From: Elusimicrobiaceae bacterium
GTDB taxonomy: Bacteria; Elusimicrobiota; Elusimicrobia; Elusimicrobiales; Elusimicrobiaceae
Reading direction: 5' to 3'
DNA: 64,000 nucleotides
Assembly: GCA_045129775.1 (NCBI GenBank)
Contig: JBGUOO010000041.1
Location: 1,545 to 65,544, forward strand
A program made the translations under genes and the position numbers. This document shows, piece by piece, positions 1-64,000 of this stretch. Every line of letters begins with the position of its first letter. Within the stretch, counting starts at the first letter, position 1. The notes beneath the pieces were generated by a model that was not told the origin of the DNA, searched no databases, and worked only from the letters and a program-made list of their open reading frames with translations.

Positions 1-1
1 A

Positions 2-985
2 ACGCGCCTGTTGCCGCCGGAAATTGACAGCTTAATGTTTATGGCGTCGTTGCCGTCGGCCGATTTGGTGCTTAGCGGGGTAGTGGGTGCGGTGGGTTTT
101 ATGCCGCTAATTAGCGCCATTAAAGCCGGCAAAACCATTGCGCTAGCGAACAAAGAGCCCATGGTCATGGCCGGCAAAACCATTATGCAGGAGTGCGAAC
201 GCTGGCAAGCCGCCATCATCCCCGTGGATAGCGAGCCCTCGGCCATTTTCCAATGTTTGGGCGGCCTTGCCAACGAACATAGTTACGGTAAAATTTCCAA
301 AGATATTTCCCGCATTTTTTTAACCGCGTCCGGCGGGCCGTTTGCTAAGTATGACGGCAATTTGGACGACGTAACCCCACAGCAAGCATTAAATCACCCG
401 CGCTGGAAAATGGGTAAAAAAATTACGGTGGATTCGGCCACGCTGATGAACAAGGGGTTTGAGTCCATTGAGATTATGAATTTGTTTAATTTGCCCGAAG
501 AAAAGGTGCAAATTGTCATTCACCCGCAATCTATTGTACACTCGGCGGTGGAATTTTACGACGGTGCTATTTTGGCCCAACTGGGCGAGCCTGACATGCG
601 CGTGCCTATTCAGTACGCCATTACTTACCCCCAGCGCGCGCCCAGCCCGGTTAAAAAATTGAACTTGTTTGAAACCGCCAAACTGGAGTTTTTTAAGCCT
701 GATTTGTCGCGCTTTGTATGCTTGGACTTAGCCTTAGCGGCGGCCCGCACCGGCGGCGTTACCCCGGCCGTGCTTAGCGCCGCAGACGAAATTGCCGTGG
801 ATGCCTTTTTAAAAGGGCAAATTAAATTTACGGAAATTTCTAAACTCATTTACACCGTGCTTCGCAAAACGCCCGCCACCGGCGGCATAGCCACCATTAA
901 CCAGGCCTTAGAGGCCGACCAATGGGCGCGCGAAACGGCCGTAGCGGTGTTGCAAGACGGCTCGTACAAAACCGCTGTTATTTAG
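2..985 (+). CDS. dxr: 1-deoxy-D-xylulose 5-phosphate reductoisomerase (5'-truncated by window edge)
   Basis: Motifs LANKE, PVDSEPSAIFQ, HPRWKMGKKITVDSATLMNKGFE, IHPQSIVHS; in the typical dxr-rseP-ispG-proS order. Confidence 0.97.
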   Translation, partial: TRLLPPEIDSLMFMASLPSADLVLSGVVGAVGFMPLISAIKAGKTIALANKEPMVMAGKTIMQECERWQAAIIPVDSEPSAIFQCLGGLANEHSYGKISKDISRIFLTASGGPFAKYDGNLDDVTPQQALNHPRWKMGKKITVDSATLMNKGFESIEIMNLFNLPEEKVQIVIHPQSIVHSAVEFYDGAILAQLGEPDMRVPIQYAITYPQRAPSPVKKLNLFETAKLEFFKPDLSRFVCLDLALAAARTGGVTPAVLSAADEIAVDAFLKGQIKFTEISKLIYTVLRKTPATGGIATINQALEADQWARETAVAVLQDGSYKTAVI

Positions 986-992
986 GAGGAAT

Positions 993-2102
993 ATGTTACT
1001 ATCCGTTTTAGCTGTTTTAGTAGTGCTTAGCCCCATTGTGATCATTCACGAGTTTGGGCACTTTTTGGCGTGCCGATTGACGGGTATCCGCGTGAATGAA
1101 TTTTCGTTTGGGTTTGGTAAAATTTTGTGGCACAAAAAAAAGGGACATACCGATTATCAAATCCGCGCTATTCCGTTTGGCGGGTTTGTCGAGCCGGCCG
1201 GCCCCATGTTCCACCCCGAAGATGCCAAAGAACCGCCCAAGCCCTACGAATTTGCCGCTAAGCCGTGGTATGCTAAATTTTTTATGGTCATCAACGGCGC
1301 GCTATTTAACTATGTGCTGGCCGCGGCCATTTTTGCGGTGCTGATTTTCATTCAGGGTATGCCGCAAACCGACCCCGTAAAATTGGCCCCCGTGGTGGGA
1401 ACGGTCGTTAAAAATTATCCGGCGGCGGCTATCGGGTTGCAAGAAGGCGACGTGATTACCGCTATCAACGGCCAACAAATTACGTCTTGGAACGATTTGA
1501 CCGATGCGTTAAAAGCACGCGAAAACGGCGATTTAACTTTGTCCTACACACGCGAGGGCAAGGCTCTCACTGCCACAGTAACCGAGGACCAATTTAACCC
1601 CTCCTCCCCCAAAACCTTGGGCGTAAGCGTGCAAGCCGCGTATTACAAAGTGGCATGGTGGCAAGCTATCGGTTACGGCGTGTATGAGTGCTATTATTGG
1701 ACGAAATTTTCGTTAGAATCTATCGGCAAAAGTTTTGCCAAGAAAAAAGCACCCGAATTGGCTGGGCCGATTGGTATTGTCAACATTATTCACCAAGCCG
1801 CGCACCGCAATTTGTTGGACTTTGTGTTCTTAATTGCCATGCTTTCCGTAGCCGTAGGGATGTTTAATTTGTTCCCCATACCGGTATTGGACGGCGGGTA
1901 TGCGCTGGTGTTTTTGTGGGAAGGACTTACCCATAAATTGCCGACGGAAAAAACCTTAACCCGCGCTATTAACGTGGGCATGTATGTGCTGATTTTACTG
2001 GTGGTGTATGCGTCGTATTCGGACATTAAACGCATTTTCTTTAAACCCAAAACTGCGGTGGTACAAACCGCCGAAAATGAGGCCGCAAATGTACAAAAGT
2101 AG
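993..2102 (+). CDS. rseP: RIP metalloprotease RseP (M50 family, PDZ domain)
   Basis: HEFGH zinc motif, FSFGFG, NLFPIPVLDGG; RBS AGGAGG. Confidence 0.95.
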   Translation: MLLSVLAVLVVLSPIVIIHEFGHFLACRLTGIRVNEFSFGFGKILWHKKKGHTDYQIRAIPFGGFVEPAGPMFHPEDAKEPPKPYEFAAKPWYAKFFMVINGALFNYVLAAAIFAVLIFIQGMPQTDPVKLAPVVGTVVKNYPAAAIGLQEGDVITAINGQQITSWNDLTDALKARENGDLTLSYTREGKALTATVTEDQFNPSSPKTLGVSVQAAYYKVAWWQAIGYGVYECYYWTKFSLESIGKSFAKKKAPELAGPIGIVNIIHQAAHRNLLDFVFLIAMLSVAVGMFNLFPIPVLDGGYALVFLWEGLTHKLPTEKTLTRAINVGMYVLILLVVYASYSDIKRIFFKPKTAVVQTAENEAANVQK

Positions 2103-3174
2103 AGAAGTAAAAGTTGGCAATTTTACCCTAGGAACCGGGCACCCCGTGCGCGTGCAAAGTATGTGTAATACCGACACGCGCGACCCGATAAAAACCGCCG
2201 CGCAAATTTGCGCGCTGGAAGAAGCGGGCTGTGAAATCAACCGCGTGGCCGTGCCGGATATGGACGCCGCCAAAGCCATTGGCGAAATTAAAAAACGCAT
2301 AAAGACCCCCCTGGTGGCCGATATTCATTTTGATTATAAACTGGCGTTGGAAGCCATTAAACAAGGTGTGGATAAAGTGCGCATTAACCCCGGCAACATT
2401 GGCGCGGTGGAAAACACCAAAGCCGTGGTAAAAGCCGCACAAGATAACGGCGTGGCCCTACGCATTGGGGTCAATGCGGGCAGTGTAAAATACCTGAAAA
2501 GCGTACAAGGGCGCATGGAACTTTCCGACGAGAAATGGGCCGAAGTCATGGTCAATGAGGCCCTCGAACAAGCCAACATTTTAGAGCAGTTAAACTTTAA
2601 AAATGTGGTAGTGTCTTTGAAGTCAGATAATTTTAAACGCACGGTGCTAGCCAACGAACTATTTGCCAAACAGAGCGATATTCCCTTGCACATTGGACTA
2701 ACCGAAGCGGGCAGTTTTTTAAGCGGTACCGTTAAAAGTGCGGTAGCGCTGGGGACTCTCTTGCAAAAAGGAATCGGGGCCACGATACGCGTTTCTTTGA
2801 CGGAAGACCCGCGCTTACAGGTACGCACGGCGTATGAAATTTTAAAGGCACTGGGGCTACGCGAGTATGGGCCGAATTTGATTTCCTGCCCGACGTGCGG
2901 CCGCACGCAAGTAGATGTAACGGGCACCGTGCACGCCTTGGAAGAAAAGATTTATAACGACCGCGCCCTGCGCGAAAAAGCCACCGGGCTTAAAATTGCC
3001 GTGATGGGTTGCATTGTCAACGGCCCCGGCGAAGCGCGCGATGCCGACTTTGGCATTGCCGGCGGCCGCGGCGAAGGCTTATACTTTGAGCACGGGCAAA
3101 CCATGTTCAAACTGCCGCAAGAACAATGGGTAGAATTTTTACTAGACAAAATTAAAAACTGGAAGAAGGACTAA
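2089..3174 (+). CDS. ispG: (E)-4-hydroxy-3-methylbut-2-enyl-diphosphate synthase
   Basis: PVRVQSM, PLVADIHFD, RINPGNIG, CPTCGR, GCIVNGPGEA; start moved to ATG 2089 (MYKSRE). Confidence 0.97.
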   Translation: MYKSREVKVGNFTLGTGHPVRVQSMCNTDTRDPIKTAAQICALEEAGCEINRVAVPDMDAAKAIGEIKKRIKTPLVADIHFDYKLALEAIKQGVDKVRINPGNIGAVENTKAVVKAAQDNGVALRIGVNAGSVKYLKSVQGRMELSDEKWAEVMVNEALEQANILEQLNFKNVVVSLKSDNFKRTVLANELFAKQSDIPLHIGLTEAGSFLSGTVKSAVALGTLLQKGIGATIRVSLTEDPRLQVRTAYEILKALGLREYGPNLISCPTCGRTQVDVTGTVHALEEKIYNDRALREKATGLKIAVMGCIVNGPGEARDADFGIAGGRGEGLYFEHGQTMFKLPQEQWVEFLLDKIKNWKKD

Positions 3175-3177
3175 ACT

Positions 3178-4902
3178 ATGAAATTATCACAATACTATAT
3201 CCCCACTTTAAAAGAAGCACCCAAGGATGCTGATACACTTTCGGCCAAGCTGATGATACGCGCAGGCCTGGTGCGTAAAGTAGCCAGCGGGCTGTATGAA
3301 TGGCTCCCCTTGGGGCTTAAAGTGCTTAAAAAAGTAGAAACCATTGTGCGCGAAGAAATGGACCGCGCCGGTGCGTGCGAAGTGTGGTTACCCGTGGTGC
3401 AACCCAAAGAACTGTGGGAGCAAAGCGGACGCTGGACGTTTTACGGCAAGGAACTCTTGCGTTTTGAGGACCGCAAAAAAGCCGGATTCTGCATGGCCCC
3501 CACCGCCGAAGAAGTAATGACGGACCTTGTGAAAAAAGATACTACTTCTTACAAACAACTGCCGTTTTGCTTGTACCAGTTTGGAACAAAATTCCGCGAC
3601 GAAATCCGCCCCCGTTTTGGTGTGATGCGCGCGCGCGAATTTTACATGAAAGATGCCTATTCCTTTGCCGCTAACGACGAGCAAGCCAACCAGTGGTATC
3701 AAAAAATGTACGACGCCTATCAGCGCATTTTTTCGCGTTGCGGTTTTGAATTTAAAGCCGTGGAGGCCGACACGGGCGCCATTGGCGGGAATTTTTCGCA
3801 CGAGTTTATGGTGCTGGCCGCCACCGGCGAAGACGCCATTGCCAACTGCCCCTCGTGCGGGTATGCGGCTAATACCGAGAAAGCCGAAATTCAGGCCCCG
3901 GCCGACGTCAAAATCAATCCGGCTGAGCTAAAACCCATGGAAAACAAACCCACGCCCAAAGTATATACCGTGGAAGATGTGGCTAAATTGTTGGGTGTAA
4001 GCACCGATAAAATTATCAAGCTGTTGGTATTTACCGCCGACGGCAAACCCGTGGTGGCTCTGGTGCGCGGGGACCATGAGCTCAATGAATTTAAATTTAA
4101 AGCCCTCTTAAAATGTAATGAGCTTGAAAAAGCCAGCGAAGAAGTTTACACGAAAGTTACCGGCTCGTTTGTGGGCTTTGCGGGCGCGCAGGGCCTTAAA
4201 GAGAAAAACCCGTCCGTAATGATTTACGCCGATAATTATGTAAAAAACATAGTAAACGGCGTGTCGGGCGGGAACGAAAAAGATGTGCACACCGTAAACG
4301 TCACCCCCCAGCGCGATATTAAAGTAGATGTGTATGCCGACTTAAAAATGGCTACCGCCGGCGATAAATGTGCGCGGTGCGGCGCGGAGTTTAACTTCAC
4401 GCGCGGCATTGAAGCGGGCCACGTGTTTAAGCTGGGCACGAAATATTCCGCCGCGATGGGTGCCAACTTTTTAAACGAAAAACAGCAAACCGAACCCATG
4501 ATTATGGGGTGCTACGGCATTGGAATTTCGCGCGTGGTGGCGGCGGCCATTGAGCAATCGCACGACGATTTTGGCATTATTTGGCCAGAGCCCTTGGCGC
4601 CGTTTAATGTGGCGCTCGTAGCCATTGATTATGACTCCAACCCCGAAGTCAAAAAACACGCAGACGAAATTTGCTCCGCGTTAGAGGCAAAAGGGATTTC
4701 CGTGCTTTTAGATGACCGCGACGAACGCCCCGGCATTAAGTTTAAAGACATGGACCTTATCGGCCTGCCGCACCGCTTGGTGATTAGTTCGCGCACGGTG
4801 GCCGACGGACAATGCGAGTATAAGAGCCGACGGGAAAAAGATGCCGTGCGGTGGAGTTTGAGTGAAGCTGTTAGTAAGCTAAACGAAATTGTGAAAAAAT
4901 AG
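3178..4902 (+). CDS. proS: Proline--tRNA ligase
   Basis: Class II motifs KFRDEIRPRFGVMRAREF and GCYGIGISR; INS editing domain (LVRGDHELNE); C-terminal anticodon-binding domain. Confidence 0.97.
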   Translation: MKLSQYYIPTLKEAPKDADTLSAKLMIRAGLVRKVASGLYEWLPLGLKVLKKVETIVREEMDRAGACEVWLPVVQPKELWEQSGRWTFYGKELLRFEDRKKAGFCMAPTAEEVMTDLVKKDTTSYKQLPFCLYQFGTKFRDEIRPRFGVMRAREFYMKDAYSFAANDEQANQWYQKMYDAYQRIFSRCGFEFKAVEADTGAIGGNFSHEFMVLAATGEDAIANCPSCGYAANTEKAEIQAPADVKINPAELKPMENKPTPKVYTVEDVAKLLGVSTDKIIKLLVFTADGKPVVALVRGDHELNEFKFKALLKCNELEKASEEVYTKVTGSFVGFAGAQGLKEKNPSVMIYADNYVKNIVNGVSGGNEKDVHTVNVTPQRDIKVDVYADLKMATAGDKCARCGAEFNFTRGIEAGHVFKLGTKYSAAMGANFLNEKQQTEPMIMGCYGIGISRVVAAAIEQSHDDFGIIWPEPLAPFNVALVAIDYDSNPEVKKHADEICSALEAKGISVLLDDRDERPGIKFKDMDLIGLPHRLVISSRTVADGQCEYKSRREKDAVRWSLSEAVSKLNEIVKK

Positions 4903-4918
4903 AAAACACATTCTCACT

Positions 4919-4953
4919 AAAAATTCCCCGGCTTAATCAACCGGGGAATTTTT
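4919..4953. terminator. Bidirectional intrinsic terminator between proS and a convergent pilin gene
   Basis: AAAATTCCCCGG / CCGGGGAATTTT inverted repeat flanked by A/T runs. Confidence 0.8.
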
Positions 4954-5530
4954 AGTTATACTCCACAAAATAGTAATCATATTCGGAGTTATTGGTCGTT
5001 AATTTTTTACCGGATTCTTGCTCGCAAATTTTAGAATCCGGTGCTCCCAAATCTTTGGAATATGCACGACAAACAGTGTGCATAGAACCCGAAGAAGAAT
5101 GAGCAAAACGACGTACATAAGCCATATATGGCTCATTAGATTTAAACACAAAACAAACAGCCGCTTGCGTGTAACCAGCCCCGCTTATCAATTGACATTC
5201 CCCGCCATTAAACGTACACGTAGTGGTTGTACACGACATACCACCCGGCAAATCAATATCTAAGTTTCTAAAATCATCTGTATACGTGCCATTTGCCAAA
5301 TAATACACTTCCTCGGCCTCTTCCAATGTTTTGACAATAGATTTGATGGTAGCATAACGGCTTTTCCATACGGCTACTTGGTATTGTGGCACGGCTACCG
5401 CCGCCAAAATACCAATAATTAAAACAACTACTAAAAGCTCTATAAGCGTAAAACCTTGATGAGCCCCCCTTTTTGTCGGCAAGCCGACGTTTCCCCCGCA
5501 AGGGGGACAAATAACAGCATTATCTTTCAT
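4952..5530 (-). CDS. Type IV pilin (PilE-like), poly-T-promoter class, extended leader peptide
   Basis: G|FTLIELLVVVLIIGILAAVAVPQYQ prepilin motif; SD AGGAG before ATG 5530; in-frame upstream ATG at 5554. Confidence 0.92.
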   Translation of the reverse strand: MKDNAVICPPCGGNVGLPTKRGAHQGFTLIELLVVVLIIGILAAVAVPQYQVAVWKSRYATIKSIVKTLEEAEEVYYLANGTYTDDFRNLDIDLPGGMSCTTTTCTFNGGECQLISGAGYTQAAVCFVFKSNEPYMAYVRRFAHSSSGSMHTVCRAYSKDLGAPDSKICEQESGKKLTTNNSEYDYYFVEYN

Positions 5531-5560
5531 TTTAGTTTCTCCTGTGAACGACATACTAGG

Positions 5561-5588
5561 AGTGTACCAAAAAAAAAAAACAAGTCAA
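5561..5588 (-). promoter_or_regulatory. Sigma70-type promoter with a T12 tract in the spacer
   Basis: TTGACT-TG(T12)GG-TACACT, 16-nt spacer; near-identical copy at 48247-48273. Confidence 0.75.
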
Positions 5589-5684
5589 GCGTTTCCAAGC
5601 CACGGAATTTCCGCGCTGGCCATATACCTTAAATCTTTTAGTTAGTGACCGCGAGAAGCTCGGCAAAAAATGGGACCACGTTTT

Positions 5685-5742
5685 CCCCCTCTCTGCGGTG
5701 CTAACGCACTCGTTCTCCCCCTCCAGGGGGGAGAGAAACAAC
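5685..5742. repeat. BoxC/REP-like GC-rich palindromic element
   Basis: 58 nt identical to 58860-58917; related copies at 5464, 9905, 48322 and 54727. Confidence 0.85.
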
Positions 5743-5821
5743 TGCACCGCACGGGGGTTCAATTAACAACAAAAAAACCCCAAATTGGGGGCTGTTACAG
5801 ATTCAACAACAAGATTTTTAT

Positions 5822-6907
5822 TTATTTCCTTGGGTAGAGAACATCGGTAAATTTTTTAAATTCACTTTCCCCCCCGCGAATGTGCAAACTGACCGATAAT
5901 ACATATACGTCTTTGGTCAGAATTTCGCGCCAGTTATCGGGGAATTTGACAAAGTCTTTAAACGTAGTGATAAGCGGCAAACCCGCGCGCGTGGCTTCAA
6001 AGGTACGCAGGTTTTCTTCGGTGTAGAACTGGTGATCGGCAAAGCGCCATTTTTGACGCAGAACAAGCCCCAAATCTTTAAGCGTGCGCTCAAAACTTTC
6101 CGGGTGACCCAGCGCACTAAAGCACGCCACCGGGCCTTTAATGTCCGTCAGCGGCACTTGCTTGGTGGTGCAAATATCCATGTAATATTCGGGGCGGTGC
6201 TGGCTTTCTAAAATTTCCACGGTGTCGTTATACATACGCACTTGGTCGCGCACGTTTTCCAGCTCGCGCGCGGATACTTGGTCACAATGTGTTAAAATCA
6301 CTAAATCGGCACGTTTAAGGCCGGATAGCGGCTCGCGCAAGATGCCATAGGGCAATAATTCTTTATTGCCAAACGGGTTTTTGGCGTCCACCAATATAAT
6401 ATTGGCATCGCGTTTTAAGGCAAAATGTTGCAGGCCGTCATCTAGCAAAATGATTTGGCTTTTAAAACGGCGCAAGGCCTCGTTGGCGGCGTCCACGCGT
6501 TTGTTGGCAATTACAATGGGCACTTGATACTGGCTTAAAACGCGGCTCATCATAAAGGGCTCGTCGCCGGCTAGGCGCCAATCGGCATCTGGGTTGTCAA
6601 ACAAAATAACCGGGCCGGAAGATTTATGTTGCCGCTTATATCCGCGCGAAACAATCGCTACGCGCGTGCCTTGTTTGGCCAGCGTAGTAGCCGCTAATAA
6701 AACAGTGGTTGTTTTGCCCGTTCCCCCGGCGGTTAAATTGCCAATACATACCACGCGCGAGTTGACATTTTGGGCAGTTTTCCAACCGTTTTCATACAAC
6801 GCGCGGTGCAAATAGGCACCCGCGCCATACATTTTGCTGGCCACTTTTAAAAGCCCGCGCCCCCATGCGTTAGTTTGTAAATTTTCTTTCAAAGCCAGTA
6901 AATCCAT
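5822..6907 (-). CDS. lpxK: Tetraacyldisaccharide 4'-kinase
   Basis: CIGNLTAGGTGKT P-loop, SRGY, GDEP, LLDDGLQH. Confidence 0.93.
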   Translation of the reverse strand: MDLLALKENLQTNAWGRGLLKVASKMYGAGAYLHRALYENGWKTAQNVNSRVVCIGNLTAGGTGKTTTVLLAATTLAKQGTRVAIVSRGYKRQHKSSGPVILFDNPDADWRLAGDEPFMMSRVLSQYQVPIVIANKRVDAANEALRRFKSQIILLDDGLQHFALKRDANIILVDAKNPFGNKELLPYGILREPLSGLKRADLVILTHCDQVSARELENVRDQVRMYNDTVEILESQHRPEYYMDICTTKQVPLTDIKGPVACFSALGHPESFERTLKDLGLVLRQKWRFADHQFYTEENLRTFEATRAGLPLITTFKDFVKFPDNWREILTKDVYVLSVSLHIRGGESEFKKFTDVLYPRK

Positions 6908-6991
6908 GTTAAAACTCCTAAACAAACATGGCTATATTTTAGCAAAAAAAAAGCCCCGCGGGTGAGCGGGGCGACAACGTCGGGTAACAAC

Positions 6992-7942
6992 CTAAAAGAT
7001 TTTATGGTACATGTAACGTAAGGTATCCCCAAACGAACGGCTCTGATCCTCGGGTTTATTTTCCAAAATATTGGAAAGACGCACCCGCTCTTCAACAGAG
7101 TATTTTTCCCACACCCAGGCGTTTTGGTCTTGGTCCAACTGTTGCAAAACGGCCTTGCCATTGGCACCGCCTTTGAGGCACAGCTTAACTAATTTACGCG
7201 TGGTATCAAACGGTAAGTTAGAGGCCCCGTCATACATATTGGAAACGCGGCTTTGGGAAATGACGGTTTGCAACGTATCGTTGGATACTTTCACATGGGC
7301 ACTTACCAACTGGTTAATATTGGCCAGCCAGCGTTTTTGCGTATCTTGCGAGTTGATGCCCTGTTTATACGTTTCCCCCAAGGCAAACACGTGGTTTTGA
7401 CCGGAGTTTAACAAAATCATATCCTTTAAAAAGGCCGATTGATTGGTGCGCGTGGCAAAACAACGCTGGTTAACGGCCGCCAACATCTTAGAAGAAAGCG
7501 GATGCCACTGCGCACCGCGGTGGGCAGGCGTAAAGTCAAACGGGTCCGGGCAGGTAATACCGCGGTTGTCAACCATGAGGGCGTAAAATAAGTCCGTAAG
7601 GTCTTTTTTCATGACGTACTGCAAACGCTCTTCTACCGCTTGTTTCCAATTACAGCGGTCCTTATATTCCGACAACATTTCCACCCCGCGCACGTTGTTA
7701 GCAAACACCGCAAACGGCAAAACGCGGCATGGGTCGCCCCCTTGGTTAAGCAACTGGCGCAGTTGGCCTAAAGCGTTGGGATTACCGGCGGCCTTAATCA
7801 ACAAATTATTGCGTTGAGCTACAGAAAGCACGCGGCGGTTTACAGCGTGCGAAATACGGCGATTCTGGGCAGTAGCGGGCTGAGCAACGGCTTGCATCAG
7901 TGCTAAAGTGCTGAGTACAAAAATAACAAAGAATTTTTTCAT
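6992..7942 (-). CDS. Hypothetical secreted protein
   Basis: 316-aa ORF with Sec signal peptide (MKKFFVIFVLSTLALMQAVA); no recognised domain. Confidence 0.8.
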   Translation of the reverse strand: MKKFFVIFVLSTLALMQAVAQPATAQNRRISHAVNRRVLSVAQRNNLLIKAAGNPNALGQLRQLLNQGGDPCRVLPFAVFANNVRGVEMLSEYKDRCNWKQAVEERLQYVMKKDLTDLFYALMVDNRGITCPDPFDFTPAHRGAQWHPLSSKMLAAVNQRCFATRTNQSAFLKDMILLNSGQNHVFALGETYKQGINSQDTQKRWLANINQLVSAHVKVSNDTLQTVISQSRVSNMYDGASNLPFDTTRKLVKLCLKGGANGKAVLQQLDQDQNAWVWEKYSVEERVRLSNILENKPEDQSRSFGDTLRYMYHKIF

Positions 7943-8090
7943 AATCGTTTCCTTATAATATTATTGTAGAAAGTTTATCCGGCAAATACATGGGCCAAAA
8001 GACCTATTTCAAAAGTGGAACTATAGGGAACCGGTTTTCTTTCGTAATTAGATATGCTATAATAGCTATAAGAATTAAACACCGTTTTAC

Positions 8091-8163
8091 GGGCGTGTAG
8101 CTCAGCTGGGAGAGCGCCTCGTTCGCAACGAGGAGGTCGTCGGTTCGATCCCGATCACGTCCA
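8091..8163 (+). tRNA. tRNA-Ala(CGC)
   Basis: Cloverleaf; anticodon arm CCTCG-TTCGCAA-CGAGG; G3:U70 Ala identity pair; GTTCGATC T-loop; CCA not encoded. Confidence 0.95.
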
Positions 8164-8228
8164 AATTTGAAATTAAAATGCCCTACCTATGTGGGGCTTT
8201 TTTAACAAATATAAGAAGGTAACAACCT

Positions 8229-9527
8229 ATGTCTAGTAAAATTCGTGTCAGTGAAGTGGGCCAATACCTGGGCCAAGAAATTACGTTAAAAGGCTGGTTA
8301 TATAATAAACGCTCCAGCGGCAAGTTGCATTTCTTGCAACTGCGCGACGGGAGCGGCATTATCCAGTGCGTGATGTTTAAAGGCGAAGTAAGCCCCGAAC
8401 AATTTGACCTTGGCGACAAAGTAACGCAGGAATCTTCCATTATCGTAACCGGGACCGTGCGCGAGGATAAACGCTCGCCTTTGGGGTTTGAGCTCGGCGT
8501 GAAAAATTTGGAAGTGGTGCAAATGGCCAAAGATTACCCCATTACCCCCAAAGAACACGGGCCCGAATTTTTGATGCATAACCGCCACTTGTGGTTGCGC
8601 TCGGCCAAGCAAATGGCTATTTTGCGCGTGCGCGACGAAATTATTTTTGCCATTCGCGATTATTTCCACAAACACGGGTTTATTTTGTCCGACTCGCCGA
8701 TTTTGACCCCGGCCGCGTGTGAAGGCACCAGCACGCTGTTTGAGACCGATTATTTTGGCGAGAAAGCATTTTTATCCCAAAGCGGACAGTTATATGGGGA
8801 GGCCTCGGCCATGGCGCTGGGGCGCACGTTTTGCTTTGGGCCGACGTTCCGCGCAGAGAAGTCCAAAACCCGCCGGCACCTGACGGAATTTTGGATGGTA
8901 GAGCCCGAAGTAGCGTACAACGATTTGGATGATAACATGGACCTGGCCGAAGATTTCATTAAATATATCGTCGGGCAAGTGCTCAAAAACCGCGCCGCGG
9001 ACCTTAAAATTTTGGAGCGCGACACGTCTAAACTGCAAGCCACCGTGGAAAAGAAATTCCCGCGCATTGACTACACCGACGCCATTGAAATTTTGCATAA
9101 AAAAGGCAACAACACCCCCTGGGGCGGCGACATTGGCGGCGACGAAGAAACCCTTTTGGGTGAAGATTACGACACGCCCATTATGATTCACCGCTACCCG
9201 GCCGAAATCAAAGCGTTTTATATGAAGCGCGACCCGAAAAACCCCAAAGTGGTGTTGGCTGTGGACGTGATCGGCCCCGAAGGCGCCGGCGAAATTATCG
9301 GCGGTAGTGAAAGAGAGGCCGATTACGATACACTCGTTGCACGCATCAAAGAACAGGGGTTAGACCCGCAAAATTACGATTGGTACTTGGACTTGCGCCG
9401 CTACGGCAGTGTGCCACACGCTGGGTTTGGGATGGGTATTGAGCGCATGGTGCGATGGGTATGTGGGCTACAACACGTACGCGAAACAATCCCGTTCCCG
9501 CGTATGATGGATAAAATTAGACCGTAA
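8229..9527 (+). CDS. asnS: Asparagine--tRNA ligase
   Basis: N-terminal OB fold (FLQLRDGSG), [40 protein letters not shown]. Confidence 0.96.
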
Positions 9528-9544
9528 CAACACCTCTATTACCT

Positions 9545-9574
9545 AAAGCGCACATTGTAAAATGTGCGCTTTTT
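9545..9574 (+). terminator. asnS intrinsic terminator
   Basis: AAAGCGCACATT / AATGTGCGCTTT followed by a T run. Confidence 0.85.
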
Positions 9575-9600
9575 TATTATACTATAGGTACAATTTGATC

Positions 9601-9882
9601 CTGTTTTTGGAACCGTACGAAGAATACGGGGTAGCTTGAAATTTCAAGCACCGCACTACTCCAAAGACAGCCGAAATTAAGACGCAAAATGAACGGATTA
9701 ATTACCCGGTTGTTTTGCGTCGAATGTTTGCCACGCAAGTGGTAAACTACGGCTGTTGTATGGAGTACCGTAGTGCGGACTCTTGTATAGTCAGCCGTTT
9801 TTGTTGGTTTCATAAGCAGAAAATTGAAAATGTAAGTCAGGTGTAAACCTGACAATATAAGGAGAAAAACTTATGAAATCAA
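9601..9882 (+). ncRNA. Structured pilin leader, copy A (candidate cis-regulatory RNA)
   Basis: P1 9601-9610/9661-9670; P2 CCGTA-CGAAGAA-TACGG; terminator 9749-9802; start-codon hairpin 9804-9816/9870-9882. Confidence 0.85.
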
Positions 9883-10487
9883 GAAATGTAAGCTTATTAG
9901 ACAACCCCTCACCACGGTGCTGGCGCACTCGTCCTCTCCCACAAGGGGCGAGGAGTATAACCCGCGGGTTTACCCTTATTGAGCTGTTAGTCGTCGTACT
10001 AATTATCGGAATTTTGGCCGCGGTGGCGGTGCCGCAGTATAAACAGGCCGTACTCAAAAGCCGTATGAGTACCATGATGGCCAACGTTAAAACTATCGTC
10101 AATGCACTGGAAGTATATTATTTAGCCCATGGAGAATATCCCAATGATGATGTGACAGCATTAGATATTGAAATCGGCAATTGTTCTTCCGTGGGTAATG
10201 GCACATTTAATTGTACCCACGAAAGCTATGATTACCAGGGGGAATCTTCAAACGCAGTAGGTGGTTTCTTAAAAAACAACAATGGCCTAGCTTATTTACA
10301 ATATCCTTTACATGATATGAATACTGCCAAACAAGGAACCCGTGAATGTTGGGCGGACATAAACAATACGGCAGCTAATAATGTATGCAAATCGTTAGGA
10401 GGCACCCCAAATGGTACCTCTAGCTGGCGAAAAGAAAAGAAACAGAATCATACCACGGGTAACTGGACCATTTATAAACTTCCCTAA
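9873..10487 (+). CDS. Type IV pilin (PilE-like) with a palindromic insertion in the leader peptide
   Basis: G|FTLIELLVVVLIIGILAAVAVPQYK; SD AAGGAG. Confidence 0.92.
   Translation: MKSRNVSLLDNPSPRCWRTRPLPQGARSITRGFTLIELLVVVLIIGILAAVAVPQYKQAVLKSRMSTMMANVKTIVNALEVYYLAHGEYPNDDVTALDIEIGNCSSVGNGTFNCTHESYDYQGESSNAVGGFLKNNNGLAYLQYPLHDMNTAKQGTRECWADINNTAANNVCKSLGGTPNGTSSWRKEKKQNHTTGNWTIYKLP
9905..9953. repeat. BoxC/REP-like palindrome, in-frame inside the prepilin leader
   Basis: Matches 48322-48370 except at 2 positions; encodes PSPRCWRTRPLPQGAR. Confidence 0.85.
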
Positions 10488-10537
10488 TCCGGGTTATTAT
10501 GTTGGGGCCGCGTGGGATAAAATGCTAAAATATAGGT

Positions 10538-11221
10538 ATGAACGAAATTCCCCAACATATTGCCATTATTATGGACGGAAACGGACGCTGGGCCAAACAG
10601 CGCAGTCTGCCGCGCCTGGCGGGACATCGCGAGGGAGCTAACGCCGTCAAACGCACCATTGAGGCCGCCGCTGAGTTGGGCATTAAATTTATTACCTTGT
10701 ATGCGTTTTCCACCGAAAACTGGGCCCGCCCGCAAGACGAAATTGACGGACTCATGGACCTGTTGTGCAAAACGCTGGACACCTACACCGGCGAGGCCGG
10801 CAAAAAAAATTACCGTTTGCTGGTTAGCGGCGCACGCGGAAAACTCCCCCCCGCCGTATTGGAAAAAATAGACAAGGCCGTGAATAGCACCGCTAAAAAT
10901 ACGGGCCTTACCGTCAATTTGGCGCTGAACTACGGCGCGCGGCAGGAAATTGTGCACGCCGTTAATACCCTTATCGCGCAAGGCAAAAAAGAAATTTCTA
11001 TGGAAGACATTGCCGCCCATTTGTATCAACCCAGTGTGCCGGACCCGGAACTCATCATCCGCACGTCGGGCGAGGAGCGGCTTTCCAACTTCCTCTTATG
11101 GCAAGCCGCGTATAGCGAGTTTTATTTTACCCCCGTGTTGTGGCCCGATTTTAACGCCCAAGAACTGCAAAAAGCCTTAGATGCGTACGCCCAGCGCACG
11201 CGGCGCTTTGGGGGCGTATGA
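10538..11221 (+). CDS. uppS: Undecaprenyl diphosphate synthase (isoprenyl transferase)
   Basis: HIAIIMDGNGRWA, YAFSTENW, DPELIIRTSGEERLSNFLLWQ. Confidence 0.97.
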   Translation: MNEIPQHIAIIMDGNGRWAKQRSLPRLAGHREGANAVKRTIEAAAELGIKFITLYAFSTENWARPQDEIDGLMDLLCKTLDTYTGEAGKKNYRLLVSGARGKLPPAVLEKIDKAVNSTAKNTGLTVNLALNYGARQEIVHAVNTLIAQGKKEISMEDIAAHLYQPSVPDPELIIRTSGEERLSNFLLWQAAYSEFYFTPVLWPDFNAQELQKALDAYAQRTRRFGGV

Positions 11222-11922
11222 GCCACCCCACTGCTGCCGAAATTGTATGCCAAATTAAGGCGCTTTCTTCCCCCGCGTTTAAAACACAAATGCAAAAACG
11301 CTTTGGCATTAACACACAGTTTGCCGTCGGTACACCCGTCACACAGTTGCGTAAGTTAGCTAAAACACTTGCCAAGCCGGACCAACCCCTGGCCGGTGAG
11401 CTGTGGGCCAGCGGTATCCACGAGGCACGCATTTTGGCTTCTATGCTGGCCGACCCAGCTAAAATGACGCGCGAACAACTGAACACTTGGGTAAAAGATT
11501 TAAACTCGTGGGATATTTGCGATGCGTGTGCGCTTAATTTATTTTCAAAAGTAAAAAACCAACTTATCTTGGCCGAGCGCTGGATGCGCAAAGAAGAAGA
11601 ATTTGTCCGCCGCGCCGGGTTTGCCACGCTGGCGGTGCTGGCTATGCCGCGCGCCAAAACCGCCGACAAAGATTTAATTAAAATGCTCCCTTTTATTAAA
11701 AACCACGCCGCGGACCCGCGCCCCATGGTGTTTAAGGCCGTCAACTGGGCGCTACGCAACATTGGCAAAAAAAACCCGCACTTAACGCCTTATGCCATTG
11801 GATGTGCCCACGAAATTTTAGATTTGTACCCGGACAACCGCAACGCCGTGTGGGTAGCCAAAAATGCGCTGTGGGAGTTAAACTCCCCCAAGATTAAAAA
11901 GATGATTGCCGGGCGAAAGTAG
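11218..11922 (+). CDS. DNA alkylation repair protein (AlkD-like HEAT-repeat)
   Basis: SWDICD, VFKAVNWALRNIGKK; ATGA overlap with uppS. Confidence 0.85.
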   Translation: MSHPTAAEIVCQIKALSSPAFKTQMQKRFGINTQFAVGTPVTQLRKLAKTLAKPDQPLAGELWASGIHEARILASMLADPAKMTREQLNTWVKDLNSWDICDACALNLFSKVKNQLILAERWMRKEEEFVRRAGFATLAVLAMPRAKTADKDLIKMLPFIKNHAADPRPMVFKAVNWALRNIGKKNPHLTPYAIGCAHEILDLYPDNRNAVWVAKNALWELNSPKIKKMIAGRK

Positions 11923-11929
11923 AACAATC

Positions 11930-12400
11930 CTAGAACTTAATGGAGTTTTTGAACTGCTTTTCCATGTCGCGGTTGAGATCTTTTTTCTTCAAAGATTCGC
12001 GCTTATCGTAAGTATGTTTACCCTTGGCAAGTGCCAGTTTTAGTTTGGCCCAACCGTTTTTAAAATAGACTTCCAGCGGCACCAAAGCGTAACCTTTGAT
12101 TTGAGATTTACTTTCCAACTTGCGCAGTTCTTTTTTAGTCAGTAACAGCCGGCGCGGGCGCGTCGGGTCCAGCTCTGCCAAAGAATTGAATTTATAGGGT
12201 TTTATATGCATTTGATAGACGCGCGCTTGGCCGTTTTCCACACGCACAAAGCTCCCCTCCAGACTCAGCTCTTTTTGACGCAACGATTTGACTTCGGCGC
12301 CTAAAAGCTCCAGCCCGGCTTGGTACGTGTCTTCTACAAAATAGTCGTGGTAGGCCTTGCGGTTGGTGCACACGATTAAAATACTTTCCTTCTTCGGCAT
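11930..12400 (-). CDS. smpB: SsrA-binding protein
   Basis: NRKAYHDY, AGLELLGAEVKSLR, LAKGKHTYDKR. Confidence 0.97.
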   Translation of the reverse strand: MPKKESILIVCTNRKAYHDYFVEDTYQAGLELLGAEVKSLRQKELSLEGSFVRVENGQARVYQMHIKPYKFNSLAELDPTRPRRLLLTKKELRKLESKSQIKGYALVPLEVYFKNGWAKLKLALAKGKHTYDKRESLKKKDLNRDMEKQFKNSIKF

Positions 12401-12457
12401 GAGTATATTATAGCAAAATGCTACAAGCCCCCTCTAAAAGTAGTAAAATATAAGTAT

Positions 12458-13840
12458 ATGATTATCAATGACGAACAATTAAATAAAGCCCTGGAAAAAG
12501 GGAACTCTTATACCGAAGCGGACGTGGCCCGCATTTTGGCCAAAGCCCGCGAACTTAAAGGCATTTCGTTAGAAGATGCCGCCGTTTTACTTAACTTAAA
12601 AGACCGCAACTTGCTAGACCAACTGTTTGACACGGCAAAATACGTTAAAGAAGCCATTTACGGCAACCGCATTGTGCTGTTTGCGCCGCTGTATATTTCT
12701 AACATTTGCACGAATGAATGCGTGTATTGTGCGTTTCGCAAATCCAACACCGCACTTAAACGCCACGCCAGCACGCGCGAGGAAATCCACCAAGAAGTTA
12801 CCGCCCTACTGCAACAAGGCCACAAACGTATTTTAATGGTGGCCGGTGAGGCTTATCCCGGCGGAGGTTTGCAATATGTGTATGACAGCGTAGCCGCCAT
12901 TTACGAAACCCGTTGGAACGGCCAAAATATCCGCCGCGTAAACGTGAATATCGCCCCGCTGACGATCCCCGAATTTGAAGCCCTTAAAAAGTGCAACATT
13001 GGCACGTATCAGCTGTTCCAAGAAACGTACCACAAAGAAACGTACGAAAAGCTGCACCTGGCGGGCGCGAAGAAAGATTACCAGTTCCGCTTAGACGCGA
13101 TGGACCGCGCTTTGCAGGCCGGTATTAACGACGTGGGTATCGGGCCGCTACTGGGCCTGTATGACCATAAATACGAGATTTTGGCTACGCTTATGCACTC
13201 GTGGTATTTAGACGAGAAATACGGCGTAGGGCCGCATACCATTTCCATTCCGCGTATTGAGCCCGCTGAGGGAAGTGACTTTAGCCAACACCCCAACGAC
13301 GTACTGACCGACGACGAATTTAAACAATGTATTGCCGTCTTGCGCTTGGCCGTGCCTTATACGGGTATTATTTTAAGCACGCGCGAAAGCCCCGCCATGC
13401 GTAATGCGTGTTTGGAGTTAGGCGTATCGCAAATTTCGGCCGCGTCGCGCGTAAACCCGGGCGGATACTCTTACGATAAAGACAACGGTAGCCAATTTAC
13501 GCTGACCGATGAGCGTACACTTGCGCAAGTGATTGACGCGGTGGTGGACGCCAAGCACATGCCGTCTTTCTGTACGGGATGCTACCGCTTGGGGCGCGTT
13601 GGCAAAGATTTTATGGATATGGCTAAGCCGGGGCTTATTAAAACCCACTGCTTGCCTAACGCCATGTTTACGTTTGCCGAGTATTTAGAGGACTTTGCCC
13701 CCGCCCCCCTCAAGGCCAAGGGGTATGCGCTTATTGAAAGTACCGCCAAAGACGCATTTGCCGAGGGCACGCCGATCCGCAAGCTGATTGACGAGAATTT
13801 GGCAAAAATTAAAGCCGGCAAAAGAGATTTGTACTTCTAG
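12458..13840 (+). CDS. hydG: [FeFe]-hydrogenase H-cluster radical SAM maturase HydG
   Basis: CxxxCxxC (CTNECVYC), FQETYH, C-terminal auxiliary-cluster motif SFCTGCY...C, GKRDLYF end. Confidence 0.9.
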   Translation: MIINDEQLNKALEKGNSYTEADVARILAKARELKGISLEDAAVLLNLKDRNLLDQLFDTAKYVKEAIYGNRIVLFAPLYISNICTNECVYCAFRKSNTALKRHASTREEIHQEVTALLQQGHKRILMVAGEAYPGGGLQYVYDSVAAIYETRWNGQNIRRVNVNIAPLTIPEFEALKKCNIGTYQLFQETYHKETYEKLHLAGAKKDYQFRLDAMDRALQAGINDVGIGPLLGLYDHKYEILATLMHSWYLDEKYGVGPHTISIPRIEPAEGSDFSQHPNDVLTDDEFKQCIAVLRLAVPYTGIILSTRESPAMRNACLELGVSQISAASRVNPGGYSYDKDNGSQFTLTDERTLAQVIDAVVDAKHMPSFCTGCYRLGRVGKDFMDMAKPGLIKTHCLPNAMFTFAEYLEDFAPAPLKAKGYALIESTAKDAFAEGTPIRKLIDENLAKIKAGKRDLYF

Positions 13841-13916
13841 CCGGGAAGCGCGTTTCCTCATGATTTCCCCCGCCCTGCGGGGGATTTTTATGGGATGTTT
13901 GTGTCCGCCGTTTATA

Positions 13917-13954
13917 TAAAAAAACTCCCCCGGCTAAGCCGGGGGAGAAGTTTT
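13917..13954. terminator. Terminator between hydG and the convergent porin gene
   Basis: CTCCCCCGGC / GCCGGGGGAG hairpin flanked by A/T runs. Confidence 0.8.
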
Positions 13955-13967
13955 ATCTAATGTGGAA

Positions 13968-15182
13968 TTAGAATTTGATTAACATGCCCAGTTGACCTTT
14001 GACGTTGTCAGAGCCCAAGCGATCTTTGCTATAGGCGGTAAGATAACCATTGGTCTTGGTATATTTGGCATAACCAATACCGGCAAACAGTTCCACATAT
14101 TCGTTGTGGGCATATTTGGCGGTTAAGTCAGCTTCCAAGGTGGCCGAGTGGTCAAAGCGGTGATCTTGGAATGTATAGCCATCCAAGGCGAAGGTCCATT
14201 TTTCAAACGGTTTAAAATCAAAACCGAGGTTGAACATACCTACTCCGTCGTTGCTATAATTATAAATGTTACCACCTAAGCGGTGACCCACTAACAAGCC
14301 GGGAGTATAGTTGCCAAGTGCAAAAAAGTTATCATTGGCATACAAGAAAGTACCGCGGGCGGTTACTTTGTTCATGTCTAAAGCCAAGTCGGCTTTCAAC
14401 ATGTGGCCGGTGCCTTTGTGTTCTTTGATTAAGCGTTTACCGCCAAAGTTGCGGGCATATTCCACGCCGGCGCGGAAAGCTTCCACATCTGCGGCCAATT
14501 TGGCACCGTAGAAACCAGCATCGTCATCGCCGTTTAAATCACGCACATCATAGCCATATACTTGGGCTTTTACGGCGTCGGTTAAGTTTAATTTCAAATC
14601 AGCACCATATACGTCAAAGGTTCTAGTTACGCCACCCGTATAAGGAGCAGCCAAGGCCGTATTATTGGAACGACCACCGATTAAGGTGAAGGCTTTGAAA
14701 TCATCGGCATAGACCAATTTGGCGGCATCTAACGAGCGGACATAACCGTTAAATTCGGCGTTGTAGTGGTTGGGGCCAAAATACATGACGGCGCTGTCTT
14801 CATCACCGTAGAATTGGCGGCCGACCGTTACGTCAAACGCGCAGAACAGGTTATGCAACACCACATTGGCGTTCACTAAGCGGATGTTGTCTTCATAATT
14901 TTGCATCGTTCTGCCAGCGGCTTCATCTTGTCCCCATTCGTTAGCATATTGGAACAATAAGTTAGCGGTTACATCTTCCACCAAATCGGCAGATAAACCC
15001 GCTAATACACGAGCAGTGGTACCCGTATTATAGGTTCTAGCACCCGCTACGTCAATGTTATTCGTTCTTACATCAGAGGCGATGGTTTGAATTTCGCCGA
15101 TTACTTCCACATTTTTGAGTACAGTTGCGCCAGCAGGCCAAGACATCGCAATGGCGAGCAGCACGCCTAGTAATTTCTTCAT
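13968..15182 (-). CDS. Outer-membrane beta-barrel (porin-like) protein
   Basis: Signal peptide, alternating amphipathic beta segments, C-terminal Phe (QLGMLIKF); SD AGGAGG. Confidence 0.8.
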   Translation of the reverse strand: MKKLLGVLLAIAMSWPAGATVLKNVEVIGEIQTIASDVRTNNIDVAGARTYNTGTTARVLAGLSADLVEDVTANLLFQYANEWGQDEAAGRTMQNYEDNIRLVNANVVLHNLFCAFDVTVGRQFYGDEDSAVMYFGPNHYNAEFNGYVRSLDAAKLVYADDFKAFTLIGGRSNNTALAAPYTGGVTRTFDVYGADLKLNLTDAVKAQVYGYDVRDLNGDDDAGFYGAKLAADVEAFRAGVEYARNFGGKRLIKEHKGTGHMLKADLALDMNKVTARGTFLYANDNFFALGNYTPGLLVGHRLGGNIYNYSNDGVGMFNLGFDFKPFEKWTFALDGYTFQDHRFDHSATLEADLTAKYAHNEYVELFAGIGYAKYTKTNGYLTAYSKDRLGSDNVKGQLGMLIKF

Positions 15183-15393
15183 GGATACTCCTCCTGTTTA
15201 ATATATACTCCCTACATTTCTATTAAAACTCATTTGCGCAACCGCGTGCAAGTTTTTTTTTAAATAGGGCTTGACACAAAACTTTTTAAGTAGTATTCTA
15301 TTACGCTTTTAAAAATTTATTGTTATTTTCCCGACGAAAAACTCCCCTGCTTAACCGGCAGGGGAGTTATGGTTTTTTGAAAAAAGCACCTAT

Positions 15394-17031
15394 TTATTTT
15401 TTATCTTTACGTACCCGTTTGGCGGCTAAAAAGGTACGCTCTACCGCTTTGTCTTCCGCAATTTGTTGCTCGGCGGCGGCCTTAGCGGCCGCTTTTTCGG
15501 CTTTTTTGGCGGCCTTGGCCGCGCGCGCCGCAGCGGCACGTTCCATACACGCTTGCTTACCTACCAAGGCACGCAAGTTTTTACGCGTGGTTTTGTTAAT
15601 CACTTTGCGGAAACACCACAACGCCCATATATTAGGGATGGTCATCATGGTCATGGTCAAAATGACAAGCGCCCACATAAAACGCGTGGACATATTAGCC
15701 TCGGCCGTGCGTAACACGGACTGACCGACAAATAAATCCGTGGAGAAACTCGTACCGATGACCCCCCCCGCAAATACCAAGAGAATAAATAACACGCGCG
15801 AGGGTTTAATAAGGGCATTGGACCCTTTGCACAAAAACTGCAAAGATTTTTCGGTATAATATCCCCAACCGATAATGGTGGTGAACGAAAAAATCACCAG
15901 CGAGAACACCAAAATCGGCGTACCGATATAAGGTACCGTTTTAAAGGCACTGTTGCACAGGTTGGCGGCATAGACGTTGGGGTTGGTGTAATCCCCCGCC
16001 AGCACAATCACAATACCCGTTAAACTGCAAATGAAAATAGCCCAAAATACCGACGTGGCTGACACAATAGCCATTTGCGTGGCACTGCGCGTACGCGCGG
16101 CGGCCGCGGCCATAGAGGCACTACCTAACCCGGCTTCGGTAGCCAGTACGGCACGGGTTACCCCCGCCGTTACACCGGGGATCATGGCCTGCACGAAAGC
16201 CAAAATGCCAATCCCCATAGCACCGCCCGCGGCGGCTTTGCCCGTAAAAGCCCCTTTAAGCACAATCATAATTGCACCCGGAATGTGCGAAAAATTCATA
16301 ATAATGACGATAATGGCAATGAGTAAATACAAGCTGCCCATAATCGGCACCAGCCATTCGGAATAAGAGGCAATACGTTTGACGCCGCCCAAAATAACAA
16401 TGGCCGCCGCAAACGATACAAACAACGCCACATACCACGGGTTTAAGTTGTAACCTTCGCGCAAGGCGTCGGCAATGGAGTTGGTTTGCAACGCACTGCC
16501 CGCCGTAAGCCCCATTAAAAGAGTACCCACCGCAAAAGTAATGCCCAACCATTTAAATTTTAAAATGTTAGACAAATAATACATGGGGCCACCCACGTAT
16601 TCGCCGTCTGCCAAACGCACACGGTATTTGAAGGCCACCATACATTCGCTATACTTAATAGCAAAGTTGAAAAACCCGGCTACCACCATCCAAAACAGGG
16701 CGCCCGGGCCGCCTTCGGCTACGGCGGTAGTCACGCCGATAATACTGCCCGTTCCTACCGTGGCACCAATCATCACAGCCAGCGAGCCAAAACTGCTGAC
16801 CATGCCTTCACTTTCGGCCTTGGCTACGGAAAGTTTCATAGCGGGCCAAGTATATTTTTGGATAAAACGAAGTTTGACCGTGAAATAAATCCCCAAGAAC
16901 AAGAGCAGGAAAATCATCGGCGGGCCCCAAATCAGGGCGTTAAAACCATTCATTACGTCGTAAATACTTTGTAAAGACGGCTCGTGAAACAGCGCTGTAA
17001 AGGCGCCGGCAAGTTGATTTAATGCGTCCAT
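15394..17031 (-). CDS. Alanine/glycine:cation symporter (AlsT/AgcS family)
   Basis: GATVGTGSIIGV, GGPGALFWM, GGPMYYL, GGVKRIA, EAGLGSA; Ala/Lys-rich tail. Confidence 0.92.
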   Translation of the reverse strand: MDALNQLAGAFTALFHEPSLQSIYDVMNGFNALIWGPPMIFLLLFLGIYFTVKLRFIQKYTWPAMKLSVAKAESEGMVSSFGSLAVMIGATVGTGSIIGVTTAVAEGGPGALFWMVVAGFFNFAIKYSECMVAFKYRVRLADGEYVGGPMYYLSNILKFKWLGITFAVGTLLMGLTAGSALQTNSIADALREGYNLNPWYVALFVSFAAAIVILGGVKRIASYSEWLVPIMGSLYLLIAIIVIIMNFSHIPGAIMIVLKGAFTGKAAAGGAMGIGILAFVQAMIPGVTAGVTRAVLATEAGLGSASMAAAAARTRSATQMAIVSATSVFWAIFICSLTGIVIVLAGDYTNPNVYAANLCNSAFKTVPYIGTPILVFSLVIFSFTTIIGWGYYTEKSLQFLCKGSNALIKPSRVLFILLVFAGGVIGTSFSTDLFVGQSVLRTAEANMSTRFMWALVILTMTMMTIPNIWALWCFRKVINKTTRKNLRALVGKQACMERAAAARAAKAAKKAEKAAAKAAAEQQIAEDKAVERTFLAAKRVRKDKK

Positions 17032-17177
17032 AACAGACGTGTATTCCTCCTAAACGGTGTACCTCGTTATTTTACAAAATTTGCCAAGGGACGCACAGCT
17101 ATTTTTTAAAAGGGCCCACCCGCTATGTAGGTCTTTTGCCCCTGTTAAATAAATGTAATTTGTGTTACGCTATAAGT

Positions 17178-18740
17178 ATGAACAAACATACACTTACTAC
17201 ATGTATATACCTTTGTGTTTATTTGCTGGCTACCTGTGCAGGGTTGCCGGCACACGCCGGCAGTGAAAAAACCCTCCGGCATGTGGTCAAAGCCGCTACC
17301 GGCCAAGGCTTGACCTTACAAGTAGAACGTAAACTAGCCGGGCTTACCTATGCCCCTCATTTGTCCGTTCCTAATTCTTTCATCCAAAATCCACACCCAA
17401 ATTTCCAACCGGCTGTAGCTTCAACCGTTGTTACCGCGGCCCATACGATCCCGGTATTGGAAGATGAGGGCGTGTCCATTGCCGACGGCAAGGGGAAAGA
17501 AACCGGCAAACATTCCATTGTACCTTCCGCCATGACGGTGTTAGGTTCACCGGCAATTGTGCGTAGCGAAGAACGTAGCATTATGTATTTGCGTCAGCAA
17601 GCCCAAATAGCCAGCACAGCCGAATATATCCCGCCGTTGGAACGGGAACGTTGGAAAGAAGAATTTGAGGCTTTGCGTGTATTGTGGATTAAAGCAGACC
17701 CCAGCAACCTTGAGGATTTGCCGCGCTACTTAACCCACGAAGTTCCGCCTGACACCTTAGCCTATTTACAACGCGAATATACAACATTAACCCAACTTAT
17801 CCAAAAAAACTATGCTATCGTTATGCCAAAAGTCATCTATTCCTCTTTAACAAACGAGGGAAAACAACTGGGACTACAAGAAAAAGTGTACATCAATAAA
17901 ATTATTTTTCAAACGCGTTTAAAAGTATCGATTCTCTTAAAAGCTATTAACAAAGATCCGTACTTACTGGTGCAACAAAAATTTTGGGACCGTATGTTCG
18001 GTGCGTTCAACCCGCTAATCAAAGGCATGCTGGCCAAGCCGACCTCTATCTTCCGCCAAGATAACCGCACCTTTGTCATGGCCGAGTTTGCCCTGCACAA
18101 CCCGGATGGGACTTCCCCCTATTTACCCAATTCCAAAACCATGATTGCCGGCGAAGAAGAGGACGACGACTTTGACGAAGAACAATATGCGGGCACCCCG
18201 CAAGATTATCAACGCCGCGCCGCCCAAATGGCCCAAGAGAAACAACACAAAGCCGCTATGATGCAACTGGCCGAACAAGAGCGCGACGAGCTCTTAAAAA
18301 ATATCCCGGAAAATTTACGGATTGCGGTCATTAATGACGACCGTCTTCCCTTAGTCAATTTTGAATACTGGGCTAAAAACGGTTATTTAGGCAAAGGGGC
18401 GCGGGTGGCTACCTTTCGTAACGGACGTGATTTTTTGAAAGAAATCCGCAACGGTACCCGCTATCACATTGTCATTACCGATTTAGTGCTCGAAGACGGC
18501 GGTGTAGATATGATGGAAACCTTCCGCATTTTAGACTCAAACGCCGCGGTGTTTGCTTCCAGCAAGTTTTATCCCGGCGACGGGGACGACCATTCATCCC
18601 GAGATTTGTTCAACTTTGGGATGGACGGCTATATTTGGAATAATACCAACTTAAACGAAGGTGCCTTTGGTTACCTGCAATACTTGCGCCAACTCAACAA
18701 TTATTATTACTACAAAAACAAATACGGTTGGCAAAGATAA
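17178..18740 (+). CDS. Hypothetical exported protein with a C-terminal atypical receiver-like domain
   Basis: N-terminal signal-like segment; LRIAVINDD...IVITDL...FASS...GMDGYIW receiver pattern. Confidence 0.7.
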   Translation: MNKHTLTTCIYLCVYLLATCAGLPAHAGSEKTLRHVVKAATGQGLTLQVERKLAGLTYAPHLSVPNSFIQNPHPNFQPAVASTVVTAAHTIPVLEDEGVSIADGKGKETGKHSIVPSAMTVLGSPAIVRSEERSIMYLRQQAQIASTAEYIPPLERERWKEEFEALRVLWIKADPSNLEDLPRYLTHEVPPDTLAYLQREYTTLTQLIQKNYAIVMPKVIYSSLTNEGKQLGLQEKVYINKIIFQTRLKVSILLKAINKDPYLLVQQKFWDRMFGAFNPLIKGMLAKPTSIFRQDNRTFVMAEFALHNPDGTSPYLPNSKTMIAGEEEDDDFDEEQYAGTPQDYQRRAAQMAQEKQHKAAMMQLAEQERDELLKNIPENLRIAVINDDRLPLVNFEYWAKNGYLGKGARVATFRNGRDFLKEIRNGTRYHIVITDLVLEDGGVDMMETFRILDSNAAVFASSKFYPGDGDDHSSRDLFNFGMDGYIWNNTNLNEGAFGYLQYLRQLNNYYYYKNKYGWQR

Positions 18741-18869
18741 ATAAAACGGATCCCCCTGCCGCCCGCTACAACCCAGCGGGCGGTTTTTTGTCGGCCCCAG
18801 TATCAAAAGCCCAAATGCAAAATAAGAAGAAATTATGTAGAATGAGATGGTAGTAAATTAAAAATTGAA

Positions 18870-19109
18870 TTGTTTTTGGAACCGTATGTAGAATACGGAG
18901 GACTTTTGGAAACAAAAGTTTTATGCGAGTCCAAAAACAGCCGATTTAGGCACACAAAGGCGACGGCCCGCGTGTGCCGAATGTTTCCCGCACTTGTTGC
19001 GGGAACTACGGCTGTTCCCGTTGGGTTCACTCGCATAAACTCCGGTGGCGACAGCCGTTTTTGCATACACGTTTCCAAAAAAGAATAATAGGAAAAATGT
19101 ATGCAAAAA
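18870..19109 (+). ncRNA. Structured pilin leader, copy B
   Basis: P1 18870-18879/18931-18940; terminator 19008-19062; 12-bp start-codon hairpin 19058-19069/19098-19109. Confidence 0.85.
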
Positions 19110-19643
19110 AGAAATACCCGGCGGGGTTTTACGCTTATTGAGTTGTTAGTCGTTGTGCTTATTATTGGCATATTAGCCGCCGTAGCCGTGCCACAGTACC
19201 AAAAAGCCGTTTGGAAAAGCCGCTTTGCCACGATTAAAAACTTGGCCAAAAGTATTGCAAATGCCGAAGAAGTATATTATTTGGCTAACGGACAATATAC
19301 CAAAGATTGGGACGCGTTGGATATTGGGTTAGACAGCGCTACCTCCTGTACCAACGAAGAAGATGAACATAGTTACTGTTATTTTTCATGGGGATATTGC
19401 CGAATTAATAAAAATCTTACGCAAAACGAGTGTGATATATACCATAACGGCAATCCCATTTTAGGCTATAAATTGATGTTTAACAAGATAAACAGTAACG
19501 CGGCAGGCCAAGCACAGTGCTTTGCAAGGAGTTTCTCCAGCGCAGAAGATATACAAATTAAAATATGCCAAAGTGAAACAGGAAAACAGGAAAATGATTG
19601 GGGAAATATAACTACAGACTATATGGGTTGGAATTATCTTTAA
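19101..19643 (+). CDS. Type IV pilin (PilE-like)
   Basis: G|FTLIELLVVVLIIGILAAVAVPQYQKAV; Cys-containing variable C-terminus. Confidence 0.92.
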   Translation: MQKRNTRRGFTLIELLVVVLIIGILAAVAVPQYQKAVWKSRFATIKNLAKSIANAEEVYYLANGQYTKDWDALDIGLDSATSCTNEEDEHSYCYFSWGYCRINKNLTQNECDIYHNGNPILGYKLMFNKINSNAAGQAQCFARSFSSAEDIQIKICQSETGKQENDWGNITTDYMGWNYL

Positions 19644-19665
19644 AACATAATAGCACCTATTAAAC

Positions 19666-19695
19666 AAACGCCCCCGGCTTGCCGGGGGCGTTTTT
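19666..19695. terminator. Bidirectional terminator, pilin / SWIB gene
   Basis: AAACGCCCCCGGC / GCCGGGGGCGTTT. Confidence 0.85.
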
Positions 19696-19719
19696 ATTCA
19701 AAACTCTTACCAACTCAAA

Positions 19720-19974
19720 TTAGCTGAGGTGTTTGGAAAGATATTTGTTCATTTCAAACATGCTGATTTGGGTTTTGCCGTCAAACAACGGGGCTAGTTT
19801 AGCATCGGTATTGATCATGCGTTTGTTGGTTTTATCTTGCAAACCGTTGGTTTTAATGTAGGTCCACATTTTTTTCACTACTTCCGTGCGGGGAAGAGCG
19901 GTGGTACCAATCACAGCCGCCAAGGTGGTGCTGGGGGTTAAGGGTTTCATAAATTGAGCGTTAGCTTTTGCCAT
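19720..19974 (-). CDS. SWIB/MDM2 domain protein
   Basis: LAAVIG...PRTEVVKKMWTYIKTNGLQD...INTDAKL...MFEMNKYLSKHL; SD AGGAGG. Confidence 0.92.
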   Translation of the reverse strand: MAKANAQFMKPLTPSTTLAAVIGTTALPRTEVVKKMWTYIKTNGLQDKTNKRMINTDAKLAPLFDGKTQISMFEMNKYLSKHLS

Positions 19975-20113
19975 AAACAGGCCTCCTTTTGATTTAAGTT
20001 ACCTTTAGTATAGTATATTACAGCCAATTTGTATAGTGTATTTTAGGCCTAAATGCCAACGCCCCCTTTCTATAATAGAAAAGGGGCGTTATTGCTACAA
20101 CTTATCGGAAAGT

Positions 20114-21730
20114 TTATTTCACTTTCGGGGCGGCGCTTAGAATGGCTTTAGAGCAGCCCGCTTCGTATTTTTTGAAGTTCTCCACGAAAGACTTAGCAAG
20201 CGCCATGTATTTTTCCATATACGCTTTTTTGTCTTTCCAGGTTTTCTGCGGGTTTAAAATGTTCGCAGGAACGCCCGCGCAAGCGGTGGGGATTTGGAAG
20301 CCAAACACCGGGTCAGTCACAAATTTGCCTTTGGCAAGTTTACCGTCCAACGCCGCGTTGAGCAATGCGCGCGTATATTTAATGCTAATACGGCTGCCCA
20401 CGCCATAGGGGCCGCCAATCCAACCGGTGTTGACCAGCCAGCAGTTGACTTTGTGCTTTTGGATTTTCTTTTTCAAGAGTTCCGCATACACAGACGGGTG
20501 CAACGGCATAAACGGCCCGCCAAAGCAGGTAGAGAACGTGCTGGTGGGTTCTTTGACGCCTTTTTCGGTACCGGCCACTTTGGCGGTGTAACCGCTGATG
20601 AAGTGGTACAAGGCTTGGTCGGCCGAGAGTTTAGAGATAGGCGGCATTACCCCAAAGGCATCACAAGTTAAAAAGATAATGTTTTTGGGGTGGGTAGCGC
20701 GTTTAGATTCCACGGCGTTGTCAATAAAGTTCAAGGGATAGCACGCGCGGGTGTTTTCGGTCAGCGTGTCATCGTCCAGGTTGAGTTTGCCGGTTTCGGG
20801 GTCAAAGACCACGTTTTCCAAGACCGTGCCGAAGCGGCGGGTAGTGGAATAGATTTGCGGTTCGGCTTCTTCGTTAAGGCGGATCACTTTAGCGTAGCAG
20901 CCGCCTTCAAAGTTAAATACACCGTCGTCGTCCCAGCCGTGTTCGTCGTCGCCAATTAAACCGCGGGTAATATCGGCCGACAAGGTGGTTTTACCGGTGC
21001 CGGAAAGACCGAAGAAAATGGCGCTGTCGTTCTTTTTGCCGACGTTGGCCGAGCAGTGCATGGTCATAATGCCTTTTTGCGGCAAGAGGAAGTTCATAAC
21101 CGTGAACAGGGCTTTTTTGTTTTCGCCGCCGTATTCGGAGCCAATGACCAAAATCATTTTCTTTTTGAAGTTAATCAAAATAGCGGTTTCGGACACGGTA
21201 CCGTCGGTTTTCGGGTTTACTTTCATTTTGGGCACGCAGATTAAAGTAAACTGCGGCACAAATTTTTTCAGTTCCGCTTGGGCCGGCTCAATGAACATAT
21301 TTTTGACAAAAATGTTCGTCCAGGCACATTCGGTAATGGCGCGCACTTTCACGCGGGAAGCTTCGCTAGAACCCACATAGGCGTCGCGCACGAATAAATC
21401 TTTATTGGCTACATATTTTTGCACTTTGGCAAAAATTTGGTTGAAATATTTTTCTTTAATACCTTTGTTGCTTTTGTTGTAAAACAGTTTTCCGTCAATA
21501 TCTTTGGTTTCCACAAAGTAGCGGTCGTTGGGGCTGCGGCCGGTATGTTTGCCCGTGCTTACGCACAGCGGCCCGCCGTAAACGATATTGGCTTCATTGC
21601 GTTTTAACGCTTCTTGATACAAGGCCGGGGTGGAAAGGTTCCAATAGACGGTCTTGGTGGTTTTGATTCCGGCTTTGTCTAAACCGTAGGTCGGTTTAAA
21701 GAAGTCCGGCTTTGCATTCAATGTTTTCAT
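20114..21730 (-). CDS. pckA: Phosphoenolpyruvate carboxykinase (ATP)
   Basis: TGRSPNDR, FFGLSGTGKTTLS, LIGDDEHGW, FNFEGGCYAK, ENTRACYP. Confidence 0.97.
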   Translation of the reverse strand: MKTLNAKPDFFKPTYGLDKAGIKTTKTVYWNLSTPALYQEALKRNEANIVYGGPLCVSTGKHTGRSPNDRYFVETKDIDGKLFYNKSNKGIKEKYFNQIFAKVQKYVANKDLFVRDAYVGSSEASRVKVRAITECAWTNIFVKNMFIEPAQAELKKFVPQFTLICVPKMKVNPKTDGTVSETAILINFKKKMILVIGSEYGGENKKALFTVMNFLLPQKGIMTMHCSANVGKKNDSAIFFGLSGTGKTTLSADITRGLIGDDEHGWDDDGVFNFEGGCYAKVIRLNEEAEPQIYSTTRRFGTVLENVVFDPETGKLNLDDDTLTENTRACYPLNFIDNAVESKRATHPKNIIFLTCDAFGVMPPISKLSADQALYHFISGYTAKVAGTEKGVKEPTSTFSTCFGGPFMPLHPSVYAELLKKKIQKHKVNCWLVNTGWIGGPYGVGSRISIKYTRALLNAALDGKLAKGKFVTDPVFGFQIPTACAGVPANILNPQKTWKDKKAYMEKYMALAKSFVENFKKYEAGCSKAILSAAPKVK

Positions 21731-21746
21731 TTATTTTCCCTCTGTA

Positions 21747-22925
21747 CTAATTTATCCCCTCACGGGGCAGATTTTTTAGCGCGTCCGCAATGCGGCGCAC
21801 TCCTTCTATAATGGCGGTTTTATCCGCACAAAAACTGATACGCAAATACCCTTCGGCGCCAAAGGCCTTACCGGGTACGGTGGCCACGAGGGCTTTGTCC
21901 AATAAATACGCGGCCAACTTCTCAGAGCCCGCACAATAATGGCTAAAATCCACAAAGCTGTAAAAGGTCCCTTGCGGCTTTTCCACACGCAAATGCGGGA
22001 TGTTGGCCAGTTCGGCAAGGAGCGTGTTGCGGTTATCTTCCAATACGCGGCACAAATCTTGCACACAATCTTGCGGGCCGTTTAACGCGGCCGCTGCGGC
22101 CACTTCGCTCATGTCACTATTGCACGAGGTGCTTTGCGCCTGCATTTTGCCCATAGCGCTGATTAAATCTTTATTGGCACTGACGGCCCAACCGATACGT
22201 AGTCCCGTCAAGCCATAGAGTTTAGACACGCCGTTAATTAAAACTAAATTTTCAAAATTCTTCGCATACGCGCACGGATTAGGCGTTTTGGCACCGTCAA
22301 AAACGAGTTGGTGGTAAATATCATCCATGACGAGGAAAATTTGCTTTTGCTCGGCAAATTCCACTATTTTTTGAATAAAATCGGCACTGAAAATGTGCCC
22401 CGCCGGGTTGCACGGGCTGTTGATTAAAATGGCTTTGGTGCGCGGCGTAACAGCTTTTATCACTTCGTCCGCAGTTACGCGCAAACCCTGCGCGGGCTTG
22501 ACGATAACCGGGGTGCCCCCTGCCAGTTTGACCATCTCGGGGTAGCTGACCCAAAACGGCGCCGGGAAAACGACTTCGTCCCCCGCTTCCACGGCGGCCA
22601 GTAGAAAATTAAAAAGCGCTTGTTTGGCCCCGGCCGATACAATGACGTTGGCCGGCTCAAACGTGTGGCCGTAATGCGCGGCGGTATAGTTTAAAATAGC
22701 TTTTTTAAGTTCGGGCGTGCCGGACGAGGGCGTATATTTAATTTGGCGGGTTTGGGCTTTTTGAATAATGGCGTCTACGGCGCTTTGCGGGGCCGGATAG
22801 GTCGGCTCCCCCCCGCCCAAATGGATGACGGGTTTACCCGCAGCTTTTAACGCGCGGGCAGTAGCATTGATTTTAAGGGTGGGCGAATCGCCAATTTGAC
22901 GGGCCCGGGTACTTAAACAAATCAT
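21747..22925 (-). CDS. PLP-dependent class I/II aminotransferase (AspAT-like)
   Basis: GEPTYP, INSPCNPAG, DDIY, NGVSKLYGLTGLRIGW; start placed at ATG 22925. Confidence 0.92.
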   Translation of the reverse strand: MICLSTRARQIGDSPTLKINATARALKAAGKPVIHLGGGEPTYPAPQSAVDAIIQKAQTRQIKYTPSSGTPELKKAILNYTAAHYGHTFEPANVIVSAGAKQALFNFLLAAVEAGDEVVFPAPFWVSYPEMVKLAGGTPVIVKPAQGLRVTADEVIKAVTPRTKAILINSPCNPAGHIFSADFIQKIVEFAEQKQIFLVMDDIYHQLVFDGAKTPNPCAYAKNFENLVLINGVSKLYGLTGLRIGWAVSANKDLISAMGKMQAQSTSCNSDMSEVAAAAALNGPQDCVQDLCRVLEDNRNTLLAELANIPHLRVEKPQGTFYSFVDFSHYCAGSEKLAAYLLDKALVATVPGKAFGAEGYLRISFCADKTAIIEGVRRIADALKNLPREGIN

Positions 22926-23036
22926 TAGTATTATTTTATATAATTTCCACCCTTTTTGCACGAAAAATACCCTGAAATCCATTGAAAAAAGTTGTTATTT
23001 AACAAGTTTTTTATTATACTATAGATACAATTTAAC

Positions 23037-23254
23037 CTGTTTTTGGAACCGTATAAAGAATACGGACTCTTTTGATAGCAAAAGTTTGATTCGCGTCCGA
23101 AAACAGCTGTTATAGGCACAAAATAGTGGAACTTATAATCCCACCGTTTTGTGCCGAGTGTTTATCGTTTTGCGATAGGCCACGGCTGTTATTGTAGGGA
23201 GTGCGAATCAACCCGGCAGTAGTGGCCGTTTTTAAATGCGTTTTTCAAAGACAG
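23037..23254 (+). ncRNA. Structured pilin leader, copy C
   Basis: P1 23037-23046/23097-23106; terminator 23182-23233 with several G-U pairs; downstream P1-complement 23244-23254. Confidence 0.85.
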
Positions 23255-23283
23255 AAATTACAAATTGCAAAGGAGAAAGTCTT

Positions 23284-23787
23284 ATGAAAAACGTAAAAAA
23301 ACAGGGTTTTACCCTTATAGAGTTGTTAGTAGTAGTGCTCATTATCGGTATTTTGGCCGCAGTAGCCGTGCCGCAATATAAACAAGCCGTACTGAAAGCT
23401 CACTTCATAAAAGTGTTTCAAATAGCTCAAAATATGAAAAAAACCGCAGACTTATATTATTTACAAAACGGCCAATATAAAGACGGCCTGCTCACCGAAT
23501 TAGATATTGACTATAAAAAGATATGTAAAGGAGATAATAACGCACTCAAATGCGAGAAAGGATTTGTAATTGACCCAAATCCCACCAATCTTTTTCTCTA
23601 TTATAGCCCAGATATTACTTTTTCCATGGGCTATGTAGCAGCTATGCAAACTTACGAAAATACCCCTAAACAAAACCGTTTTGCGATGCATATCTATTTT
23701 AACCATACGGCACTTTCCAATCAAATAGTTTGTGCTAGTTCAGGGAATGTATCCCTCTGTAAAAAAATGTTAAGTGGAATAAAATAG
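23284..23787 (+). CDS. Type IV pilin (PilE-like)
   Basis: G|FTLIELLVVVLIIGILAAVAVPQYK; SD AAGGAG before ATG 23284. Confidence 0.92.
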   Translation: MKNVKKQGFTLIELLVVVLIIGILAAVAVPQYKQAVLKAHFIKVFQIAQNMKKTADLYYLQNGQYKDGLLTELDIDYKKICKGDNNALKCEKGFVIDPNPTNLFLYYSPDITFSMGYVAAMQTYENTPKQNRFAMHIYFNHTALSNQIVCASSGNVSLCKKMLSGIK

Positions 23788-23863
23788 CATAAAAAAATAA
23801 TAAGCAAACAGCCCTATTTTTAATAAGGCCGCCCTCATTATCCATAAAACGAAATGCTCTTTT

Positions 23864-25717
23864 CTATTTTTCTTTGACAATCCGGTCTTGCACCTGTTCG
23901 GTAAATGTCAGGCGGTCGCGGTGGACAAAACCCGCGTGGGTTAACACTTCTTTGCGGATAAAGTGTGTAGGCACCCACTCCCATTTGCCGTCCACTTTTT
24001 TCAAAAGCCGCACGGTTTTAATCGGGTAAAAATCAGGCGTAAAAAGCGCCAAATACGCGGCTAAGCCACCGCCTTTCATATACGGTACGTCGCCCGCGTT
24101 TTGTACGCGGTTTTGCGGGTAAATCGTAGCGCGCAGGTGCGGAATATCGCGCAGGGCACGCTCGGCACGGCCGACGGTAAGCACGTCGCGCGAGGCATCT
24201 AACCCGTCGCCCACCATGGAGCTAGCACGCACCCGGTCAATATCGGGTTTTTTCAAATCTTTGACGTAGGAAACTTTCCCCAACGTGACTACCCGCGGCT
24301 CTAATGTTTCCATATCAAACGTTACTACACGCACGTTATCAAACACCACCGGCTCAAACCGGGCAACAGTTGAAGTGCCATCATAGCCTTCGTGCACACG
24401 GCCCATATAGCCACCGTCACTAAAGGCCATTTGGCATACGCCGCCCACTTTGTCAAAATTATTGACTTGAATGGTGGTAGATGTAGGCGTTTGTGCTTTT
24501 AACCCAAGCATCGGGTCATTTTGCATAGATACTGCGGCTTGAGAACGGCTGGCCATTTCACGTAAAGCGCCATATTTATCTTTATAAGGGGCCGTCATCA
24601 TGTGTCCAAATTGTTCCAAGGTTAAGTATTTATCCGGGTTGCCCAACGCCCAGCGTTCCTGTAATTTGTTAAAGGCACTGGCATCCTGCGGGGTAAAAGG
24701 ATAATCCTTGGCAATTAAGTTGCGCCGTTCGTTTTCCAACGCTACCCATTTGGGGCTGTTTAAGTAAAATTCCGGCACGGCTTCTTCGTAAAAAGCTGTT
24801 TTGCGCCGCTGGGTAAAGTAGTCCTTTAAACTCACTTGTGTACCGTCGGCAAGTTGAACCGGCTCATTCCATAATTTATTGATAAGTGCGCGGTTGGTGC
24901 TGGTGATGCCGGGTTTGCTGATTTCAGCGTACATGGCTTCCCAATTTTTACGAAGGCCTGACGAAAGCTCCGGCGAGTTTTTATACGAAAACCCTTGCTT
25001 AAACGTATAATCTTTCATCGCACTCATCAACTCTTTGAGTTGGGCATTATGCGTAAAAATAGTGCCGTCTTCTTCGGCCAGTTTTACAAAAATATCTACG
25101 TTTTGGTTAAATTTATTTTTATAATACTGGGCGGGCAAACGCTTGGTGCCAGGAATCAGTTTGTTGGCATACATAAAGTCCGGCAGGCGGCCCGTATCGC
25201 GCAGGGGGTTTAAAATAATTTCCTGCGCCTCTTCCATAGGCATCCAGTACAAATACTCAATGATGTTATTCATTTGGCGCGGGGTCATCCCTTCAATGGC
25301 TTCTACCTGGTCGCGCGGTTTAAAATAACCGTTTTTAAAATATTCCAACCAATCGTTAATCAGTTGTTCTTCTTCCAACAATCCCGACGGGTAACGCTTG
25401 TTAATAAAATTGCGTTTGGGTTGCACATTGTGGGAAGTTGCCAAATCCATAAACGGCAACCCGGCGTATAAGTAGCCACTGCGCGACGAAGCACGTACCG
25501 CTTGCTGACTAACGCCGTGAGGTACTGTGGCTTGCGCGGCGGCCCGCTCCACTTGCGCCGCCAGTTGCGAAGTAGCCGGCGGCACATATTTGACCCCTTG
25601 CAGGGCGGTGCGGCTAGACACTGCTTTTTTGGCACCGTTTAACACCATTTTGCCCCCTTGGGCAGATGCGGCAAACGGCACACATACAACAAGTAAAGTT
25701 ACAATAGATTTGTTCAT
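23864..25717 (-). CDS. Hypothetical secreted protein
   Basis: Signal peptide MNKSIVTLLVVCVPFAASA; about 617 aa; no recognised domain. Confidence 0.8.
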   Translation of the reverse strand: MNKSIVTLLVVCVPFAASAQGGKMVLNGAKKAVSSRTALQGVKYVPPATSQLAAQVERAAAQATVPHGVSQQAVRASSRSGYLYAGLPFMDLATSHNVQPKRNFINKRYPSGLLEEEQLINDWLEYFKNGYFKPRDQVEAIEGMTPRQMNNIIEYLYWMPMEEAQEIILNPLRDTGRLPDFMYANKLIPGTKRLPAQYYKNKFNQNVDIFVKLAEEDGTIFTHNAQLKELMSAMKDYTFKQGFSYKNSPELSSGLRKNWEAMYAEISKPGITSTNRALINKLWNEPVQLADGTQVSLKDYFTQRRKTAFYEEAVPEFYLNSPKWVALENERRNLIAKDYPFTPQDASAFNKLQERWALGNPDKYLTLEQFGHMMTAPYKDKYGALREMASRSQAAVSMQNDPMLGLKAQTPTSTTIQVNNFDKVGGVCQMAFSDGGYMGRVHEGYDGTSTVARFEPVVFDNVRVVTFDMETLEPRVVTLGKVSYVKDLKKPDIDRVRASSMVGDGLDASRDVLTVGRAERALRDIPHLRATIYPQNRVQNAGDVPYMKGGGLAAYLALFTPDFYPIKTVRLLKKVDGKWEWVPTHFIRKEVLTHAGFVHRDRLTFTEQVQDRIVKEK

Positions 25718-25802
25718 ATTTTTATTATGCCTATTGTACGCGTGCAATACAAGGGCCCTTGGGCCTATACGCCCCTAGGCCCTAAAAAGCTATAATATAA
25801 GT

Positions 25803-26606
25803 ATGAATTACGTCGTCATCTTACTGGGGATAGGGGTTATTTGGTACGTGCTGGCATGTATAGGCGGGCGTATTATTTTCCGCCCGAAAAAAAAGCGCTG
25901 GCCTTTAAAATTGCCGTTTACCGCCGTGCATTGCGGGCCGTTGGTGGGCGTTTATTTGGCGGCCCAATCCGGTAAACCCACGCTTGTATTTTTCCACGGG
26001 CGGGGCGGAAATATATCCCACTTTGAAAATTTTGCCCAAGCGTATGTAGCGCTAGGCTATGGCGTGCTAATGCTGGACTACCGCGGCTTTGGCCTTTCTA
26101 AAGGAACCCCCAGCCAAAAGCACTTGCAACAAGATGCGTTGTCCACCGTTCATTATGCGCTGGACGCTTTGCAAATCCCCCCGCAAAACGTAGTATTATA
26201 TGGCCATTCGTTAGGCAATGCCTGCGCGTTATACGCCGCACAAGCGTTCAAAAATTTGCCGTTCAAAGCCTTGATTTTGCAAAGCCCGTTTTTAAGTACG
26301 CCCGACATGGCCGCCAGCTGGGCCACGCACGGCTATCAACCCAAGGCGTGGAATTACCGCCTAATTCGTGCGGTTGTAACCCCGTTTTTGTGGTTTAATC
26401 TTTTTGATAACACCCGCTTAACGCCCGGGCTTACAGGGCCGGTGTTGCTGTGCACCAGCAAGGCCGACGTTACTTTACCGTGGCAACAAAGTGCCAAGCT
26501 GGTTGACGGTATTTCACAGGTGCAACGCTTTTTATCACCAACGGGCGGGCACGACGAATTTGCTTGGGCCGCCGCAGCCGTGAATGAGTTTCTATCTTCT
26601 TTGTAA
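25803..26606 (+). CDS. Alpha/beta hydrolase (ABHD13/YfhR-like)
   Basis: N-terminal TM segment, FFHGRGG, DYRGFGLS, GHSLG nucleophile elbow, GGHDE. Confidence 0.9.
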   Translation: MNYVVILLGIGVIWYVLACIGGRIIFRPKKKRWPLKLPFTAVHCGPLVGVYLAAQSGKPTLVFFHGRGGNISHFENFAQAYVALGYGVLMLDYRGFGLSKGTPSQKHLQQDALSTVHYALDALQIPPQNVVLYGHSLGNACALYAAQAFKNLPFKALILQSPFLSTPDMAASWATHGYQPKAWNYRLIRAVVTPFLWFNLFDNTRLTPGLTGPVLLCTSKADVTLPWQQSAKLVDGISQVQRFLSPTGGHDEFAWAAAAVNEFLSSL

Positions 26607-26679
26607 ACTAGCTTAGTAGGTAGAAGTTTGATATAATAGAGATAGATATCTGCGCCTGCCACTCGGCAACGATATAATT

Positions 26680-26764
26680 GGAGAGGTGTGTGAGTGGTTG
26701 AAACAGCAGGTCTCGAAAACCTGTAAACCGCAAGGTTTCGAGGGTTCAAATCCCTCCCTCTCCG
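26680..26764 (+). tRNA. tRNA-Ser(CGA)
   Basis: GGAGAGG/CCTCTCC acceptor stem, G73, anticodon arm CAGGT-CTCGAAA-ACCTG, long variable arm. Confidence 0.95.
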
Positions 26765-26817
26765 TAGCAATTTAAAAGCCCCCAAACCGGGGGCTTTTAA
26801 GTTATATTTAAATCAAT

Positions 26818-28338
26818 TTATTTATTAAGCCACTTCCAAAACGCATCTTCAAAAGCCGATATGTTTCTATAATGGTAAGCGCGTTCTAACGCTTTTTCCA
26901 CGGAATAGGGCTCATAGACTTGTTTGCCGCGGGAATCTTTGACTAAAAAACCGGTAGAAGGGTCGCGCACGGCCTCTCCGTCGGCCACCAGGCGGGTAAA
27001 TTGTTCAAATTGCATACGGTTAGAAGGAGACATTCCCCCCGCCGGATTCAGCAAAAAACGAACCATTAAATAGGCTTGCAAATACCAATTTTGCACGTCT
27101 GCCTTGCCTTCGGCCGCCTCCAGCGAGCCTTCCTGCATAAAATCTTCAAACGGCATTAAACGCACGGGTTTGCCGCGGCGGTTTATATTTTTGTTTCCGC
27201 GTTGGGAAATGGGCGTGAACGGTTTGGGCTCAAATCCGCTAAACATAGATTTAGAACCAAAATTAGCCGGCATGGTGCTGGGGTCCCGCTCAAAACGTAA
27301 GGTGCGGTAATCATGATCCCACGGGCCGCCTTGTTTGCCGGCAAACATTTGGTCTTCCACCAGCACGGCTAACCCTTCGTCTAACCAAGTGGGCGTCATA
27401 ATACGCCCGGTTTGGTGCTTGTCAAAAAATTGTTGGGTAAAAATGTGGGTGAGCTCGTGTGCAAACACTTCTTTAAGTTCTTGTGTTTTGCCGGGCTCGT
27501 CATAGACGACAATTTCCCCGCGGGTTGGGTAGGCTACGGCACGCGTCCAAGCTTTGGCATTGGGCTCATAGCGCAAGTAGGAATTATGGTCCTGATATAC
27601 AAACACCCGCACCCGGCCGGACATCATCCACGGAATAAAGCGCCTAAGCGTATCGTAAGCGGTTTCAAAAGTCATGGCCATATTAGCCGAGCCAATGGAA
27701 CCGTTGGGCTTTTGGGTATAAATATCAAAATGGGTACTCTTAGACGGCATCCACTGTACCCCGGGGCGGAAAGCATTTGGGTTAAACGCTTTTTTGGCAG
27801 AAGGCACCTTAGAAGGTTTGTTTTTGGCGGCAGAAGGCGGAATAGCGCGGCCCGTTTGGGCTTCTTTTTTAGATTCTTCCAACATTTTTACGGCATATTC
27901 CAGCTCCGCGTCGGCCGCATCTTCTTCCTCGGTATTTTCCACCGGTTCCGACGTAATGGTTGCGGTAGAAGGGGCCGTAGTAACTGCAGAGGTTTTGGGT
28001 TGAACGGTTTTAGGTTTAGGGGCCGGGGCTACCGTAGTTTGCACGGTAGTAGTAGAACCCCCCACCGCTAAAGGGATATCCAACGTATGGGCCGAAGACC
28101 GGGCCGTGGCGGCAGGGGTAGAAGTAACTGTCGGGCGCGGCGCACGCACCACCCGCGGCGGTTTTTTGGACCCCGGCGCGGCGAACGGAGAATTTTGTTT
28201 GGCAGATTCTTTAAGTAAATCTACAGAAGAAGACGGCGCCACTACCGCAGTGGGAACCTGAATATTCGGGTCCGCCGAGGTCTGCCCCCATGCGTTTACA
28301 CCCCCTACCAGTAAAATAATTGCCGCCCATTTATACAT
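26818..28338 (-). CDS. Secreted gluzincin-type metallopeptidase-like protein with a Pro/Thr/Ser-rich linker
   Basis: Signal peptide; HELTH...WLDEGLA motif; 3 nt downstream of the last pilin-operon gene. Confidence 0.75.
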   Translation of the reverse strand: MYKWAAIILLVGGVNAWGQTSADPNIQVPTAVVAPSSSVDLLKESAKQNSPFAAPGSKKPPRVVRAPRPTVTSTPAATARSSAHTLDIPLAVGGSTTTVQTTVAPAPKPKTVQPKTSAVTTAPSTATITSEPVENTEEEDAADAELEYAVKMLEESKKEAQTGRAIPPSAAKNKPSKVPSAKKAFNPNAFRPGVQWMPSKSTHFDIYTQKPNGSIGSANMAMTFETAYDTLRRFIPWMMSGRVRVFVYQDHNSYLRYEPNAKAWTRAVAYPTRGEIVVYDEPGKTQELKEVFAHELTHIFTQQFFDKHQTGRIMTPTWLDEGLAVLVEDQMFAGKQGGPWDHDYRTLRFERDPSTMPANFGSKSMFSGFEPKPFTPISQRGNKNINRRGKPVRLMPFEDFMQEGSLEAAEGKADVQNWYLQAYLMVRFLLNPAGGMSPSNRMQFEQFTRLVADGEAVRDPSTGFLVKDSRGKQVYEPYSVEKALERAYHYRNISAFEDAFWKWLNK

Positions 28339-28341
28339 AGT

Positions 28342-28788
28342 TTATAATGTATCCCGGCTGTTTAAAATGGTATAGGTAATTTTACAAGGCTGAGAAGCCC
28401 CTGCTACGCTTTCCATTTTAGCTTCTACCGTGTATGTAATATTATGTTGTTTGGAAATTTCTACATAACAAGTATGTTTTTGCTTTTTAGGGAATCCATT
28501 GGCATCATTGCCCGATTCGCACCCATAACCGGAATCCGTTGAAGAATCACACATTTGACAAGCCGCTAAATCCCGCGCATAGGCAACCGGCGTTTTAGTG
28601 GCCCAAATAGCGTTTACTTCCGCCATGCAAGACTCAATGACCGATTGCGCCATCATGGTGTGACGTGTTTGGCGGGAAGTAATCGTGCGGGAAAGAGACA
28701 ACCGCAAAATCATAGCAGACATACCGGCTAAAATAGCCGCTACAATCAATACCTGTAACAAAGCCGCACCCCGTTTATTTAACAACAT
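28342..28788 (-). CDS. Minor pilin, PilX/GspK-like
   Basis: RG|AALLQVLIV atypical prepilin motif lacking Glu5. Confidence 0.75.
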   Translation of the reverse strand: MLLNKRGAALLQVLIVAAILAGMSAMILRLSLSRTITSRQTRHTMMAQSVIESCMAEVNAIWATKTPVAYARDLAACQMCDSSTDSGYGCESGNDANGFPKKQKHTCYVEISKQHNITYTVEAKMESVAGASQPCKITYTILNSRDTL

Positions 28789-28802
28789 GGTATTTTCTCC
28801 CT

Positions 28803-29336
28803 TTAGCTGCCTACCGGCTTTATAGCAAAACCGTGCGGCAATATAATTGTTTCGTCCACAATTTCTTTAATGGCCGGGTTTGTATTCATCCCTACCACTA
28901 GTTGTATGTGCAAGATAGCCCCTACATTGTCACTTCCCCCAGCCGATTCGGTATAAAACGAAGGGGAAGCCCAAGAAGAAGTCCCGGATTGGACATAATT
29001 GAGTACTGTTTCGCCGTTACGGGTACAGGTAGCGTTGGCCTGGCAAGTGTATGAAATCTCAGATGTTATCTGATGATCCGGCCCCAACTTAGAGGTACCA
29101 CTTTGCCTTAACGTAATTCCCGTACCGCTTACACTGGCCGATTCCGATTCCCGGATATCTTGGCGAAGCTGACGTAAAAACAAAGAAACTTGGTTGCGCA
29201 ACATAAGCCGCACCCGGCCTACCCCGCTTTCACGCAAAGCGGCGGTGCTCAGGGCCGCCAACGCTACCCCGATAATCCCCACAATCATAACGGCCAGTAA
29301 AATTTCCGTTAATGTAAAACCTTTTTTATTCTTCAT
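28803..29336 (-). CDS. Minor pilin, PilW/GspJ-like
   Basis: KG|FTLTEILLAV. Confidence 0.8.
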   Translation of the reverse strand: MKNKKGFTLTEILLAVMIVGIIGVALAALSTAALRESGVGRVRLMLRNQVSLFLRQLRQDIRESESASVSGTGITLRQSGTSKLGPDHQITSEISYTCQANATCTRNGETVLNYVQSGTSSWASPSFYTESAGGSDNVGAILHIQLVVGMNTNPAIKEIVDETIILPHGFAIKPVGS

Positions 29337-29857
29337 AATTCATACCCGTTACATTTAATGGTAAAAGTAACTTTCAAAGTAGATGTTTCCGCGGAGGTGC
29401 CCGAACAATTATTACATAGCTTGGCTACACGGTTGTCACCACCTTCCCGGTGTTTGGTATAGTCCAAATTAGTAGCAAAGGAGTTCCCGCTACTTATTTT
29501 ATAAGAAAATGCACTTTGCGACGAAGAAGCATCGCAAATTTTTGGCAATAAGCATTTAATATTATGATCTGTTCCAGCCTGCAGTGGGTTGGAATCCCCC
29601 CCGCACAAACCATTGGCCAAACCGCTGGGAAGGCGTGCCTTGGCAAATGAATCATTATTGGTATTAATATAAATTTGCAGTTTATCTTTGGCTTTTTCAA
29701 CGGCCAGGGCCATTTCTTCGCGCATGTCGGGCTGGGTAGATTTACGCGCGGCCGACAGCAATACCCCAAATGCCCCGACGGTCACTACGGCCAAAAGCCC
29801 CAAGGCAATGATACCTTCCAATACGGTTACACCTTTTTTATTGTTTAAAATTTTCAT
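29333..29857 (-). CDS. Minor pilin, PilV/GspI-like
   Basis: KG|VTVLEGIIAL. Confidence 0.78.
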   Translation of the reverse strand: MKILNNKKGVTVLEGIIALGLLAVVTVGAFGVLLSAARKSTQPDMREEMALAVEKAKDKLQIYINTNNDSFAKARLPSGLANGLCGGDSNPLQAGTDHNIKCLLPKICDASSSQSAFSYKISSGNSFATNLDYTKHREGGDNRVAKLCNNCSGTSAETSTLKVTFTIKCNGYEL

Positions 29858-29872
29858 AATCAGTTCCTATGT

Positions 29873-30346
29873 TTAGTCGTCCTCGGTAATTGTCATATCC
29901 CGGTTGACAATAAAAGAACGGGCCGTTTCCGAGCCGGAAACATTTTCGGTCCCCGTTACAAAAACGCCGTCGGTGCGCGGGTCCGACACGGCAAACGTAT
30001 AAGGCAAATCTACAAACATTTTGGGCGAAATATATCCACATCCGAATACAACCGTTGCGCCCCCGCTACAACTGCCCGGAATCCCGGTTAACACTGAATG
30101 CCCCGCCGGACAAGTCACCCCGGATGCATCCGAGCCCGAAAAACTACCCGACGCTAAACAGCCTTTTGTGTCCGTATAAAAAGAGCGCACCGCCTCCGCT
30201 AGTTGCACGGCCGCCGCTTTGGCTTTTTGATAGCGCATTTCACGCCGTACAGACTTAATCAACGGCACCGCAAACGAAGCCACTACGGCAATGACTAACA
30301 ATACAGCTAAAATTTCCATTAACGTAAAACCTTGTTTATTTTTCAT
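29873..30346 (-). CDS. Pilin/pseudopilin
   Basis: QG|FTLMEILAV. Confidence 0.85.
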   Translation of the reverse strand: MKNKQGFTLMEILAVLLVIAVVASFAVPLIKSVRREMRYQKAKAAAVQLAEAVRSFYTDTKGCLASGSFSGSDASGVTCPAGHSVLTGIPGSCSGGATVVFGCGYISPKMFVDLPYTFAVSDPRTDGVFVTGTENVSGSETARSFIVNRDMTITEDD

Positions 30347-30354
30347 AACAATTC

Positions 30355-30846
30355 CTAATTTGGGGTTTTATCAAAACCATCCCCGTTGATTTTTGTACAA
30401 TACGTAAATCCGTCATTGGCACGGCCTTTTCCCTCAAAACATACCCTCACGTTATCTTTGCCGGCGCTTGTAAACCACATATCTACCGAACCGGTACGAG
30501 TGCCGTCGGTATTTTTGGTATCGTACGCCACTTGACGGTATTCCAAAAACCCGCAATCCACCAAATTCTGCACAGCGCCGGGACTCGTAAAACACTTATC
30601 GCGCGGTACCAACAACACAGGTATTTTATTGCTTGACCCGGTTGGGAAAGAGGCAGCACCCGGATATTCCGTATAATAGCGTTGCGCGGCACTTACCAGT
30701 AATAGCGCACGGGACTTAGCATCTTCAATGCGAATATCCGAGGCCGATGCACGGAACGCCTGCGTGGCAAACATGGCCAGTACCCCAATTAAAGCCGCCG
30801 CAATTAACAATTCCATTAACGTAAAACCTTTGTGATTGGCTATCAT
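30355..30846 (-). CDS. Pilin/pseudopilin
   Basis: KG|FTLMELLIAA. Confidence 0.85.
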   Translation of the reverse strand: MIANHKGFTLMELLIAAALIGVLAMFATQAFRASASDIRIEDAKSRALLLVSAAQRYYTEYPGAASFPTGSSNKIPVLLVPRDKCFTSPGAVQNLVDCGFLEYRQVAYDTKNTDGTRTGSVDMWFTSAGKDNVRVCFEGKGRANDGFTYCTKINGDGFDKTPN

Positions 30847-30859
30847 ATATACACCCCGG

Positions 30860-31453
30860 TTATTTACAATCCGTCCCTTTTAAGCGCTCTACACTGCCTT
30901 CTTCCAACATAACCGCCCCTAAATAACAATCTTTTTTAGTACCCGATTTAAGCATACAACCAATCGGCTTTTTAGCACTATTGGTGGGCGATTTACATTG
31001 TTTGACAGCGGCGCTAGTAGAAGTTCCGTTTAATAAGTAAAAACTATACCCTTTGGTATTGGTTAAGGGTTTTAAATATTCAAACTCCGTCAGCGCCCAT
31101 ATAAAAGCTTTGCGTGTATTAGCGTCCGTCCCTTGAGACACTACATATTGATTCCAAGATTGCTTTTTTTCTGCGGTGGTACTGGGGGCCTTGGTTGCCC
31201 AGTTTGTCCCTCCATATTGGATATATGAACCACTGGTAGGCACGGTTGTAATGGACACCCCGGTATTCAGTTTTAAATCCCGCTTTAAGGAGTTAACCGC
31301 ATTACCCAGCGCCAACAGATTACCCAAAGCAGCATGATAATCCCCGCGTTCCTGCATGCGCTTATACGCCGGCACGGCAAATGCAAGCACGCCCCCGGCA
31401 ATGAGCACTACAAACAATACTTCCACTAACGTAAAACCGTATTTCCTACGCAT
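30860..31453 (-). CDS. Pilin/pseudopilin
   Basis: YG|FTLVEVLFVV. Confidence 0.85.
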   Translation of the reverse strand: MRRKYGFTLVEVLFVVLIAGGVLAFAVPAYKRMQERGDYHAALGNLLALGNAVNSLKRDLKLNTGVSITTVPTSGSYIQYGGTNWATKAPSTTAEKKQSWNQYVVSQGTDANTRKAFIWALTEFEYLKPLTNTKGYSFYLLNGTSTSAAVKQCKSPTNSAKKPIGCMLKSGTKKDCYLGAVMLEEGSVERLKGTDCK

Positions 31454-31535
31454 ACAAACTCCTTTGGCACTTACTTAAGTATGGGCCAAAAACAGGCATT
31501 TGTCAAGGGAATTTCCCCTTGTATTTTCCACCCCT

Positions 31536-32756
31536 TTAACCGCCGATTTGAGACAGTTTGAAAATAGGTAAGAAAATAGATGCCACAATAATACCGATCA
31601 GCACACCGACCCCAACAATTAAAATTGGGTCAATAACCGCGGAGAAACGGGCAATAAACTGGTCCACGTTATCGGCATAGAATTTTGCCAATGTTTGAAT
31701 AATGCTGGGCAACTTACCAGATTCTTCACCCATTCTCATCATTTCGGTCATTAGGCCGGGGAAGACCCCCGTTGCCGCAAACGAATCCGAAATGGCCTTA
31801 CCGGCCGCTACGTCCGCACGTACTTGCTTAAGCGCGTTTTGGATAATGACGTTACCGTCAAATGATTCTTCCAGTACGCCTAAAGCATTTAAAATGGTTA
31901 CACCACTGCGTAGCAACGTAGCCATGGTAGAAAGCAAGCGGTCATAGTAAATGTTCTTCAAAAAATTACCGAAAATCGGCATGGTCAGCAAGAACGAATG
32001 CCAGCGTTTGCGGCCGTTGGGAGTGCGAATGTAAAAACGGAACGCAAAGAACAACCCCACCATGGTTAAAATAAGGGCTACCGCATGGTTGGTAATGGCA
32101 CTGGATACTTTTAACACAATAATGGTTAAAAGCGGTAAGGTTAAGTTGAAGTCTTCAAAAATTTGTGCAAACGTAGGCACGATACCCACAATAAAGTAAA
32201 TCAACACGCCCACAGACGCTATACACAAAATGGTCGGGTAGGTAATGGCCGTAATGATTTTGCTTTTCATCCCTTCCTGGGTTTTGGTATAGATAGACAA
32301 CTGCATCAGCGTATCGGCAATTTGCCCGCCAACTTCCCCCGCCTGTACGAGCGACAGCCACACATGGCTAAATGTGCGGGGATGCTGGGCCAACGCCTCG
32401 TGCAAAGATTGACCGCCCGAAATATCGTGCGTTACTTGCATAAGTACCATACCTAACGTCGGGTTAGAAGAATACTGCCCCAACAGGGATACGGCACGCA
32501 CTAACGGCACACCCCCGGCAATCAGGGTGGAAAGTTGTTCGGCAAAAAATGCGAGCACATGCCCCGGTACTTTACCCCCGCGTTTACGGGTGGTCTGCTT
32601 AGAAGAAAAGAGTCCCCCCGTCGCTTCTGTAATATCCAGTACCAAATAACCCTTGTTTTGCAAGGCGGCACGCAAACGGTCTTTACTGTCCGTTGTATAA
32701 GACCCGGTAAAGGTCTTTCCCTGTTCATCTCTTACTTTATATGTATATTTAGGCAT
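31536..32756 (-). CDS. pilC: Type IV pilus/T2SS inner-membrane platform protein (PilC/GspF)
   Basis: QLSTLIAGGVPL, GEVGGQI, YPTIL, GEESGKL, IFLPIF. Confidence 0.93.
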   Translation of the reverse strand: MPKYTYKVRDEQGKTFTGSYTTDSKDRLRAALQNKGYLVLDITEATGGLFSSKQTTRKRGGKVPGHVLAFFAEQLSTLIAGGVPLVRAVSLLGQYSSNPTLGMVLMQVTHDISGGQSLHEALAQHPRTFSHVWLSLVQAGEVGGQIADTLMQLSIYTKTQEGMKSKIITAITYPTILCIASVGVLIYFIVGIVPTFAQIFEDFNLTLPLLTIIVLKVSSAITNHAVALILTMVGLFFAFRFYIRTPNGRKRWHSFLLTMPIFGNFLKNIYYDRLLSTMATLLRSGVTILNALGVLEESFDGNVIIQNALKQVRADVAAGKAISDSFAATGVFPGLMTEMMRMGEESGKLPSIIQTLAKFYADNVDQFIARFSAVIDPILIVGVGVLIGIIVASIFLPIFKLSQIGG

Positions 32757-32780
32757 ATTTTCATCCTTTGCAAACTAATT

Positions 32781-34517
32781 TTATTCGTCGGAAGTTGTAA
32801 TACTTAAAATCTCATCAATCGTCGTCAAGCCACGCACCACTTTATGCCAACCGTTAGCACGCAGATTGAGCGCCCCCGAAGCATTGGCCGCCTTTTTCAA
32901 GGCCACCAAATCTTGCGTTTTATAGATAATATTACGCATTTCTTCCGTCATACGATACACTTCGTAAATAGCACGCCGGCCACTAAAACCGGTGCCAAAA
33001 CATTTGGGGCAACCTACCGCTTTAAAGAAGGTCCAGGCGTTTTGGTCGCGCGGGTTGAGGTGCCCTTCCCGAATGATACGTTCTAAAGAAGCAGAATCGG
33101 GCATATGGGGCACTTTGCAATAGGGACACAAAATACGTACCAAACGCTGGGCCGCCACAAGCGCCATAGAGCTGGCCAATAAGAACGGTTCCATCCCCAT
33201 ATCAATTAAACGCGGAATAGCCCCTAACGCTTCGTTGGTGTGTAAGGTGGAAAGCACTAAGTGACCCGTTAAAGCCGCTTTTAAGCACGCTTCGGCAGTT
33301 TCGTTATCGCGGACCTCCCCTACCAGGATGACGTCCGGGTCCTGACGTAAGAAGGAACGCAACCCCGCCGCAAAGGTAAGCCCGATGGCGGGTTTTACCT
33401 GCACTTGGCTGATACCGGCCAATTTGTATTCTACCGGGTCTTCCAAGGTCATAAAGTTGAGCTCGCTGGTACGGATAGAGGTAAGCACCGCGTTTAACGT
33501 AGTAGATTTACCCGAACCGGTAGGCCCTGTTAAGAAAATCAGGCCGTGGGGCAAGTTGGCGGCTTCCAAGAAAGCTTTTTTCTGGGCCGGTTCAAAACCC
33601 AGTTTATCAATATTCATTTCACCGGTACCTTTATCCAAAATACGAAGCACCAGTTTTTCCCCATATACGGCCGGGCAGACAGACACACGGACCTCAATGG
33701 AGCGGTTTTGATAACGAATGGTAAAACTGCCGTCTTGCGGTAAACGCTTTTCGGCAATATCCAATTTTGACAAAATTTTAATACGGGAAATAATAGCATT
33801 TACCGCATCTTTAGCAGGCGCCGTGCGTTCATACAACGAACCGTCAATACGGAAACGCAAACTTACACGTTCGTCAAATAGTTCCAAGTGAATATCACTG
33901 GTACGCTCGGAAATGGCTTGACGTAAAATAGCGTTTACTTGCTTGACATATTGCGATGCATTGGGGTTCATGCGATCCAGGTCCAACACGCCGGTTACTT
34001 CTACTTCTTCGTCGCTGGCGGCTTGGGCGGCCGGGTCCACCGCTTGCATTGTTTCGTTCATGACTTCTTCCAATAAGTTTTTATTGGAATAAAAAGCGTC
34101 AATAACCCCTAATAACTGTGACTTGCTGGTGATGAACGGCTGCACTTGCTTGCCGGACATCATTTTGATATTTTCAATTAAAAACAGGTTGGTAGGGTCT
34201 AACAGGGCAATAGCGAGGGAGTCGTCTTCCATAAACAATGGAACGACCATGTTTTCACGCGCAAACTTTTCGGAAATAATTTCTTGTAAATTTTGCTCCC
34301 GTTCTGGTACTAAAATACCGTTCTCACGGGAAGCATATGGAATAGCAAAATGTTTGGAAAGAGCAATTGTTACCTGTTCTTCGGTAGCAAAACCAAAGCG
34401 CAAAATAGCTTCGGCAATAGAGATATTGTTTTGCTTGGCGTAAAGCTGAGCTTGTTTATCTTGCTCGGCTGTAATTTTCCCTTGTTCGACTAAAATTTCA
34501 TTTAACTGTTTGGCCAT
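32781..34517 (-). CDS. pilB: Type IV pilus assembly ATPase (PilB/GspE)
   Basis: LDIAEKRLPQDG, TGPTGSGKSTTL Walker A, LRQDPDVILVGEVRD, TGHLVLSTLH, CxxC...CxxC; N-terminal MshEN/GSPE-N-like region. Confidence 0.95.
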   Translation of the reverse strand: MAKQLNEILVEQGKITAEQDKQAQLYAKQNNISIAEAILRFGFATEEQVTIALSKHFAIPYASRENGILVPEREQNLQEIISEKFARENMVVPLFMEDDSLAIALLDPTNLFLIENIKMMSGKQVQPFITSKSQLLGVIDAFYSNKNLLEEVMNETMQAVDPAAQAASDEEVEVTGVLDLDRMNPNASQYVKQVNAILRQAISERTSDIHLELFDERVSLRFRIDGSLYERTAPAKDAVNAIISRIKILSKLDIAEKRLPQDGSFTIRYQNRSIEVRVSVCPAVYGEKLVLRILDKGTGEMNIDKLGFEPAQKKAFLEAANLPHGLIFLTGPTGSGKSTTLNAVLTSIRTSELNFMTLEDPVEYKLAGISQVQVKPAIGLTFAAGLRSFLRQDPDVILVGEVRDNETAEACLKAALTGHLVLSTLHTNEALGAIPRLIDMGMEPFLLASSMALVAAQRLVRILCPYCKVPHMPDSASLERIIREGHLNPRDQNAWTFFKAVGCPKCFGTGFSGRRAIYEVYRMTEEMRNIIYKTQDLVALKKAANASGALNLRANGWHKVVRGLTTIDEILSITTSDE

Positions 34518-34593
34518 ATAAACCCTATTACAACCGCCTTATAGCGTACATACCTGCCCCCAGGGAACTGGGGGCAGGTAAAAACTCTCACAC

Positions 34594-36207
34594 TTATTCC
34601 GCCAAAATAGTCGGCGTGATAAAGATGACTAAGTCCGTCGTGCTCTTGGATTTAGAGCGGCTGGTAAACAACCAACCTAACAGCGGGATGTCCCCAAGCA
34701 GCGGTACTTTGCGCGTTTGATCCGTTTCGCGCGAAGTGAGTAAGCCGCCGATGACAACCGTTTGTCCGTTTTTCACACGCACCAGCGTAGAAGCGGCACG
34801 CGTGATGGTATCCAAAGCAAAGTCAAACCCCGAAGCTACTACATCGGAATACGTAGGTTGTATGTACAAGGTTACGTAGCCTTCGCGGTTGACTTGCGGG
34901 GTTACCTGCAAGGTCAAACCCACCCGTTTACGTTCGGCGGATGTAGTAGTCGTCGCCGTAGCAGTTGTGCTGCCGGAATCGGTTACCGTACGGCCTACGG
35001 TAGCATCCGTAGAGGTGGTAATCGTTGCGGTTTTGTTGTTGAGCGTTACTACTTTGGGTTTACCCAAGTATTTGGCTTCCCCGCGGGTTAACAACGCTTT
35101 GAGGACAATGTTAAATGCGTTAAGGTTGAGTACCCCGGCTTGGTTATCGCTGTTACCGGTGGTAGTGGTAGTCGTCGTCCCGCCGGAAGAGGAAGAACTT
35201 TCGTTTTCCAATTCTTTGGAGCTGGGGAAGATCCAATCCCAACCGTGTAATTTTTGGCTACCATCGTACGTTTTACCATGGAAAAATTCCGAAGTGAGCG
35301 TACGGGAAGGAGCCGTTATCTGCGCCAGTGTACCGTCAGAACCACCATATTCAAACCCAAGGCTTAAACCGCTGGTCTTGCTGACTTCCACAATTTGCGC
35401 TTCAATTAAAATCTGCGGAGGCTTGATATCCAATTCCGCTAAGATGTTTTCCACTTGCGGAAATACTTCCGGCACGTCTGTAATAATCAATTTGTTCGTG
35501 CGCGGGTCAACGGCAATTTTACCCACAGGGGATAACATGCTGCCCACAATGCCCGTAATCGTAGAGCCGGTAGCATACGAATCGCCACCGCCCATACGCA
35601 GATTGTTGGTCATGCCAGATGAATCATAAGAGGTAGACCCACTGGAAAAACCACCGGAGGAATTCCCAGTAGACACATCTTGCGGCATAATGCTGTTCAG
35701 TTCGTTTTGCGCAGAGCCTACCCCTTGCAACGAGATATAGCTAAGCGTATAAATTTTGGTAATCGTGTCCGGCGCATCATTGGAACGCTTGGTTACGACA
35801 TAGCTGTCACTCTTACCAATGCGTTGGTACGCCAACCCATGTACCCGAAGCAGGGTATCTAACGCTTCACGCACCGTTACGCGCGTAAGCGAGGCGGTCA
35901 CTTTCTTATTCGCGAATTCTTCGCTCATAATAAAGTTAATCTTGGCCTGGGTAGTAATACTGTTTAAGAACGCCGATATCGGCACATTCGCTACCCGAAT
36001 GGACACTTTTCTGTCTAAGGGAGAAGAAGTTTCCACTTCCTTATACAGGTCCGTAGCGGTGGACGGAGCAGCTGTTACTTTCACGTCCTCCGTTAAAGCA
36101 ATGGCACCATCACTGGGAATCATTTGGCGTTCCTGCTGGGCAACTGCCGGAACCGTAATCCCCAACGTGACAATACCTGCCAACATTACTGCTAAACGAT
36201 TTGTCAT
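34594..36207 (-). CDS. Secretin (PilQ/GspD family)
   Basis: DPRTNKLIITD, QILIEAQIVEV, VTPQVN, TVVIGGL, KVPLLGDIPLLGWLF. Confidence 0.93.
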   Translation of the reverse strand: MTNRLAVMLAGIVTLGITVPAVAQQERQMIPSDGAIALTEDVKVTAAPSTATDLYKEVETSSPLDRKVSIRVANVPISAFLNSITTQAKINFIMSEEFANKKVTASLTRVTVREALDTLLRVHGLAYQRIGKSDSYVVTKRSNDAPDTITKIYTLSYISLQGVGSAQNELNSIMPQDVSTGNSSGGFSSGSTSYDSSGMTNNLRMGGGDSYATGSTITGIVGSMLSPVGKIAVDPRTNKLIITDVPEVFPQVENILAELDIKPPQILIEAQIVEVSKTSGLSLGFEYGGSDGTLAQITAPSRTLTSEFFHGKTYDGSQKLHGWDWIFPSSKELENESSSSSGGTTTTTTTGNSDNQAGVLNLNAFNIVLKALLTRGEAKYLGKPKVVTLNNKTATITTSTDATVGRTVTDSGSTTATATTTTSAERKRVGLTLQVTPQVNREGYVTLYIQPTYSDVVASGFDFALDTITRAASTLVRVKNGQTVVIGGLLTSRETDQTRKVPLLGDIPLLGWLFTSRSKSKSTTDLVIFITPTILAE

Positions 36208-36259
36208 CTATCCTCCTGTGTGAGTATACTTCAAATGAACTAAATACTGCAAATCCGTT

Positions 36260-36805
36260 TTAAATTTTCACTTTCTTTACAAAGCGGTGCCCCTTATATA
36301 CAAAGGTAACCGAATCCGGCCCGACGGCCACAATTTTAGCCCCTTTATACGTATGCCCTACTGTGTAAAGTTTCCCTTCTATCAATACTTCTTTATCAAT
36401 CAACCCGCTGATATGAATTTGGTTGCGGATGATAATAGTAGGGTCTTTAATCAAAGCCAGCTCCCATTGGCGGCGGCGTTCTTCTTCGGCCAGGCGTTTT
36501 TTCTCAGCTTCGGCTTGGCGGCGGCGCTCGGCGGCTTCGGCAGCCATGCGTTGCTGTTCACGGTGCCGAATTAACAATATATCATCCGGGGAAAGCATAG
36601 GGTCACGCTGATTTTGCAAAGAAAATGAAACCTGCGGTTTTACAATCGCTTCCCGCGGCGCGGACATTTCCGACTCTTCCCCTGCGCGGTCAAACCCGTC
36701 CATCATGCCATCGTCTTCCGCAAAATTCCCCTGGGCATATACAGCCGGGGCCGCACATAAGATAATTCCCACCCATCCAATGACTAAAAATGTATACTTT
36801 CTCAT
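36260..36805 (-). CDS. Pilus assembly protein, PilP-like position
   Basis: Signal segment, RDPMLSP, C-terminal beta domain; lies between PilO-like gene and secretin. Confidence 0.6.
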   Translation of the reverse strand: MRKYTFLVIGWVGIILCAAPAVYAQGNFAEDDGMMDGFDRAGEESEMSAPREAIVKPQVSFSLQNQRDPMLSPDDILLIRHREQQRMAAEAAERRRQAEAEKKRLAEEERRRQWELALIKDPTIIIRNQIHISGLIDKEVLIEGKLYTVGHTYKGAKIVAVGPDSVTFVYKGHRFVKKVKI

Positions 36806-37575
36806 TTGGCTCCCTCCGTGGGATTCGTAGCCGGTGCTGCCACAGGCTGTTTTTGGGCATTGATTTTTTCCATTTGCTGGGCATAGTCCTTAAATAATTT
36901 CGGACCATATTTCTCTTTGGGAAATACGGTATTAAATTTAACCGTTATCGCATTGTTACCCAAATCTTCTTTTCCGGTCAGCTTGGAAATAGAAATCTCA
37001 GACACCCGCAAAAAAGCATCTCCGTTTTCCATATCTGCTAACATTTTCCCTAAATCTTTATAGCTTTGTTGCCACGAAACCGGCTGTGACACCACCATAA
37101 ATACCTTTTGGTCATTTTCCGCAAAGTTACCATCTATTTTGGGGGATAAATCATGCTTCCCAAATAAGCTCATCAAGGTGCTGGGCATCCAGTCACTTTT
37201 TTGTTCCATACCGGGGAACAACGGCTCTAGCCGTAACAAATGGTCTTTATTATCCAAATAATCTTCTTTATTGGTTTGTTGGATGGTAATAGCAGACATT
37301 TGGTCTTTGAGCTCTGCCTTATGCTCCGACAGTTTACCGTTAGCCATTTTGACCACCAAAAATACAGCTGCAAGCACCACAAACTGTTTTACAAATAAGG
37401 TAAATTTACCTTCTGCACAAACATTTTTGATATTTTGCAACCCTTCTTTAAATTCCACTAATTTGGAATTTTGTCTGGCCCAGCTGGGCAACTGCCCATC
37501 CTCTGTTTTGGAGAAGATCCCTTTTAGTTTTTGGGCTGATAAGTTATTTTTAAATTTTTCTAAATCAAATGCCAT
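36802..37575 (-). CDS. Pilus assembly protein, PilO/GspM-like
   Basis: Single TM segment, coiled coil, C-terminal ferredoxin-like pattern (YKDLGKMLADME...LRVSEISI). Confidence 0.65.
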   Translation of the reverse strand: MAFDLEKFKNNLSAQKLKGIFSKTEDGQLPSWARQNSKLVEFKEGLQNIKNVCAEGKFTLFVKQFVVLAAVFLVVKMANGKLSEHKAELKDQMSAITIQQTNKEDYLDNKDHLLRLEPLFPGMEQKSDWMPSTLMSLFGKHDLSPKIDGNFAENDQKVFMVVSQPVSWQQSYKDLGKMLADMENGDAFLRVSEISISKLTGKEDLGNNAITVKFNTVFPKEKYGPKLFKDYAQQMEKINAQKQPVAAPATNPTEGAK

Positions 37576-37578
37576 AGC

Positions 37579-39183
37579 TTAGCGCCCCCTTCCTTTGTTC
37601 TCATTGCTACATGTGAGCACAAACTTAGTTTCGTTATCCGCTTTTGTTGCCGTACCCCGGTTGCGCGTATTTGAACTGGCAATGCTGGGATACTTAATAT
37701 CCGTATTGCGGCACAACCGTTTTAAAGCAGGCTGACGGGTTACAGAATCTTTAAATTTACCGCCAATTACCAAATCTTCACTACCGTCTTTACCGGAATG
37801 GATAGTACCTTCCAGTACTAAGTTCCCTTCCCCCGGGCGCGTAGCCGGGAAAGGCGTTGTATAAACTACTTTCGTTAACCACATGTCATCAATTACGGCA
37901 TGGCCTATCCCATCTAAAACGGGGGTTACAATCGGGCTGTTTACATAGGCTTGCGTCAACGAATCATTTTGATTTTTAATATTATTTAAATTCGTCTGCA
38001 ACTGGGTAGAAGAAAGCCCTCTAAAATCATCCAAGGTTTGGCTGGCTACCGCTTGTTTTTTCTTCAGCTGATAGTTAGTAAATAACATGCCTACATAACT
38101 TTTGAACAAGAACAGTAACATCAATACTACTAAGACTATTACAATTTTCCACAAGGTCCAGCTGGCATTAAATTCATACGAGCTTAAGCGTTTGCCTTTG
38201 GTAAAATCAATATCCGGGGCGTTATCATCAAAAAACTTCCCGCTGGCCCCGATAGCAGCCACTTCACCGGCAGATTTGGTTTCAATCCCAAACACTTCAC
38301 TTAAATTCCATTTACGCACAGGCTTGCGGGAATCGGCTTCCAACGCCGGGACCCACTGGTCTATGTTATACCCCATGATAACGGCTTCTTCAAACGGGTC
38401 TTTTTCCAACTGTTTGGCAATAAATTCCGCACTATTGGTAATTTCAAAACGGCGGCGTTCGGCCGGGATAGAACCTGAAATTTCCACATCCCGTTCCAAT
38501 ACCGGCACGGAACCGTTCATAAACACAAAATTGGCCATTTCTTTGCCAAAGAATGAATAAATACGGCCTCCGTCTCCTACGGCTTCTTTGTCGTTATCAC
38601 AAAAAGTGCGCCCTAAAGATAAGCACGAAGGCTCTACGGATACTAACTCCAACCCCACCGCCTTGAGACCTTTTTCCAAGCTGGCGATAATGGCTTTGGT
38701 CGTCATAGCAAACACAACACCCAAGCGTTTTTGTTTGGTAGCCGCCGTTTCAAACTCGTACACATGATAGGCATAAACGGCTTTATCAAAAGAAAAATGA
38801 ATGTATTTGCGCGCTTCGTTAGGGATCCCTTCCGCCCATTCCTGACGTTTGAGGGGAATTGAAATCACAAAATGCCGCAATAAACAAAACTCGGGGGCTA
38901 AGCTGACAACTACTTTGGTAATATTCCAAGATTTTTTAGCCGTTACTTTGGCTAAAGCATCTTGCCAATACTCCATGGTAAAGAAAGATTCATTCAAATC
39001 TAACGGTTTTAACTTGCTTCTATCCACCAAGTTGACAGGAACACGAATTAAAGATTCAAGCGCAACACCTCCGTCCCGTTTGACGCTTTGGGCAACATAG
39101 AGTTCATCTATGCCAATATAGATACCCAAGCAATCCGGGTGCGCTTGCATGTTATTGCCAACTAAAACTTCAGACAAATTCAT
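37579..39183 (-). CDS. PilM-PilN-like fusion (GspL-like architecture)
   Basis: N-terminal actin-like region (LGIYIGID), TM segment, PilN-like DDMWLTKV...LVLEGTI. Confidence 0.65.
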   Translation of the reverse strand: MNLSEVLVGNNMQAHPDCLGIYIGIDELYVAQSVKRDGGVALESLIRVPVNLVDRSKLKPLDLNESFFTMEYWQDALAKVTAKKSWNITKVVVSLAPEFCLLRHFVISIPLKRQEWAEGIPNEARKYIHFSFDKAVYAYHVYEFETAATKQKRLGVVFAMTTKAIIASLEKGLKAVGLELVSVEPSCLSLGRTFCDNDKEAVGDGGRIYSFFGKEMANFVFMNGSVPVLERDVEISGSIPAERRRFEITNSAEFIAKQLEKDPFEEAVIMGYNIDQWVPALEADSRKPVRKWNLSEVFGIETKSAGEVAAIGASGKFFDDNAPDIDFTKGKRLSSYEFNASWTLWKIVIVLVVLMLLFLFKSYVGMLFTNYQLKKKQAVASQTLDDFRGLSSTQLQTNLNNIKNQNDSLTQAYVNSPIVTPVLDGIGHAVIDDMWLTKVVYTTPFPATRPGEGNLVLEGTIHSGKDGSEDLVIGGKFKDSVTRQPALKRLCRNTDIKYPSIASSNTRNRGTATKADNETKFVLTCSNENKGRGR

Positions 39184-39211
39184 AGTTTCCCATTCCCCCC
39201 AACTGCCTTAT

Positions 39212-41140
39212 TTAATAGGTAGTCGTTGCTGTATATTCCTCTTCGTATGGCATATCATACGGATTATTGGTTACGGCTGCCGGAGCATATCCCCCCGCAT
39301 CAGCCGGTAACGGGGCATATTCTTCCGAAGAAGAAGCCACGGTATTGCTTGAGGTATCGTCTGTTACTACGTTACGTACGGTTTTGGTAACCGAGTAAGA
39401 ACTGCTGGAAGTAGACGAAGCCTGGGCTTGATCCGCCATAGATACTTCTACCGGTTGTACTACTGTTTGCTCCGTTTGAGACGACGCTTGATACATTTTG
39501 CGGGCCGGTTTGGTCCACAAACGGGCCGCTTTATAGTTTAAAGTACCGGTAGCAGTTTGCGTGGTTTTTTCGGCCGTTTTGCAGGTGCCCATTTGACAAG
39601 CCGGGGCCGGATCCGCCGCACATTTTACAACTACACGACGGCGCAACGTTTGTTTATTTCCTTTTAAATCCACCCCACTCAGTACCAGGGTATATTTGCC
39701 ACAAGGCAATTCCGGGCCGATAATTCCTTTACGCCCATTCCATAAAATTTGGTGATACACGGGAGAAAAACCCTCCAACTGGCGTACTATATAATAGTTA
39801 CCGTCACGCCCGTGTTGAATGACTTGCAACATCCAGTTATCTAAGGTATTTACAGTCTCTAAAACGGAAAAATCAACGGCATACGCTTCCCCCAAAGAGC
39901 GGTCAATCGCGTGGCATTGGGGCACAATGGCCATGCTGAGTAACGGTGCGGTTTCGTCTCCTTCATTTTCCAGCAACCGAGTCGGCAATTTGGCATTATA
40001 ATCAAAAACAATGGAAAGACCTTTTAAATTAGAAAATTGTGCGGGCACTTCTTTATCTACTAAGCCCATGTTATAGTAAAGTTTACCTTGGGAAATACCC
40101 CGTTTAACTAAATACGACTTAAGTGCCATAGCCTGGCGGATGCCGGACAACGTTACATCATCGGTATAAGAACCGGCGGGCAAAATGACAAATTGCGCGC
40201 CTTGGGTTAACGCTAAAAGCTCATAAATACTGTTGAGGGTACCTAGCGATTCCGTACGAAAAGCATTGCCTTTAAATAATACCCCTTCGTCAATATCAAG
40301 GGCATCGGGTTGCCCGTCAGGGCGCATATACAGGTGAACACCTTTATCGGCTGAGAGCTCTGCTACGGCGGCATCTTGCAAGCTTTGCAATTTTTGACGG
40401 GTGTAAAGGTTGCGGGCCTCAATTGCCGCCGGGCTGGTTAAATCGGTAAAAGTAGAGGAAGCGCTGGGAACCGAAGAAACCGTCAAAGCCGAAGCGGCCG
40501 CTTGTGTATCCGCCGGTTTGACAGTGGCGGCAGGAGCCTGCTGGGTGGCTTGATTAAATTCCTGGGTAATGGCCTTGAGGTCTTGTTGCGTAGTAGCTAC
40601 CCCGTTGGCGGCTTTTTCGCTGGCTACGGCCGCTTTATCTAAGGCCGCACCTTGCGCCTCGGTAAGCGGGGCCATACCGTCTTGCACATAACCGGCTAAT
40701 TGACGTTCTTCAATTTGTTCGGTTAACGTCTTAGGGGTATTCAACGCGGCGGCCGCTTGTTTAGAAACGGTTTCGCCTTGTGTAGCTAAGGTATCTAATT
40801 TCTCAGTACCATAGTTAGCCAAATTTTCGGTTTTATCCAAGATCGTTTGGGTGGGTTGATTGGGGAACGAAACGTCCACTTCCACCGGGGTTTTAATACC
40901 GCCAATTTGGTTATGGATTGCGTCAATGTACTTATTGGCGGTGGACACTTGTTCGTTGTCCCCGTTCATCAGCACATCCACAAAGTAATCCATAGCTTTG
41001 TCGGTATCGTTTTTTTGGTAGGCTTCAATACCTTTTTGCAGTTGCTTCTCTGCAGAGGCGGCCTGCACGGTTTGTACCGTTACCAGTAAACCGCCCGTTA
41101 AAACCAGCACACACAACCAAGTTTTATTCTTTTTGCTCAT
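39212..41140 (-). CDS. Exported multidomain protein (TPR-like, degenerate OmpA-like, FlgD-Ig-like segments)
   Basis: Signal peptide; QLQKGIEAYQKNDTDKAMDYF; QAMALKSYLVKRGIS; ILWNGRKG...GKYTLVL. Confidence 0.55.
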   Translation of the reverse strand: MSKKNKTWLCVLVLTGGLLVTVQTVQAASAEKQLQKGIEAYQKNDTDKAMDYFVDVLMNGDNEQVSTANKYIDAIHNQIGGIKTPVEVDVSFPNQPTQTILDKTENLANYGTEKLDTLATQGETVSKQAAAALNTPKTLTEQIEERQLAGYVQDGMAPLTEAQGAALDKAAVASEKAANGVATTQQDLKAITQEFNQATQQAPAATVKPADTQAAASALTVSSVPSASSTFTDLTSPAAIEARNLYTRQKLQSLQDAAVAELSADKGVHLYMRPDGQPDALDIDEGVLFKGNAFRTESLGTLNSIYELLALTQGAQFVILPAGSYTDDVTLSGIRQAMALKSYLVKRGISQGKLYYNMGLVDKEVPAQFSNLKGLSIVFDYNAKLPTRLLENEGDETAPLLSMAIVPQCHAIDRSLGEAYAVDFSVLETVNTLDNWMLQVIQHGRDGNYYIVRQLEGFSPVYHQILWNGRKGIIGPELPCGKYTLVLSGVDLKGNKQTLRRRVVVKCAADPAPACQMGTCKTAEKTTQTATGTLNYKAARLWTKPARKMYQASSQTEQTVVQPVEVSMADQAQASSTSSSSYSVTKTVRNVVTDDTSSNTVASSSEEYAPLPADAGGYAPAAVTNNPYDMPYEEEYTATTTY

Positions 41141-41297
41141 CTAAATATTCCTTGCGCTAGGATTTTAGGCTCATTGCATTATACGCCGATACAGCTATTA
41201 TAGCAATTTCGCACGATTTGTAAAGAGCTTTTTTATTTTTTTTCCAATTTATTTTTTTCCCCGTCCATATAACTTCCTACAAATTGTAGCAAAATTA

Positions 41298-43925
41298 TCA
41301 TTTTTTTTCATTCTTTTTATTTAATTCTTCCAACCGTTTTCGGGCAGAAAGATTATCCGGGTAATAAAATAATACATTTTCCAAAGCCCGGCGCGCGCCA
41401 GCCCAATCTTCGGCTTTATAGTACAAGCTGGAAAGTGCCAACCCGGCCCATACATCGTCGGGGTGGGCCCGCAAAACGCGGCGCAAAACTTCTTCGGCTT
41501 TTAAGTCGTTGCCGCTTAAAGAAAGCACCCGCGCCAACAAAATTTTACCGTTTGTATCGGCGGGAAATTGTTTCACATAGGCTTCTATATTCTCACGCAA
41601 TTTATGTTGGTAAAACGGCGCCATTTTGTTAAACTTAATTACTTTTTCGTGATAATTTTGCAACGTGCGCGCTTGGGCCAGCAGGGTTGGTTTATCGTCG
41701 ACACTTGCAAATAATTTATCCAGGCGTTTTAATAAATCGGTGTCCAACGTATCCACCGCAAGCCCGCGCAAGTACACATTTTTAGCGTTTTCGCTGTCGC
41801 CTTGTTTTTCGTAAATTTCCCCCACCACGCGCCACAAATCCGGCTCGTAAGCAAACAGGGTAAGGCCGCGCTCTAACATATTCATCTCGTCGGACATTGC
41901 ATAAATGGTGTTGTCATGCAACAGCTGTGCCAACAATTTGTATGCCTGTAAATGATACGGGTTTAACCGCAGATGTTCCATCAGATAATGAATCGTTTTT
42001 TTAATATCTTGTGTGCCTAATGCGGCCAGTGCCGCGTGGTAGTAAACTTCTTCATAATACGACGCGGCCGCTAAACTTTTTTCAAAAACTTGAAGCGCTT
42101 TTTTGTACTCACGCTGTGCCAAAAGCACTTGGCCTAACCGGAAACCGGCCTCGGTATTAGCGGGGTAAAGTGTAAGCGCGGCCGACAAATTTTTCACAGC
42201 CCCTTCGGTATTTTGCGCGGCTAATTTTTTCTGCCCGATAAACGATTCATACTCGCTGGCAAACCATACCCCTTGCCACAAGAAAATCCCCACGCAACAG
42301 GCCAGCACAAACAAGGCCACCGTCTTAGTTACCGGGTTGGCCGTAAGCACTATTTTGCCTTCTTCTTTCCCCACGCCGCTGACTTCCGCACCGACGAACC
42401 ACCAAAATAAAAAGGCCGGCACTACCGCATGTAACGAAATATTAAACATGTTATCTACCAGCATCCCCAAAATGCCGCAGAAAATGGCTTGTAAAAGTTG
42501 TTTTTTATCGCCTTCTTTTTTATGGGCGGCAAAATCTTTTACTTCTAAAAAAAGCACCATAAACATAAACAAAAATAACCCTACCCCGACAATACCCCCC
42601 TGTGCTAACTGAAATAAAATCTCGTTATGTGGGGCGTTGGTAGTTGTTCTTAAACCGCGCAATTCGGGGTATTTGAGTAAGGTTTGCGGTTGATATTTTG
42701 CAAACGCCAGTTGATAATTGCCCACCCCGCTACCCAGCACGGGGCGCGCCAAAAAAATTTCTTTAGACGTATGCCACATAAGTAACCGCTGATGTAACGA
42801 TTGAAAAATGCGTTCCTTTTTTACGTCTAACGCCAAGTCGCTCAGTTCCAGCGGGCGCATTTCCAAGATGCGGTTTTTAACGGGGCTAATGGCATTGCCC
42901 GGCCCGGGCATATAGATGGAACTGTACGCCACGCCCACCGCCAACAAAGCCAGCAAAAACACGCGCCCTTTGCGCTTCCAAATCAAACTGCGTAACGTGC
43001 CGAACATCCACATCATAATCAGCCCGCACACCGCCCCAATCCAACACGACCGCGCCAACCCAAACGACAAATACAACACATACACCAGCACCAACAACCC
43101 ATACACCACAAAATCTTTTTTACTGTCCGTGCGCATAAAATACACCAGGAGTGCCGGCAATAACATAACAACTGCCGACGATAAAAAGTTTGGGTTTCCG
43201 AATGTGGAAAATGCTTTGGTAGCAAACTGGTTGATTTCAAACGGCCACAAAAAATCAAGCCCCAATGCCTGAAGCACGCCATAACAACACGCCAAAAATA
43301 CGGCTACAAAAATCAGTACAAAAATATTTTCCTGCGTGAGTTTTTTAAGCACCCGTACGCCTAAATAAATGCCAATGCCCCACAACAACACGCCGTACCA
43401 ATCCCACAAGGCGGCTAAAAAAGTTTCCGAAGTGGTTGTCGTTTTTAATACCGGATATAAATACCACAACCCGCCCCACAAAAAGAACAACAAAATGTAA
43501 TTGGTTTTGCTTTCAATCGTACCCGAAAACACCACATTTTTGCTAATCATATACGCGCCCACGGCTACTACCAAAAGGAGTGTGCCGTAGTTGAGCAAAT
43601 TAAAAAACAATGTTTGGCGCAGGGCTTGCGGCGCGCCGGACACGGCAGACAGCCACCCCATGGCACACGAAAGAACATAAATAAAAAATGCTAAATCAAA
43701 AAATGTTTTGGTGAAATCAATCGTTTGGGTACGCAAAAATTTGACGGCCAGCGTGCCGTAAATCAGCGCAAGGAGCACATACAAAAGCACGTTTTGTGCA
43801 AAGAACGGGTTTTGGGTAAGGTCCGTAAAAAACACAAGCGGCACGACAAGAAACGTGGCCGACAGCAGCACGCGGATCACTTTCATGTAAACGGTTTCTT
43901 TTTGGGGTTTGGTTAAATTGAGCAT
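41298..43925 (-). CDS. O-antigen ligase/O-oligosaccharyltransferase family membrane protein with C-terminal TPRs
   Basis: About 12 TM segments, STFGNPNFL, RLLMWH...RPVLGSGVGNY, APHNEILFQL (Wzy_C pattern), TPR tail. Confidence 0.85.
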   Translation of the reverse strand: MLNLTKPQKETVYMKVIRVLLSATFLVVPLVFFTDLTQNPFFAQNVLLYVLLALIYGTLAVKFLRTQTIDFTKTFFDLAFFIYVLSCAMGWLSAVSGAPQALRQTLFFNLLNYGTLLLVVAVGAYMISKNVVFSGTIESKTNYILLFFLWGGLWYLYPVLKTTTTSETFLAALWDWYGVLLWGIGIYLGVRVLKKLTQENIFVLIFVAVFLACCYGVLQALGLDFLWPFEINQFATKAFSTFGNPNFLSSAVVMLLPALLVYFMRTDSKKDFVVYGLLVLVYVLYLSFGLARSCWIGAVCGLIMMWMFGTLRSLIWKRKGRVFLLALLAVGVAYSSIYMPGPGNAISPVKNRILEMRPLELSDLALDVKKERIFQSLHQRLLMWHTSKEIFLARPVLGSGVGNYQLAFAKYQPQTLLKYPELRGLRTTTNAPHNEILFQLAQGGIVGVGLFLFMFMVLFLEVKDFAAHKKEGDKKQLLQAIFCGILGMLVDNMFNISLHAVVPAFLFWWFVGAEVSGVGKEEGKIVLTANPVTKTVALFVLACCVGIFLWQGVWFASEYESFIGQKKLAAQNTEGAVKNLSAALTLYPANTEAGFRLGQVLLAQREYKKALQVFEKSLAAASYYEEVYYHAALAALGTQDIKKTIHYLMEHLRLNPYHLQAYKLLAQLLHDNTIYAMSDEMNMLERGLTLFAYEPDLWRVVGEIYEKQGDSENAKNVYLRGLAVDTLDTDLLKRLDKLFASVDDKPTLLAQARTLQNYHEKVIKFNKMAPFYQHKLRENIEAYVKQFPADTNGKILLARVLSLSGNDLKAEEVLRRVLRAHPDDVWAGLALSSLYYKAEDWAGARRALENVLFYYPDNLSARKRLEELNKKNEKK

Positions 43926-44062
43926 AAAAAATCCTGTATAAAATTTTCTATATTTTAGAAAATTTCACACGGTCAAGCCAAGTAAAAAAACAGACTATTT
44001 CGCAAGCTAAAAAATTATGTTACAATGAAAATGAAGTAAAGAAGTAAAACAGAAAATTTAAT

Positions 44063-44303
44063 CTGTTTTTGGAACCGTACGAAGAATACGGCTTACTTTT
44101 GGAATACCAAAAGTTTGCGCAACGCCAAAGACAGCTGTTTGAGGCATGGAGTAGGTGGAATTGCAAGCCAACTATTTCATGCTTAGTGTTTGCTATCCGC
44201 AAGGATAGCAAGCCGCGGCTGTTATATGTGGGAAAGGTTGCGCAATTCCAGGTATGATAGCCGTATTTTTCGGTTTCTCCAAAAACAGCAAAAAGGAGAA
44301 ATC
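44063..44303 (+). ncRNA. Structured pilin leader, copy D
   Basis: P1 44063-44072/44125-44134; terminator 44215-44270; SD hairpin 44272-44280/44295-44303 overlapping TCCAAAAACAG. Confidence 0.85.
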
Positions 44304-44305
44304 AA

Positions 44306-44824
44306 ATGAAAAAAGTAGTAAGAGGTTTCACCCTCATTGAGTTGTTAGTTGTTGTTCTCATCATCGGCATATTAGCCGCAGTGGCCGTGCCGCAATATAA
44401 AATGGCCGCCGACAAATCCCGCCTTGCTAATCTGCGTTCAATGGCAAGTGCAGTAGCAAAAGCCCAAGAAGCCTATTATTTGGCTAATGGTACATATACC
44501 CGTAACTGGGAGGAACTGGCCATCTCTTTCCCGGGGAAATTAGGTAGTACCAGTGTTCAGAATAATGTCCTTTCATCAAATGAAGGCTGGATACTTACAC
44601 TTGGATCATATAACAATGTTACAGCAACAAATTCTCACCTTCCGGATATTACAATACATCATTTTTATCCCCACCACCCGGGTGCTCGATACCAAAACAA
44701 ACAGGCCTGCTATGCCTTAGCTACCAATTTGTACGCCGACAAATTATGTAAAAGCTTGTCCTCAAAAAACACATGGGACACTCAAGCAGGCTATGGCAAA
44801 GACAATGTTTACATATTAGACTAA
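44306..44824 (+). CDS. Type IV pilin (PilE-like)
   Basis: G|FTLIELLVVVLIIGILAAVAVPQYK; SD AAGGAG. Confidence 0.92.
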   Translation: MKKVVRGFTLIELLVVVLIIGILAAVAVPQYKMAADKSRLANLRSMASAVAKAQEAYYLANGTYTRNWEELAISFPGKLGSTSVQNNVLSSNEGWILTLGSYNNVTATNSHLPDITIHHFYPHHPGARYQNKQACYALATNLYADKLCKSLSSKNTWDTQAGYGKDNVYILD

Positions 44825-44837
44825 CCTATTTACCCAT

Positions 44838-44869
44838 AAAAATTCCCCGGCAATTACCGGGGAATCTTT
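44838..44869. terminator. Bidirectional terminator, pilin / OmpA gene
   Basis: ATTCCCCGG / CCGGGGAAT; same family as 4919-4953. Confidence 0.8.
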
Positions 44870-44886
44870 ATAGATACTACAAATTA

Positions 44887-45423
44887 CTAATAAATCGCTT
44901 TCCATTCACGCGTGGTCAGTTTCATATCTACACGGCGGTTGAGGCGCCGCCCTTCGGGGGAATTATCCAGCGTAATGGGCCGCGTGTTGCCATAAGCATG
45001 AATGCGAATGCGGTCCGCCTGAATCCCGCGGCTAACGATATAAGACTTCAGTGCCGCCGCACGCGAGCCCGAAAGCCAATAGTTATACTCATCCGAGCCC
45101 AGCACGTCCGAATTGCCTTCCAAAATCAAGTGAATGTTGCCTTTTTCTTTCATCAGCGTAACCACTTTATCCAAAATGGGGTACGCATACTCCGGCGGGC
45201 GGATAGAGTCAAAATCAAAGTTAATAGACGGCAATTTCATGGACTTATACATCTGCGTGATACTCTGTTTGGCCAGTTTATAATTTTGCCGTTCTACTCT
45301 TTCAATATTCGGGTCCTGTGCCGGCAAACGCGGGATATCATCCACTTCGTCTTTATTTTGGTGGGATGCACACGCACCCAGCGCCAGCACCACCCCCAGT
45401 AACCATAATTTGCGTAAATTCAT
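44887..45423 (-). CDS. OmpA-family lipoprotein
   Basis: Lipobox LALGAC; INFDFDS, EGNSD, NYWLSGSRA, NRRVD. Confidence 0.92.
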   Translation of the reverse strand: MNLRKLWLLGVVLALGACASHQNKDEVDDIPRLPAQDPNIERVERQNYKLAKQSITQMYKSMKLPSINFDFDSIRPPEYAYPILDKVVTLMKEKGNIHLILEGNSDVLGSDEYNYWLSGSRAAALKSYIVSRGIQADRIRIHAYGNTRPITLDNSPEGRRLNRRVDMKLTTREWKAIY

Positions 45424-45463
45424 AGTACCCTCCTACGCTGTATTATAAAAAAATACGGCGCAT

Positions 45464-45720
45464 TTGTAAACAAACTTATAAACAGCTGTTAATAAGTTGT
45501 GGATAACTACCTTTATATATATAAAATTATTACTTTTTGGGCCGCAACGGTTAATTTCGCAAGCACAGTTAAAGTAAGGGGTTGTGGATAAGTGGATATT
45601 TCTGTGGATAACTTGGCTTTTTACGGGATATAACCGGCGCTTCACGCCCATTTACCGACGGAGAGGCAAGCCTTTGTTAGTAAACTTACTTTGTCCACAA
45701 TTTATAAAAACTTGTTGACA
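45464..45720. promoter_or_regulatory. DnaA-box cluster with an AT-rich tract (possible oriC or DnaA-titration site)
   Basis: Perfect TGTGGATAA at 45498, 45583, 45603; TTGTCCACA at 45691; further degenerate boxes; AT-rich 45511-45538. Confidence 0.7.
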
Positions 45721-45847
45721 ACTTGTGCGTTTTGGGGTATAAAAGGGGCCTATAAGTGGGACCCAGGGTGAAAACAGGTCCAAATTCCGCTTGCATCCCC
45801 CCTAAAAATCAGGTTTAATAAGATATAGATTTTTTAAGGAGTTATTT

Positions 45848-46021
45848 ATGACAGTTAAACAATCCAATTTGCGTTTTTTACTTTCTTTAGGCGGAACGAA
45901 AATGGTCGTATTGCAGGATGAAGACGATTTGCATATCTACACCAATCAAACGGCCTCAAAATCGCACAAAAAAGCCACCATTGCGGCCGAACACGTAACT
46001 GAAGCACTGGTATCCAAATAA
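45848..46021 (+). CDS. Small hypothetical protein (57 aa; below the ORF-track cutoff)
   Basis: SD TAAGGAG, upstream TTGCAT-17-TTTAAT, downstream hairpin GCCCCC/GGGGGC plus T run. Confidence 0.7.
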   Translation: MTVKQSNLRFLLSLGGTKMVVLQDEDDLHIYTNQTASKSHKKATIAAEHVTEALVSK

Positions 46022-46100
46022 AAACCACGCTTTTTTGCCCCCCTTACCGGGGGGCTTGTTTTTTATACCGCCGCGGCCGAATAATTGTTATAATAGCAGT

Positions 46101-47102
46101 ATGAAAAAATTACTGATTCTTTGTGTTTTACTGTCTTTTTTCGCCGCGCCGTTAGCGGCCCAAAACACCTGGCCCACGTCAACACATACGCAACAAGCCT
46201 TAAATACCTTCCGCTTAGCGCAAGATCCGCAAACTACCTTTGCCGCCGCGGCACAGCTTGTTAAAAATCCGCCCGAAAAAGTCTATGAGCCGGCCCTTTT
46301 AAACCAAATTATCAGCGCCGCAGACCCGCTTAAAATGGCATTTTCGGCCATTATTTTAACGGCTATGGGCTCAGTATATGAAGAGCTAATCCCCTTACTC
46401 CAGGACACCTTACAAACAACGGACCCCGTTCTGCGCGCCTATGGGGCCGGTGCTTACGGGCTTGTCAATCCGGCCGACAAAACCCACACCCAAGACGTGG
46501 TGCGCCTGTATATTTTTGACCCGGCTTTTGCCCAACGCGCTATGAATATGCTCAGCGCCGACGCCAAAGACCAATTCAATATCCTTAAAAAAGCCGCCAC
46601 CGCGCCAGATCCGCAAGTGCGCGGCGCGGCCGCCGCGTGGCTGGGCTCTTTACACACGCCCGAAGCGTTGGCCTTGCTAACCAAACGCGCCAAAAAAGAA
46701 ACCGAAGTGACCGTGCAAACCCAACTGGCAATTGCCTTGGCCGCTAACCCCGACGTTTCCCTCCCGCAAGCCACCGAAGGCCTTAAACTAAGCTATAAAA
46801 AGCCCGCCGCCACCACGTATGCCCTGGCCTTGGCCTTTATGACGGGCAATAGCGTCAGTGCCCTTAAAACCGCTTTGTTATCCACCGACGCCAACCAACG
46901 CATCAATGCGTTGCGCGCCGCGGCGTATATGGCGGGCATTTTGTCCAACCCGGACGCTTTTGCCTACACGTCGGACCGCGCATTTGATACACATTTACTC
47001 AAAGGGCTCATCCCGCAAATAAGCGCCCTGGCCAAAAACGGCTCTAAGGACGAGCAAACTTACGCACAAAATGCGCTGAGTCAAATTGAAAAGTTAATGT
47101 GA
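46101..47102 (+). CDS. Secreted HEAT-repeat protein
   Basis: Signal peptide MKKLLILCVLLSFFAAPLAA; DPVLRAYGA, DPQVRGAAAAWLG, DANQRINALRA repeats. Confidence 0.8.
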   Translation: MKKLLILCVLLSFFAAPLAAQNTWPTSTHTQQALNTFRLAQDPQTTFAAAAQLVKNPPEKVYEPALLNQIISAADPLKMAFSAIILTAMGSVYEELIPLLQDTLQTTDPVLRAYGAGAYGLVNPADKTHTQDVVRLYIFDPAFAQRAMNMLSADAKDQFNILKKAATAPDPQVRGAAAAWLGSLHTPEALALLTKRAKKETEVTVQTQLAIALAANPDVSLPQATEGLKLSYKKPAATTYALALAFMTGNSVSALKTALLSTDANQRINALRAAAYMAGILSNPDAFAYTSDRAFDTHLLKGLIPQISALAKNGSKDEQTYAQNALSQIEKLM

Positions 47103-47109
47103 GGACGCT

Positions 47110-47523
47110 ATGAACGTAAAAAAACTAGACCCCCGCGCTAAACTCCCCTTACGTGCCCACCCGACGGATTCGGGCGCTGATTTATTTGCTTTAGAACGCA
47201 CCGTACTGCCGGGCCGCACCATTGTTAAAGTGCGCACCGGGGTGGCCGTGGAACTGCCGGAAAACACCTCGGGCATTATTTGGGGTAAAAGCTCGGTAGA
47301 AAGCAAAGGTATTAAAGCCATGGCGGGCCTGGTGGATGCGCCTTACCGCGGGGAACTACTCGTGTGTATGTATAATTTAAACGACAGCGAATTTGTATTT
47401 GAAGCCGGCCAAAAAGTGGCGCAACTGGTGGTCTTGCCTACCTTGTACCCGACGTTTGAAGAAGTGGAAGAACTCTCGGACACGGCGCGCGGCGACGGCG
47501 GTTTTGGTAGTACCGGCAAATAG
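47110..47523 (+). CDS. dut: dUTP diphosphatase
   Basis: DSGADL, KSSV, GLVDAPYRGE, RGDGGFGSTG. Confidence 0.96.
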   Translation: MNVKKLDPRAKLPLRAHPTDSGADLFALERTVLPGRTIVKVRTGVAVELPENTSGIIWGKSSVESKGIKAMAGLVDAPYRGELLVCMYNLNDSEFVFEAGQKVAQLVVLPTLYPTFEEVEELSDTARGDGGFGSTGK

Positions 47524-47592
47524 CTACTTACACGCATTAAATAAAATAGGGCCCCGACAAAGGCTCGTTTTACTAGCTATCAATTTCAAAAA

Positions 47593-48216
47593 TCAATTTA
47601 ATTTGTAATGCACCCAGTTTGAGTTTTCCCATGCCCAAGTTCCCCCCATACTTTGGCAAATTTCTTTTCCCAGTTTATTCTCCGGTTTTGAAGAACAGTA
47701 CCGGTCTCCTTTCTCATTATTAAAACCTGAATTCTCTTTTACAAAGTGCATATATGTAATTTGGCTCGTAGAATCAATAAACTGAACATTAGTAAAACCA
47801 TAATTAAGTACTATAGTGCCAAAATTACAAATATATTTTGCGGTACTTACATTTCCATCTTCTTCACATGATTCCAAAGAAGCAGAAACATCCAAAGAAT
47901 CAAAATCGGTTGCAAAAGTTCCGTTAGCCAAATAATAGGCCTGCTGAGCCTGATAAATACTTTCCACTAGCGAAATCCCTTGATGCAAACGCGCCTTTAA
48001 AACCGCTTTTTGGTACTGAGGCACGGCAATGGCCGCCAAAATACCAATAATCAGCACCACCACCAATAATTCAATGAGCGTGAAGGCGTTGTTGTGTAGG
48101 TTGGGCTTAGCCCAACAATAAACCGCCTCTTTGCCGGCTTGTTTATCAAAGGCCAAAAAGGCTCCTTTGGCGGGGCAACCCCGCCCTACATGGATTACAA
48201 CCTTGTTACTATTCAT
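47593..48216 (-). CDS. Type IV pilin (PilE-like), poly-T-promoter class, extended leader peptide
   Basis: A|FTLIELLVVVLIIGILAAIAVPQYQKAV; SD AGGAG; in-frame upstream ATG at 48240. Confidence 0.92.
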   Translation of the reverse strand: MNSNKVVIHVGRGCPAKGAFLAFDKQAGKEAVYCWAKPNLHNNAFTLIELLVVVLIIGILAAIAVPQYQKAVLKARLHQGISLVESIYQAQQAYYLANGTFATDFDSLDVSASLESCEEDGNVSTAKYICNFGTIVLNYGFTNVQFIDSTSQITYMHFVKENSGFNNEKGDRYCSSKPENKLGKEICQSMGGTWAWENSNWVHYKLN

Positions 48217-48246
48217 TTTATTTTCTCCTGTGAATGCCATAACAGG

Positions 48247-48273
48247 AGTGTACCAAAAAAAAAAAACAAGTCA
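48247..48273 (-). promoter_or_regulatory. Sigma70-type promoter with a T11 tract in the spacer
   Basis: TTGACT-TG(T11)GG-TACACT, 15-nt spacer. Confidence 0.75.
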
Positions 48274-48321
48274 AGTTTTTTTTAGTTACGACGAGAAATA
48301 ACAACAAATAAACAACGGCAA

Positions 48322-48376
48322 CCCCTCACCACGGTGCTGACGCACTCGTCCTCTCCCTCAAGGGGCGAGGGAAACA
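48322..48376. repeat. BoxC/REP-like palindromic element
   Basis: Near-identical to 9905-9953 and related to 5685-5742. Confidence 0.85.
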
Positions 48377-48439
48377 GCATACAACCTGTAGAGCTGCCCA
48401 CACTTCCCCAAACAACCGCGCAAGACTAAAAGTAAGCTG

Positions 48440-48827
48440 ATTTTTCAAATTCACATTTAGTTTGGCAAAGGGTTGGCAAGAAGCTCTCTTTGCCTTTGCG
48501 CCGCCGGACTTTTGCGCTTAGTACGCACTTTATTTTGTGCAGGCATAGTTACTATGCCAAACAAAAAAAGAAAGTAATAACCTAAAAGGACGCGGCCCGA
48601 AGGGTTTAGCCGTTTTTGAGTTCGGCTTTGTTAAAAAAGCTTGCCAATGACAGCATTGTCTGCACTTTTTTGCCGCGCCTCACCGTACAAAAACGGCTAA
48701 ACGCAAAGAGCAATTAGAACTTCTTGCCAACCCTCAGTTGGGCCGTAGCGTACGTCATTTCGCCCGCGCGTAGCGCGGCAAGTACGTAAGGCCCAAGTCA
48801 CCGCAAAATAAACTGAATTTGGAAAAT
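48440..48827. mobile_element. Nested MITE-like inverted-repeat element
   Basis: Outer imperfect IR related to 55463-55583; inner 264-bp unit 48470-48733 with perfect 14-bp TIR GGGTTGGCAAGAAG; further 14-bp IR 48604-48701. Confidence 0.65.
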
Positions 48828-48893
48828 TGTTGTCGGTGGAAAAAGTTACTTCGCGCCCGTTGTTTATTTTTGCTACAATGTGATAACCACTCT

Positions 48894-50033
48894 ATGAACC
48901 GCGATATTCTATCCCTTGATTTTTATGGCGAAGGCATTACCGCCGCGTTGGCCTCGTTGGATGAGGCCACCGACACGTTGCGTATCCGCCATATCGTGCG
49001 CCAACCGTGCAAAGCATTCACGGGCGCCTTCGTGCGCGATAAATTCGGCGCGCAAGAAGAGCTGGCTCACTTATTTAGCCAAATCAGCGCCTTTGTGTCG
49101 TCCACGCCGTCGGTTATAGTAGGGGTACGCGGTAGTTTTTTATCGTTCCAACACCGCACTGGGTTTGCTTATACATCGGCGCGTAGCCGTACCATCCGTG
49201 ACGAAAATATTGACGAAGCCATCCACGATTCGTTACCCGCCAATTTGGATGACTCCCTGGAAGTGCTGGATATTTTACCGCAATCTTACAGCATTGACGG
49301 CCAACACGGGGTTATTAACCCGAAGGGAATGTCGGGCTGTTGTTTGGGGGTAGAAACCTTTATTTCGTTGGGGGTAGCCACCCATTTAACCAATCTAAAA
49401 AACGTACTGGAAGCCTGCGGCTGTGAAGATTTTTTGTGGATGCCTACCTCGGTAGCACTGGGCGAAACGGCCCTTACCGCCGCCGAGCAAGCCGGCTCTT
49501 GCTTATTGGTGGACGTGGGCGAAAACAGCATTTCCGCCGCACTCTATCAGCGCGATTCCTTGTCGGAAGCGTGGGAAATACCCTTTGGGTTGGACCGGGT
49601 GGCCGACAGCGTGGCCGACCAACTCCAAAACGATTTCCAAACCGCCCGCAAATTGTTGCATGATTACGAGCCCGACCCGGTTATGGACGAGGTCATTGAA
49701 GATGCATCTGCCGGGTTGTTAACTGCGTTACATAAAGAGCTAATTCAATCATTAACCTATATTCAGCACCCCCCCACCCATGCGGTACTCTGTGGGCAAG
49801 GGGCTTGGCCGGTACTGCAAAAAGGGCTTAAAAACAAATTGGGGCTACGCAAAGTGCGCTTGTGCACATTTGATAAACTGATTGCCGATTGTGACCTTGA
49901 CCACCCGCAATACGACGGGGCTTTGGCCCTGTTGCAACACGCCTTAGTGCGCGAAGAAAGCCAGTTGGGTGTTACCCAAATTAAAGAAGAAGGGCTACTG
50001 GGTAAATTATTTACCAAACTGGGTTTTAATTGA
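48894..50033 (+). CDS. Divergent FtsA-like cell-division actin homologue
   Basis: SHS2-like insert (ILPQSYSIDGQHGVINPKGMSG), LLVDVGEN, IPFGLDRV; not in a dcw cluster. Confidence 0.75.
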   Translation: MNRDILSLDFYGEGITAALASLDEATDTLRIRHIVRQPCKAFTGAFVRDKFGAQEELAHLFSQISAFVSSTPSVIVGVRGSFLSFQHRTGFAYTSARSRTIRDENIDEAIHDSLPANLDDSLEVLDILPQSYSIDGQHGVINPKGMSGCCLGVETFISLGVATHLTNLKNVLEACGCEDFLWMPTSVALGETALTAAEQAGSCLLVDVGENSISAALYQRDSLSEAWEIPFGLDRVADSVADQLQNDFQTARKLLHDYEPDPVMDEVIEDASAGLLTALHKELIQSLTYIQHPPTHAVLCGQGAWPVLQKGLKNKLGLRKVRLCTFDKLIADCDLDHPQYDGALALLQHALVREESQLGVTQIKEEGLLGKLFTKLGFN

Positions 50034-50056
50034 TTGTACGACCTGCATTTTCCACC

Positions 50057-50085
50057 AAAAAGCCGCCCCCTTAGGGCGGCTTTTT
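50057..50085 (+). terminator. Terminator after the ftsA-like gene
   Basis: AAAAAGCCGCCC / GGGCGGCTTTTT. Confidence 0.85.
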
Positions 50086-50199
50086 AAATTAGACAGTTAC
50101 TTTACTATAACTTTTTTCCGGTTTTAAAAACAGGGTCTTGAGGCCTAGCCCCTGGCAACCAAAAGACCTAAAAAACCCCGCTTAAAGCGGGGTGTTAAA

Positions 50200-52032
50200 T
50201 TACTCTTCTTCTTCGGCACGTTCGGTACGCTTGCGTACCAGGTGCGATAAGATTTTTTTGCGAAGCCGCAGTGACTTAGGCGTAATTTCCACCAATTCAT
50301 CCGGTGCAATGTACTCCACCGCTTGCTCTAAACTCATTTGGCGCGGTGGCGTAAGCACGTAAGACTCGTCGCTGGCTTTACTGCGCATATTGCTTAAATG
50401 TTTGGCCTTACAGGGGTTGACCACCAAGTCATTGGCGCGGGAATTTTGCCCCACAATTTGCCCGGCATACACTTTTTCGCCGGGGCCTAAAAACAGCTCG
50501 CCGTTATTTTCAAGCGCATAGAGGGCATACGGCGTGGTTTCGCCGTCCTCCTTGGCAATCAGCACGCCGTTGTGGCGCAAGTCCGGCAAGTCCGCCTTGG
50601 GGTAATAGCCTTTAAAACTGTGGTGCATAATGCCCGTACCGCGTGTGCTGGTCAAAAGTTCATTTTTAAAACCGATTAAAGCGCGCGACGGAATTAAATA
50701 TTCCAGACGTAAGCGGTCCTCGCCTTCGGTGACCATATTTTCCAGTTGCGCGGCGCGCGTACCCAAAATGGTAAACACCGCACCCTGGTATTCGCTCTTA
50801 ATATCCAAGATTAAAGATTCCATCGGCTCTAAGAGTTTACCATTTTCTTCCTTATAAATAACTTCAGGGGAAGAAACGGCCAGCTCAAAGCCTTCGCGGC
50901 GCATATTTTCAATTAAAATCGTCAAGTGCAATTCGCCGCGGCCATATACTTTAAATTTGCCTTCGCCTTCCAGTTGTTCTACTTTAAGGCCCACATTGGT
51001 TTGGGCTTCTTTTTCCAAGCGGTTTTTAAGGTGACGGCTGGTGACAAATTTACCTTCGCGGCCGGAGAACGGGCTGTCGTTGACGAGAAAATCCATAGAC
51101 ATCGTTGGCGCATCAATGGTCAAAGGCGGCAACGGTTTTAAAGCGTCCGGGCGGCAAATCGTGTCGCCCACATCCACGCCTTCCAACCCGGCAATGGAAA
51201 CAATATCCCCCGCCGTGGCACTGTCCACTTCCACTTTACCCAGCCCCAAAAAGCGCTCAATTTTAGCGGCTTTGGCTTGGGTTGTTGTACCGTCGGGGTG
51301 AATTAAAGCCACCGTTTGACCTTTAGTAATGTTGCCAGCCAAAATGCGGCCAATACCCACATGGCCTAAAAAATTGTTGTAGTCCAGCATGGTTACTTGC
51401 ATTTGCAAGGGAGCGTCCGGCTCGGCCTGCGGCGCGGGCACGTGCGATAAAACCGTATCCAAAATCGGCGCGATATCTTTGCCTTGCTCTTCCATTTTGT
51501 AGCTGGCCCACCCGGCGCGGCCCGAGGCATAAATAATCGGGAAATCTAACTGTTCATCCGTCGCGCCCAATTCCATAAACAAGTTAAATACTTCGTCAAT
51601 CACTTCGCTGGGGCGGATATGTTCACGGTCCATTTTATTGATAACGACAATGGGTTTTAACCCTAGCGCCAACGCTTTACGCAACACAAAGCGGGTTTGC
51701 GGCATAGGTCCTTCCACGGCGTCCACCATTAGAATAGCACCGTCCACCATTTTGAGTACGCGCTCTACCTCGCTACCGAAATCGGCGTGGCCGGGGGTAT
51801 CTACAATGTTAATGGTGTGGCCTTTGTAGCCAATAGAGGTACACTTGGCTAAAATAGTAATGCCGCGTTCACGCTCCAAGGGGTTAGAATCCAGCACTGT
51901 ATCTTGGGCTTGGTCTTCTTTTACTTTAAATTCGCCTGCAAATTTTAAGAGGGAATCAACCACAGTAGTCTTGCCGTGGTCCACGTGGGCGATAATAGCC
52001 ACGTTGCGTACGTCTTGGCGGGTGTTATTCAT
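50200..52032 (-). CDS. typA: Translational GTPase TypA/BipA
   Basis: RNVAIIAHVDHGKTT, ERERGITI, DTPGHADFGSEVER, GRGELHL, YIAPDELVEITP. Confidence 0.97.
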   Translation of the reverse strand: MNNTRQDVRNVAIIAHVDHGKTTVVDSLLKFAGEFKVKEDQAQDTVLDSNPLERERGITILAKCTSIGYKGHTINIVDTPGHADFGSEVERVLKMVDGAILMVDAVEGPMPQTRFVLRKALALGLKPIVVINKMDREHIRPSEVIDEVFNLFMELGATDEQLDFPIIYASGRAGWASYKMEEQGKDIAPILDTVLSHVPAPQAEPDAPLQMQVTMLDYNNFLGHVGIGRILAGNITKGQTVALIHPDGTTTQAKAAKIERFLGLGKVEVDSATAGDIVSIAGLEGVDVGDTICRPDALKPLPPLTIDAPTMSMDFLVNDSPFSGREGKFVTSRHLKNRLEKEAQTNVGLKVEQLEGEGKFKVYGRGELHLTILIENMRREGFELAVSSPEVIYKEENGKLLEPMESLILDIKSEYQGAVFTILGTRAAQLENMVTEGEDRLRLEYLIPSRALIGFKNELLTSTRGTGIMHHSFKGYYPKADLPDLRHNGVLIAKEDGETTPYALYALENNGELFLGPGEKVYAGQIVGQNSRANDLVVNPCKAKHLSNMRSKASDESYVLTPPRQMSLEQAVEYIAPDELVEITPKSLRLRKKILSHLVRKRTERAEEEE

Positions 52033-52150
52033 AGTTTGTTACGGTGTCCTAAAATAAAGATAATATATATTTTACTAAATTATAACGTCGGGCGCTTGCT
52101 ACCTATCAACAGACCCAAAAATTCCCCCGGGTGTTTAGCCGGGGAATCTA

Positions 52151-53503
52151 TTAAAAATAGCGTTGTGGCTTAACTCCTAATACTTGCAATGCTTTTTGGG
52201 GTAAAATTTGATATTTTTGCCAAATCCACAAAAGCACTTCTAACTGTTCAGGATAACCTAAATCCGCAAAATCGACCCATTGCCGTTGGGAATTTTGGAA
52301 CCCGACAGTCAGCGGATAGGTAGCGGGATCTGCCAATATTTTGCCAAAATATTCTTCTTTATCCATCCCTACATGGCTAAACGGGGCACGTTTCTGCTCG
52401 GCAATCCATTTTTCCAAAGCCTTGTCATAATGAGCGGAAAAACCCACTGCCGTTGCATCTGCCACTTGCGGCAAATTTGGTGCTGAAAACAAAATAGCTT
52501 CTTTTTCCAACGGGGATAAAACATTATACACCTTATAAAAAGCATGCCCGAATGTTTTTTCCCAGTAGTCAGCCAAAGCATATTCAAAAGGATGTTCCTC
52601 TACCCAAAGACGTTGGTGTTGCACAAACTGCGCACGGGTCCATACCGGGAAATTTGGCTGGTGGATTCCATCTTGAATATGGGAATGGGGCAACCCTTCA
52701 AACAACGGGTCTGCCCGGCGCATGGCATAATAGGTGGTTACTTGATCAACTATTTGCTCCATGCCGGCAATTTTCCACGGATTCTTTTCCATGGGCACTT
52801 TATAAGCAGCGATGGCAAAAGCCAATTCTTCCCCGATGCTTACTTCATCATCCGTATATTTCCCTTCTTCGCTAATATAAGCACGGCTGGGAATCAAGCC
52901 GTAGGCTATCATATCTTGCACAATGGATAAAATTTCGTGCGGTGTACGCGCCTGGGAAGCGGCCCGTAAACGGATAATTTCCTGTTGTATGTAAATCACT
53001 TCCACAGACGGGTTTTCCGCTTCCATAAAATTAGAAATCCGTTTAAGGATGTTGGCCTCTTGGGAATGGGGCTCATACACAGGCCACACATTTTGGTGCG
53101 TCTTTAAATATTGCACAATAAATTGGGTCTGCCATTGGGCTTGGGTACGTAATTGTTCGTGGGATAACGAAGTTTTATGCCATACTTCTCCCAATTTTGG
53201 CGCCGCGATTTCCTGCGCTACAGCTGCTTGGCGTTGGGCCTGGGCGGCTTTAATCGCTTGGCGTTCAAGGCCCATATTGATTCCGTCTAACACCGCATTT
53301 TGAAAATTGCTTTGCCGTATTTCCGTCAGTTCATTTACTTGGGCATATTTGGACGGCACCCTGGTTATATTTTGTAAGGTTTTACGTACATTCTGCTTAG
53401 GATTTAAGTATTTAATAATAACGGTTTTATTTTGGGCAAACGCCACCGGGGCCAACATACACACGCACGCCAACACCGCACTACTTTTACAAATAACAGA
53501 CAT
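52151..53503 (-). CDS. Hypothetical secreted protein
   Basis: Signal peptide ending APVAFA; 450 aa; no recognised domain. Confidence 0.8.
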   Translation of the reverse strand: MSVICKSSAVLACVCMLAPVAFAQNKTVIIKYLNPKQNVRKTLQNITRVPSKYAQVNELTEIRQSNFQNAVLDGINMGLERQAIKAAQAQRQAAVAQEIAAPKLGEVWHKTSLSHEQLRTQAQWQTQFIVQYLKTHQNVWPVYEPHSQEANILKRISNFMEAENPSVEVIYIQQEIIRLRAASQARTPHEILSIVQDMIAYGLIPSRAYISEEGKYTDDEVSIGEELAFAIAAYKVPMEKNPWKIAGMEQIVDQVTTYYAMRRADPLFEGLPHSHIQDGIHQPNFPVWTRAQFVQHQRLWVEEHPFEYALADYWEKTFGHAFYKVYNVLSPLEKEAILFSAPNLPQVADATAVGFSAHYDKALEKWIAEQKRAPFSHVGMDKEEYFGKILADPATYPLTVGFQNSQRQWVDFADLGYPEQLEVLLWIWQKYQILPQKALQVLGVKPQRYF

Positions 53504-53527
53504 TTCTTTCTCCTTCTTTATTTCAAC

Positions 53528-54223
53528 TTAATCTTGCACCGGGGAATGCTGTTTCATCCACGCTTCCCCGATACTTTGTCCTACTGAAATAAACTTTGTA
53601 TTTTTTAAATCGAGTAACAGCACATCATGTTCGTGCTCCTCGGTTTTATGGACGGTAATTACAAAAAAACCGCTCTTTTTTTGACGGGCTTGCGCCAGGG
53701 CTTGCTTTAACGCGCCCAAAGCGGCCCATGAGTTGTTTTCTTTCTGTAGCAATTCCAGTACTTCGCGGTAAGAGGTTACAAACGCTCCGTCAAACCGGGT
53801 TTCTTCGCCATAGGCGGCTTCTAAAATTACTTCTAGGTGGCGCAGATTGATCTGCGTTTTTTCTTTGGCTTGTTCCCAGGCTTTTTCAAAATCCATATAA
53901 TACGCCGGGAACGGAATTCTAACGAATTGATTTTCAACCAACCGCTCCAACATAGCCGGGGATAAATGCTTTTGGCTGATTTCATACGCTTTGTATTTAA
54001 ATTTATCTTTGGTTGTTAAAGGCACTCTCCCCACTGAGGAGCGCATCCCCGCACTTAACGCTTCCTGCCCCACCCGTAAATTAGGTACCATATAGGCTTG
54101 CCCGCCGGCGCGCAAACGGCTGATAAACCCATCGGGCTTGATACTCAAACGTTGAGCCCAAACCGGGCCGGTAATTCCAACTAAAAGCAACACAAAAACC
54201 GTTATTTTTTTGGATAAACGCAT
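53528..54223 (-). CDS. Hypothetical secreted protein
   Basis: Signal peptide MRLSKKITVFVLLLVGITGPVWA; start placed at ATG 54223. Confidence 0.78.
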   Translation of the reverse strand: MRLSKKITVFVLLLVGITGPVWAQRLSIKPDGFISRLRAGGQAYMVPNLRVGQEALSAGMRSSVGRVPLTTKDKFKYKAYEISQKHLSPAMLERLVENQFVRIPFPAYYMDFEKAWEQAKEKTQINLRHLEVILEAAYGEETRFDGAFVTSYREVLELLQKENNSWAALGALKQALAQARQKKSGFFVITVHKTEEHEHDVLLLDLKNTKFISVGQSIGEAWMKQHSPVQD

Positions 54224-54418
54224 GTTTTGGCTCCTTACTTTTTCCGTCGGACAAAAACTACTTGTTATATTATACAAAATCTCGTCGGTAGTCCGGCAAG
54301 GGCCAAAGGACCCAATTAGTTTATAGGCCCGCACAAAACCGCTTGTATTGGGGTACCATAACACCTTATCAAGAAATTATGTTAAAATAGAAAAGAAGTA
54401 AAGAAATAAAAATTTAAT

Positions 54419-54664
54419 CTGTTTTTGGAACTATATGTAGAATATAGAGCGCTTTGGAAGAAACCAAGCACAAAGAAAGTCCAAAAATAGTCGTTAAAAG
54501 GCACGAACGGGTCTCGAGCCCCGCTCGTGCCGAATGTTTCCCTTTTTGCCTAGGCAAAAAGGGAGATTACGGCTGTTTTGCGGGGTTACTTTCTTTGGCT
54601 CTGTATTCCAGCCGTTTTGCATATACTCCAAAAGCAGATATGAAGGAGAAAAGTATATGCAAAA
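54419..54664 (+). ncRNA. Structured pilin leader, copy E
   Basis: P1 54419-54428/54481-54490; P2 with two compensated pairs CTATA/TATAG; terminator 54569-54618; 12-bp start-codon hairpin 54615-54626/54653-54664. Confidence 0.85.
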
Positions 54665-55355
54665 CAAAAATCAAAAGTTGTTTCCTGTCCCCCTTGCAGG
54701 ATGCTTAGCGCACAATGTCGCTTTTACCTCGCCCCTTGTGGGAGAGGATGCCCGCAGGGCAGGTGAGGGGTTAGCCGTTATAGGTCAGACACTTCCTAAC
54801 AGTGTCCCGGTTAAGGGGCATACAGCCGCATTCACCTTAATTGAGCTCTTAGTGGTTGTGCTTATTATCGGCATATTAACGGCGGTAGCCGTCCCGCAAT
54901 ACCAAAAAGCCGTCTGGAAAAGCCGCTATGCCACTATCAAAAATCTAACCAAAAGTTTAGCTGATGCCGAGGGAGTATATTATTTGGCTAATGGGAGCTA
55001 TACCCTCGATATCAGCAAGCTAGACCTAAATATGCCGACGCCTACTTCTTCGGATTCAAATGATCGGTATAGTGTCTTTTATTACCCTTGGGGATTTTGT
55101 GCATTAGAAATAGTAGAAAATACAACAGCAGATGTTCAATGTATATTAAAAGATGAACATCTTTCAACAGATTATTATGACCAACGGTTCCTTGGTTATT
55201 TTACCTATTTTAGCCATTCCAACCGTCTCCCCGGGCAAACTACTTGTGTGTCGTATGGACCGCATACCGCTCTACCTTATATGATTTGTAAAAGTGAAAC
55301 CGGACTATCCGAACCTTCTTACACGCATACCAATTACCTACGTTGGTATTATTAG
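54657..55355 (+). CDS. Type IV pilin (PilE-like) with a palindromic insertion in the leader peptide
   Basis: A|FTLIELLVVVLIIGILTAVAVPQYQKAV; SD AAGGAG before ATG 54657. Confidence 0.92.
   Translation: MQNKNQKLFPVPLAGCLAHNVAFTSPLVGEDARRAGEGLAVIGQTLPNSVPVKGHTAAFTLIELLVVVLIIGILTAVAVPQYQKAVWKSRYATIKNLTKSLADAEGVYYLANGSYTLDISKLDLNMPTPTSSDSNDRYSVFYYPWGFCALEIVENTTADVQCILKDEHLSTDYYDQRFLGYFTYFSHSNRLPGQTTCVSYGPHTALPYMICKSETGLSEPSYTHTNYLRWYY
54727..54770. repeat. BoxC/REP-like palindrome (inverted), in-frame in the prepilin leader
   Basis: Reverse complement CCCCTCACC...CCTCTCCCACAAGGGGCGAGG shares both ends with 9905-9953; encodes SPLVGEDARRAGEG. Confidence 0.8.
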
Positions 55356-55462
55356 TAAAAACTTGAAAAAGCCCGCAAGAGAAATTCTCTTACGGGCTTT
55401 TAAAGTGCGGGCAAGTTGTTTTGCCGTTCACAACATCACCGGGTAAAATAGCCAGTACCCTG

Positions 55463-55583
55463 ATTTGTCAAAATCAAACCAGTTTGCGGCGTAAGTTGAG
55501 CGTGGCGTACGTCCTGCGGACGGCGCGTAGCGCCGCAGGTACGCAAGCGAAAGTCGACGCAAAATGGAAAGATTTTGGCAAAT
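55463..55583. mobile_element. MITE/REP-like long hairpin element
   Basis: Imperfect IR ATTTGTCAAAATC / GATTTTGGCAAAT with inner GCGTAC..GTACGC and GGCGC-GTA-GCGCC; homologous to the outer element at 48440-48827. Confidence 0.6.
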
Positions 55584-55648
55584 GGTTGGTCCACGAAAAA
55601 CCCACCCTTAAAAGGGTGGGTTAAAACATAACATCACAGGGGTCGTTT

Positions 55649-56644
55649 TTATTTAGCCTCAGCTACGGCTACTGCAACTGCCACCGTCGCCCCCACCATC
55701 GGGTTATTCCCCATCCCAATTAAACCCATCATTTCCACGTGGGCCGGAACGGAGGAAGATCCCGCAAACTGGGCATCGCTATGCATGCGGCCCATGGTGT
55801 CGGTCATCCCGTACGAAGCGGGACCCGCGGCCATATTGTCCGGGTGCAAGGTGCGCCCCGTACCGCCGCCGGAAGCTACGGAGAAATATTTTTTGCCGTT
55901 TTCGGTCGCCCATTTTTTATAGGTACCGGCTACCGGGTGCTGAAAGCGCGTCGGGTTGGTGGAGTTACCGGTAATGGACACGTCCACCCCTTCGTGGCGC
56001 ATAATGGCTACGCCTTCGTTCACGTCGTCGGCACCGTAGCATTTTACTTTGGCGCGGTCGCCGTTAGAGAAGGCTTTTTCGCTCACAATGTTGAGCTTGC
56101 CGGTTTTGTAGTCATAGGCAGTTTCTACCGACGTAAAACCGTTAATGCGCGAAATGATATACGCCGCATCTTTACCTAAACCGTTTAAAATCACGCGCAA
56201 GGGTTCTTTGCGCACTTTGTTGGCGGTGCGGGCAATACCAATGGCACCTTCGGCGGCGGCAAAACTTTCATGCCCGGCCAAAAAGCAGAAACATTTGGTA
56301 TTTTCGGACAAGAGCATAGCGCCCAAGTTCCCGTGGCCAAGGCCCACGGCACGTTGGTCGGCTACCGAGCCAGGAATGCAGAAGCTTTGCAAACCGATAC
56401 CGATTTTTTCAGCCGCTTCGGCGGCAGATTTTACACCGGTTTTAAACGCAATGGCGGCACCAACGGTGTAAGCCCACACGGCGTTTTCAAAAGCAATGGG
56501 TTGGATGCCTTTTACAATGGCTTCCACGTCCACACCCTTTTTGGTGCAGATTTCTTTGGCTTCTTCCAAAGAGCCAATGCCGTATTCTTTTAACGTGGCA
56601 TTGATTTTTTCAATTCTTCTTTCGTATCCTTCAAACGTTACCAT
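55649..56644 (-). CDS. GGGtGRT protein (function unknown)
   Basis: Signature SGGGTGRTLHPD; AFENAVWAY; GHESFAAAEGAIGIA. Confidence 0.93.
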   Translation of the reverse strand: MVTFEGYERRIEKINATLKEYGIGSLEEAKEICTKKGVDVEAIVKGIQPIAFENAVWAYTVGAAIAFKTGVKSAAEAAEKIGIGLQSFCIPGSVADQRAVGLGHGNLGAMLLSENTKCFCFLAGHESFAAAEGAIGIARTANKVRKEPLRVILNGLGKDAAYIISRINGFTSVETAYDYKTGKLNIVSEKAFSNGDRAKVKCYGADDVNEGVAIMRHEGVDVSITGNSTNPTRFQHPVAGTYKKWATENGKKYFSVASGGGTGRTLHPDNMAAGPASYGMTDTMGRMHSDAQFAGSSSVPAHVEMMGLIGMGNNPMVGATVAVAVAVAEAK

Positions 56645-56662
56645 AAAATTTTTCTCCTTGGG

Positions 56663-57364
56663 TTACTCTTTACGGGGGTCAATTACTTTGACGGCTTCGT
56701 CAAAGCGGCCGTATTTGTTGACGTTTTTCTCAAACGCGGTTTTGGGGTCTTCGCCTTTTTTAATAGCGTCCATCATTTTGCCTAAGTTGACAAACTGATA
56801 ACCAATAATTTCGTTGTTTTTATCTAAACCGATTTTGAGTACATACCCTTCGGCCATTTCCAAATAGCGCGCACCTTTGGCTTCGGTACCGTACATGGTA
56901 CCTACTTGGCTGCGGTGGCCTTTGCCCAGGTCCTCCATGCCGGCGCCAATCGGCAGCCCGTCGTCGGAGAAAGCACTCTGCGTGCGGCCATAGACAATTT
57001 GCAAGAAAAGCTCGCGCATGGCGGTGTTAATCGCGTCGCAAACGAGGTCGGAATTTAAAGCCTCTAAAATGGTTTTGCCGGGCAAAATTTCGGCGGCCAT
57101 GGCGGCGGAATGGGTCATGCCCGAGCATCCCAACGTTTCCACCAGGGCTTCTTTAATCACGCCGTTTTTGACGTTTAAGGTCAGTTTGCACGCACCTTGT
57201 TGGGGGGCGCACCAGCCTACGCCGTGCGTAAGGCCGCTAATATCGGTAATTTGTTTGGCTTTGACCCATTTCCCTTCTTCGGGGATAGGGGCCGGCTCAT
57301 GCTTAGCGCCTTTGCAGACGCAGCACATGGCTTGTACTTCGGGGGTGCATTTTTCGCAACTCAT
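56663..57364 (-). CDS. NifU/IscU-like Fe-S scaffold protein (usual partner of GGGtGRT)
   Basis: GWCAPQQGACKLTL, ETLGCSGMTHS, LVCDAINTA; SD AGGAG. Confidence 0.88.
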   Translation of the reverse strand: MSCEKCTPEVQAMCCVCKGAKHEPAPIPEEGKWVKAKQITDISGLTHGVGWCAPQQGACKLTLNVKNGVIKEALVETLGCSGMTHSAAMAAEILPGKTILEALNSDLVCDAINTAMRELFLQIVYGRTQSAFSDDGLPIGAGMEDLGKGHRSQVGTMYGTEAKGARYLEMAEGYVLKIGLDKNNEIIGYQFVNLGKMMDAIKKGEDPKTAFEKNVNKYGRFDEAVKVIDPRKE

Positions 57365-57547
57365 TGTACGTCTCCTATAATAGATTTGTTAGGTATATTT
57401 TAGCATTTTTTAACCCCCCCGCCAAATGCGTGTTAAAAAAGGGCCCCAATCTCCCCTATACTTGGATAATTATTCCCCCCATACCTGGGTAATCATAGCC
57501 CTAATTACCCCTGTAATGCCCTTAAAATAGCGTTTAACATTACTAAC

Positions 57548-57569
57548 AAAGTTTTCACGTGAAAACTTT
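57548..57569. promoter_or_regulatory. Perfect 22-bp palindrome (candidate operator)
   Basis: AAAGTTTTCACGTGAAAACTTT is self-complementary; lies upstream of the nifU-like gene. Confidence 0.5.
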
Positions 57570-57630
57570 TTAACTAACCTAAAAAAATTACCCCCTGTCT
57601 AGGCAGGGGGTAACTTGAAACCGTCTTTGC

Positions 57631-58695
57631 TTATTTTTTAAGTCTTTCCCGGATTCTTTCTCTCACTCCTTGTTTGATAGCTTTCCATTGGTTGGTGGTT
57701 AAACCTGCCATACTGGGAATAGGCCGTTCTACCGCAAATTTTCTATCGGGCCTACCACCGGATAACCAAAGATACATATCCGGCTTTTCAAAGCTAGAGC
57801 GTTGCGTGATGAAAGCAAATTTCCCATTTGATCCGACATTTGGATTCGGACTAAAGAAAATAACTTGGGTTTGCGGGTCCAACACTTGTTGGGTGCCATC
57901 TTCCCCCACAATTTTTATACCTGAGGTGGGGATCTCGATCACATACCCAATGTTATCTGAAATAGCGATATCCAAAAAACACGGCGGAGCGGATACTTCC
58001 GGCACCAGGGAGCTGAATAACGCCACATCTTCCGCTAATTCCAAAGCCGAATGATATGTTTTCTCCCGGTATGCATGGAAACCGTCTTCACCACCGAATT
58101 TTTCCACGCGCTCTTTTCTTGCTTGCAAGGCGTCGCGTACGGCTTGGCGATAAGCCTCATATTCTTCGCGCCCGGGCAAGGGTTCTTCTACATAAGGCTC
58201 CCCTGTAGCCATATCAATTCCATCTACAATATCGTCGGAGTCTTGCGTATGAAGGACCGCTTCGCGCACTTTGAGCCGTTCTTTTTCGGCTTGCTCTGCC
58301 AAAAAATCTACCGCGAACTCTTGAACGGGAACAAAAGCTAGGCCACTTTCGTTTTCAGTGGCTTCCACGCGGGCAGGAGTAAGGTCCATCCCGCGGGCGG
58401 CTTTCATTTGCCCGGCCAGTTTAGACGCGGAAACGGGTGGCGGTAATTTGCCGGCCCTTGCCGCCGTGGGCGCCATGGTTTTAACCGTGGGAACACGCGG
58501 CGCTACCGGTACTTTGGGGGCGGACACTGCCGCCTTTGGAACACGCGGTGCTTTGGCGGCACCGGCCACCGGAACTTTTTTCGTTACAGCGGCCTCTACG
58601 GCCTTAGTAACGTTTTTTCCTTTGTTTTGCGCATAAACACAACTGCCGCTTACTATAAGTAAACCTAGCGCAAACACGAATGATTTGTAGTTCAT
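57631..58695 (-). CDS. Hypothetical secreted protein with a Pro/Ala/Lys-rich N-terminal region
   Basis: Signal peptide ending SCVYA; SD AGGAGG; promoter with T12 tract. Confidence 0.8.
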   Translation of the reverse strand: MNYKSFVFALGLLIVSGSCVYAQNKGKNVTKAVEAAVTKKVPVAGAAKAPRVPKAAVSAPKVPVAPRVPTVKTMAPTAARAGKLPPPVSASKLAGQMKAARGMDLTPARVEATENESGLAFVPVQEFAVDFLAEQAEKERLKVREAVLHTQDSDDIVDGIDMATGEPYVEEPLPGREEYEAYRQAVRDALQARKERVEKFGGEDGFHAYREKTYHSALELAEDVALFSSLVPEVSAPPCFLDIAISDNIGYVIEIPTSGIKIVGEDGTQQVLDPQTQVIFFSPNPNVGSNGKFAFITQRSSFEKPDMYLWLSGGRPDRKFAVERPIPSMAGLTTNQWKAIKQGVRERIRERLKK

Positions 58696-58821
58696 AACTA
58701 CCTCCTTTGCAAAATAGGGATACTTATAGTATAGCTAACAAAAAAAAAAAACAAGTCCCAATTTTCCGGGGGCACTTTTCCCGACGAAAAACAGCCCAAA
58801 AATAAAGGCAACAAGCGTGGA

Positions 58822-58847
58822 AGATCCCAAATCAAGTTTGGGATGAC
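58822..58847. repeat. Second REP-type palindrome (GTCATCCC...GGGATC family)
   Basis: Minus strand GTCATCCCAAACTTGATTTGGGATCT; adjacent to the BoxC-like copy. Confidence 0.6.
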
Positions 58848-58859
58848 ATTTTTTTGATA

Positions 58860-58917
58860 CCCCCTCTCTGCGGTGCTAACGCACTCGTTCTCCCCCTCCA
58901 GGGGGGAGAGAAACAAC
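58860..58917. repeat. BoxC/REP-like palindromic element
   Basis: Identical to 5685-5742 over 58 nt. Confidence 0.88.
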
Positions 58918-58932
58918 CGAAGGGAAAAGAAA

Positions 58933-59817
58933 TTACTGCATAATTTGGCGGGCTTTGGCGTCGTCGGGTAAGACCAGTTGGGTGGCTAAATCCGCGAGCC
59001 ACACGCCGCACGGGAAGTCCGACGCGTTTAAGTGTTTTTCATCAATGCCGGTGCGGGCCTTGGCGTGGCAAGTTATTTGGTAGGTGCCGTCGGGCAGGCG
59101 TTTAGGAACTAACAAGCGCGCGCTGAGCAAAAACAGCGAGCCCGCGGCCTGATAGGTTTTATTCATATGATAAAAATACGTATCAATTTGGGTGCCCACT
59201 TTGCGTTGCACCAGGGCTTTGGCACGCCGTAAACCGATATCCTCTACCGGTTTGGCCGGGGTGGGCGATTTTTGGGCACTGGCCGGGCGGGCCGCCGGGG
59301 TTTGGACTTGCTCTTCGGGCGTAAATTCTTCCTGCAATGCCAGTTCACGCTCAATTTCGGCCAGGCGTTTTTCGTCGCGCACCGTCGTATAAGAAAGTTT
59401 AATAAGCCCGCTGTTCTTAACCGCGCCGCGCGGGTCCGTGGTGACCTTGGTCACATTGACTAAATTGGAGTGGGTGACTTTAAGGGTAATTTTTTCGGGC
59501 GAATACTTGCGCGCCACGCCATAGGTGCGAAGTTCGCGCTCAAAATTTTTATTAAAATCCAGCGAGATTTCTTCGTGCTCGCTACGCCAGCAACAGGCCG
59601 AAATACAGCTCTCTTGTAAGTCCAGGCGGTCGGCGGCTTCTTGCGGCCAAAAACGCAACTTAAACTGCACGCATGAGTCGTACTGTTTGCCGTCAAAATC
59701 TACACGCTTGGCGGGTACTTCCAGCCACGGCTTGGTGGTGCTGACGCCCGAGTTATTAAGCGGTGTGTAACACCCGGCTAACCATAACGCTATTGCGCCC
59801 AAAATCACTTTTTTCAT
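58933..59817 (-). CDS. Hypothetical lipoprotein
   Basis: MKKVILGAIALWLAGC lipobox. Confidence 0.8.
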   Translation of the reverse strand: MKKVILGAIALWLAGCYTPLNNSGVSTTKPWLEVPAKRVDFDGKQYDSCVQFKLRFWPQEAADRLDLQESCISACCWRSEHEEISLDFNKNFERELRTYGVARKYSPEKITLKVTHSNLVNVTKVTTDPRGAVKNSGLIKLSYTTVRDEKRLAEIERELALQEEFTPEEQVQTPAARPASAQKSPTPAKPVEDIGLRRAKALVQRKVGTQIDTYFYHMNKTYQAAGSLFLLSARLLVPKRLPDGTYQITCHAKARTGIDEKHLNASDFPCGVWLADLATQLVLPDDAKARQIMQ

Positions 59818-59853
59818 ACACTTTATTATATAAGTTTTACGCAAGGAGTTTTT

Positions 59854-61101
59854 ATGAAGACCATTTTGTATTATGTGCAGCAAATCCCCAACTATCCGGC
59901 GCACTACCACACCTTAACCGCGCAGGTCATTTCCGCCGTGGTATTTATCCTTTTACTGATATTATTAGTAAAAGTATTTACCTATATTTGCAATAATTAT
60001 TTGGCACGCGTGGTCAAATTTTTTAAGGCTGAAAAATGGTTTAACACGCTGACCGAAAAGCGGTTTTTTACGGCACTGGGCATTGTGATTGCCGCCATGG
60101 CCGCCATTGATTTCCACCCGATTTTCATCTCCGAGCAAGTGAATTGGATTGCCACTTTTATGGGCAAGCTGACCGGTACTTTTGTGCTGCTGAGCTTTTC
60201 CTACCTGGGGTTTACGTTCTTAAATACGCTGGATAAACTCTATGGTCGCAACCCCAAAATACCGATAAAGGGCCTGGTGCAAGTATTTAAAATTATTTTG
60301 TTTTTGGCCACCGCGCTATTCTTAATTTCCATTTTACTGGGCCGCAAACCGCTCTACATTATTACTGGGTTGTCCGCGTTGGCGGCGGTGTTTTCGTTAA
60401 TTTTTAAGGACCCGATTTTAGGTTTTGCCGCCAGCATTCAGCTAACGACTAATAACCTCATTAAAATTGGGGACTGGATTACCGTGGACTCGGCCGGGGC
60501 CGACGGGAACATTTTGGATATTTCGCTTACCAGCGTACGTGTGCAAAACTTTGATATGACCATTGTCAGCGTGCCGACGTATGACCTGATTTCCAAACCG
60601 TTTAAAAACTGGAACGGTATGTACGAAGCTAAAGCGCGGCGCATCCAACGCAGTATTTTAATTGATGTGGACACCGTTAAATTTTTGGACGAAGAAATGC
60701 TCAAACGGCTTAAAAAAATTGAGCTCTTAAAAGATTATTTGGAAAGCAAAGAAAAAGAAATCAACGATTTTAATGCCAAGCACAACGTGCACGAAAACGT
60801 GATTAACGGCCGGCACTTAACCAACATTGGCACATTTAGACATTATGCCGAGGAATATTTAAAATCGCGCCCGTTTGTGACGCAGGACGACCCCGGTTTT
60901 ACCTTAATGGTGCGCCAGTTGCCACCCAACGCGCAAGGCATTCCGCTGGAAGTGTACTGCTTTGTAAACACGACGGTGTGGACGGCGTATGAGAGTTTAC
61001 AGTCCGACATTTTTGACCATTTATTCTCGGTACTGCCGGAATTTGGGTTGTATGCGTATCAACAACCCAGTGGAAGGAATTTGAGCAAACTGGTGAAGTA
61101 A
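59854..61101 (+). CDS. Small-conductance mechanosensitive channel (MscS family, YbdG-like)
   Basis: FKDPILGFAASIQL, IGDWI, ADGNILDISLTSVRVQNFD, FKNWNGM, LTNIGTFR, QSDIFDHL. Confidence 0.93.
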   Translation: MKTILYYVQQIPNYPAHYHTLTAQVISAVVFILLLILLVKVFTYICNNYLARVVKFFKAEKWFNTLTEKRFFTALGIVIAAMAAIDFHPIFISEQVNWIATFMGKLTGTFVLLSFSYLGFTFLNTLDKLYGRNPKIPIKGLVQVFKIILFLATALFLISILLGRKPLYIITGLSALAAVFSLIFKDPILGFAASIQLTTNNLIKIGDWITVDSAGADGNILDISLTSVRVQNFDMTIVSVPTYDLISKPFKNWNGMYEAKARRIQRSILIDVDTVKFLDEEMLKRLKKIELLKDYLESKEKEINDFNAKHNVHENVINGRHLTNIGTFRHYAEEYLKSRPFVTQDDPGFTLMVRQLPPNAQGIPLEVYCFVNTTVWTAYESLQSDIFDHLFSVLPEFGLYAYQQPSGRNLSKLVK

Positions 61102-61164
61102 TTTTGTTATAATAAATTATCTTACGGATAGGAGGAAATACCTTAACGTAACTACAATTTGAAA

Positions 61165-61350
61165 CTATTTTTGAACCGTATGTGGAATACGGGAATGCTT
61201 CGCAAGGAGCTTCGGACAAGCCAAAAATAGCCGCTTGAGGCACAACAAGGAACGCGTCTTTGTTGTGCCGAATGTTTCCTATTTTTAAATAGGAAACTAC
61301 GGCTATTTATGGGGTTTTCCTTGTCCGAAGCCCGGTAAACAGCCGTTTTT
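61165..61350 (+). ncRNA. Structured pilin leader, copy F
   Basis: P1 CTATTTTTG 61165-61173 / CAAAAATAG 61222-61230 (compensated A-T pair); terminator 61299-61350. Confidence 0.85.
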
Positions 61351-61394
61351 GTTTGCTTGCCGGGCTCTACCTAGTAAACTAAAGGACAAGAAAA

Positions 61395-61898
61395 ATGAAA
61401 AATAAACAAGCGTTTACGCTGATTGAGTTATTAGTAGTGGTGTTAATTATCGGCATATTGGCGGCGGTAGCCGTGCCACAGTACCGAGTAGCTGTTCGCA
61501 AAGCAGATTTGTCGCGCTATATGGCTTTGGTAAGCGCCGTTTATGAAGCACAACAAGTTTATTATCTTGCTCATGGAAAATATTCTAATAAACTTACAAA
61601 TTTGGATATATCTATGCCCATTACAGAGGAATGTACTCTTTCTACAACCAAAGACAGTGAAGATACCTACTATTGTAACTCTGCAAAGATGGGAATATCT
61701 GATTTAGGAACTAGTATCCAGGCGGGTTCTGATGAAATTCGATATGTAAAATTTTTACAAGACCGAACTGCACATGAAATTACTTTTAAACAAGGAACCA
61801 CCTACTGTTTTGCAAAAGGTGATATTTCCAAAAAAGCATGCCAAGCGTTCGGCGGCAACTTCTTAGGTGAAGCTACGTGGGCCTATTATCAACTGTAA
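61395..61898 (+). CDS. Type IV pilin (PilE-like)
   Basis: A|FTLIELLVVVLIIGILAAVAVPQYR; SD AAGGA. Confidence 0.92.
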   Translation: MKNKQAFTLIELLVVVLIIGILAAVAVPQYRVAVRKADLSRYMALVSAVYEAQQVYYLAHGKYSNKLTNLDISMPITEECTLSTTKDSEDTYYCNSAKMGISDLGTSIQAGSDEIRYVKFLQDRTAHEITFKQGTTYCFAKGDISKKACQAFGGNFLGEATWAYYQL

Positions 61899-61917
61899 CT
61901 TGTGTTAGGCCCGTTGT

Positions 61918-62847
61918 TTATTTTCTATGCAAATTGACAAAGGCGGCGGCCTCTATGCCCGCCTTCGCCCCACTGCCCGCGGCAATAATCGCTTGGCGGT
62001 AATACTTGTCGGCGCAGTCCCCGGCGGCAAAAATGCCGTCAATGGTGGTGTGCGTGCGCTCGTCAGCCAGCACCAGGCCGTTATCGGCCAGGGCCACTAA
62101 AGAATCTTTCAAAAATGCGGTTTGCGGGTCCGCTCCGATTGCCACAAATACGCCTTGGCACTCAATATCTTGCGTGGCCCCGGTTTGCACGTTTTTCACA
62201 CGCATGCCCGTGACAGCGCTGTCACCCAATAAGGCTTCGGGCACGCTGTTAAGCACAAATTTAATGTGCGGGTTTTTTTGCGCTTGTTCTACGGTTACTT
62301 GGTCGGCGCGGAACGCGTCGCGGCGGTGGATTAAATTCACTTCGGGGCAGAACTGCGCCAGGAAAAGCGCGTCTTCAAACGCGGTGTTCCCCCCGCCCAC
62401 TACGCACACTTTTTTACCGCGCATAAAAAAACCGTCACACGTGGCACAGGCCGAAAGACCGTGACCTTTAAATTTATCTTCGCCGGGCAGACCCAGCCAC
62501 CGCGCCTTGGCACCCGTGGCAATAATGACCGCCACCGCACTATATTGTTTGCCGCCCGTGGTGGTCAGCGTAAAAGGCGAGTGTTCGCCCTCAATTTTAG
62601 AAATTTCGTCGGTAGAAAATTCCACACCCAGGCGTTTGCACTGCTTGTGCATATTGTCCATAATTTCAAAACCGCCCACGGGGTTTACAAAGCCCGCGTA
62701 GTTTTCCAATTCGCTGGTCTGCAAAAGTTGACCGCCCGGCACCGCACCACCGCAAATAAGCGGCTTTAGCCCGGCACGCACGGCATAAATGGCCGCACTG
62801 CACCCGGCAGGGCCGGCCCCAATGATAATTAAATCGCGTTCGTTCAT
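61918..62847 (-). CDS. trxB: Thioredoxin reductase
   Basis: IIGAGPAG, SACATCDG CxxC, VVGGGNTA, FAAGDC. Confidence 0.96.
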   Translation of the reverse strand: MNERDLIIIGAGPAGCSAAIYAVRAGLKPLICGGAVPGGQLLQTSELENYAGFVNPVGGFEIMDNMHKQCKRLGVEFSTDEISKIEGEHSPFTLTTTGGKQYSAVAVIIATGAKARWLGLPGEDKFKGHGLSACATCDGFFMRGKKVCVVGGGNTAFEDALFLAQFCPEVNLIHRRDAFRADQVTVEQAQKNPHIKFVLNSVPEALLGDSAVTGMRVKNVQTGATQDIECQGVFVAIGADPQTAFLKDSLVALADNGLVLADERTHTTIDGIFAAGDCADKYYRQAIIAAGSGAKAGIEAAAFVNLHRK

Positions 62848-63395
62848 TTGTTAAACTCCTTTTGTAATTGTTGGTAAAATTCTACCGGAAAGCCCACCAC
62901 GTTGGTTTTGCTACCCACTATACGCTCAATGAAAGGGTCCTCGTCATCTTGCACGGCGTACGCGCCGGCTTTGTCCATGTGTTTGCCTGCATAATGGGCC
63001 AGCTCTTGCGCGGGCAGGCGGCGGGCTTTGCAATGGCTGACATCGTAACCATAGACAATTTGGTGCGTGTTTTTGCACACAATACACACACCCGTGTAAA
63101 CGCTTTGCCACGCACCGTTTAATTTTTTTAAGATGCGCAAGGCGTCTTGCTTGTCGCGCGGTTTGCCGATAATTTCCCCTTTGCAAAAAACCAGTGTATC
63201 CGCGCCGATAACCGTGGCGGCGGGGTATTTGTTGGCTACGTCAAAGGCCTTTTGGGTGGCCAGTTCCACCACGCGCGCCGAGGGGCGCTTTTTAGTGCTG
63301 TGCTCCGCGCATTGGGAAGGGATAATTTCAAATTTTTTCCCTAAACTTTTTAAGATTTCAATGCGCCGCGGCGACTTGGAAGCTAAAATGAGCAT
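62844..63395 (-). CDS. maf: Maf-family nucleoside triphosphate pyrophosphatase
   Basis: LILASKSPRR, IGADTLV, IIGKP, DKAGAYAVQ, NVVGFP. Confidence 0.93.
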   Translation of the reverse strand: MLILASKSPRRIEILKSLGKKFEIIPSQCAEHSTKKRPSARVVELATQKAFDVANKYPAATVIGADTLVFCKGEIIGKPRDKQDALRILKKLNGAWQSVYTGVCIVCKNTHQIVYGYDVSHCKARRLPAQELAHYAGKHMDKAGAYAVQDDEDPFIERIVGSKTNVVGFPVEFYQQLQKEFNK

Positions 63396-63397
63396 AC

Positions 63398-63616
63398 TTA
63401 TTTTTTCACAAATTTGGCGATAATGACGTAGCCGATAATCAGCCCTAAAAGACCGCAAATGCTAAGCGTAGCACTAATCGGGTGGATACCCACCGTGTAA
63501 GTGCGCGTAAACACCCAGCCGATTTTATCGGGCAAGAAATTACAGCAATACTCCAGGCCCAGGGCAATCACGCCGCCTAAGATAAAGGTTAAAAGGGCAA
63601 AAACAATACCTTTCAT
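63398..63616 (-). CDS. Small membrane protein (DUF4321-like)
   Basis: 72 aa, two hydrophobic helices; position upstream of maf. Confidence 0.65.
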   Translation of the reverse strand: MKGIVFALLTFILGGVIALGLEYCCNFLPDKIGWVFTRTYTVGIHPISATLSICGLLGLIIGYVIIAKFVKK

Positions 63617-63644
63617 AAGAAAACTCCTATAAAATTCCGTTTTT

Positions 63645-64000
63645 CTAACTTAATGTTATTGTATCTTTTTTAATGGGGATTGGGGCGTTTTGTTTGCCGT
63701 CTTCCCGGTCCGTTAAACTGCGGCGCATGGCAAAAAACCCCAGCCCGGCAAGTACCGCCACCGCGCCCACTACGAGCCACGGCAAGGCTAGCCACGTGGG
63801 GGCTAAAGCGTCACTTAACACCCCCGCCATAAAAAACCCGGCCGCCGAGCCAAAGTTGTAAAACACCATGAGCATGCCTAAGTAGCGGCCGCGGGTTTCG
63901 CGGCTGGCGATATTGGAAACGAGGGTCTGCTCGCCGGGGGATACAATAAGTTCCCCCACCCCGGCTAAAAATACACCCAGGCCAATTAAATAAAACGAAT
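63645..64000 (-). CDS. MFS transporter, C-terminal part (truncated by window edge)
   Basis: GELIVSP, RGRYLGM, hydrophobic helices typical of the MFS C-domain. Confidence 0.85.
   Translation of the reverse strand, partial: SFYLIGLGVFLAGVGELIVSPGEQTLVSNIASRETRGRYLGMLMVFYNFGSAAGFFMAGVLSDALAPTWLALPWLVVGAVAVLAGLGFFAMRRSLTDREDGKQNAPIPIKKDTITLS

What the first reader, a model, noticed from the sequence alone, without database searches (positions are those of the whole stretch)
61165..61350. Three mutually exclusive helices give the leader a terminator/antiterminator switch
Seen: the central strand AYAGYYG overlaps P1-3' and can also pair with the terminator 5' arm CGGCTRT. It reads ACAGCCG (A, B), ACAGCTG (C, D), ATAGTCG (E) and ATAGCCG (F), and all pair fully when G-U is allowed. 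In copy F the change is coordinated over three strands: P1-5' CTAT, middle ATAG and terminator-5' CTAT. The terminator 3' arm stays ACAG and accepts an A-C mismatch. Each terminator stem ends in GCCGT plus 4-5 T. Inference: when P1 forms, the terminator forms (OFF). When the middle strand pairs with the terminator 5' arm, it closes a second three-way junction (P4, GAAUG, P5, UA/CA) and allows read-through (ON). Either junction could be the sensor. A protein antiterminator or a trans RNA is equally possible.
Basis: partly seen in the sequence, partly recalled or inferred. Interest (0 to 1): 0.88.

Follow-up and report, generated by a model that had tools for sequence, protein, structure and literature searches.

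The report
Terminator/antiterminator switch in pilin leaders
The flagged stretch is one of about 100 copies, in a 1.5-Mb gut Elusimicrobia genome, of an undescribed folded leader RNA in front of pilin genes; its four conserved strands can pair either as a transcription stop signal or as a read-through shape, so it probably acts as a shared on/off switch with an unknown trigger.

Summary
Observation confirmed. In all six window copies the middle strand (CCAAAAAYAGYYG) can pair with the 5' strand (P1) or with ACGGCTRTT. ACGGCTRTT can instead pair with RGCCGT, which is followed by a T-run.

The element has about 102 copies in this genome, essentially all upstream of prepilin-type genes. It matches no Rfam family and I found no description in the literature.

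Support for each helix:
- P1: compensatory changes.
- Antiterminator (AT): wobble-only changes plus rare double changes.
- Terminator (T): an invariant 6-bp base and a covarying distal stem.
- All three: a shorter, P4-less form found across Elusimicrobiota has different strand sequences yet keeps all three pairings.

A variable helix X:X' (cognate -16.3 vs non-cognate -6.1 kcal/mol) extends the antiterminator, and X' is the terminator loop. The predicted ON and OFF folds are nearly isoenergetic (+2.4 ± 3.7 kcal/mol).

Best reading: a 1:2 + 3:4 versus 2:3 transcription attenuator. Only the four exchanging strands are conserved, so I see no ligand pocket and favour a trans factor or kinetic control over a metabolite.

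The P4 loop carries self-complementary hexamers, which suggests RNA dimerisation.

The parts
61155..61164 (+). Conserved 5' flank CAATTTGAAA (the (A)CAATTT motif precedes strand 1 in nearly all copies). In many copies it can pair with AAATTG downstream of the T-run.
61165..61173 (+). Strand 1 (P1 5' strand, the anti-antiterminator strand), CTATTTTTG. Consensus CTGTTTTTGG.
   Evidence: 10-bp P1. Compensatory G-C to A-U changes at two positions (7 and 8 copies).
61176..61192 (+). P2 hairpin, CCGTAT-GTGGA-ATACGG.
   Evidence: all 6 pairs have changes on both sides across 93 homologues.
61197..61210 (+). P3 hairpin with a GCAA (GNRA) loop.
61210..61220 (+). X strand, CTTCGGACAAG. Variable between copies. 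Pairs with X' at 61320-61330.
   Evidence: cognate -16.3 vs non-cognate -6.1 kcal/mol; 83/95 copies beat every non-cognate partner.
61221..61233 (+). Strand 2 (middle strand), CCAAAAATAGCCG. 61222-61230 pairs with strand 1 (P1). 61226-61233 pairs with strand 3 (antiterminator).
61239..61269 (+). P4 hairpin. The apex holds the palindrome ACGCGT (61252-61257). P4 is absent from the short form of the family.
61272..61298 (+). P5 hairpin (GTTT...AAAC base plus an A61272:T61298 pair, T61273 bulged). It is preceded by the linker GA of GAAUG.
61299..61318 (+). Strand 3, ACGGCTATTTATGGGGTTTT. 61300-61307 pairs with strand 2 (antiterminator). The whole stretch is the 5' arm of the terminator.
61320..61330 (+). 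X' strand, CTTGTCCGAAG, at the apex of the terminator hairpin. Partner of X.
61327..61346 (+). Strand 4, the terminator 3' arm, ending in CAGCCGT (RGCCGT is the invariant part).
61346..61350 (+). T-run (5 T; 5-7 T within 8 nt in all copies).
61395..61898 (+). Controlled gene: a prepilin-type protein (N_methyl, PF07963).
9601..9802 (+). Copy A of the same leader.
18870..19062 (+). Copy B.
23037..23233 (+). Copy C.
44063..44270 (+). Copy D.
54419..54618 (+). Copy E.

Best explanation
The stretch is one copy of an undescribed cis-acting leader RNA of Elusimicrobiota. It works as a transcription attenuator built from four mutually complementary strands.

The strands:
- Strand 1: CUGUUUUUGG.
- Strand 2: CCAAAAACAGCCG.
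- Strand 3: ACGGCUGUU followed by about 9 nt.
- Strand 4: about 12 variable nt followed by RGCCGU, then a U-run.

The two states:
- OFF is 1:2 (P1, which closes the P2-P3 junction and acts as the anti-antiterminator) plus 3:4 (an ~18-bp terminator of about -22 kcal/mol, followed by U5-7).
- ON is 2:3 (the antiterminator), lengthened by the gene-specific helix X:X'.

Geometry: X lies directly 5' of strand 2, and X' lies directly 5' of strand 4. Strands 2 and 4 are therefore tethered on either side of one hinge and compete for strand 3 by branch migration.

Predicted order of events during transcription (inferred):
1. P1 forms first.
2. The 2:3 + X:X' rod then displaces it.
3. Whether strand 4 can invade in time, with strand 1 recapturing strand 2, decides between termination and read-through into the pilin gene.

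What is shown: the three pairings exist, exclude each other, are kept by selection, and are energetically balanced.

What is inferred: that they control termination, and what the input is.

My committed guess on the input is that it acts on P1, the anti-antiterminator. I think it is a trans-acting macromolecule or a kinetic/global parameter (about 0.7 combined) rather than a metabolite pocket (about 0.25). The reason is that only the four exchanging strands are conserved.
For: Copy number and gene link:
- About 102 copies in the genome.
- 94 are followed within 342 nt or less by a prepilin motif. The other 8 lie at contig ends or have a variant motif.
- All six window ORFs match PF07963.

P1:
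- 93-95/95 copies pair at most positions.
- At position 2 the pairs are G-C 70, G-U 18, A-U 7, with 0 mismatches. At position 9 they are G-C 82, A-U 8, G-U 3, A-C 2.

Antiterminator (AT):
- 90-95/95 paired at seven of its eight positions; the terminal G-C pair is kept in 83/95.
- Changes are C-to-U or A-to-G wobble-compatible ones only.
- Strand-3 G-to-A occurs 4 times in this genome and 2 times elsewhere, always opposite U.
- One homologue changes strand 3 G-to-A together with both of its partners.

Terminator (T):
- Invariant ACGGCU/RGCCGU base.
- Distal positions 9-12 pair 71, 67, 66 and 60 of 85, against 41, 44, 38 and 39 expected from non-cognate arms.
- The hairpin alone folds at -22 kcal/mol. 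There are 5-7 U within 8 nt.

Short-form subfamilies use different strand sequences but keep all three helices. Cognate vs non-cognate energies: P1 -13.3/-8.9, AT -21.4/-16.6, T -17.9/-13.0 kcal/mol.

X:X': -16.3 vs -6.1 kcal/mol and -15.7 vs -5.7 kcal/mol in other genomes. It abuts strands 2 and 4 with a 0-nt gap in 86 and 89 of 95 copies.

Folding by transcript length, on 95 copies:
- Just before strand 4: AT predicted in 89/95 and P1 in 0/95.
- Through the U-run: P1 in 67/95 and T in 69/95.
- ddG(ON-OFF) = +2.4 ± 3.7 kcal/mol.

P2-P5 covary: 738 double-change cells against 184 in shuffles, 0/500 shuffles as high.

Only the four strands are conserved in 24 distinct short forms.
Against: - There is no transcript evidence.
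- The simple terminator scan does not call the hairpin (its loop limit is 8 nt). The stem has a poorly paired patch at positions 6-8 in about 30% of copies.
- Covariation for AT on its own is thin, because both strands are conserved (3 double-change cells, 10/500 shuffles as high).
- ViennaRNA ignores pseudoknots. If X:X' persists beside the terminator, OFF is more stable than computed, and the default state could be termination rather than read-through.
- Part of the sequence conservation among copies could reflect gene-family duplication.
- A hairpin covering the SD and start codon follows the U-run in many copies, so translation control may matter as much as termination.
Confidence: 0.72

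Rival explanations
1. It is a classical metabolite or second-messenger riboswitch. A small ligand, for example c-di-GMP as for pilA1 of Clostridioides difficile, binds the P1/P2/P3 junction (OFF switch) or the strand 2:3/P4/P5 junction (ON switch) and tips the same helix competition.
For: - The architecture matches riboswitch expression platforms: P1's 3' strand is shared with an antiterminator, and the two states are nearly isoenergetic.
- The controlled genes (pilins, GT2/GT8 glycosyltransferases, lipoprotein, OMP-like protein) resemble c-di-GMP regulons.
- The genome encodes GGDEF proteins (4 hits).
- P3 and P5 often carry GNRA loops, as in complex folded aptamers.
Against: - In 24 distinct short forms no junction or loop nucleotide is conserved. 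Only the exchanging strands are.
- Junctions J1/2 and J2/3 are 2 nt long and variable.
- P4 is dispensable.
- No Rfam riboswitch model matches, including c-di-GMP-I and -II.
- About 100 copies per cell would need a very abundant ligand.
Confidence: 0.2
2. The helices are real, but the element acts after transcription. The 'terminator' is mainly a structural or stability element, and regulation is on translation or mRNA decay. This would work through the hairpin that pairs the U-run and the following ~12 nt with the SD/start region, and through a third complement of strand 1 downstream.
For: - The post-terminator segment pairs with the SD/ATG region: cognate -15.6 vs non-cognate -10.7 kcal/mol, median rank 5 of 94.
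- A CCAAARCAG..AAATTG segment downstream can pair with the 5' strand (-9.5 vs -7.4 kcal/mol for shuffled sequence; 40/95 copies at -10 kcal/mol or better).
- With 60 nt more RNA, the ON fold becomes the MFE in 60/95 copies.
Against: - The invariant GC-rich base followed by U5-7 looks like the organism's ordinary intrinsic terminators seen upstream of the leaders.
- The RBS hairpin is weaker in other genomes (-11.9 vs -9.6 kcal/mol, median rank 20).
- Cognate and non-cognate pairings of the downstream complement are almost equally stable (-9.4 vs -8.7 kcal/mol).
- The two layers can coexist, so this is more an addition than an alternative.
Confidence: 0.1
3. It is not a regulator. The similarity is a repeat that spread with pilin gene duplication (or a mobile or DNA-level palindromic element), and the alternative pairings are by-products of repeated A/U-rich and GC-rich words.
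For: - There are about 100 copies in one genome, always tied to one expanding gene family.
- Inverted CAATTT/AAATTG words flank many copies.
- The P4 apex is palindromic at the DNA level too.
Against: - Copies are only about 66% identical, yet they keep every helix through hundreds of compensatory changes.
- The short form in other families precedes unrelated genes and keeps the same three-helix logic with different sequences.
- Orientation relative to the gene is fixed, and each copy has its own promoter.
Confidence: 0.03

Closest known systems
Anti-antiterminator / antiterminator / terminator leaders: the Bacillus subtilis pyr (PyrR) attenuators and the E. coli trp-type 1:2, 2:3, 3:4 attenuator
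   Same: Four successive strands in which 1:2 and 3:4 exclude 2:3. The terminator is followed by a U-run. The 5' helix serves as the anti-antiterminator that decides the outcome.
   Different: - There is no leader peptide (9/95 copies have a chance ORF).
- There is no PyrR binding-loop match (the Rfam PyrR model is silent).
- Structured inserts sit between the strands: P2-P3, then P4-P5.
- A gene-specific helix X:X' extends 2:3 and forms the terminator loop.
- There are about 100 copies per genome, in front of pilin genes.
c-di-GMP-II riboswitch (Rfam RF01786) upstream of pilA1 in Clostridioides difficile
   Same: A structured 5' leader that controls a type IV pilin gene by termination versus read-through.
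   Different: - No sequence or structure match.
- No conserved ligand-pocket nucleotides.
- Different fold, and a different phylum.
Retroviral dimerisation initiation site (HIV-1 DIS) kissing loop; also the loop-loop pairing of guanidine-II (mini-ykkC) hairpins
   Same: The P4 hairpin loop has a median length of 9 nt and a central self-complementary hexamer set off from the stem by unpaired flanks. Examples are A-C-UAAUUA-C and A-A-UUGCAA-G.
   Different: - It sits in a bacterial mRNA leader.
- Mostly A/U-rich palindromes of more than 12 different kinds.
- Dimerisation is untested.
- The loop is absent from the short form.
RfaH/ops and LoaP (NusG-paralogue) processive antitermination of pilus, LPS and capsule operons
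   Same: A leader-borne signal in front of cell-surface genes. Strand 3 of the short forms (GGCGGCGGUUA...) superficially recalls ops (GGCGGUAG).
   Different: Only one NusG-family gene is present in this 94%-complete genome. Here a local terminator is embedded in competing RNA helices, which is not a DNA-strand signal.

Membership tests
Intrinsic (Rho-independent) terminator | A stable GC-rich-based hairpin immediately followed by a U-rich tract. | tested here: met
   Hairpin alone folds at -22.0 ± 2.9 kcal/mol with about 19 pairs. The ACGGCU/RGCCGU base is invariant. There are 5-7 T in the 8 nt from the closing T in 95/95 copies. Caveat: the simple consensus scan misses it because of its loop limit.
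Intrinsic (Rho-independent) terminator | Transcripts actually end at the U-tract. | not testable with these tools
No Term-seq or RNA-seq data could be reached.
Terminator/antiterminator/anti-antiterminator attenuator (general kind) | Three helices that share strands, so that 1:2 + 3:4 excludes 2:3, each kept by selection. | tested here: met
   Strand sharing in the long form: P1 and AT overlap by 5 nt on strand 2, and AT and T overlap by 8 nt on strand 3 (positions given). In short forms the overlaps are 13-27 nt (P1/AT) and 9-20 nt (AT/T).
trp-type ribosome-mediated attenuator | A short leader-peptide ORF with SD overlapping strand 1. | tested here: not met
   Only 9/95 copies have any SD-preceded ORF of 10 codons or more, and the starts are scattered. 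The region is occupied by the covarying hairpins P2/P3.
Known riboswitch, T-box or PyrR classes (Rfam 15) | A match to the family covariance model. | tested here: not met
   No hit at gathering score in the 64-kb window apart from two tRNAs. Nothing meaningful at E up to 10 on copy F. Nothing at E up to 0.1 on five short-form loci.
Metabolite-binding riboswitch (as a kind) | Conserved unpaired nucleotides forming a ligand pocket in a junction or loop. | tested here: not met
   In the consensus of 24 distinct short forms, every position conserved at 70% or more lies in strands 1-4 or the U-run. This is indirect; ligand binding itself was not testable.
RfaH/LoaP-type processive antitermination | A specialised NusG paralogue encoded in the genome. 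| tested here: not met
   PF02357 rings once only, at C31:15559-15864. The genome is 93.9% complete.
ANTAR-protein antiterminator targets | An ANTAR-domain protein and dual hexaloop hairpins. | tested here: inconclusive
   PF03861 gave no hit, but it also rang in none of the control genomes, so the search is uninformative. P2/P3 loops are mostly 3-5 nt.
DIS-like kissing-loop dimerisation element | A self-complementary hexamer exposed in a hairpin loop. | tested here: met
   66/95 copies in this genome and 53/81 in other genomes have a 6-nt palindrome strictly inside the P4 loop, against about 12 expected. P2, P3 and P5 loops have almost none (one each in P3 and P5, none in P2).
DIS-like kissing-loop dimerisation element | The RNA forms dimers through that loop. 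| not testable with these tools
   Needs native gels or SEC with loop mutants.

The most novel reading that the evidence does not exclude
The leaders work as RNA dimers. The self-complementary P4 loops come in at least 12 palindromes, with UAAUUA, UUGCAA, UUCGAA, UUAUAA and UCAUGA the main classes. These loops would let transcripts of the same loop class kiss each other. The ~100 pilin leaders would then form a few cross-talking groups, and terminated leader RNAs could act in trans on nascent ones. That would be an RNA-level network choosing which of about 200 pilin genes are expressed, with no dedicated protein regulator.
Probability: 0.15. Interest if true: 0.92.

Novelty: new variant of a known kind. 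Interest (0 to 1): 0.8.

Why it matters
Gut and rumen Elusimicrobia devote a large share of a very small genome to pilin-like genes. This genome has 209 prepilin motifs in 1.5 Mb, and almost nothing is known about how those genes are controlled.

One leader RNA, present in about 100 copies and kept by selection, would be among the most highly reiterated cis-regulatory RNAs in any bacterium. For comparison, from my own knowledge, T-boxes reach a few dozen copies.

The family offers three things:
- A new RNA family for Rfam.
- A natural series of about 100 tuned variants of one strand-exchange switch. Predicted ddG between the two folds averages +2.4 kcal/mol with an SD of 3.7 (ON is the more stable fold in 27 of 95 copies), which makes it suitable for studying co-transcriptional folding.
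- A direct handle on surface-structure regulation in a barely cultivated phylum.

The self-complementary loop adds a testable case of mRNA-leader dimerisation.

Tried and rejected
- Rfam, at gathering and permissive thresholds: no family.
- Literature searches on Elusimicrobia/Elusimicrobium, pilin, riboswitch and structured ncRNA, including two Breaker-lab genome surveys: no description. The E. minutum genome paper is not held.
- Leader peptide: rejected.
- NusG paralogue: rejected.
- CsrA and Hfq: no tblastn hit; CspA and NusA are present.
- ANTAR: the search was uninformative.
- Simple terminator/promoter scan: finds neither element.
- Cognate test of the first 8 nt of the distal terminator arms by duplex energy: no signal. 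In-register counting was needed to see the covariation.
- Long-range closing helix between the 5' flank and the post-terminator segment: only modest excess over shuffles and no significant covariation. I kept it as a possibility only.
- Non-Elusimicrobia hits of the DNA pattern scan (Kaistella, Planococcus, Haemophilus and others): not confirmed by the covariance model, so they are chance matches.
- P4-loop palindromes as a by-product of hairpin symmetry: rejected. P2, P3 and P5 loops lack them, and the palindromes are separated from the stem by non-complementary flanks.

Full report
**What is at the site.** Window 61165-61350 lies between a + strand gene ending at 61101 and a 167-aa ORF (61395-61898). 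The ORF starts [30 protein letters not shown] and matches the prokaryotic N-terminal methylation motif PF07963.

Five other + strand stretches in the window align with it over about 205 nt at 66% mean column identity. They end at 9802, 19062, 23233, 44270 and 54618. Each precedes another PF07963 protein.

The middle strand is ACAGCCG / ACAGCTG / ATAGTCG / ATAGCCG. The terminator 5' arm is CGGCTGT, or CGGCTAT in copy F. Copy F carries the coordinated CTAT / ATAG / CTAT change.

**Scale.** An HMM built from the six copies finds about 102 copies in the 1.51-Mb, 49-contig genome that holds the window.
- 94 copies are followed within 342 nt or less by a [GAS]FTLIELL-type prepilin motif.
- The other eight lie at contig ends or have the variant AFMLIELL.
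- The genome has 209 such motifs in all.
- Record titles of homologous loci place the organism in Elusimicrobiaceae, among gut and rumen MAGs. The cultured Elusimicrobium posterum Dip510 also carries the element.
- No Rfam 15 family matches.
- Full-text searches, including two systematic ncRNA surveys, found no description.

**Anatomy.** I parsed 95 genome copies and 85 copies from other genomes by conserved anchors. The order of elements is:
1. (A)CAATTT flank
2. Strand 1, CUGUUUUUGG
3. P2
4. P3 (often a GNRA loop)
5. Variable strand X
6. Strand 2, CCAAAAACAGCCG
7. P4
8. GA linker
9. P5 (GUUU/AAAC base, one bulged pyrimidine)
10. Strand 3, ACGGCUGUU plus about 9 nt ending UUGGG
11. A 1-3 nt linker
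12. X'
13. Strand 4: CUCAA, then variable nucleotides, then RGCCGU
14. U-run

P2-P5 are strongly supported across 93 homologues. 94.2% of cells are paired, and 738 cells have changes on both sides against 184 ± 14 in shuffles (0/500 shuffles reach the observed value). Sliding the partners drops pairing to about 40-46%.

**The three competing helices.**

*P1 (1:2)* is 10 bp.
- At position 2 the pairs are G-C 70, G-U 18 and A-U 7, with no mismatch.
- At position 9 they are G-C 82, A-U 8, G-U 3 and A-C 2.

*The antiterminator (2:3)* is 8 bp.
- 90-95 of 95 copies pair at seven positions; the terminal G-C pair is kept in 83.
- Its strand-2 positions outside P1 change almost only C to U, opposite G (14 and 15 copies).
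- Strand-3 G-to-A occurs four times in this genome and twice elsewhere, always opposite U.
- One homologue changes a strand-3 G to A together with both of its partners.
- On its own this helix has little formal covariation, because both strands are conserved: 3 double-change cells, 10/500 shuffles as high.

*The terminator (3:4)* has an invariant 6-bp base, ACGGCU/RGCCGU.
- Positions 6-8 pair in only about 70% of copies.
- The distal half covaries clearly. In other genomes, positions 9-12 pair in 71, 67, 66 and 60 of 85 copies, against 41, 44, 38 and 39 expected from non-cognate arms.
- Alone it folds at -22 kcal/mol with about 19 pairs, and 5-7 U follow within 8 nt.
Only RGCCGU is.

**The short form settles it.** Weak model hits in other genera turned out to be a form of 165-185 nt that lacks P4.
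- A second model finds this form in 8 of 10 genera of the family, in this genome itself (contig C39:2671-2857), and in two further families of the phylum.
- Its four strands differ between subfamilies. One example is AUUAUUUUAUGG / CCAGAAAAUAAUCG / GGCGACGGUUAU / UCGCC. Another is UUGUUUUCGGG / CCGAAAGCAGGUCGCCC / GGGCGACAUUGCUUUGGG / GAUGUCGCCC.
- Yet each subfamily keeps P1, the antiterminator and the terminator. Cognate vs non-cognate energies are -13.3/-8.9, -21.4/-16.6 and -17.9/-13.0 kcal/mol, with median ranks 1-3 of 23.
- This concerted change of all four strands is the best evidence that the competition itself is selected.
- The short form precedes GT2 and GT8 glycosyltransferases, a methyltransferase, a lipoprotein, a Zn-ribbon membrane protein, an OMP-like protein, an HTH_3 regulator, a dynamin-like GTPase and some pilins.
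- The long, P4-bearing form is the one that expanded with the pilin genes. It is present in 4 of 10 genera, with from 1-2 up to at least 57 scored copies per genome.

**X:X'.** The variable strand X pairs with X' far better than with any other copy's X'. The energies are -16.3 vs -6.1 kcal/mol, and 83/95 copies beat all 94 alternatives. In other genomes the values are -15.7 vs -5.7 kcal/mol.

X touches strand 2 (0 nt between them in 86/95), and X' touches strand 4 (0 nt in 89/95). X:X' is therefore the part of the 2:3 helix that is shared with nothing else, and so it is free to drift. At the same time it is the loop of the terminator.

Geometrically it is a hinge. Strands 2 and 4 hang on either side of it and compete for strand 3. 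This geometry is my inference.

**Energetics (ViennaRNA, no pseudoknots).**

| Transcript end | AT predicted | P1 predicted |
|---|---|---|
| End of strand 3 | 73/95 | 19/95 |
| Just before strand 4 | 89/95 | 0/95 |
| Through the U-run | 24/95 | 67/95 (T in 69/95) |
| 60 nt further | 60/95 | 29/95 |

- Constrained folds differ by only +2.4 ± 3.7 kcal/mol (ON minus OFF). ON is more stable in 27/95 copies.
- Copy F itself prefers ON: -80.5 vs -77.5 kcal/mol, z = -7.8. This fits its A-C mismatch in the terminator.
- Such a balance is what an expression platform needs. The spread suggests gene-specific set points (inference).

**What senses?**
- In 24 distinct short forms, every position conserved at 70% or more lies in strands 1-4 or the U-run.
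- The junctions are 2 nt long and variable, and P4 is dispensable.
- There is no leader peptide.
- There is one NusG only.
- There is no CsrA or Hfq by tblastn. CspA and NusA are present.
- GGDEF proteins exist, so c-di-GMP cannot be excluded.
- The ANTAR search was uninformative.

I therefore favour an input that acts on the strands themselves, most simply on P1. This could be a strand-binding factor or a kinetic/global parameter, rather than a metabolite pocket. This step is inference.

**Extra layers seen.**
- The U-run plus the next ~12 nt pairs with the SD/start region: -15.6 vs -10.7 kcal/mol in this genome, weaker elsewhere.
- A third complement of strand 1 lies about 10-15 nt past the U-run in many copies, but its support is modest.
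- The P4 apical loop (median 9 nt) holds a 6-nt palindrome in 66/95 and 53/81 copies, against about 12 expected. P2, P3 and P5 loops hold almost none.
- The palindromes differ by symmetric double changes (UUCGAA, UUGCAA, UUAUAA, UAAUUA, UCAUGA, CUCGAG and others). That is the signature of selection for self-complementarity, as in a kissing-loop dimer.

**Relation to earlier notes.** After my own analysis, I found notes from other agents of this scan on other Elusimicrobia genomes that reach the same reading, including the self-pairing loop. They agree with my results, but they are not independent evidence.

**Verdict.** The switch reading is well supported by comparative and thermodynamic evidence but remains undemonstrated biochemically. 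The RNA family is undescribed, and its mechanism is a new variant of the known attenuator kind.

Noticed in passing
window 61252-61257 (copy F, ACGCGT); 9697-9705 (copy A, ATTAATTAC loop); the P4 apex of the other copies: The P4 apical loop carries a self-complementary hexamer in about 70% of all long-form copies (UAAUUA, UUGCAA, UUCGAA, UUAUAA, UCAUGA and others). About 12 copies would be expected by chance. Other loops lack it. This suggests kissing-loop dimerisation of the leaders.
   Followed up: partly
window 19058-19109 (copy B), 54615-54664 (copy E), and the equivalent place after most copies: The U-run plus the next ~12 nt pairs with the SD/start-codon region of the pilin gene (cognate -15.6 vs non-cognate -10.7 kcal/mol). 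This may be a second, translational layer of control.
   Followed up: partly
window 44280-44292 (copy D, TCCAAAAACAGC) and 54626-54644 (copy E); 10-15 nt after the U-run in many copies: A third copy of the CCAAARCAG word, often followed by AAATTG, could pair with strand 1 and the CAATTT flank in read-through transcripts. The excess over shuffles is modest (-9.5 vs -7.4 kcal/mol) and there is no clear covariation.
   Followed up: partly
window 9560-9600, 23000-23036 (class I); 18840-18869, 44020-44062, 54380-54418 (class II); 61105-61164 (class III): The leaders sit behind at least three different promoter contexts:
- TTATTATACTATAGGTACAATTT, directly abutting the element.
- AAATTATGTAGAAT-type extended -10, about 34 nt upstream.
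- TTGTTATAAT about 60 nt upstream, followed by a conserved TAGGAGG word.
The role of the TAGGAGG word is unexplained.
   Followed up: no
own genome contig C39:2671-2857 (outside the window; locus L139): This genome also has a P4-less short-form leader. It precedes a 219-aa signal-peptide protein that looks like an outer-membrane protein and has no Pfam match.
   Followed up: partly
whole genome; in the window, copies A (9873-) and E (54657-): There are 209 prepilin-type N-terminal motifs in a 1.5-Mb genome, and only about 45% sit behind the leader. Many precursors carry long, repeat-like N-terminal extensions (20-55 aa) before the GFTLIELL cleavage motif.
   Followed up: no
loci L002, L007, L067, L073, L086: Some contigs labelled Spirochaetes (UMGS352) or Muribaculaceae carry bona fide copies of the leader, so they are probably mis-binned or mislabelled Elusimicrobia DNA. 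The Treponema-labelled and other non-Elusimicrobia pattern hits were not confirmed by the covariance model.
   Followed up: partly
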